The notes: generated by a model not told the origin, from the sequence alone. A stretch of 32,000 nucleotides of DNA from Trichodesmium erythraeum IMS101 (GCF_000014265.1 NC_008312.1:5910001-5942000), one strand, 5' to 3'; counted from the stretch's first letter, positions 1-32,000 are shown. A program made the numbers and translations.

Positions 1-2
1 AT

Positions 3-830
3 TTGGATGCTGATGGCAATATCACTACACAATCCCTTAGTTCGAGGTCTTATTCCCCTTCAGGTTCAGGAAATGGAGGAGCAATTAATTTGGATGCTGG
101 TGGCAATATTACTATACAATCCCTCCATTCCAGGTCCACTGCCAGATCATTCTCAGGAAATGGAGGAGCAATTGATTTGGATGCTGGTGGCAATATCACT
201 ACACAAGAACTCTATTCCTATTCCTATTCCAGCTTAGACAACTCAGGAAATGGAGGAGCAATTAGTTTGGATGCTGGTGGCAATATCACTACACCATCTC
301 TCAATGCATATTCTTTTTCCCCCTCAGGCAACTCAGGAAATGGAGGAGCAATTAGTTTGGATGCTGGTGGCAATATCACTACACAATCCCTCAATTCTTA
401 TTCCTATTTGTCTTCAGAAAAAGGGAACTCAGGAAATGGAGGAGCAATTAGTTTGGATGCTGGTGGCAATATCACTACACAATCCCTCAATTCCTTTTCC
501 TCTTCAGAAAAAGGTAACTCAGAAAATGGAGGAAAAATTGATTTGGACGCTGGTGACTATATCACTACACAAGATCTCAAGTCCTATTCTTTTTCTCCCT
601 CAGGCAACTCAGGAAATGGAGGAGCAATTAATTTGGATGCTGGTGACTATATCACTACACAAGACCTTGATTCGAGATCCTCTTCCAGCTCAGTCTCAGG
701 AAATGGAGGAGCAATTAATTTGGATGCTGGTGACTATATCACTACACAAGGCCTTGATTCCTATTCGTACTCAGAAAAAGGCAACTCAAGAAATGGAGGA
801 GACATAAAACTGAATGCCAATAAAATAAAA
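3..830 (+). repeat. About 10 in-frame tandem units of 87-96 bp (29-32 aa; GNGGAI(S/N/D)LDAG(G/D)(N/Y)ITTQ.L.S.S.S) inside the CHAT gene
   Basis: The motif ggaaatggaggagcaatt recurs at 69, 156, 246, 336, 432, 612 and 699, with degenerate copies near 521 and 789. This periodicity also creates the spurious alternative-frame ORFs 7..237 and 250..807. Confidence 0.9.
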
Positions 831-3800
831 CCAACCTCGGATAATGAAGAAAAACTAACAATACATACATTTTCATTCAGGAAAAATAAGTTTGGGGAAG
901 GAAAAGGTGGAGACGTTAACATTACCACTAACAATCTCAGCAAGACAGAAATATTTACACTATCTTCCCGCTCAGAATCAGGAAAAGTAACCATAGAAAG
1001 TAAGACACAAGAACCACTTCAAATCAATGACTCATCCATTACTACAAGTGTACAAGTAAGCGTACAAATATGTTCCTCCTGTGGAACAAGACTAGTTGGT
1101 GAAATAGGAGATACTCGATCAGGCGAAGTCTCTATCAATAGTTCCGGCGACCTCAGCCTCAACAACGTCACCATAGAAAGCGACACCAAAAGTAACCAAG
1201 CCGCAGGAGACGTCAACATCTACAGCATTGGCAACATTACACTTGACAAGACGGATATCATCAGTACTACCAACTCCCAAGGCAAAGCCGGCCAAATCAA
1301 CTTAGAAACCAAGCAAAACATAGAACTCACCAACAACAGCAAAATCTTAGCCAACACAGAAGGAACCGGAAACGCAGGTCAAATAAACATAGAAGCTAAC
1401 AACCTCATCCTAGACCAAAACACCAAACTAATCACAGAAACCGCAAGAGCTGGAAACCCCGGAGACATAAATATCCAAGCTAACACCATAGAGATAGGAG
1501 AAGGCGCTAAAGCCAGCACCACAGTCTTAACAGGTTCAACCAGCACCGGAGAAGGAGGCAACATCACCATCAACACAAACGAACTCAACGTCACAGGAAA
1601 ACTCGGAATATTTGCCGAAACCGAAGCGAGCAAAAACGCCGGTATCCTTCGTATATCACCCTACAAAAACAACCCCAACCTAGACATCATCTTCAAAAAC
1701 GAGGGCTTCATCTCCGCCTCTACCTCATCCACAGGCAACGGAGGCAGCATATTCATACAAGCCCCAGAAAACATAAAAATAACAGGCAAAGGATTCATTG
1801 CCACAGAAACATCAGGTACAGGTAACGCCGGAATTATTGATATCAAAACCAACAACCTGAGAATATCCAATGGAGTCAAAATCAATGCTTCCACAGAGGA
1901 CCAAGGCAACGCCGGCGAAATCAAAATCAACACCACAGACTTCACCCTAGAAAAAGGAACAAGTCTAACAACAGAAACCAACAGCGCCGGACTAGCTGGA
2001 AACATAGAAATAAACACCAAAAAACTCACAATAGGAAAAAACGCCCAAATAAGTGCCACAGCACTAGAAAGAGCCAGCAACAAAGAAGCAGGCGCAGGCG
2101 GCAACATCACCATCAACGCCAACAACCTAGAAATCTCAGGAAAACTAGGAATATTCGCCGAAACCGCAGGAGAAAGTCCCGCAGGCACCCTCACCCTGAA
2201 ACCATATAAAAACAACCCCAACCTAAATATAGAATTCAAACAACAAGGCTTCATTTCTGCTCGCACCAGCTCCAGTGGCAACGGAGGCAACATAAATATT
2301 CAAGCACCAGAAAAAATAAACATTACAGGAGACGGAAAAATATCAGCGGAAACCACAGGGAGTGGAAACGCAGGCACCATCAATATCCAAACAGAAAACC
2401 TCAACCTATTAGAGCAAGTAGCCATAAGCGCCGAAACCAACAGTCAAGGTCAAGCCGGAAATATTGAAATTAACTCCCAAACAGTTACCATAGGAAAAGG
2501 CACAGAAATAAGTGCGACAGCCGGAAAAAAAGCAACAAGCACCGGAGATGGAGGCAACATCACTATCAACACCAACGACTTAGAAATCTCAGGAAAATTA
2601 GGAATATTTGCTGAAACTAAAGGAGTATCAAATGCTGGCACTTTAACCCTCACCCCTTACAAAACTAACCCAAACCTCAATATTACGTTCACCGACCAAG
2701 GCTTCATTTCTGCTCGCACCAAATCTCTAGGAAAGGGAGGTGATATCAATATATTGGCACCAGAAAACATAAATATTACAGGAGATGGTCAGATAACAGT
2801 TGAAACCAAAGGTAGTGGAGATGCAGGCATTATTAACATTGAAACAGAAAACCTGAAAATAGCCGAAAATACAAAAATATCAGCATCCACATCTGACAGC
2901 GGAAACGGAGGCGAAATCAAAATTAATTCTAGTGAAACATTCCAACTGCAAGGCCGAATATTAACAGAAACCAGAGGAACAGGAGATGGAGGTATTATCA
3001 ATATTGAAGCAGGAGAAATAACTGCGCCTAACAGTAGGATATCAGCTAAAAGTACCGACGCCGGCAACGCAGGTACAATAGATATTACCGCCCAAGGAGA
3101 TATTACCACAGGAGCTGTTACCTCCGCCGCCAAAAATGACATGGAAACCTCTGACGGAGGTAGTATCAGTATTACCAGTGAACAAGGAAAAATTAACGCT
3201 ACCCGAGCAATTCAATCATTTTCAGAAGGAGGGAACGCCGGAGATGTTACCCTCAAAGCCCAAACAGACATAACCGCCAAAACCATAAGTTCTCACGGAA
3301 AGCAAGAGGGTGGTCAAATAACCATCACATCAGAAACCGGAAACATTGACACCAGTAGTGGTAACCTCTTAGCCAACTATTCAGGAGGCGGTGATGCCGG
3401 AGACATTACAATGGAAGCACCCCAAGGAAATATTACCACAAATGATATCTATTCCTACGCCGACGGAGACGGAGGTCAAATAAGTATTAAAGCCGGAAAC
3501 AATATTAATATAAAAGTAAACAGTAATATTATTTCCGCATCAGAACCACCAAATGAGGGGAACAGTGACAAACAAGGACAAGGAGGAGATATTACTCTAG
3601 AAGCAGGCAACAATATTAATACTACAACAGCTAAAATATATTCTGGTGCCAACGAGGGCGACACAGGAAAAATTGATATTACTGCAGATAACGCAATAGA
3701 AACAGGCAAAATAGACTTAGCATCAGGTTTTGTCAGACAACAAGAAAAAGTCAACGAAAACTTTACTATTATTCCCAAACCAGAAGGAGAAGCAACTCAA

Positions 3801-6800
3801 GGAAAAGCCAGAGAGATCCGACTCCGCAGCAGAAACAGTACAATAGATACTACAGGCGGCACAATAAATTCTCGTTCCCCAGACGGTACTGGAGATATTA
3901 TTATCAATGCCAAAGGAAATATTAGCACAGGGAAATTAGAAGCCAGCGCCCTTAACCCAGACAAGCCTACCACAGGTGGAGACGTTAATATTATCAGTGA
4001 GCAAGGAGAAATTAATGCAACTCAAAACATAGAAACCTTCTCAGAAAAAGGTACAGCAGGAGATGTAAATATTACTGCAGTTGGTCAGATCCAGACAAAT
4101 AATATTCTTTCTCAGGGAATGGAACGGGGGGGTAATATTCAAGTCAAGAGTGAAGGAGTAGAAATTCATTCCAGGGGTAATATAGACTCATATTCAGAAC
4201 AAGGAAGAGGAGGAAGTGTCAAAGTAGATGCCCCAGAAAGAGTAAATTTAGCAAATGTATCATCCTACGGTATGACAGAAAGTGGTGACTTAATTATTCA
4301 GAGCCAACAAGCAGAAGTTAATACAGTTAATGTCACAACACAAGCTCCGGAGGGATATAGTGGTCGTATAGTTATCAACGGAACAGAAGTAGGTACGGGA
4401 AATTTAAGTTCTATCGCTAGAACAAGTGCCGGGGAAATTAATGTAGAAGCGACAGATGGTTCCATTGCCACCTATGATATAGAAATGACATCAGATGGAA
4501 CAATAGGAGCTTTAACACTGAGAGCAAGAGAAAATATTACTACAGAAGATGTTACTCAAAATGCTGGAGAGGGAAATGTAGATATTAATATTGAGTCAGG
4601 AAGAGATCAAAATATCGGCAATACTACTCAAATAGCAAAAACAGGGGATACTAATAATGTTCAAACTGCAGGCCGCGACCAAAATAGTGGGAATATGAAT
4701 CAGAATTCTGGAGGTAATGCTAACAATATTCAAACTGCAGGTCGCGACCAAAATGGTAGGAATATGAATCAGAATTCTGGAGGTAATGCTAACAATATTC
4801 AAACTGCAGGTCGCGACCAAAATGGTAGGAATATGAATCAAAATTCTGGAGGTAATGCTAACAATATTCAAACTGCAGGTCGCGACCAAAATATTGAAAA
4901 TGTGAATCAAAATTCTGGAGGTAATGCTAACAATATTCAAACTGCAGGTCGCGACCAAAATATTGAAAATGTGAATCAAAATTCTGGAGGTAATGCTAAC
5001 AATATTCAAGCTGCAGGTCGCGACCAAAATATTGAAAATGTGAATCAAAATTCTGGAGGTAATGCTAACAATATTCAAACTGCAGGTCGCGACCAAAATA
5101 TTGAAAATGTGAATCAAAATTCTGGAGGTAATGCTAACAATATTCAAACTGCAGGTCGTGACCAAAATATTGAAAATGTGAATCAAAATTCTGGAGGTAA
5201 TGCTAACAATATTCAAACTGCAGGTGGGGAGAAAAATATTGGGCAAGTCACTCAAAATGCCGAGAATAATACCATTAATATTCAAACCGCAAGTGGGGAG
5301 CAAAATATTGAACAAATTAATCAAACTTTTGGCAACGAATCTATCAACATTCAAGATCAAGAAATTAATCAAAGTCTAGATACTACTTCAGCAATTTCTA
5401 ATAACAATGTACCTAATAATCAAGTACTTAATCAAGAAGATTTCTCTAATAATAACAATAACAATATCGAAGATAATTTCACTACAAATCCCTCAAATAA
5501 TAAAAACATTTTATCAAACCTTACCCAGTCTCAAAGGTCTGAATTAATTTCAAATTCTACCCCCAGCAACAATAACCAAACAACTAATACAAACACAGCC
5601 CAAGAACAAACAGAATCATCTATTAATAGTACAACAGATACAAAAAAAATCTTAAACACAATTAATGCTATAAATACCAATTATCTCACAGTTTCTGCCA
5701 ATTTAGAGGAAGCAGTAACAGTATTAGAACAAAGCCGTACTAACGAATATTCAAATTATTTTGGAACAGATTTTAAAGAACAATTTATAAACCAAAAAAC
5801 ACCCCGAGAAATATTAACAGATATGGCTGCTAAAATAGGAAAAGAATCTGCAGTTGTTTATATTAATGCTTATCCAGAGGAATTACAAATAATCTTATAT
5901 ACCAAAGATGGTCAGCCTATTCTTAAAACTATCCCCGAAGCTAACCGTAAAAAATTAGAGAAAGTAGTTATAAATTTCCTCAAATTAACGACAAGTCCTG
6001 CCTATCGTGATTCTAATAGTTATCTATCACCAGCAAAACAATTATATGATTGGTTTATTGCACCTATATCAGCAGAATTAGAAGCAGCAAATCTCGATAC
6101 CTTATTGTTCAGTATGGGTGAAGGTTTGCGTATTTTACCAGTGGCAGCATTACATGATGGAGAACAATTTTTAATTGAGAAATATAGCCTAAGTTTAATT
6201 CCGAGTATCAGCTTAATGGATACAAATTATCGCCCACTTCAAGGTACTCAAGTATTAGCTATGGGAGCTAGTCAGTTTATCAATGAAGAACCTTTACCAG
6301 CAGTACCTGTGGAGGTAGAAACAATTTCTGAAAAGCTATGGGAAGGTAGTAAATTTTTGAACGAAGAATTTACCCAGAATAATTTGTTAACTCAAAGAAA
6401 AAATTATCCCTATCCTATTATTCACCTAGCTACCCATGCAACATTTAATAGAGGAAAACCTAGTAATTCTTACATTCAGCTATGGGGTAATGAACAAATA
6501 AAGTTAAACCAAGTGCGGGAGTTGGGTTGGAGTAACCCATCGGTTGACTTGTTGGTATTGTCTGCTTGTCGCACTGCTGTAGGAAATAGAGAAGCGGAAT
6601 TAGGGTTTGCAGGGTTAGCAGTAGCAGCGGGAGTGAAGTCAGCTTTAACGAGTCTTTGGAGTGTGAGTGATGAAGGGACATTGGCCTTAATGACAGAGTT
6701 TTATACTTATTTAAATGATGCTAAGATCAAGTCAGAGGCATTAAGACAGGCGCAGTTAGCAATGTTGCAAGGGAAGGTGGTTATTACAGGTGGGGAGTTG

Positions 6801-6920
6801 AGGGGAAGCAGCACTCGTGGTGAGGTGAAGCTACCTTCGGCGTTGGCAAATGTCAATAATCAAAATTTATCTCATCCTTATTATTGGGCAGGGTTTACTA
6901 TAGTTGGTAGTCCTTGGTAA
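3..6920 (+). CDS. Giant repeat-rich beta-helical (filamentous-haemagglutinin-like) protein with a C-terminal CHAT (caspase-like) protease domain. The 5' end lies outside the window.
   Basis: An uninterrupted frame runs from the window edge to TAA at 6918-6920 (2305 codons). The N-terminal two thirds are G/N/T/S/I-rich repeats typical of parallel beta-helix adhesin-like proteins (GNAG(Q/E)I.I, GNGG.I.I.A). The last ~400 aa (about nt 5670-6917) look like a CHAT domain, with the dyad context IIHLATHATF (His codon 6435-6437) and LLVLSACRTA (Cys codon 6567-6569) and the ending HPYYWAGF. Confidence 0.85.
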   Translation: MDADGNITTQSLSSRSYSPSGSGNGGAINLDAGGNITIQSLHSRSTARSFSGNGGAIDLDAGGNITTQELYSYSYSSLDNSGNGGAISLDAGGNITTPSLNAYSFSPSGNSGNGGAISLDAGGNITTQSLNSYSYLSSEKGNSGNGGAISLDAGGNITTQSLNSFSSSEKGNSENGGKIDLDAGDYITTQDLKSYSFSPSGNSGNGGAINLDAGDYITTQDLDSRSSSSSVSGNGGAINLDAGDYITTQGLDSYSYSEKGNSRNGGDIKLNANKIKPTSDNEEKLTIHTFSFRKNKFGEGKGGDVNITTNNLSKTEIFTLSSRSESGKVTIESKTQEPLQINDSSITTSVQVSVQICSSCGTRLVGEIGDTRSGEVSINSSGDLSLNNVTIESDTKSNQAAGDVNIYSIGNITLDKTDIISTTNSQGKAGQINLETKQNIELTNNSKILANTEGTGNAGQINIEANNLILDQNTKLITETARAGNPGDINIQANTIEIGEGAKASTTVLTGSTSTGEGGNITINTNELNVTGKLGIFAETEASKNAGILRISPYKNNPNLDIIFKNEGFISASTSSTGNGGSIFIQAPENIKITGKGFIATETSGTGNAGIIDIKTNNLRISNGVKINASTEDQGNAGEIKINTTDFTLEKGTSLTTETNSAGLAGNIEINTKKLTIGKNAQISATALERASNKEAGAGGNITINANNLEISGKLGIFAETAGESPAGTLTLKPYKNNPNLNIEFKQQGFISARTSSSGNGGNINIQAPEKINITGDGKISAETTGSGNAGTINIQTENLNLLEQVAISAETNSQGQAGNIEINSQTVTIGKGTEISATAGKKATSTGDGGNITINTNDLEISGKLGIFAETKGVSNAGTLTLTPYKTNPNLNITFTDQGFISARTKSLGKGGDINILAPENINITGDGQITVETKGSGDAGIINIETENLKIAENTKISASTSDSGNGGEIKINSSETFQLQGRILTETRGTGDGGIINIEAGEITAPNSRISAKSTDAGNAGTIDITAQGDITTGAVTSAAKNDMETSDGGSISITSEQGKINATRAIQSFSEGGNAGDVTLKAQTDITAKTISSHGKQEGGQITITSETGNIDTSSGNLLANYSGGGDAGDITMEAPQGNITTNDIYSYADGDGGQISIKAGNNINIKVNSNIISASEPPNEGNSDKQGQGGDITLEAGNNINTTTAKIYSGANEGDTGKIDITADNAIETGKIDLASGFVRQQEKVNENFTIIPKPEGEATQGKAREIRLRSRNSTIDTTGGTINSRSPDGTGDIIINAKGNISTGKLEASALNPDKPTTGGDVNIISEQGEINATQNIETFSEKGTAGDVNITAVGQIQTNNILSQGMERGGNIQVKSEGVEIHSRGNIDSYSEQGRGGSVKVDAPERVNLANVSSYGMTESGDLIIQSQQAEVNTVNVTTQAPEGYSGRIVINGTEVGTGNLSSIARTSAGEINVEATDGSIATYDIEMTSDGTIGALTLRARENITTEDVTQNAGEGNVDINIESGRDQNIGNTTQIAKTGDTNNVQTAGRDQNSGNMNQNSGGNANNIQTAGRDQNGRNMNQNSGGNANNIQTAGRDQNGRNMNQNSGGNANNIQTAGRDQNIENVNQNSGGNANNIQTAGRDQNIENVNQNSGGNANNIQAAGRDQNIENVNQNSGGNANNIQTAGRDQNIENVNQNSGGNANNIQTAGRDQNIENVNQNSGGNANNIQTAGGEKNIGQVTQNAENNTINIQTASGEQNIEQINQTFGNESINIQDQEINQSLDTTSAISNNNVPNNQVLNQEDFSNNNNNNIEDNFTTNPSNNKNILSNLTQSQRSELISNSTPSNNNQTTNTNTAQEQTESSINSTTDTKKILNTINAINTNYLTVSANLEEAVTVLEQSRTNEYSNYFGTDFKEQFINQKTPREILTDMAAKIGKESAVVYINAYPEELQIILYTKDGQPILKTIPEANRKKLEKVVINFLKLTTSPAYRDSNSYLSPAKQLYDWFIAPISAELEAANLDTLLFSMGEGLRILPVAALHDGEQFLIEKYSLSLIPSISLMDTNYRPLQGTQVLAMGASQFINEEPLPAVPVEVETISEKLWEGSKFLNEEFTQNNLLTQRKNYPYPIIHLATHATFNRGKPSNSYIQLWGNEQIKLNQVRELGWSNPSVDLLVLSACRTAVGNREAELGFAGLAVAAGVKSALTSLWSVSDEGTLALMTEFYTYLNDAKIKSEALRQAQLAMLQGKVVITGGELRGSSTRGEVKLPSALANVNNQNLSHPYYWAGFTIVGSPW
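1554..3000 (+). repeat. Three in-frame super-repeats of ~450-545 bp (150-180 aa modules) inside the CHAT gene
   Basis: The anchor gg(a/c)ggcaacatcac(c/t)atcaac occurs at 1554, 2097 and 2550. At the protein level each module repeats GGNITIN.N.L...GKLGIFAET...PYK.NPNL.I.F..(E/Q)GFISA.T...G.GG.I.I.APE.I.ITG.G. Confidence 0.8.
4665..5216 (+). repeat. Eight near-identical in-frame 69-bp tandem repeats (23 aa: TAGRDQN(I/G)(E/R)N(V/M)NQNSGGNANNIQ) inside the CHAT gene
   Basis: actgcaggtcgcgaccaaaat (first copy has c for t at base 9) starts at 4665, 4734, 4803, 4872, 4941, 5010 (gctgcagg variant), 5079 and 5148, an exact 69-bp period. More diverged copies flank the block (about 4600-4664 and 5217-5340). 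Confidence 0.95.
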
Positions 6921-7265
6921 TAAAATTGTTGAGTTCACAACGGGATCGAAACTTTATAGCCGTTTTCAGATAACTTCTGATGGACGATAAACTTCTACCT
7001 TCATTTCTATTGGGTAAGTATTCAGCAATTTAGCAGTGAGCTCAAGCGCTTTTGTCTGTTAATAGCGTGCAAAAAGATGAAGTCAAACTAATTGTTTTTT
7101 CGTTCAGACTTTTAATTCTTTTTGGAGACAAACTCCTCCTTCTAGCTGATAGCTAACAGCTGAATGCTTCTCTGTTTTAGATACCAGTAGATACTCTTGC
7201 AAACTTACCCACCTTTAGTAATTCAAGAGTTTTTCTCATCTGTCTAAAAGAATTAAGGTTCAGAC

Positions 7266-8030
7266 TCAACATAAATTAGTATTAGCAAAATTATGGATTT
7301 CTAACCATTCTTTATCTGATAAAGGTTCAGTAATTAACTGAATTTTAAAACATTCACTTGCTGCTATAATTAATACTTCAATAATCTTATTAATCAAACT
7401 TTCTCCCATATCATTTGTAGATAAAAAAGATGTAAAAATATCAGAAACTCCAGAGAATACTTCAGAGTTAAAAACATACCTAAAAAACTCAATATCAGGT
7501 TCTAACATCATCGAACCATGTTGTAATATTGCTCCTTTTTTTCTAAGTTGCGCACTACCGATGAATTTTCTCCCATCAGGTAAAACTAAATCTGCACCTG
7601 TAGAAGTTCCAAAACAGTTTGGGTTCTTAATATAACCTCTTCCTGTACTGCCATAAGCTAAGTCAATACCAAGCGATCGCCATCCCCAGATTAAAAATTC
7701 ACAAATAGCCCGATAAGACTCAATGGGACTACCACTAAAACCAGAACTTATCAGACTATAAGTTAAGTCCCCTTGATGTAAAACTGCCCTCCCACCAGTA
7801 GGGCGACGCACAATATCTATAGGAGTACCTTGCCTAGTAAGATTTTGCCAATATTCGGGGTATGATTTTTGATGATAACCCAGAGAAATAGCAACTGGTT
7901 GCCAAATATAAAAACGAAGAGTCGGTGGAATATTTCCTTGGAGATGTTGTTGTAGCAACCATTCATCTATTGCCATTTGTAATTTTCCCGTTGTTGTTAG
8001 TAGGGGTATGAGTCGCCAAAACATAATCAA
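7266..8030 (-). CDS. Biotin/lipoate A/B protein ligase family protein (LplA/LipB-type lipoate or octanoyl transferase)
   Basis: 254-codon ORF. It carries the family motifs RRPTGGRAVLHQGDLTYS and GRKFIGSAQLRKKGAILQHGS (conserved Lys context). The track start at 8030 is TTG; the first ATG is at 8024 (MFWRL...). Confidence 0.8.
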   Translation of the reverse strand: MIMFWRLIPLLTTTGKLQMAIDEWLLQQHLQGNIPPTLRFYIWQPVAISLGYHQKSYPEYWQNLTRQGTPIDIVRRPTGGRAVLHQGDLTYSLISSGFSGSPIESYRAICEFLIWGWRSLGIDLAYGSTGRGYIKNPNCFGTSTGADLVLPDGRKFIGSAQLRKKGAILQHGSMMLEPDIEFFRYVFNSEVFSGVSDIFTSFLSTNDMGESLINKIIEVLIIAASECFKIQLITEPLSDKEWLEIHNFANTNLC

Positions 8031-8585
8031 GTACGAATTTAATTTTTGTAGTTCTTTCTTCTCTCAATAGACTACCCTTAATTGAGGTATCATTGCCAAA
8101 CTTATCAGGTAGGTTAGAGGCTAAAATTTAGACTTTAAAAAGCATTCAAAAATCTGTCGTTATGCACCATTAAATATGTGTTTATTCACTACTCTTAATT
8201 GAGGAAATCATATAACACCAATGTAATAAATTTTTATTAAACTTTATTGAGTAACATACCTACCCCTAACCCCGACTGTGAAAAGGTAAAAAGTTCCTGA
8301 AAACTTGATAAAATTAATACGTTTTTAGGGTGCTAACTATTAAAAAAGCTGTGGGGAAAGTTTTAATTACTTAGCAATTGAAGTTTGACCAAAGTTCAGG
8401 ATTTTATGTTTTACCCAACCCAAAATAAAAAGGTAAAAAAGAGGGTAAAAAATGATAAATTTTCTCCCTCCAAATTAAGAATTTTATACAAACAATTAGC
8501 CGTAAAGAAATCTAGAGATATTCCATAAAAAATCTCTACAAAAGTTGTAACAAAAAGCTTTTTAATATCTGGAAGTATATTTTAT

Positions 8586-9080
8586 TTATTGGCCAAATTC
8601 TGCAACTAAAAGTTCATCATTATCATCAGCAAGAGTCGCAACAATAGTAATAGCCCGCGAAATTTCTCCAGGAGATAATTCTGCCACAGTACGAGTTGCC
8701 ACAACTACAATTTGATTGTCCACAATGGCAAAATGAGATTCCATTGTTGATAACCAATTCATTTGTAATAATTTACGCATCAACTCTGGTTCATTTTTAG
8801 CAGGTAACTTCAATACATAAGACCAAACCGTTAAATTATCATCATCAGTTTCCCCAGTCAGTCTGACATATACATCCACACTGCCATATTTAAACTTCCA
8901 CAAATGGCCCGCTTCATTTTGAGCCACCATAACTTTTTGCTCTTCTGCCATACCGGCAATAACAGTCTCAATATTTTCTATGTAACCAAGACTAGTTTCA
9001 TCTTCGGTTAGTTCGTTAATATTTGCTTCCTCAATAGAAGCATTGTCCACAGAAACCGTTTCAGGGTTGTTAGTCGTCAT
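8586..9080 (-). CDS. Conserved acidic cytoplasmic protein, probably YbjN/T3SS-chaperone-like fold
   Basis: 164-codon ORF with an acidic N-terminus. The core W.F.YGS..V.V.L....D..L.V.S.V...P......L...LL..N........FA......V.......L resembles YbjN-family proteins from memory. The functional call is tentative. Confidence 0.6.
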   Translation of the reverse strand: MTTNNPETVSVDNASIEEANINELTEDETSLGYIENIETVIAGMAEEQKVMVAQNEAGHLWKFKYGSVDVYVRLTGETDDDNLTVWSYVLKLPAKNEPELMRKLLQMNWLSTMESHFAIVDNQIVVVATRTVAELSPGEISRAITIVATLADDNDELLVAEFGQ

Positions 9081-9176
9081 AATTACTTATACCCAGTTCA
9101 TATAGTACTTGTCTATTCTTAAAAATCTTAACCGAGAATCAAACAATATAGCTCTGAACCATTTTTCTTTTCTTCC

Positions 9177-10268
9177 TTAGTTGTCAATATTAAGATCAGG
9201 TTTATAAGCAACCCAATATTTACTAACAAAATGAACTTCCGTGGCAATATTTACAAACCCTGCTTTCTCCAAACGTTCTTCTAAATTATCTGTAATATAA
9301 TTTTTAAAATAAGGTTCATGGAACATCGCCGGAAAATTTTCTAACATACCGGTAAAATCAGGTTCATCACATGTTTGAATAGAATCACAAATTACAAAAA
9401 CTCCTCCTGGCTGAATTACTCGAAAAGCTTCCTCTAAAACTTTTGTACGTACCATTGGAGGTAATTCATGAAAAGTAAAGACACAAGTTATACCCTGAAA
9501 ATATTTTTCTTGGAAAGGTAAATTCTCTGCATTTCCTTGCAAAAGCTGAGGTAATTCTCCCAATTCTTCAGATAGTAATTTATTTGCTTTTTTCAAGTAA
9601 TTAGCTGACAAATCAATACCATAAATAGAAGCTTTTGGCAAGCTAGCGCGAATCAATTTTAATGTTCTGCCAGTACCACAAGCTATGTCTAAAACCCGTA
9701 ATTTTTGAGGAGCGATCGCATCTAAATTTTGTCCAGAAAACAATTTTTCTAACCCCATTTTTAATGGAGCTAAAACTCGTCTGCGCATCACATCAGCAGT
9801 ACCATTAAATAGAATCTCTACCTGTAAATCATAGAGATTAGCTGACATCTCGCTTAAATAACCATCAGTTTGATAATGAAAATTTTGTAAATAATAACTA
9901 GGATAACCTTGAATCTTGATCTGTGGTGAAAAATATTGATATTTTTTTTGTTGAATTCTTTCCCAAACCTGTGGTAGTTCTAGCCAAATATTAAGATAGA
10001 AACTGAAAAAATCCGACCAGGGATGATCAAAAATAATATTCGTTGGATATATACCCTTTTCACCATCTGCCAAATCTTTTTCTATGATCTCATCCATACG
10101 TTGCTGTATTTTTTGAATAACTTTCGCAGACAAAGGCTTAGTTTTCAGACGTAAATTTGGAGCAATAAAACCTTGCAGATAAGTAGAAATTTTTTTATGA
10201 GCTAAAGCCAGGCCGGCTTTACTTTTTTGAAATGTTTGATAAGTAAATTTGGTAATTGTATCTGACAT
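9177..10268 (-). CDS. Class I SAM-dependent methyltransferase
   Basis: 363-codon ORF with SAM-binding motif I VLDIACGTGR, a post-I acidic residue (IYGIDLS) and a later GGVFVICD motif. The substrate cannot be assigned from sequence alone. Confidence 0.8.
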   Translation of the reverse strand: MSDTITKFTYQTFQKSKAGLALAHKKISTYLQGFIAPNLRLKTKPLSAKVIQKIQQRMDEIIEKDLADGEKGIYPTNIIFDHPWSDFFSFYLNIWLELPQVWERIQQKKYQYFSPQIKIQGYPSYYLQNFHYQTDGYLSEMSANLYDLQVEILFNGTADVMRRRVLAPLKMGLEKLFSGQNLDAIAPQKLRVLDIACGTGRTLKLIRASLPKASIYGIDLSANYLKKANKLLSEELGELPQLLQGNAENLPFQEKYFQGITCVFTFHELPPMVRTKVLEEAFRVIQPGGVFVICDSIQTCDEPDFTGMLENFPAMFHEPYFKNYITDNLEERLEKAGFVNIATEVHFVSKYWVAYKPDLNIDN

Positions 10269-10700
10269 GAGATGACCTGAGTCAATTTAAGGATTTATGA
10301 GATTTTAATTAAGAATTGTACACAGTTAAGATATTTTAATATCTTTTTTATAGCACTACATCTTTTGTTTACAAATGGGTAATTGGGGTTAGTTAACTAT
10401 TGTTGATTTACTAATATTTATTCACATAAGTTTAGATATATAGTAAGAAGGATAAAAGACTTGATAGGATATGTCCATTTAATAAAAAAAGCTAAACATA
10501 GCACTGAAGCCATTCATTTTGATTCCTGACTTCTAAATTCTTGGCCTCTAACTCCTGAGTCCTCAAGAATTCTCTAGTAATAAAACAAAAATTCATCAAG
10601 TTAATATAATTTAACAGAAAATAAAGAAAAAAAAACAGAATAATGTCAAACATTTATTTGCCTAGAAATAGATTATCTTAGGGATTTTTTTTAAATAGAC

Positions 10701-10727
10701 AAAAAAAAGCCTCCACCAAAGGAGGCC
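10701..10727 (-). terminator. Rho-independent terminator of glnA
   Basis: Read on the minus strand: GCCTCC-tttggt-GGAGGC followed by TTTTTTTT (plus-strand A-run 10701-10708, stems 10709-10714 and 10721-10726). It lies 43 nt downstream of the glnA stop. Confidence 0.8.
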
Positions 10728-10769
10728 ATAGAAGAATCAAATTACTTATATCAATTAACAGGCTATAAT

Positions 10770-12194
10770 TTAGCAATCATAGTACATAGAAAACTCATAG
10801 GGATGAGGTCGCAGACGCATCGGTTTAACCTCATTCTCCATCTTGTAATCAATCCAAGTTTGAATCAAATCTTCCGTAAATACCCCACCAGCAGTCAAAA
10901 ACTCATGATCTTTTTCCAAAGCTTCCAAAGCACCTTCTAGGGAACCAGGAGTAGAAGGAATCTTACTCAACTCTTCAGGACTTAGGTCATAAATATCCAC
11001 ATCCAAAGATGGACCAGGGTCAATTTCATTCAATATCCCATCAATACCAGCACAAAGCATAGCCGCAAAAGCAAGATATGGGTTACAAGTAGCATCAGGA
11101 CAACGAAATTCTAAGCGTTTTGCCTTAGGATTAGTACCAGTTAAAGGAATTCGGACAGAAGCGGACCGGTTTCCTTGAGAATAGGCCAAATTTACTGGAG
11201 CTTCAAATCCAGGAACTAATCGCTTATAAGAATTAGTAGAAGGATTAGAGAAACCTAATATTGCTGGAGCGTGCTTCAGGATACCACCGATATAATGAAG
11301 AGCCATCTTACTCAAATTAGCATAACCATCACCCCAGAATAGAGGCTCTCCGTCTTTCCAAATTGACTGGTGAACATGCATTCCAGAACCATTATCATTA
11401 AAGATTGGCTTAGGCATAAAAGTAATAGTCTTGCCATACTTTCTACCCACATTCTTGATAACATACTTATAAATCATCAAGTTATCTGCAGCTTCTACCA
11501 ATTTACCAAAGCGGAAGCCTAATTCATTCTGACCACCTGTAGCTACTTCGTGGTGATGCTTCTCAATAGGGACTCCACACTTAGCCATTGTTAATAGCAT
11601 CTCTGTGCGTAAGTCTTGCATAGTATCTGTAGGAGGTACTGGGAAATAACCTCCTTTGTAGTCAGGTTTATAAGCTTTGTTACCTCCATCTTCCTCTCTT
11701 CCAGAGTTCCAACGACCCTCTATACTATCAACATAATAGTATGCTTTATTTTCTGTTTGGTCGAAACGAGCATCCTCAAACACAAAAAATTCAGCTTCTG
11801 GACCAAAATATACAGTATCCCCAATACCTTGAGTTTTTAAAAAATCAACTGCTTTCTGAGCTATAACTCTTGGGCAACGACTGTACCATTCACCAGTTCG
11901 AGGTTCTTTAATACTACAGGTGATACTTAGTGTAGGTTCGGCCATAAAAGGTTCAATCCAAGCAGTAGTTGGATCGAGCACCATCATCATGTCTGACTCG
12001 TTAATACTTTTCCAACCACGAATACTAGAACCATCAAAAGCAACTCCATCTGTAAAAGAGCTTTCATCAATTTGACTTTGATGAACTGTTAAATGCTGCC
12101 AAATACCAGGTAAGTCAATAAACTTCAAGTCAATAACTTGAATGTCTTGACTCTTAATCCAGTTCAATACATCTTGGGCTGTTTTTACCATCAT
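10770..12194 (-). CDS. glnA: Glutamine synthetase type I
   Basis: 474-codon ORF with clear GSI similarity throughout ([62 protein letters not shown]). Confidence 0.97.
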
Positions 12195-12397
12195 TAGCTC
12201 CTAAATCTTAAATTTTAATTTTCTGAATAGACTTAACAGCTACTGCTATTACCCTAGAAAACTTTAATAAAACATGACAAAGTTACACATTGATTTTATA
12301 CCATAAGTTTGTATGTAAAGTTCTCATGATTTCAACTAAATTTTGAAACCAAGCAATGGCCTAAAAATCACTGCAGCTCTAAGACTAATACACTCAA

Positions 12398-12440
12398 ATA
12401 ATAATAAGAATTTAAATTGAATGTTTGTATCGGGTGTTAC
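12398..12440 (-). promoter_or_regulatory. NtcA-activated (class II-like) promoter of glnA: NtcA box plus -10 element
   Basis: A perfect GTA-N8-TAC palindrome (GTATCGGGTGTTAC) sits at 12427-12440. On the minus strand a TATTAT -10 hexamer follows after 20 nt (12401-12406) or, in the overlapping register, 23 nt (12398-12403). This brackets the canonical ~22-nt spacing and lies ~200 nt upstream of the glnA ATG. Confidence 0.7.
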
Positions 12441-12959
12441 GCTCATCCTATAATTAACCTTAACGATTCTGCTAGGTATGAATCTATCTTAACGTTATTT
12501 TGTTTGAAGATTTATACTCTCCTTATCACTCCTTGAGAGCAATAAGAAAAACAATTAATCTTGTGGTATATTCAGCTTTGGTGATAGGCCTACTCATATA
12601 TATATGAACAGACAGGCTAACTGAGAAAAAGTACCAATTTCCAGCATGGGTAACACCGCACCAAAGATCAGTAGCTCAAGGAAGAGTAATAGTCATTGGG
12701 AACGCTCCATGCTTGAGCTCAACACATACAACAAAAAGTTTTTTTGTTTAAGTATTTAGGCTGCTGGGCTAGCAGTATTAGTTGGCGGAGTGGCCATAAG
12801 AACCAAAGGGAGTCATCTCTGAGGGCGAGTACGCGAGAAGCACCAAAGACTATTACAGTAATGGTTAGAAATTCCGCGTTGTCTCTCAAGTGCAACCTTG
12901 GAAAGATGTAAAAGTAGGATCATCAGGTAAATTTAAAAAATTATTAGGAGAATGATTTT

Positions 12960-13469
12960 ATGCAGGACACTATAACTAGCTTAATAAAAAATTACGATAT
13001 TAAAGGTCGTTATTTGGACCAAAATGGGATTGATCAATTAAAATCTTATTTTGAAACTGGTACTGCAAGAGTACAAGCTGCAACCCTAATTAATTCTCAG
13101 GCAGCTAGTTTAGTAAAACAAGCTGCAATTACTTTGTTTGCAGAACAACCAGAATTAATCCGTCCCGGTGGTAATGCTTATACAACTCGTCGTTATGCAG
13201 CTTGTCTGCGGGACATGGACTATTATCTACGCTATGCTACTTATGCTTTAGTAGCAGGTAATACAGACGTTTTAGATGAGCGTGTGTTGCAAGGGCTTCG
13301 GGAAACTTATAATTCTTTAGGAGTACCTATTGGACCTACTTTGATAGGTATTAGCATTCTTAAAGAACTTATTAAGTCTAAGGTAGAGGCTGCAGGTATT
13401 CAAACTGGTGCTTTTTTGGCCGAACCCTTCGATCATCTAATTAATGAGTTGGCAGAAAAGGATATTTAA
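12960..13469 (+). CDS. apcF: Allophycocyanin-family phycobiliprotein, most likely the beta-18 core subunit ApcF
   Basis: 169 codons. AGGAG lies 8 nt upstream of the ATG. It carries the phycobiliprotein signature PGGNAYTTRRYAACLRDMDYYLRYATYALVAGN (chromophore Cys) and LRETYNSLGVP. The length (169 aa) and N-terminus (TSLIKNYD..GRYLD) fit ApcF better than ApcB. Confidence 0.85.
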   Translation: MQDTITSLIKNYDIKGRYLDQNGIDQLKSYFETGTARVQAATLINSQAASLVKQAAITLFAEQPELIRPGGNAYTTRRYAACLRDMDYYLRYATYALVAGNTDVLDERVLQGLRETYNSLGVPIGPTLIGISILKELIKSKVEAAGIQTGAFLAEPFDHLINELAEKDI

Positions 13470-13495
13470 TATTCTTTTTTTTGTAGTCGTAAAGC

Positions 13496-13552
13496 GCGGG
13501 TTGAATCAAAAGATATATCAAACCCGCTTGCTGATTAAAATCAGATTTTTTT
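13496..13552 (+). terminator. Tandem hairpins ending in a T-run, likely the apcF terminator
   Basis: GCGGGTT...AACCCGC spans 13496-13527. It is followed by CTGAT-taaa-ATCAG (13531-13544) and then aTTTTTTT (13545-13552). Confidence 0.65.
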
Positions 13553-13743
13553 GTATGAATGGTTTTTTAACTTCTCTAAAAAGAGTAATTTTTTGATAAA
13601 TATCGTATTTGAATATACGCACAATTATTATCAAACACAATAGATATCTCCAGAAACTAAGTTTTTACTCAGGTATTCCACAGATTTGAGATTAATTATC
13701 GGAGAGATATAATTTAGGTAAGCATTTAAGTCAAGTAAAATTT

Positions 13744-14598
13744 GTGCCTAAACAAAGATTAGATGTTTTATTAGTAGAACGAAACTTATGCAGTTCTCGA
13801 CAAAAAGCTCAGGTTTTGATTAGAGCAGGGGAAGTAATGGTAAATCAACAAATAGTTGATAAACCTGGAACTGAAGTTGACTTGGAGTCGAATATTAAGG
13901 TTAAACAAAAATCTTTATATGTTTCTAGAGGAGGCTACAAACTTGCTAAGGCATTAGAGTATTTTTCTATTTCTATTTCTAATAGAATATGTCTTGATGG
14001 TGGTATATCTACAGGAGGTTTTACAGATTGTTTATTACAAGCAGGCGCTAAATTAATTTATGGTATTGATGTTGGTTACGGACAAGTTGACTGGAAGTTG
14101 CGTAACGACTCCAGAGTAATTTTGAAAGAGAGAACTAATATACGTTATTTAACTCCTCAAGAATTATATGGTGACTCACTAATATTAAATTATGAACTAC
14201 AAGAAAATACAAAAGAAATATATCCTAGTTTAGCTGTAGTTGATGTTTCTTTTATTTCTCTGGCTAAAATATTACCTGCTTTATGGGAATTACTTATTCC
14301 ACCTCGTGAAACAATTTTGTTGGTAAAACCTCAGTTTGAAGTAGGAAAAGAAAGAGTCGGAAAAAAAGGTGTGGTACGTTCCTATAATGACCAAGCTGAG
14401 GCAATTTTTCAGGTATGTTGTAGTGCTAATAATTTAGGATGGAAATACGCAGGTTTAACTTGGTCTCCTATACAAGGTCCTGCTGGTAATATAGAATATT
14501 TATTATGGTTAAATTTAGACAGTGAACTTTTAGTTGATAGGTCGGCGATCGCTGATATCACAAAATTAGCTCGGCAAAAATTTAATCATAACTTATAA
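13744..14598 (+). CDS. tlyA: TlyA-family rRNA (cytidine-2'-O)-methyltransferase (S4 RNA-binding plus FtsJ-like domains)
   Basis: 284 codons with a GTG start. The N-terminus is S4-like (RLDVLLVERNL..SR.KAQ.LI.AG.V.VN). It also has SRGG.KL, a SAM motif DGGISTGGFTDCLLQ.GA, and FISL...LPA followed by LVKPQFE. Confidence 0.85.
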   Translation: MPKQRLDVLLVERNLCSSRQKAQVLIRAGEVMVNQQIVDKPGTEVDLESNIKVKQKSLYVSRGGYKLAKALEYFSISISNRICLDGGISTGGFTDCLLQAGAKLIYGIDVGYGQVDWKLRNDSRVILKERTNIRYLTPQELYGDSLILNYELQENTKEIYPSLAVVDVSFISLAKILPALWELLIPPRETILLVKPQFEVGKERVGKKGVVRSYNDQAEAIFQVCCSANNLGWKYAGLTWSPIQGPAGNIEYLLWLNLDSELLVDRSAIADITKLARQKFNHNL

Positions 14599-14766
14599 TT
14601 AAAATTTGACTTTTAAAATTGCCATATTTATTAATATTTAATATTAAACACAAATAGTTATTTATTATCTAGTCTGAATCAGAAAAATTCTGATCTAAAT
14701 TTAGATATCCTGGAGATAGTATTTAATTCAAATAATTGCTACAGTCAAATTCAAAAAGTGATTTAG

Positions 14767-15670
14767 ATGAATTCTGAATGCTATTAGCTCAAATATTAGT
14801 ATTGAAAAATCTCAAAATTCTAGACTTGGTAAATAAATTTTTTCGGGCCGTAATCTTCTGAATTTAAGTCCCAAACAAATAGCAGAATTAAAGCAAAATC
14901 TGTAAAAAAATGGTGTGATTTTTATCCGCAACCAAAATCTGACGGCATCTAAGTTAACAGAATTTGCCAAACAGACCTTTAGAAATTCAAGCCTTGGTCA
15001 TCGCCGCCCAAAACCTGTAGATCCTGAAATTCCTGCATACTGACAAAGTTCAGGGTCTGCTATTTTAGGAAATTCTAAAAGATTATCTCATAATGTAGTA
15101 GGTAAAATTGATTGGCAATGGCATCACGACAAAGACCTTCTCCCAACAACTAATGGGTTAAAGATGAATACTCCTTATGTTGTCATGTTATATAGTATAA
15201 TAACTTCCCCATAAGGCATTGACGGACAGCCCCATAGAACTGACTTTCTAGATATGATACAAGCTGATAATAACTTTGAATCTCAATATCAACAGCAGTT
15301 AGAAAAGCTTTCGATGTATCATTTTTCTCCTGTACCTCCACCACCAGGGATAGATATTCCTAGGAAACTGCATCCTCTAGTATCAACCCATCAAATAACT
15401 GGACATAAAGGTTTATATTTAGGTTCAGACACTTCTACTATACAGGGACTTGAAGATAAACTTGATTTGGCAAAGCAATATTGGGTAGAGTTATTTGAAA
15501 AAATTCTTAATTTTACACCTTTTTATAGCTATCTTTGGCAAGCTGGAGATATTGTATTTTGGAATAACTCTCAAGTTATGCACACTGGTAAAGCGTACAA
15601 ATATACTAAGTATCAACGCATTGCTTTGCGTATTGGCGTCGTGAATAATGGTGATAACTATAACTGCTAA
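14767..15670 (+). pseudogene. TauD/TfdA-family Fe(II)/2-oxoglutarate dioxygenase inactivated by four in-frame stop codons, probably with a 1-nt shift near the start
   Basis: One frame (positions = 2 mod 3) reads a colinear TauD-like protein from ~14771 to TAA at 15668-15670. Readable segments are ISIEKSQNSRLGK*, IFSGRNLLNLSPKQIAELKQNL*, KNGVIFIRNQNLTASKLTEFAKQTF..., ...IDWQWHHDKD (HxD iron motif) and ...WQAGDIVFWNNSQVMHTG (second His). Stops are at 14834, 14903, 15041 and 15212. Only the last 138 codons (15254..15670) remain as an ORF. The ATG at 14767 is in a different frame. Confidence 0.75.
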
Positions 15671-16009
15671 ACCGACAATAAATCACATATTCTTGGTTTA
15701 TAAGTCTTCATAAGTCGATAAAGGCGCGAAAGTGATAAATTCAAAAGTATTGCATTTTCTTGAGCTGGGAGCTGGGGAGTAGGGGAATAGATAGAGACGT
15801 TGCATACAACCTCGGTACAGAGAAGTAAAAAATAAAAAATAATTGACACTAATCTTAATGTTTGTACTCTTTCTGTTGAAGTGGAAGAATCTAATTAGAT
15901 CAAATCCAGCAGCATTGGTATAATTCTATATTGAAGAGTAATAAGTTGAAATTCTAGGAATGAGCAAACTTTTCTTTTGTCCCTAATGATGATAGGAATT
16001 ATATTACTC

Positions 16010-16175
16010 CGAAGCCAACAAATTTGATATGACCTATCCCACACTTTGACGCACTACTTAATTGCCCGTATATCAGCGTTCCAATTTCTTTTACCCCCGA
16101 GCACAGTGGCAGAATTAGTTTTTTTAACATTTCACACTGTAAGTCAGTTAAATTACTTGGATAGTTCCTTCATTC
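16010..16175 (-). mobile_element. Remnant of an IS4/IS5-type transposase N-terminus (DUF4096-like); no intact element
   Basis: Minus-strand translation from 16163 gives YPSNLTDLQCEMLKKLILPLCSGVKEIGTLIYGQLSSASKCGIGHIKFVGF. This resembles the conserved YPSDLTD.QW..I.PLLP...G.......R.I.N.I.Y....GC.W..LP start of these transposases. It is preceded by a stop, truncated after ~55 codons, and I saw no terminal inverted repeats. Confidence 0.45.
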
Positions 16176-16432
16176 CATAGATCGGGAGAGTTACTTGAAT
16201 TATTGTCTTCTCACTTAACATCTAAGCGATCGCTCTTAAGAATACCTTACAAACAACCTCTAAACGGCAAACACCTATATTTTTCGGTATTATTTAATTT
16301 TAATTGCTGACTTCGGTATTTCCTTGTATTAATAGAAATCTCAGATTTATCAATAAAACTTTAACGCTAAAGCATTATTCTACAATAATATGAGGATATA
16401 AATATTTTTTTTGCTCTAACCATTTAATTTCC

Positions 16433-17119
16433 ATGTTAATCCGAAAAATTAGTATATATTTTATTTTTTTTATTAAACTATCTATTTACATATTTTGTAC
16501 TTCATTTATTTTTAGCATAATAGTTTCAGCAAAAATAATATCTATTAAATTAGCTGATAATTTTCTATACAATTTAATACTTTTTGGTGATTTTTTAAGA
16601 GGTATAGAAATCGTTGAAATTTTCAATATTATTGCTTTTGCTGTAGTTGGAATGGGTTTTGGCTTGGCGACGGTTTTGTTACCTAAATATTTGGGCCGTT
16701 ATGTCAGCACAATTTTATTAGTAATTTTAGTCCCAATAATTTTTATTACAACTCAAATAGTGAGATATGATATTTGGGTAGAACAAGTAGCGGAGAATGA
16801 AAAATTATCATTTAATCAAGCTGAATTACTCATTGATTCATTTTTAAATAAAAGAGTAGGAAAAGATGGTATATATGGCTTCTATTTATATACTGCTAAA
16901 TTTCCAGTTCTCCCTGATAAAAAAGTACAGATTAACAACTTAGATAGATTAGAGAAGAGTGTTAATTCTAAGTTTGTACGATTAATTGGAGTTCCTCCAG
17001 GAGTAATTTATTGGACTATGAGTTTATGTTTTTGGGTAATTAGAATATTTTATTTTGTGATAGCAGTAGTAACTACAATTTTTCACTTCAGAGAAGGTTT
17101 AAGGATAGTTAAATGTTGA
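16433..17119 (+). CDS. Hypothetical integral membrane protein
   Basis: 228-codon ORF with about 4 hydrophobic segments flanking a ~70-aa soluble loop. I recognise no motif. The true start may be an internal Met because the first ~40 codons are extremely AT-rich. Confidence 0.5.
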   Translation: MLIRKISIYFIFFIKLSIYIFCTSFIFSIIVSAKIISIKLADNFLYNLILFGDFLRGIEIVEIFNIIAFAVVGMGFGLATVLLPKYLGRYVSTILLVILVPIIFITTQIVRYDIWVEQVAENEKLSFNQAELLIDSFLNKRVGKDGIYGFYLYTAKFPVLPDKKVQINNLDRLEKSVNSKFVRLIGVPPGVIYWTMSLCFWVIRIFYFVIAVVTTIFHFREGLRIVKC

Positions 17120-17247
17120 ATAATAATGTTTTACTTCAATCATTTATTCTTGATAGCAAAAATTACTTGCATATTTAGTTATTAATTATTATGATCAGAT
17201 TAGTATAAATTACTATATATGCTAACTTCTTCCTCCTTCCTTATTAC

Positions 17248-18693
17248 TTATTTATTGAATAATTCCTGTTGTAAACGATAAATTATTGTATCAGGTTCCA
17301 TCTGACTTAAAATATCCTGAATAACTATATCTTGCCCCAAATCTCCCCAAGTACAACCATTTTCCAAATAAACTTTAGCAGCACTGCCAATCGCATAAGT
17401 TCCATAAGCAGCTACAGAAGCTTGAGTAATAGCAACTCCTGTATAAGAAATAATATTAACCTTTCCTAAACCTAATAATAAACTAGTTCCCAAATCACCC
17501 AACAATATACCACCAGCACTAAAAATAATTATTTTCCAAAGTTTGCCTGCTTCATAGCTAGTCATCGGTAAATTATAAAGACGAGACAAAGAGCGAATTA
17601 AAGCTAAATCTATTACTGTCGTTCCAACTACATCAATAATAGTAATAGGATTAAAAGCAATAGCTAAAGCTTTATATTTAGCAAAATCCCAGATTAAATC
17701 ATCAGCTTCATTTTGTTTAATCTTAACAGTTTTCTGAGCAATACTTACTTCAGCTTTTCTAGCTTGAAGTAACGCATTTAAAGCTAAAAGTGATCGTCCT
17801 TCCCTCTCTAAAATAGTAATTATTTTCTGTCGCAACTCATCTATTTTAGGAGATGGAGTTTCCCATTCATGAGTCACTTTACCATCAGGCATTTCTATTA
17901 TTACAGGTAAAGGAGTTGGTTCTGCTGCCACCATTACTACTTCAAAAGTTGGGTAAATATTATCTAATTCTCCTGACTGAAAAACAGCAATATTTTGTAA
18001 ATTCTTATAGATTTCCTGTCGTTCCACCTCTGAATATAAATCTATTTTATTAAACACTAAAATTAACGGCTTTTTAGATTTTTTTAACTCATACAAAGCA
18101 TCATATTCAGTGCGAGTAATATCTCCAGAAACAACAAATAAAATTAAATCAGCTTGGCGAGTAACTTCCTTCGCCATTTCTCCACGAACTTGATCTGCTA
18201 CTTCATCTAATCCTGGAGTATCTATTAAGTCTACTTTTGCTACTTCTTGTTGATGGAAATTAACGAAAATATTAGGAGTCCATCTAATCGAACGTGGCCA
18301 TTTAGTTACACCATTAAGAGGACCTGTTTCTAATATTTTTTCACCTAATAAAGCATTTAATACTGCTGACTTACCGCGACTGACCAGACCAAATACAGCT
18401 ATTTGAATTACTCCTTGGTCAAGCTTATCAATATTTGATTTTAATAATTCTAATTGGGTTTTAACAGTAGATGAGAATTCAGGGTTAGTTGTTTTATACG
18501 AGGCATTTTGCCATACAGAATATCTATTTAAAGCTCTTTGTAAACTTGCTTTAGCCCGTTTCCAATGAATTTTACTTTGTTTACAATAACTTTCTGTTGA
18601 CTGAGAATTTTCTGTAATTATTTCTGGATATATATTTGAGTGATTCAAGGTTAGACTTGCCTTAGATAATTTAGTAGGAAATAAAAGTATCAT
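17248..18693 (-). CDS. P-loop small GTPase (HSR1/Era-like G domain) fused to a C-terminal DUF697-like membrane domain
   Basis: 481 codons. G1 is GLVSRGKSAVLNALLG, G3 is DTPGLDE and G4 is NKID. The C-terminal ~150 aa are Gly/Ala-rich hydrophobic segments. It is a paralogue of the gene at 21920..23413. Confidence 0.85.
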   Translation of the reverse strand: MILLFPTKLSKASLTLNHSNIYPEIITENSQSTESYCKQSKIHWKRAKASLQRALNRYSVWQNASYKTTNPEFSSTVKTQLELLKSNIDKLDQGVIQIAVFGLVSRGKSAVLNALLGEKILETGPLNGVTKWPRSIRWTPNIFVNFHQQEVAKVDLIDTPGLDEVADQVRGEMAKEVTRQADLILFVVSGDITRTEYDALYELKKSKKPLILVFNKIDLYSEVERQEIYKNLQNIAVFQSGELDNIYPTFEVVMVAAEPTPLPVIIEMPDGKVTHEWETPSPKIDELRQKIITILEREGRSLLALNALLQARKAEVSIAQKTVKIKQNEADDLIWDFAKYKALAIAFNPITIIDVVGTTVIDLALIRSLSRLYNLPMTSYEAGKLWKIIIFSAGGILLGDLGTSLLLGLGKVNIISYTGVAITQASVAAYGTYAIGSAAKVYLENGCTWGDLGQDIVIQDILSQMEPDTIIYRLQQELFNK

Positions 18694-19149
18694 TAGTAAT
18701 GATATAATTTTATCAAATCAACTGACATAATTTCTAAAAGATTCCTGGTTTAGTCACCGAAAAGTTTATAATTGGTATAAGTTACTTTTTGAGATAAACA
18801 TGAGTAAAAGTTCCAAGAATTTAGAGTTGATAATAGTGATAAATGCTTTTAATATATCAGTTATTTTGGGATGTCTATCAAATTAAGAAAATTTGGTAAG
18901 AGCTGAAGCTCAAAAGACTTTTGAGAAAAATAGTTATCAAATTTCTTAGAGTAAGAGAAAAAAATATTTTTTAATACAGAGTTTTTATCAATAGATATTG
19001 AGCAATAAAATTTTGATAATTTGGTAAATCTCAGAAATTTAAAAAATTGTTCATAAGTAATCTTAAATAAATGATCAGAGAAAATTCTACTTAAATATAT
19101 TATGAATTGAGAACGAATTTTTTACAAGTAGCAATAAATAAAGAAAACT

Positions 19150-21919
19150 ATAAAAATTTTACAGGTCTTTTTCTAATTTCTCAACTTTGATAAAATTAGT
19201 ATCTGTGGGAGTAAGAAAATATTTTGCTCAGTATATATATCTTAGTCTTCTGAAATAAGAGTCGCTACTGAAAAATTATCAGTATACTTAATTATTTACC
19301 AGAGGGAATTATCATCTATTGCCACATTATTTGGTCAGAGCTGAGATAAATTTGAGCTACTTTATGGCACCGGATATGAGATAAATTCCAATTGTTTCTC
19401 CTGTGGCAAAATATGACTCATTACCTGAGTGATAACCTGAGTGTTCAAAGACTTTAAGAAATTATTTTTTGAGTTCTGCTAAATATATTTTGACCAACTT
19501 TTCCTAATTTCTCAACTTTGATAAAATTAGTATCTGTGGGAGTAAGAAAATATTTTGCTCAGTATATATATCTTAGTCTTCTGAGATAAGAGTCCCTACT
19601 AAAAAATTATCAGTATACTTAATTATTTACTAGAGGTAATTATCATCTATTGCCACATTATTTGGTCAGAGCCTCTGTGGCAAAATATGACTCATTACCT
19701 GAGTGACAAAAGACTTCAATAAATTATTTTTTGAGTTGTGCTAAATATCTTTTTACCAACTTTTCCTAATTTCTCAACTTTGATAAAATTAGTATCTGTG
19801 GGAGTAAGAAAATATTTTGCTCAGTATATATATCTTAGTCTTCTGAGATAAGAGTCGCTACTAAAAAATTATCAGTATACTTAATTATTTACTAGAGGTA
19901 ATTATCATCTATTGCCACATTATTTGGTCGGAGCCAAGGCAAATTTGAACTGCTTTATTGCGCCGGAGATGAGATAAATTCCAATTGTTTCTCCTGTGGC
20001 AAAATATGACTCATTACCTGAGTGATAACCTGAGTGTTCAAAGACTTTAATAAATTATTTTTTGAGTTGTGCTAAATATCTTTTTACCAACTTTTCCTAA
20101 TTTCTCAACTTTGATAAAATTAGTATCTGTGGGAGTAAGAAAATATTTTGCTCAGTATATATATCTTAGTCTTCTGGGATAAGATTCGCTACTAAAAAAT
20201 TATCAGTATACTTAATTATTTACGAGAGGTAATCATTATCTATTGCCACATTATTTGTTCGGATCTAAGGCAAATTTGAACTGCTTTATTCCGCCGGAGA
20301 TGAGACAAATTCTAATTGTTTCCCCTGTGGAAAAATATGACTCATTACCTGAGTGATAAAAGACTTCAATAAATTATTTTTTGAGTTGTGCTAAATATCT
20401 TTTTACCAACTTTTCCTAATTTCTCAACTTTGATAAAATTAGTATCTGTGGGAGTAAGAAAATATTTTGCTCAGTATATATATCTTAGTCTTCTGAGATA
20501 AGAGTCGCTACTAAAAAATTATCAGTATACTTAATTATTTACTAGAGGTAATTATCATCTATTGCCACATTATTTGGTCGGAGCCAAGGCAAATTTGAAC
20601 TGCTTTATTGCGCCGGAGATGAGATAAATTCCAATTGTTTCTCCTGTGGCAAAATATGACTCATTACCTGAGTGATAACCTGAGTGATAAAAGACTTTAA
20701 TAAATTATTTTTTGAGTTGTGCTAAATATCTTTTGACCAACTTTTCCTAATTTCTCAACTTTGATAAAATTAGTATCTGTGGGAGTAAGAAAATATTTTG
20801 CTCAGTATATATATCTTAGTCTTCTGCGATAAGATTCGCTACTAAAAAATCATCAGTATACTTAATTATTTACGAGAGGTAATCATTATCTATTGCCACA
20901 TTATTTGGTCGGAGCCAAGGCAAATTTGAACTGCTTTATTCCGCCGGAGATGAGACAAATTCTAATTGTTTCCCCTGTGGAAAAATATGACTCATTACCT
21001 GAGTGATAACCTGAGTGTTCAAAGACTTCAATAAATTATTTTTTGAGTTGTGCTAAATATCTTTTTACCAACTTTTCCTAATTTCTCAACTTTGATAAAA
21101 TTAGTATCTGTGGGAGATAAGAAAATATTTTGCTCAGTATATATATCTTAGTCTTCTGGGATAAGGTTCGCCACTGAAAAATTATCAGTATACTTAATTA
21201 TTTACGAGAGGTAATCATTATCTATTGCCACATTATTTGGTCAGAGTCAAGGCAAATTTTAACTGCTTTATTCCGCCGGAGATGAGACAAATTCTAATTG
21301 TTTCTCCTGTGGCAAAATATGACTCATTACCTGAATGATAACCTGAGTGTTCAAAGACTTTAAGAAATTATTTTTTGAGTTGTGCTAAATATCTTTTGAC
21401 CAACTTTTCCTAATTTCTCAACTTTGATAAAATTAGTATCTGTGGGAGATAAGAAAATATTTTGCTCAGTATATATATCTTAGTCTTCTGGGATAAGGTT
21501 CGCCACTGAAAAATTATTAGTATACTTAATTATTTACGAGAGGTAATCATCATCTATTGCCACATTATTTGGTCAGAGCTGAGATAAATTTGAGCTGCTT
21601 TATTGCGCCGGATATGAGACAAATTCTAATTGTTTCTTCTGTGGCAAAATATGACTCATTACCTGAGTGACAAAAGACTTCAATAAATTATTTTTTGAGT
21701 TGTGCTAAATATCTTTTTACCAACTTTTCCTAATTTCTCAACTTGGATCAAATTAGTATCTGTAGGAGATAAGAAAATATTTTGCTCAGTATATATATCT
21801 TAGTCTTCTGCGATAAGAGTCGCTACTAAAAAATTACCAGTATACTTAATTATTTACTAGAGGTAATTATCATCTATTGCCACATTATTTGGTCGGAGCC
21901 AAGGCAAGTTTGAACTGCT
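19150..21919. repeat. Tandem array of 8 full and 1 distal partial copies (unit 262-332 bp) of the 3' terminal ~320 nt of the GTPase gene at 21920..23413
   Basis: The anchor ctaatttctcaac occurs at 19173, 19504, 19766, 20097, 20416, 20747, 21078, 21410 and 21730, with the parental homologue ctaattgatcaat at 22051. The periods are 331, 262, 331, 319, 331, 331, 332, 320 and 321 bp. No ORF of 60 aa or more exists on either strand. A more decayed copy probably extends to ~18890. Confidence 0.95.
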
Positions 21920-23413
21920 TTATTGCGCCGGAGATGAGACAAATTCTAATTGTTTTCCCTGTGGCAAAATATGACTCATTACCTGAGTAACAAAAGACTT
22001 CAAGAAATTATTTTCTTGGGTTTTACTAAATACACCTTGAATAATTGTTCCTAATTGATCAATATTCACGGAATTAGTATCTGCTTGAGTAGTCAAATAT
22101 TCTACTAAACTCATACCTGCTACTCTTGTCAAATAAGCAGCACTTACTGCTTGAAATGCACCACCAGCAACAAAAGTTAAACTGTTACTTTTAAGTAGAG
22201 TAGTTAATGTTTTGGTAGATAGTTCTACTAGTCCTAGTTTTAACATTAACTCTGCCATAGTACCTGCTACTTGTTTACCTTTTTCTATAGAAAATTTTTG
22301 CTCATATATAGCACTTAAGTCTACTACTAATTGAGTATTTATAGCTGCTGTTGCTAATAAGTCTAAAGCTGGAACTGGATTAGCAAATGCTGTAGCAGCA
22401 GCTATCCATTGATATTTTTCAATGACAGGAAGCGCTCGTTCTTTTCTGATTTTATTTAAAATATTTTGAGCTTCTAATCTAAATATTTCCGCTTTTCTTA
22501 TAGTAGTTGCCCAGACTAACTTTTCTCTTTCTTCCTCTAATAGTTGGTTTAGTTTTTCTGTTAATTGAGATATTTCTGGTAATGGTTGTTCTATAGATTC
22601 TTGAATAGTGCCATCTTGCTGATATTTTCGCACTTTAATAGGGTTAGGTTTTACAGAAATTCCTACTAAATTTTTCTCTGAGTTAATAGTAGATAATGTC
22701 TCTTTAATTTTTTGGATGACTTGTGGTTTTTGGTCTGGTAAATATAAGTCTTGTTTATTCCAAATTAAGATAAAACGTTGACCAAGAGTTGTTAGTTTTG
22801 ATAAAGCTTGAAATTCTGAATCTATTAAGTCACCTGTAGTCAAAAATAATATCAAATCGTAAGGCGATAGAGGATTAACTTTAGCATATTCATTGTTTGT
22901 TGCCCATTCTGGCTCCCAAGTTATATCAACAACTTTTATTTTTGGTGATTTTTTAGAGTTCCATTGAGACTTTAATATTTCAGTAAAAGTAGTTTTGCCA
23001 ACTCCTTTATTGCCTGTAATAACTATACTTAATTCTTGCCTTTCTAATTCCTGAGTAATAATTTTTACTTGCTGATGTAGTTGAGTAATATCATTACTTA
23101 TTTTTTCAGAGTTATTAATACCTTCTACTGTCATAGAAACCTTATCTATAGTAATAGATAATAAACCGATCGCCTCTTCTGCTGCTTGTTTTGTAGGTGA
23201 TACGATTATACTTGGTTTATGGGAAGGTAGATATTTTGGTCTTTTTAATAACCAAACCCCCAGACTGACTACTATAATTCCTAAAATAGTAGGTTCACTA
23301 TTGTCTGTTATAAAATTTTGGACCTCTGAGAGTAGCCATAACAGTAGAGATAAACCTATTCCCCCTACTAAAATTGGTCGTTTTAATTTTACAGCCATTT
23401 TTATTTTCCTCAA
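21920..23413 (-). CDS. P-loop GTPase-like protein with an N-terminal TM segment and a C-terminal DUF697-like membrane domain; parent gene of the downstream tandem array
   Basis: 497 codons. G1 is ITGNKGVGKTT and G4 is WNKQD. There is a coiled-coil-like middle region and hydrophobic N- and C-terminal segments. An alternative start is Met at 23398. Confidence 0.85.
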   Translation of the reverse strand: MRKIKMAVKLKRPILVGGIGLSLLLWLLSEVQNFITDNSEPTILGIIVVSLGVWLLKRPKYLPSHKPSIIVSPTKQAAEEAIGLLSITIDKVSMTVEGINNSEKISNDITQLHQQVKIITQELERQELSIVITGNKGVGKTTFTEILKSQWNSKKSPKIKVVDITWEPEWATNNEYAKVNPLSPYDLILFLTTGDLIDSEFQALSKLTTLGQRFILIWNKQDLYLPDQKPQVIQKIKETLSTINSEKNLVGISVKPNPIKVRKYQQDGTIQESIEQPLPEISQLTEKLNQLLEEEREKLVWATTIRKAEIFRLEAQNILNKIRKERALPVIEKYQWIAAATAFANPVPALDLLATAAINTQLVVDLSAIYEQKFSIEKGKQVAGTMAELMLKLGLVELSTKTLTTLLKSNSLTFVAGGAFQAVSAAYLTRVAGMSLVEYLTTQADTNSVNIDQLGTIIQGVFSKTQENNFLKSFVTQVMSHILPQGKQLEFVSSPAQ

Positions 23414-25319
23414 AATTCCCTTTATTGTTAATTTTATCTTAACTATCCTTTTTCCATTATGGGTTATCAGTTAACTTTTTAGGTCGGAGCTTCACTTTTC
23501 ATCTCTGGTAGGGAAATAGTTATCTACTCAAATAGAATACTTAAAAATACTAAGTTTTCTTTAAAATACTAAGTTTTCTTTTTTACTCCCCTTAAAAAAT
23601 ATATCTGGCAACTAAAAATTTGGTGCTGGAGTTGCCAATATCCCCATTATTGAAGTTATTAGTATAATTTTTATTTTAACTTTTTATAAGAGGAAGACTT
23701 GAAATACTGAACGTTCTTTTTTTTACCGTCTTAGGTAGGTGTGAAAAAACTTAGTTATATTAAGATTCGTTTACTGACTCTAAGTTCTTCCACACAGTTT
23801 ACTTGAGATAAATTTACATTTTGTTAAATAGCGACAAATTTTAACACCGATCTACTTAAATGGTTATACAAAATTAATTGTATATTTTCTGCCAAATTAA
23901 TTCAAAATATTTTTGACTGCATTTACTCAACTCCCATAACTTTTATAAGTTTCTATTTGTAACCATTTATATCTGATAAAATACTATTATATTTTTATAA
24001 TATTTATTTGAGGATAATATGTTGGCAATTACAAAAATAATCAATTTTTTTATAAGCATTATTTTTATTTTTACCAAAATAAACTATTTTGATATATCGG
24101 TGAATTATCTCTTACTAATACTATTTTTTTTATTGATGTTTTCACAAAAAATATTTATGCAACATAAAACTATGCCACTACTGATGCAACACTAAAATAT
24201 GTATGCTTATAGTTAATAATCTCTACTGAAAAATCCCGATAAATTTAATCACTTCTTTTTTAACTTTTGATTCATAGTTTGCTTCCCTTTTGTGATTATC
24301 TATAAGTATAAATCAATTTAAATTTAAATAGTCACCTACTTTTATCCATATATCTAATCTTTATTTACTTTCTACCCATGTTGTAATTTTAATTCTTCTA
24401 TTGATGTAATTTTTTTCTGATTAAATTATGGTAGTGTCTTTCTATCCTGCTCTTTTTTCTTAACTCCATTCTACCCTATATTCACTGAATTGTTAGCTTC
24501 TTTCATTTCTTTTCTAATTCCTTGGATAAAATTTTTTAAGTTAGCTTTTCGGTCTACTTTTCCTAGTGAACCGAAATTAAATCTCAGAGCTAAATCTCAT
24601 TTAACTACATCTATATTTGGAGATTTTTTGGCAAATTCAACTAAAATTTTACTAAAAAAAATTAGAAACTTATTCCATTTCTAAATCTCAGACATAATGA
24701 TCAATTTCACTATATGTTTTATCCACTGCAGAAAATATATAATTTTTGGCGATCGCTAAGTCAAAAATTAGAGTATTTTTATCTATTTTAATACCTTTAT
24801 CATAATACCCATGAACTTTGAATCCCTTATTTATGTGCTTCATCAATTAACCAAACTCACCATTGTTCATTAAGTTCATTCCGATAAATTTTTGCTCCTA
24901 ATACTTTTTTCAATACTTTACTTTTGTAGATATTGCAGCTATTTACCTCAACTCCATGAATGATAATATTAAATCCTTCTTTTTCTCATAAAAACTATTG
25001 CGCAGATTGTTTTTGCTTTAAAATTATTAGATAATCGATAAAAATAAGTTTATTAAAAATTAGTTATAAATGAAACTATATCAAAGGTTTGAAAAAGGAC
25101 AATATATCCTTTCCCAACCATTGATTTATTTAATTAATTGCAAAATCTTAACTATTCAGGCAATAAAATCAAACTTGTTTAGAGAAGTATAATTTATGAA
25201 AGGCTAAAAACTGATAAATACTTGATTCTGCACGAAGAATAAGGTTAGTATTCTGTCAGACTTCTCTGAGTAAAGCAAATACATAAAATCATCTGTTAAT
25301 ATCACATCTTTTTTCACCT

Positions 25320-25901
25320 CTAACCAAAATAAGAAGGCTCATTTCCTGCTTTCCATTTAATATTACAACCTACACTAGGCTTTTGTTCTTCCTCTATATT
25401 TTTTCCTGCTAAAACTGTATCTAAAGCTGCTCGTAAATCACTTCCAGTTACAGGTTTTTCATTACTAGGACGACTATCATCTAATTGCCCTCTATATACT
25501 AATTTATAATCAACATCAAATAAGAAAAAGTCAGGAGTACAAGCAGCAATATAAGACTTTGCAACCTCCTGAGTTTCATCAAAACAATAGGGAAAATTAA
25601 ACTCTAATTCTGATGCCATTTCTTTTAGTTTATCTGGAGCATCATCAGGATGACTTTCAATATTATTGGAACTAATAGCGACAATTCCCACATCTTTTGG
25701 AACATAATCTTTGCCAATTTTAGCCAACTCTAATTGAATGTGTTTTACAAATGGGCAATGACGACAAATAAACATTACTAATAATGCTTTTTTCCCCTTA
25801 AATGTTGATGGGGAAATTATATTCCCGGAGACCACATCTGGCAGCTCAAAATTTGGTGCTATAGTTCCCAATTTTAGCATTGTAGACTCTGTTAAAACCA
25901 T
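25320..25901 (-). CDS. Thioredoxin-fold thiol-disulfide oxidoreductase (AhpC/TSA-redoxin family)
   Basis: 193 codons with a CxxC motif (FICRHCPFVKH) in a typical redoxin context (GKKALLVMF...). Confidence 0.8.
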   Translation of the reverse strand: MVLTESTMLKLGTIAPNFELPDVVSGNIISPSTFKGKKALLVMFICRHCPFVKHIQLELAKIGKDYVPKDVGIVAISSNNIESHPDDAPDKLKEMASELEFNFPYCFDETQEVAKSYIAACTPDFFLFDVDYKLVYRGQLDDSRPSNEKPVTGSDLRAALDTVLAGKNIEEEQKPSVGCNIKWKAGNEPSYFG

Positions 25902-26029
25902 AGTATCATTCCTCTATAACTTGACTTTCTAGAAAAAGAATACTACCTTTTTTGTTAAATGCACAATAGACATTTCTGACTAATTTTGGGTATAAGATCA
26001 GATGTAATACTTTTTCGACTTATTTTAAT

Positions 26030-27514
26030 ATGACCACCACTGTACCAGTTAAAACAAAGTATGAAGCCATTATTGGCCTAGAAACCCATTGTCAGCTTAG
26101 TACCCAAACTAAAATTTTCTCTAATTCCTCCACAGAATTTGGTGCCACGCCTAATACCAACATTGACCCAATATGTATGGGAATGCCAGGAGTATTACCT
26201 GTACTTAATGAAAAAGTTTTAGAATATGCTGTCAAAGCAGGGTTGGCCCTAAATTGTGAAATTGCACTCTACAGTAAATTTGACCGGAAACAATATTTCT
26301 ATCCAGACTTACCTAAAAACTATCAAATTTCTCAGTATGATTTGCCGATCGCTGAACATGGTTGGTTAGAAATAGAAATAGTAGAAGAGGATGGTAATGC
26401 AACTCGTAAAAAAATTGGTATTACTAGACTGCATATGGAGGAAGATGCAGGTAAGTTAGTCCACGGAGGTAGCGATCGCTTATCTGGTTCGACTTATTCA
26501 ATGGTAGATTACAACCGTGCTGGTGTACCATTAATAGAAATTGTATCAGAACCGGATATCCGTTCTGGAATAGAAGCTGCCGAATATGCTCAAGAATTAA
26601 GGCGAATTGTTCGCTATCTTGGAGTTAGTGATGGAAATATGCAGGAAGGTTCCTTGCGATGTGATGTAAATGTTTCTGTGCGACCTGTTGGCCAAAAAGA
26701 ATTTGGCACAAAGGTAGAAATTAAAAACATGAACTCCTTCAGCGCCATACAACGAGCGATCGAATATGAAATTGAGCGGCAAACTGAAGCTATTGAAACA
26801 GGGGAGAAAATTATTCAAGAAACTCGACTCTGGGAAGAGGCCTCTCAATGTACTGTTAGCATGAGGACTAAAGAGGGCTCTAGTGACTATCGTTATTTTC
26901 CAGAACCTGACATTCCACCTATTGAAGTCTCAACTCAGCAGCTAGATACTTGGAAAGCTGAATTACCAGAATTACCTGCACAAAAACGTTACCTTTATGA
27001 AAGTAAGTTAGGTTTATCTGCTTATGATACTCGTGTTCTGACTGACGACTTTAATGTGGCAAAATATTTTGAAGCGGCAGTTGCAGCAGGTGGAAACTCT
27101 AAACAAGTAGCTAACTGGGTAATGGGAGATATTACGGCTTTTTTGAAAAATGAAAAAATTAGTATTAATGATATTACTCTAAAACCTGATAATTTGGCCG
27201 AGCTAGTCACAATTATTGATGATGGTACTATCAGTGGTAAAATTGCTAAGGATATACTGCCAGAGTTATTATCTAAAGGTGGGTCGCCCAAGGAATTAGT
27301 AGAGAAAAAAGGCTTGATTCAAATTTCAGATATTAAGGCAATAGAAGCAATTATAGATGAAGTTTTAGCAGCACATCCGGAAGAGTTAGCAAAATATCGC
27401 GGCGGTAAAACAAAACTCAAAGGTTTCTTTGTTGGGCAAGTGATGAAAAAAACACAAGGTCGTGCTGATCCAAAGATGACAAATCAATTAATTAGTAAGA
27501 AGTTAGAAGGGTAA
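26030..27514 (+). CDS. gatB: Asp-tRNA(Asn)/Glu-tRNA(Gln) amidotransferase subunit B
   Basis: 494 codons with clear GatB similarity end to end ([92 protein letters not shown]-terminal GatB/YqeY helix). Confidence 0.97.
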
Positions 27515-27957
27515 AAGTTTGAGGTATAAGGTGTTGAAAAACCCTTGGTCGATTCTTGCATAATGCTCAAGTACAAATTATAGTATTATAGTGGTGCATT
27601 AAGTTCTATATGGTTCCAATGTAATTGCTTATGTGATTACTTAATTTGTGCGAAAATGATAAGGTTTTTCACACCCTATTTTCGACAGGTTTTACCATTG
27701 TGTTATTCAACCTTTCTACATAAATGGTTTTATCTGTCTCCTTAGCTACTATTTGATGCCCTATTGAAGGTAAAATCACTTCATACTTCCTAAAATTCAG
27801 TATAGCAAGTTGTACATTTACGATCGATGTATTTTAGGAAATTTCTAATAGGTAATCCCTTAGTCAAAGTTATCAAATAAAGTTGAAAAATTTCATGCTA
27901 TTCTAAATTCAACTTGGGTTGAATTTGATTGTAATTATTATTGGTATTGGCTAAAGT

Positions 27958-28557
27958 ATGATGTCAATTTATATGTATGCTGCCAAATTTAACTATAGGT
28001 CAATGAATTTATATTCTCGTATTTTATCGACCATAATATTCACATTAGCTAATCTTTTAATAAGCACAATTATGGTCTTAGCATCTGCAAAAAATATTAC
28101 TCTTTCGATAGATTCTAACGAAAATAACTATTATAATATTTTGGTAAAAAACGCAGAAGATTTAGCTAAAAAGACTATTAATCAAGAATTTGACAATAAT
28201 CCAGAAATCACTAGTTTTACTATTACTATATTAGGAGAACGTAAAGGTCAAATAGTACCTGTGATCCGTTCTACTGTCTCTCGTGCGGAATGGCAAAATA
28301 ATCCTAATATTGATAATTTTACTAGATATTTTGCCGATGCTAAATTGCTATTAAAGTTTGAGGATGAGAGTGATATTTCTGAAGGACAACCTCAACTTCC
28401 CAATCCTTCTCCTCAAATTCCTGCTCCACCTCCCCCATTACCTAATTCTCAACCAAAAGCTCCTCAACCTCAAAATAAATCCCCTAGACAAAGACCTTCA
28501 TCTACTTCTCCCAGATTTCCTACTGATGAAGATGACCCAAGAATAATAGATGATTAG
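27958..28557 (+). CDS. Hypothetical secreted or membrane-anchored protein with a Pro-rich C-terminus
   Basis: 199 codons. It has an N-terminal hydrophobic anchor (ILSTIIFTLANLLISTIMVLASA), a ~100-aa globular part, and a tail PQLPNPSPQIPAPPPPLPNSQPKAPQPQ. The real start may be Met at 28003 (MNLYSR). Confidence 0.55.
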   Translation: MMSIYMYAAKFNYRSMNLYSRILSTIIFTLANLLISTIMVLASAKNITLSIDSNENNYYNILVKNAEDLAKKTINQEFDNNPEITSFTITILGERKGQIVPVIRSTVSRAEWQNNPNIDNFTRYFADAKLLLKFEDESDISEGQPQLPNPSPQIPAPPPPLPNSQPKAPQPQNKSPRQRPSSTSPRFPTDEDDPRIIDD

Positions 28558-30348
28558 TAAGTATTGAACTATTAGCTAAGTAGGTAAAAATTTGACTTAG
28601 TTGATAACTTACATTATTGGAGTGAACTTTATATTAATTATTTAGTTATAAGTAAAACTCAAAATTTTTAGGAATAAATATTAGAACTAGAGCTAGCCTC
28701 TAAAATTTGTACTTATATATAAGTGTAAGATATTAATTTAGGGATTGCTGTTAGGTGCAAATATAAATAGATCAAATCATTCTCCACTTAAGTGTTAGAG
28801 AATTTGTGTCTTAATATAAGTAACTACAACAGAAAATACTATCAGTTTTCCAGATAATGCTTTCGTTATTTTTTTAGGAGAAAAGTTTAGGTTTACCATT
28901 CTCCTATCTAGGGACTAAATGTAGAGCTCTCTCTAGAATCAGATATTTTTATTATAATCAACAGGAATTACGCATACACAATATGTACAGGGTACTTTTA
29001 TATTGAATTATCAATACTATAATTCGTTATATTTTCGGATAAATATTACTTTGAATATATATTATTTGGGAACAAAAAAATCACAAAATATCTAAAATTA
29101 AATTACAAATTTTTCAATTAGTTTAATAATAATCATTAGATCATCATGACATAATTATATTACTGTTAAAAATATGGATTTTAATTATGTTTTCACTTAT
29201 CAATATTTACTCAAATATTATAGGTATTGTATAATCAAAAACTTAGCAAATCGAAAATATTAGTTCCGATAAAATAAATTCTTATTGAATAACAGAGTGT
29301 TTAAATTGATAATTCCGATAAAAAATGTAAAAAAAAATATGCCTATCGACAACAGGATATTTAATATTTGATGACACAGTAATAAAACAAAAAATGTGCA
29401 TAAAATTTAAAATATGCGACGACAATATAGTGGTAATAAACATTCAGAAAATTCAGCTACAAAGCTCGTGACATAGAAATAGTTAATTCTATATATTTTA
29501 ATCTTCAAACTTAACAATTATAGATTATATAATTTATGAGACAGATACTGACAAAAAACGAAAATAGATCATGTAAAAAAAAATCATAATCAATTCTATC
29601 AACAATAACATTATTTAAAAATCTATTGATGTCAAGTTTGGATACAATACAAAGATTAATAGTTTTAACAGATAATTTAGGAACGGTTTACTATTTTTAT
29701 TTAAAAATTAACCCTGCTTGTTAATAATACAAGTAGTGTAGAAAAATACAAGCTTATTCAAGATTTAACGAGGAGGTGAAACTCAAAATTATGAGGAAAA
29801 ATAATTAAAATTCAAGGCTTTCCACGAGATAAAAAAGTAAAAATATTTTGGTAATAGTGTTTCTTCCAACTTCAGCAGAATATCTTTTTACTAATAAGCT
29901 CAATCAATCATCACGCTGATAATATAGATTTGAATCTAAAACTAAATGTAAAATAGAAGATATCAATTTAGAAATTAAGCAATTAAACAATTAACAGGTC
30001 TATAATGTGGTCAGTTTCGTTTGGGAATAGCTCAAAAAAAATCTTATGAATTTTGCTATGGAGCGTGTGGAAATTATGAAAAAAATTACTGTAACAATAG
30101 GAAAAAGTATTGATCAGGATGGGTCTTGAATTATTATCATCTGGGTCTGACCTCAGGATTGAAATATTCTTAAATTAAAAGAAAGCAAATTTTAACTTGA
30201 ATAACTAAAGTATTTTTTAAAGTGTTTTTAATAAAAATGGTTAAGGGTTCGCAGAGTTTTTCCTCAGCCGTATCACACAAAAATATAGTGAATATCTCCG
30301 AATTTTTCATGCACTATATTAATATTGTCTTGGCGCAAATCCTGCTCA

Positions 30349-30412
30349 ATTAACTAACAATTAATTCAAATTTTAACCAAAGCTTAAACGAAATTTAAAC
30401 CAGTTTTAAACT
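30349..30412 (+). promoter_or_regulatory. Tandem Pho boxes (PhoB/SphR binding array) upstream of phoX
   Basis: Four 8-bp units lie on an exact 11-bp pitch: TTTAACCA (30372), CTTAAACG (30383), TTTAAACC (30394) and TTTAAACT (30405). They match the cyanobacterial consensus PyTTAAPyPy(T/A) with 3-nt linkers. Two weaker units are ATTAACTA (30349) and ATTAATTC (30360). The array ends 150 nt before the phoX ATG. Confidence 0.7.
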
Positions 30413-30561
30413 AATAATCAATATTTATGAGCTAAACTATCTGAGGTGATATTAAATAGACATCAAATAAGAGGTCAAAAATACAGCTAGTAGCTGTTAG
30501 TAATATATCTCAAGTCTATATCTACCACTCGGATCAGAGAGAGAAATTAGAAATTTTTTTT

Positions 30562-32000
30562 ATGTCCAGGCTAACTCGCAGAAAACTGTTAATGTTCTTC
30601 GGATGTAGCGCAGCTGCTACAGCACTATCACCAAAAATTGAAAATTTTTTGGGTAGTAACTCTGAAGTGGCTCTTGCTCAAACTCAAGGTTTGAGTTTCA
30701 CACCCCTGAAACTGGCGCATCCTTTAGAAGCTTATGAAAAACATTCTAGCTTTGTACCTTTAGGAACTGGTGGAGAAGGAGCAACTTTAGGAGCAGGTGT
30801 AGATGTAGCACTACAATCATATCAGTACTTTGATGATGTAATAGTACCTCCCGAATATGAAAGGTATGTAATTGTTAGTTGGGGCGATCGCGTATTCCCT
30901 GACTCTGAAGAGTACTTTGGTTATAATGCTGACTATGTAAGTTTTATTCCTGTTAATGGTAATCCTGATGATGGTTACTTATGGACTAACCATGAGTATG
31001 TCTCATATCCAATGTCACCATTATTAGCACGTAGTGATGACTTAGAAGGTTTCCCCACAACAGACAAACTTGTACTAGGTTTAGATTTATCTCAGTCTAG
31101 TATCTCCACCTTAGGTGAATTTGGTTATAACCAAGGTGGTTCTATTGTCAGAATTAAAAAAGGTAGTAACGGTCAATATGCTACTGTAGCAGACAGTGCT
31201 AATCGTCGAATACACCTCTTATCTGGACTAGGAATTAACTCCGAACGTTCTGATAACTATCAAAGAGTTACATCTTGGGGTACAGCTAGCTATCAGACTG
31301 GAGACAAAAACTTCTTAATTGGTACTGGACCTGCTGCTGTTGAAGTATTCCCTCTAAGTTCTGATGGACTGGGTAATAAAATCATTGGTACAGCATTCAA
31401 CTGTTCTGGTGGTACAACTCCCTGGGGAACAGTTCTAACTGCAGAAGAGAACTTCCAAGGTAGCGTTACCGAAGCTGTATCACCTAATGGTACTCAAACT
31501 GGTTATAAGGAAGAGGGTATAGGTTTTACTTTTGGTTTAGTTGGTGAAAAGTATGGCTGGATGGTAGAAGTTTCTCCAGCAGACCCAAGTTTCCAAAATA
31601 AGAAACATACAGCTTTAGGTCGTTTTCGCCATGAAAATATTGCGTTCCGAGTAGAAGCAGGTAAACCGTTAGCAGCTTATATGGGAGATGACCGTCGTGG
31701 TGGTCACACATGGAAGTTTGTGAGTGATGGTATTGTTTCTAATCCTACCGATCCAAGTAACAGCAGATTATTTAATAGCGGAACTCTCTATGCTGCACGC
31801 TTAAATCCTGATGGTTCTGGTCAATGGATTCCATTAATTCCTGCCACACGTACTAACCCTCTATCACCAAGAGAACTTGCTGAAGCTGAATTAAATGTTT
31901 TTGGTAAAGCTCAAAGAGATGGTCGCATCCGCTTACCTCAACGTCTTGGTATTGCTGGAGGAGAAGAAAATGGTGGGTATTTCATTGTAGACTTAACAAA
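30562..32000 (+). CDS. phoX: PhoX-type (DUF839) alkaline phosphatase with a twin-arginine signal peptide; the 3' end lies outside the window
   Basis: My own translation from ATG 30562 is open to the window end (479 codons; it is absent from the ORF track because no stop is reached). The Tat motif is SRLTRRKLLMFFGCSAAA. PhoX hallmarks are present: WTNHEY, NCSGGTTPWGTVLTAEEN, GWMVEV, GRFRHENIA, YMGDDRRGGHTWKFVS. Confidence 0.9.
   Translation, partial: MSRLTRRKLLMFFGCSAAATALSPKIENFLGSNSEVALAQTQGLSFTPLKLAHPLEAYEKHSSFVPLGTGGEGATLGAGVDVALQSYQYFDDVIVPPEYERYVIVSWGDRVFPDSEEYFGYNADYVSFIPVNGNPDDGYLWTNHEYVSYPMSPLLARSDDLEGFPTTDKLVLGLDLSQSSISTLGEFGYNQGGSIVRIKKGSNGQYATVADSANRRIHLLSGLGINSERSDNYQRVTSWGTASYQTGDKNFLIGTGPAAVEVFPLSSDGLGNKIIGTAFNCSGGTTPWGTVLTAEENFQGSVTEAVSPNGTQTGYKEEGIGFTFGLVGEKYGWMVEVSPADPSFQNKKHTALGRFRHENIAFRVEAGKPLAAYMGDDRRGGHTWKFVSDGIVSNPTDPSNSRLFNSGTLYAARLNPDGSGQWIPLIPATRTNPLSPRELAEAELNVFGKAQRDGRIRLPQRLGIAGGEENGGYFIVDLT

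What the first reader, a model, noticed from the sequence alone, without database searches (positions are those of the whole stretch)
18890..22250. The 3.2-kb gap between two GTPase genes is a tandem array of decaying copies of the upstream gene's own 3' end
Each 262-332-bp unit aligns colinearly with the last ~320 nt of the CDS at 21920..23413, including its stop codon, so the stop of copy n abuts the start of copy n+1. In gene sense the parent ends ...AAYLTRVAGMSLVEYLTTQADTNSVNIDQLGTIIQGVFSKTQENNFLKSFVTQVMSHILPQGKQLEFVSSPAQ*. The copies read ...DSYLRRLRYIY*AKYFLTPTDTNFIKVEKLGKVGKKIFSTTQKIIY*..NTQV(ITQV)MSHILPQEKQLEFISSPAQ*, which includes stops and a 1-nt deletion relative to the parent, so they are non-coding gene fragments. 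There are eight full and one partial copies, plus a probable older relic at ~18890-19150. This architecture (an expressed gene followed by a same-strand tandem bank of promoterless 3' fragments) formally resembles silent-cassette loci used for gene-conversion variation, such as pilE/pilS and vlsE. A tandem array where each unit is a small-RNA gene is known in cyanobacteria (NsiR1 in Nostocales). I know of no described system in which a GTPase/DUF697 gene carries such an array. Neutral satellite-like amplification remains the null hypothesis.
Basis: partly seen in the sequence, partly recalled or inferred. Interest (0 to 1): 0.85.

Follow-up and report, generated by a model that had tools for sequence, protein, structure and literature searches.

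The report
Gene-tail tandem repeat array in Trichodesmium
Downstream of a conserved GTPase-like gene of the marine cyanobacterium Trichodesmium erythraeum lies a real 2.75-kb array of about nine 320-332-bp repeats, each carrying a broken copy of the gene's end, most likely a by-product of repeated unequal recombination and not a dedicated variation or small-RNA system.

Summary
Window 19167-21919 holds 8 full or near-full units and 1 partial unit (262-332 bp, 92-99% alike), head-to-tail on the strand of the upstream gene. That gene (21920-23398, minus strand) is identical to T. erythraeum IMS101 ABG52882.1, a slr1306-family DUF697 protein.

Only about two thirds of each unit derives from the gene. 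A unit has four parts:
- a 35-nt relic of an older stop region;
- about 65 nt with no similarity to the gene;
- about 124 nt of old gene copy, 65-68% identical to gene nt 1256-1383;
- about 95 nt of young copy, 90-94% identical to the last 96 nt including the stop.

The claimed relic at 18890-19150 is not there.

Homologous arrays or relics follow the orthologous stop codon in Okeania (161-nt units), Dapis (300 nt) and sibling Trichodesmium MAGs. Three other lineages lack them.

I found no conserved RNA structure, terminator, Rfam match, promoter excess or coding signal. Cross-genus identity is close to that of fourfold-degenerate sites.

The best explanation is unequal crossover between a gene-internal segment and its ancient downstream copy, with later exchange between the gene tail and the units. 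The same genome has a published analogue, the Tery_0080 array (Pfreundt 2014), which is massively transcribed. An ncRNA role therefore remains open. The silent-cassette reading is not supported as a function.

The parts
21920..23398 (-). Parent gene: slr1306-family DUF697 protein with a weak P-loop NTPase match, 492 aa from the ATG. It is identical to T. erythraeum IMS101 ABG52882.1.
   Evidence: ORF list. Pfam DUF697 E 2e-40. Exact identity to P0147 = ABG52882.1.
21920..22015 (-). Parental 'young tail': the last 96 nt including the stop TAA. It is 90-94% identical to the 3' end of every unit.
   Evidence: Segment identities.
22016..22143 (-). Parental gene nt 1256-1383: the source of the old gene-derived part of the units (65-68% identity). 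It contains segment G (CAGATACTAAT...GGAA), which acts as the upstream direct repeat.
   Evidence: nhmmer with the cross-species downstream-element profile hits gene nt 1256-1374 with E 1e-10 to 1e-16 in 8 of 8 orthologues. D2 repeat family.
21600..21919 (-). Unit U1 (320 nt).
21268..21599 (-). Unit U2 (332 nt, with the 12-nt internal duplication).
20936..21267 (-). Unit U3 (332 nt).
20605..20935 (-). Unit U4 (331 nt).
20286..20604 (-). Unit U5 (319 nt), used as the anatomy example: 20604-20570 old stop relic; 20569-20505 non-genic head; 20504-20381 old gene copy; 20380-20286 young tail.
19955..20285 (-). Unit U6 (331 nt).
19673..19954 (-). Unit U7. A 69-nt deletion removes its last ~39 nt and the first ~30 nt of U8, which produces the 262-nt period.
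19362..19672 (-). Unit U8, which lacks its first ~30 nt.
19167..19361 (-). Terminal partial unit U9p. It ends just after the downstream copy of segment G (GTTGAGAAATTAGAAAAAG), which is the downstream direct repeat expected from an unequal-crossover origin.
18694..19166 (-). Unique, non-repeat spacer before the downstream gene. It contains no unit relic.
   Evidence: It is 95% identical in the sibling MAG, and 134 nt align at 74% with the thiebautii-type spacer.
19156..19184 (-). Best sigma-70-like site of the region (TTGAGA-17-TAAAAT, 10 of 12 matches), at the junction of the array and the unique spacer. It is a consensus match only.
   Evidence: The sequence is conserved in sibling loci.
17248..18693 (-). 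Downstream gene: GTPase (MMR_HSR1/Dynamin_N) with a DUF697 domain.

Best explanation
The array is a long-lived segmental tandem duplication, a minisatellite-like structure that spans the stop codon of the slr1306-family gene. It is non-coding and most likely has no dedicated sequence-specific function.

Origin. In the common ancestor of Trichodesmium, Okeania and Dapis, a ~190-nt 'downstream element' followed the stop codon directly. Its 3' two thirds were already an old copy of gene nt ~1256-1374.

Amplification. The gene-internal segment and its downstream copy are direct repeats about 321 nt apart. Unequal crossover or replication slippage between them duplicates the interval, which contains the gene tail with its stop, the non-genic head and the old copy. 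Further unequal exchange then expands and reshuffles the array.

Exchange with the gene. Later recombination between the real gene tail and the unit tails keeps the last ~96 nt of the units young. It probably also moves unit variants into the gene's last 12 codons now and then.

What is shown and what is inferred. The anatomy, the flanking direct repeats, the two-age mosaic, the lineage-specific tract boundaries, the independent arrays in other genera and the absence of RNA or coding signals are shown. The recombination mechanism and the lack of function are inferred.
For: Array architecture:
- It starts in gene segment G and ends in a partial unit that stops right after the downstream copy G'. 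This is the R1-X-(R-X)n-R2 pattern expected from recombination between direct repeats.

Step in identity to the parent:
- In this genome identity rises from 65-68% to 90-94% at 96 nt before the stop.
- In the sibling MAGs the tract starts about 115 nt before the stop.
- In Dapis it starts at G/G' itself, about 150 nt before the stop, at 97% identity.
- These are therefore separate recombination events in each lineage.

Other lineages:
- Arrays of different unit structure occur at the same site: Okeania 161 nt x 5, Dapis 300 nt x 1 plus a partial unit, the erythraeum clade 320-332 nt.
- The element is lost in thiebautii-type, R04-type and Okeania hirsuta-type loci, so it is dispensable.

Reshuffling within the array:
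- Higher-order similarity (U5 and U7 99.3%, U4 and U6 97.6%) and mosaic variant patterns show repeated unequal exchange.

Neutral level of conservation:
- Cross-genus identity of the element is 0.60-0.83.
- Fourfold-degenerate sites of the adjacent gene are 0.73-0.81 identical.

No sign of an RNA or coding function:
- No Rfam match, even at E<=1.
- 0 terminator-like sites.
- 25 promoter-like sites against 24.3 expected.
- Single-unit folding z-scores of -1.4 and -1.3.
- Consensus folding energy of 0.0 (sense) and -2.0 (antisense) kcal/mol, no better than column shuffles.
- Only short ORFs with non-ATG starts.

The array is real in nature:
- Short-read contigs carrying the identical gene break 142-760 nt after the stop or collapse the array.
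- One MAG has an N gap inside it.
Against: - A structurally analogous array in the same genome (Tery_0080) is the strongest transcription source in the cell. Lack of predicted signals therefore does not exclude expression.
- The element is the only part of the spacer that still aligns between genera.
- Amplification happened at least three times at this site.
- A 41-column stretch of the unit is invariant among the nine copies (permutation P about 0.014).
- These three observations fit weak selection for the element or for its copy number. They also fit neutral persistence.
- I could not reach expression data for this locus. The supplementary TSS table of Pfreundt 2014 is not held.
Confidence: 0.55

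Rival explanations
1. Multi-copy non-coding RNA locus. Each unit would carry its own promoter and yield a small RNA, as in the Tery_0080 array of the same genome or NsiR1 in Nostocales. If transcribed from the window's + strand, the RNA would be antisense to the last ~96 nt of the parental mRNA and could regulate it.
For: - There is a precedent in IMS101. Seven tandem repeats, each with a duplicated 3' part of the adjacent gene, are transcribed from the strand opposite to that gene into a ~260-nt RNA. This RNA accounts for 44.7% of primary reads.
- 26.7% of IMS101 transcription start sites are non-coding.
- By my own reading of the sequence, every unit and the sibling units contain TTTGATAAAAT on the + strand, which looks like an extended -10 element.
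- A stretch of the unit is invariant among copies.
- The element recurs, amplified, in three lineages.
Against: - No terminator-like sites, and promoter-like sites occur at the chance level.
- No Rfam match.
- No conserved or unusually stable structure on either strand.
- The candidate -10 is not conserved in most Okeania units.
- The locus is not among the 24 strongest start sites listed in the main text of Pfreundt 2014.
- That paper states the Tery_0080 repeat has no similarity elsewhere in the genome, so the two arrays are not homologous.
- The element is absent from three related lineages.
Confidence: 0.25
2. Silent-cassette bank. The units would serve as donors for gene conversion that diversifies the C-terminus of the DUF697 protein, in the manner of pilE/pilS or vlsE.
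For: - The last 32-36 codons of every full unit are open in the parental frame.
- Metagenome-derived alleles of the protein differ from IMS101 almost only in the last 12 residues, and most carry unit-type tails. K481/Y489 matches U1, and E481/I487/Y489/P492 matches other units.
- Contigs L037-39 join the parental gene body to the U1 tail and the start of U2.
- All three of those contigs carry the synonymous SNP 681C>A. Only 1 of 10 parental-tail contigs has it (Fisher p about 0.014).
- The identity step shows that recombination occurred between the gene tail and the units.
Against: - Upstream of the last ~96 nt the units carry stops and a frameshift, so longer conversion tracts would truncate the protein.
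- Differences between units and parent are mostly non-synonymous and drift-like, with no organised variable region.
- The tail is poorly conserved between genera and is probably unimportant.
- The protein family is a cytoplasmic or membrane GTPase-like family, not a surface antigen.
- Chimeric tails are what short-read assemblers produce when bubbles are popped towards the higher-coverage repeat variant. The downstream parts of L037 and L038 are themselves mosaic paths through the repeat.
- Three related lineages lack the array.
Confidence: 0.07
3. cis-regulatory or 3'-UTR element. The downstream element, and so the array, would affect the stability or termination of the parental mRNA. Alternatively it would supply promoter or operator sites for the downstream GTPase gene.
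For: - The element starts directly after the stop codon in every lineage that has it.
- The best promoter-like site of the region (TTGAGA-17-TAAAAT) is formed at the array's last partial unit. It points at the downstream gene and is conserved in the sibling clade.
Against: - No terminator or conserved structure.
- The promoter-like site is not conserved in Okeania.
- In Okeania SIO3I5 the downstream gene is a different one.
- The element is absent in three lineages that keep both genes.
Confidence: 0.1
4. Assembly artefact of the reference genome.
For: Copy number in a Sanger-era assembly of 92-99% identical 331-bp repeats could be off by a few units.
Against: - Independent assemblies from many samples show the same units directly after the gene and break or collapse there.
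- The units differ at 61 alignment columns, which gives an assembler anchor points.
Confidence: 0.03

Closest known systems
Tandem repeat array next to Tery_0080 in T. erythraeum IMS101 (Pfreundt et al. 2014, Sci Rep 4:6187; PMC4143802)
   Same: It is in the same organism. [quoted passage not shown] One end repeat is partial and more diverged.
   Different: It is a different locus: 103-110 kb, against a gene about five locus tags from phoX Tery_3845. Its units are 736-973 bp, not 320-332 bp. Most of each unit is foreign sequence reported to have no similarity elsewhere in the genome. Expression of a ~260-nt RNA from the opposite strand is shown for it by dRNA-seq and Northern blot. Nothing of the kind is known for the array studied here.
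NsiR1 tandem array upstream of hetF in heterocystous cyanobacteria (Ionescu et al. 2010, as summarised in PMC6596454)
   Same: It is a cyanobacterial intergenic array of direct repeats beside a protein-coding gene.
   Different: From my own knowledge of that system, NsiR1 units are short and each has its own regulated promoter, a ~60-nt sRNA and a terminator. They are not copies of the neighbouring gene. Here I found no terminator, no conserved structure and no promoter excess.
Silent-cassette gene-conversion loci (Neisseria pilE/pilS, Borrelia vlsE)
   Same: There is one expressed gene plus promoterless partial copies of part of it. There is also evidence of recombination between the expressed copy and the partial copies.
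   Different: The cassettes here are broken by stops and a frameshift except in the last ~32-36 codons. There is no organised variable/conserved pattern. The target is a conserved GTPase-like protein and not a surface antigen. The bank is absent in sister lineages. What I say about pilS and vls rests on my own knowledge.
Bacterial minisatellites and segmental tandem duplications made by unequal crossover between direct repeats (for example MIRU-VNTR loci of mycobacteria)
   Same: The copies are head-to-tail and intergenic, oriented like the flanking genes, and overlap the stop codon of the upstream gene. The array ends in a partial copy, shows higher-order reshuffling, and breaks short-read assemblies.
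   Different: The unit is much longer than typical MIRUs (40-100 bp, from my own knowledge). It is locus-specific and not an interspersed family. It is demonstrably derived from the adjacent gene, and it has persisted across genera.

Membership tests
Segmental tandem duplication / minisatellite formed by unequal recombination | Head-to-tail copies of one interval, bounded by the two direct repeats that mediated the first duplication, with a terminal partial copy | tested here: met
   The array begins at gene segment G and ends in U9p right after G'. The two repeats are 72% identical and lie 321 nt apart.
Segmental tandem duplication / minisatellite formed by unequal recombination | Signs of continued unequal exchange or gene conversion: higher-order repeats, mosaic variants, lineage-specific tract boundaries | tested here: met
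   U5 and U7 are 99.3% identical and U4 and U6 97.6%. The identity step lies at 96 nt (window), ~115 nt (sibling) and ~150 nt (Dapis) before the stop.
Segmental tandem duplication / minisatellite formed by unequal recombination | Copy-number polymorphism among strains | tested here: inconclusive
   Only short-read assemblies are available. They break, collapse or carry an N gap in the array.
Tery_0080-type expressed repeat array of Trichodesmium (Pfreundt 2014) | Tandem repeats at the 3' end of a gene, each holding a duplicated 3' part of that gene | tested here: met
   the published description is.
Tery_0080-type expressed repeat array of Trichodesmium (Pfreundt 2014) | A transcription start site in each repeat and an abundant discrete ncRNA | not testable with these tools
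   The supplementary TSS table is not held. The locus is not in the top-24 list of the main text.
Tery_0080-type expressed repeat array of Trichodesmium (Pfreundt 2014) | Sequence homology of the repeat units | not testable with these tools
   I could not fetch the Tery_0080 region. The paper states that its repeat has no similarity elsewhere in the genome, which argues against homology.
NsiR1-like sRNA tandem array | An intrinsic terminator in each unit | tested here: not met
   0 terminator-like sites in 18600-23600 on both strands.
NsiR1-like sRNA tandem array | Conserved RNA secondary structure or an Rfam family match | tested here: not met
NsiR1-like sRNA tandem array | A promoter of its own in each unit | tested here: inconclusive
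   Consensus hits are at the chance level. A TGATAAAAT motif on the + strand is present in all units but is not conserved across genera.
Silent-cassette gene-conversion system (pilE/pilS, vlsE type) | Cassettes are intact in-frame segments that can replace the expressed segment | tested here: not met
   Only the last 32-36 codons are open. Upstream there are stops and a 1-nt deletion.
Silent-cassette gene-conversion system (pilE/pilS, vlsE type) | Mosaic alleles at the expression site in populations | tested here: inconclusive
   Alleles with unit-type tails exist in assemblies, and one type is linked to a synonymous SNP. Assembly chimeras are not excluded.
Silent-cassette gene-conversion system (pilE/pilS, vlsE type) | The target is a surface-exposed protein under diversifying selection | not tested
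   The family is an uncharacterised DUF697 / P-loop family. The tail varies between genera without an obvious pattern.
Diversity-generating retroelement (template repeat / variable repeat) | Mismatches confined to adenines of the template copy, and a reverse transcriptase nearby | tested here: not met
   Of 53 differences, 27 have A in the unit and 11 have A in the parent, and other substitution types are common. No reverse-transcriptase domain appeared among the ten window ORFs scanned against Pfam; seven ORFs of 120 aa or more were not scanned.

The most novel reading that the evidence does not exclude
The array could be a functional multi-copy locus of the same kind as the Tery_0080 array. 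Each unit would fire a transcript from the strand opposite to the gene. Because every unit ends in a 90-94% copy of the gene's last 96 nt, these RNAs would be trans-antisense regulators of the slr1306-family mRNA. Recombination with the array would at the same time reshuffle the protein's last 12 residues. Gene-3'-fragment repeat arrays would then be a recurrent, functional class of regulatory locus in Trichodesmium and its relatives, and not junk.
Probability: 0.15. Interest if true: 0.65.

Novelty: new member of a known kind. Interest (0 to 1): 0.35.

Why it matters
About 40% of the Trichodesmium genome is non-coding, and why that fraction is kept is an open question.

This locus gives a second, fully dissected example in IMS101 of a repeat array built from the 3' end of the adjacent gene. 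Unlike the published Tery_0080 case, its origin can be reconstructed step by step from relatives. An ancient partial gene copy downstream of the stop created direct repeats, and recombination between them has amplified the interval several times independently. That is a concrete mechanism for the growth of intergenic DNA in this lineage.

It also has a practical consequence. Short-read assemblies break at the array or produce C-terminal variants of the protein that carry unit sequences. Protein 'alleles' at this locus in databases need checking.

If the array proved to be transcribed like the Tery_0080 array, it would point to a recurring class of ncRNA loci in these globally important nitrogen fixers.

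Tried and rejected
- **Rfam.** No match at gathering thresholds or at E<=1.
- **Terminators and sigma-70 promoters.** 0 terminators; promoter-like hits at the chance level.
- **RNA folding.** One unit folded on both strands gives z -1.4 and -1.3. Consensus folding of 10 units from 5 lineages on both strands is no better than column shuffles.
- **Small ORFs.** Only 31-37-aa ORFs with TTG or GTG starts. The 58-aa antisense ORF annotated in sibling MAGs has only 2 database relatives, both in the same clade.
- **DGR-type template/variable repeat.** Rejected, because the mismatches are not adenine-specific.
- **CRISPR-like array.** Rejected on anatomy: the period is 320-332 nt and there are no unique spacers.
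- **Older relic at 18890-19150.** No similarity found.
- **Dispersed repeat family.**
  - The unit 20-mer gave only 3 hits in the genome collection and 8 in the metagenome collection.
  - None of these hits shares any further similarity with the window.
  - The element profile hits only this locus in all fetched DNA.
The exact-protein look-up returned no contig above 50 kb, although the cluster table credits IMS101 with a 7.75-Mb contig. Genome-wide dispersal in IMS101 was therefore not tested directly.
- **Is this the published Tery_0080 array?** No. phoX (Tery_3845) lies about 8 kb away, and both unit size and position differ.
- **Expression data.** The supplementary TSS table is not held, and Walworth et al. 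2015 is not held.
- **Function of the parent family.** The literature search on slr1306, slr1462 and DUF697 gave nothing useful.
- **Purifying selection on the element.** Not supported. Its cross-genus identity is about that of fourfold-degenerate sites.

Full report

Yes.
- Tandem Repeats Finder reports a 331-nt period with 7.0 copies, 93% matches and score 3913 at 19697-21988. It also reports a 262-nt variant at 19435-19935.
- The repeat finder lists nine copies in register with spacings 331, 262, 331, 319, 331, 332, 332 and 320 nt.
- A unit-specific 20-mer occurs nine times in the 32-kb window, all in the array, against 0 expected.
- Read in gene sense (minus strand), units start right after a TAA and end with a TAA.

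I place the units as follows:
- U1 21600-21919
- U2 21268-21599
- U3 20936-21267
- U4 20605-20935
- U5 20286-20604
- U6 19955-20285
- U7 19673-19954
- U8 19362-19672
- partial U9p 19167-19361

U7 and U8 are fused by a 69-nt deletion. Units are 92-99% identical to one another.

The parent (21920-23398) has a DUF697 domain and weak P-loop matches. The downstream gene (17248-18693) has MMR_HSR1/Dynamin_N domains and a DUF697 domain.

**2. Source organism**

- The parent protein is identical to ABG52882.1 of Trichodesmium erythraeum IMS101.
- Contigs L005 (assembly GCA_018457135.1), L006 and L010 are base-identical to the window over 5.4 kb. Strain GBRTRLIN201 is among the genomes that carry the identical protein.
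- PhoX lies about 8 kb from the gene, and phoX is Tery_3845 (PMC6411698). The gene is therefore about five locus tags away from Tery_3845.
- The IMS101 chromosome could not be reached in the searchable collections. The exact-protein look-up returned no contig above 50 kb, although the cluster table credits IMS101 with a 7.75-Mb contig. The unit 20-mer gave only unrelated chance hits in the genome and metagenome collections.

**3.

The C-terminal tail of the protein (…FLKSFVTQVMSH.LPQ…) is conserved in orthologues from many cyanobacterial genera. The gene is therefore the source and the units are the copies. The units are not colinear copies of the last ~320 nt, however.

I built a profile from the homologous downstream sequences of five lineages. 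It matches all eight orthologous genes only at nt 1256-1374, with E 1e-10 to 1e-16. The part of the profile upstream of the obvious CAGATACTAAT block still finds the colinear position, with E about 0.01. The first ~68 profile positions find nothing.

Combined with the unit-to-parent alignment, a 320-nt unit has four parts:
- **nt 1-35.** A relic of an older gene end with its stop (…GGCTCCGACCAAATAA). It is 70% identical to the present tail. It occupies the position of the stop codon in Okeania, Dapis and thiebautii-type genes (and my reading of those sequences).
- **nt 36-100.** A non-genic 'head' (TGTGGCAATAGAT…TGATAATTTTTT).
- **nt 101-224.** An old gene copy, 65-68% identical to gene nt 1256-1383.
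- **nt 225-320.** A young copy, 90-94% identical to the last 96 nt including the stop.

Identity to the parent therefore changes in a step, not a gradient.

The 'older relic' proposed at 18890-19150 does not exist. The best hit of the unit profile in 18694-19166 has E 0.24 and lies on the wrong strand.

**4. Relatives**

I used exact-protein look-ups of orthologues to fetch their loci.
- **Sibling erythraeum-clade MAGs** (97% protein identity). They have the same 320-nt units. One scaffold has an N gap inside the array, and others end 265-433 nt after the gene.
- **Metagenome contigs with the identical protein.** Most end 142-760 nt after the stop. Two span the gap with a collapsed array.
- **Okeania sp. 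SIO3I5.** It has five 161-nt units directly after the orthologous stop. A contig named Trichodesmium sp., with Okeania-like synteny, has the same type.
- **Dapis sp.** It has one full 300-nt unit made from its own gene end, plus a partial unit.
- **Thiebautii-type, R04-type and Okeania hirsuta-type loci.** They keep both genes but have no element.

The ~190-nt element that follows the stop is thus older than these genera. It has been amplified in at least three different ways and lost at least three times. Okeania units are 68-84% identical to each other, with one pair at 95%. That is as diverged as units from different genera, so tandem copies of the element are ancient.

**5. How the array forms**

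- Gene segment G (within nt 1313-1374) and its copy G' in the downstream element are direct repeats 321 nt apart (D2 family).
- The array begins at G and ends in a partial unit that stops just after G' (GTTGAGAAATTAGAAAAAG|ACCTG). This is the signature of duplication by unequal crossover or slippage between two direct repeats.
- In Dapis the near-identical tract between gene and unit (97%) begins exactly at G/G'. That is a fresh example of this event.
- In IMS101 the young tract begins 96 nt before the stop. In the sibling clade it begins about 115 nt before the stop. Sequence just upstream of the tract is 30-35% diverged from the parent and keeps ancestral codons (VEKLGK) that the parent has since changed.
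- The unit tails were therefore renewed from the gene, or exchanged with it, after the first duplication, and separately in each lineage.
- Within the array, near-identical non-adjacent units and mosaic variant patterns show further unequal exchange.

These steps are inferred from anatomy. The anatomy itself is shown.

**6. Does it do anything?**

Tests for an RNA gene were negative:
- no Rfam match, even at E<=1;
- no terminator-like site;
- 25 promoter-like sites against 24.3 expected;
- single-unit folding z-scores of -1.4 and -1.3;
- no consensus structure across lineages on either strand, with energies of 0.0 and -2.0 kcal/mol that are no better than column shuffles.

ORFs in the array are 31-37 aa with non-ATG starts.

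Cross-genus identity of the element (0.60-0.83) is about that of fourfold-degenerate sites in the adjacent gene (0.73-0.81). Its conservation therefore needs no selection.

Some observations point the other way:
- The element is the only part of the spacer that still aligns between genera.
- A 41-column stretch is invariant among the nine copies (P about 0.014).
- Amplification recurred in several lineages.

None of these is strong.

**7. The published precedent**

Pfreundt et al. 2014 (PMC4143802) describe a >6-kb array of seven 736-973-bp repeats in IMS101 at 103,000-110,200. [quoted passage not shown] The repeats are transcribed from the forward strand into a ~260-nt RNA that recruits 44.7% of all primary reads (also PMC6596454).

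The architecture is the same as here. The locus, unit size and unit sequence differ, and the authors report no similarity of that repeat elsewhere in the genome.

The array studied here is not mentioned in that paper's main text and is not among its 24 strongest start sites. The full start-site table is not available to me. This precedent is the main reason I keep a 25% probability for an ncRNA role.

**8. The cassette idea**

Database alleles of the protein in the same 90% cluster differ from IMS101 almost only in the last 12 residues. Most carry tails found in units:
- G481K with S489Y matches U1.
- E481, I487, Y489 and P492, in various combinations, match other units.

Contigs L037-39 show the parental gene body joined, across a shared 30-mer, to the U1 tail and the start of U2. 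That equals a one-unit deletion.

All three contigs share a synonymous SNP (681C>A) that only 1 of 10 parental-tail contigs has (Fisher p about 0.014). This hints at a real strain haplotype.

Short-read assemblers can produce the same chimeras by following or popping repeat bubbles, and the downstream parts of these contigs are themselves mosaic paths. I cannot decide between the two explanations with assemblies alone.

Even if the exchange is real, several things argue for a side effect of recombination and against a diversification system:
- the units are broken upstream of the last 32-36 codons;
- their differences from the parent look like drift;
- the tail is weakly conserved;
- sister lineages lack the array.

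A DGR-type mechanism is excluded by the mismatch spectrum.

**9. Verdict**

The finding is real and more intricate than described. Its most likely nature is ordinary: a recombination-generated, long-lived tandem duplication that spans a stop codon. It is a second instance of an architecture already published for this genome.

I score interest at 0.35 and classify it as a new member of a known kind. The open question that could raise its value is whether the units are transcribed like the Tery_0080 repeats. That can be answered from existing public data.

Noticed in passing
window 3-6920 (+): A 2305-aa ORF runs off the window start and ends in a CHAT domain (E 2e-70). It carries in-frame tandem repeats with periods of 90, 177 and 276 nt at 1-802, and 69 nt x 9.6 copies (93% matches) at 4651-5312.
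   Followed up: partly
window 15254-15670 (+): A 138-aa ORF matches only the C-terminal third (positions 166-265 of 267) of the TauD dioxygenase profile. It is probably a gene remnant. The same 138-aa ORF is present in related contigs (L001, L002).
   Followed up: partly
window 19156-19184 (-): The best sigma-70-like site of the whole 5-kb region (TTGAGA-17-TAAAAT, 10 of 12 matches) is formed at the junction of the last partial unit and the unique spacer. It lies about 455 nt upstream of the downstream GTPase start codon and is conserved in sibling MAGs. It is a consensus match only.
   Followed up: partly
window 21920-23398 (-) compared with L019, L028 and L029: The erythraeum-clade protein seems to evolve faster than its relatives. 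It has 0.79 amino-acid identity to Okeania and Dapis at fourfold-site identity of 0.73-0.75. Okeania and Dapis share 0.90 amino-acid identity at fourfold-site identity of 0.79.
   Followed up: no
L037-L039 and L004, gene nt 681: The synonymous SNP 681C>A is present in all three contigs that carry the U1-type (K481/Y489) tail. It occurs in only 1 of 10 contigs with the parental tail. This suggests the variant tail belongs to a distinct natural strain.
   Followed up: partly
units U2, U3, U4, U6 and U8 (e.g. window 20666-20690): A 12-nt internal tandem duplication (ACTCAGGTTATC/ACTCAGGTAATG) is present in five of the eight full units. It is absent from the parent, U1, U5 and U7. In the parental frame it would add four residues (VITQ).
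   Followed up: partly
L019 (GCA_051439685.1, labelled Trichodesmium sp.): Gene order upstream (OmpA, Ras-like GTPase, PAS histidine kinase, AhpC, GHL10) and 90% protein identity match Okeania and not Trichodesmium. The genus label of this MAG may be wrong.
   Followed up: no
L014/L015 just after the stop (e.g. L015 6680-6700): In the sibling clade the first ~35 nt of each unit read GCTCAAATAAATTTGAGC, a perfect 7-8-bp hairpin. IMS101 units lack it. I do not know its significance.
   Followed up: no
window 23540-23581: A 19-nt tandem repeat (CTTTAAAATACTAAGTTTT x 2.2 copies, 95% matches) lies in the AT-rich 1.9-kb spacer upstream of the parent gene.
   Followed up: no
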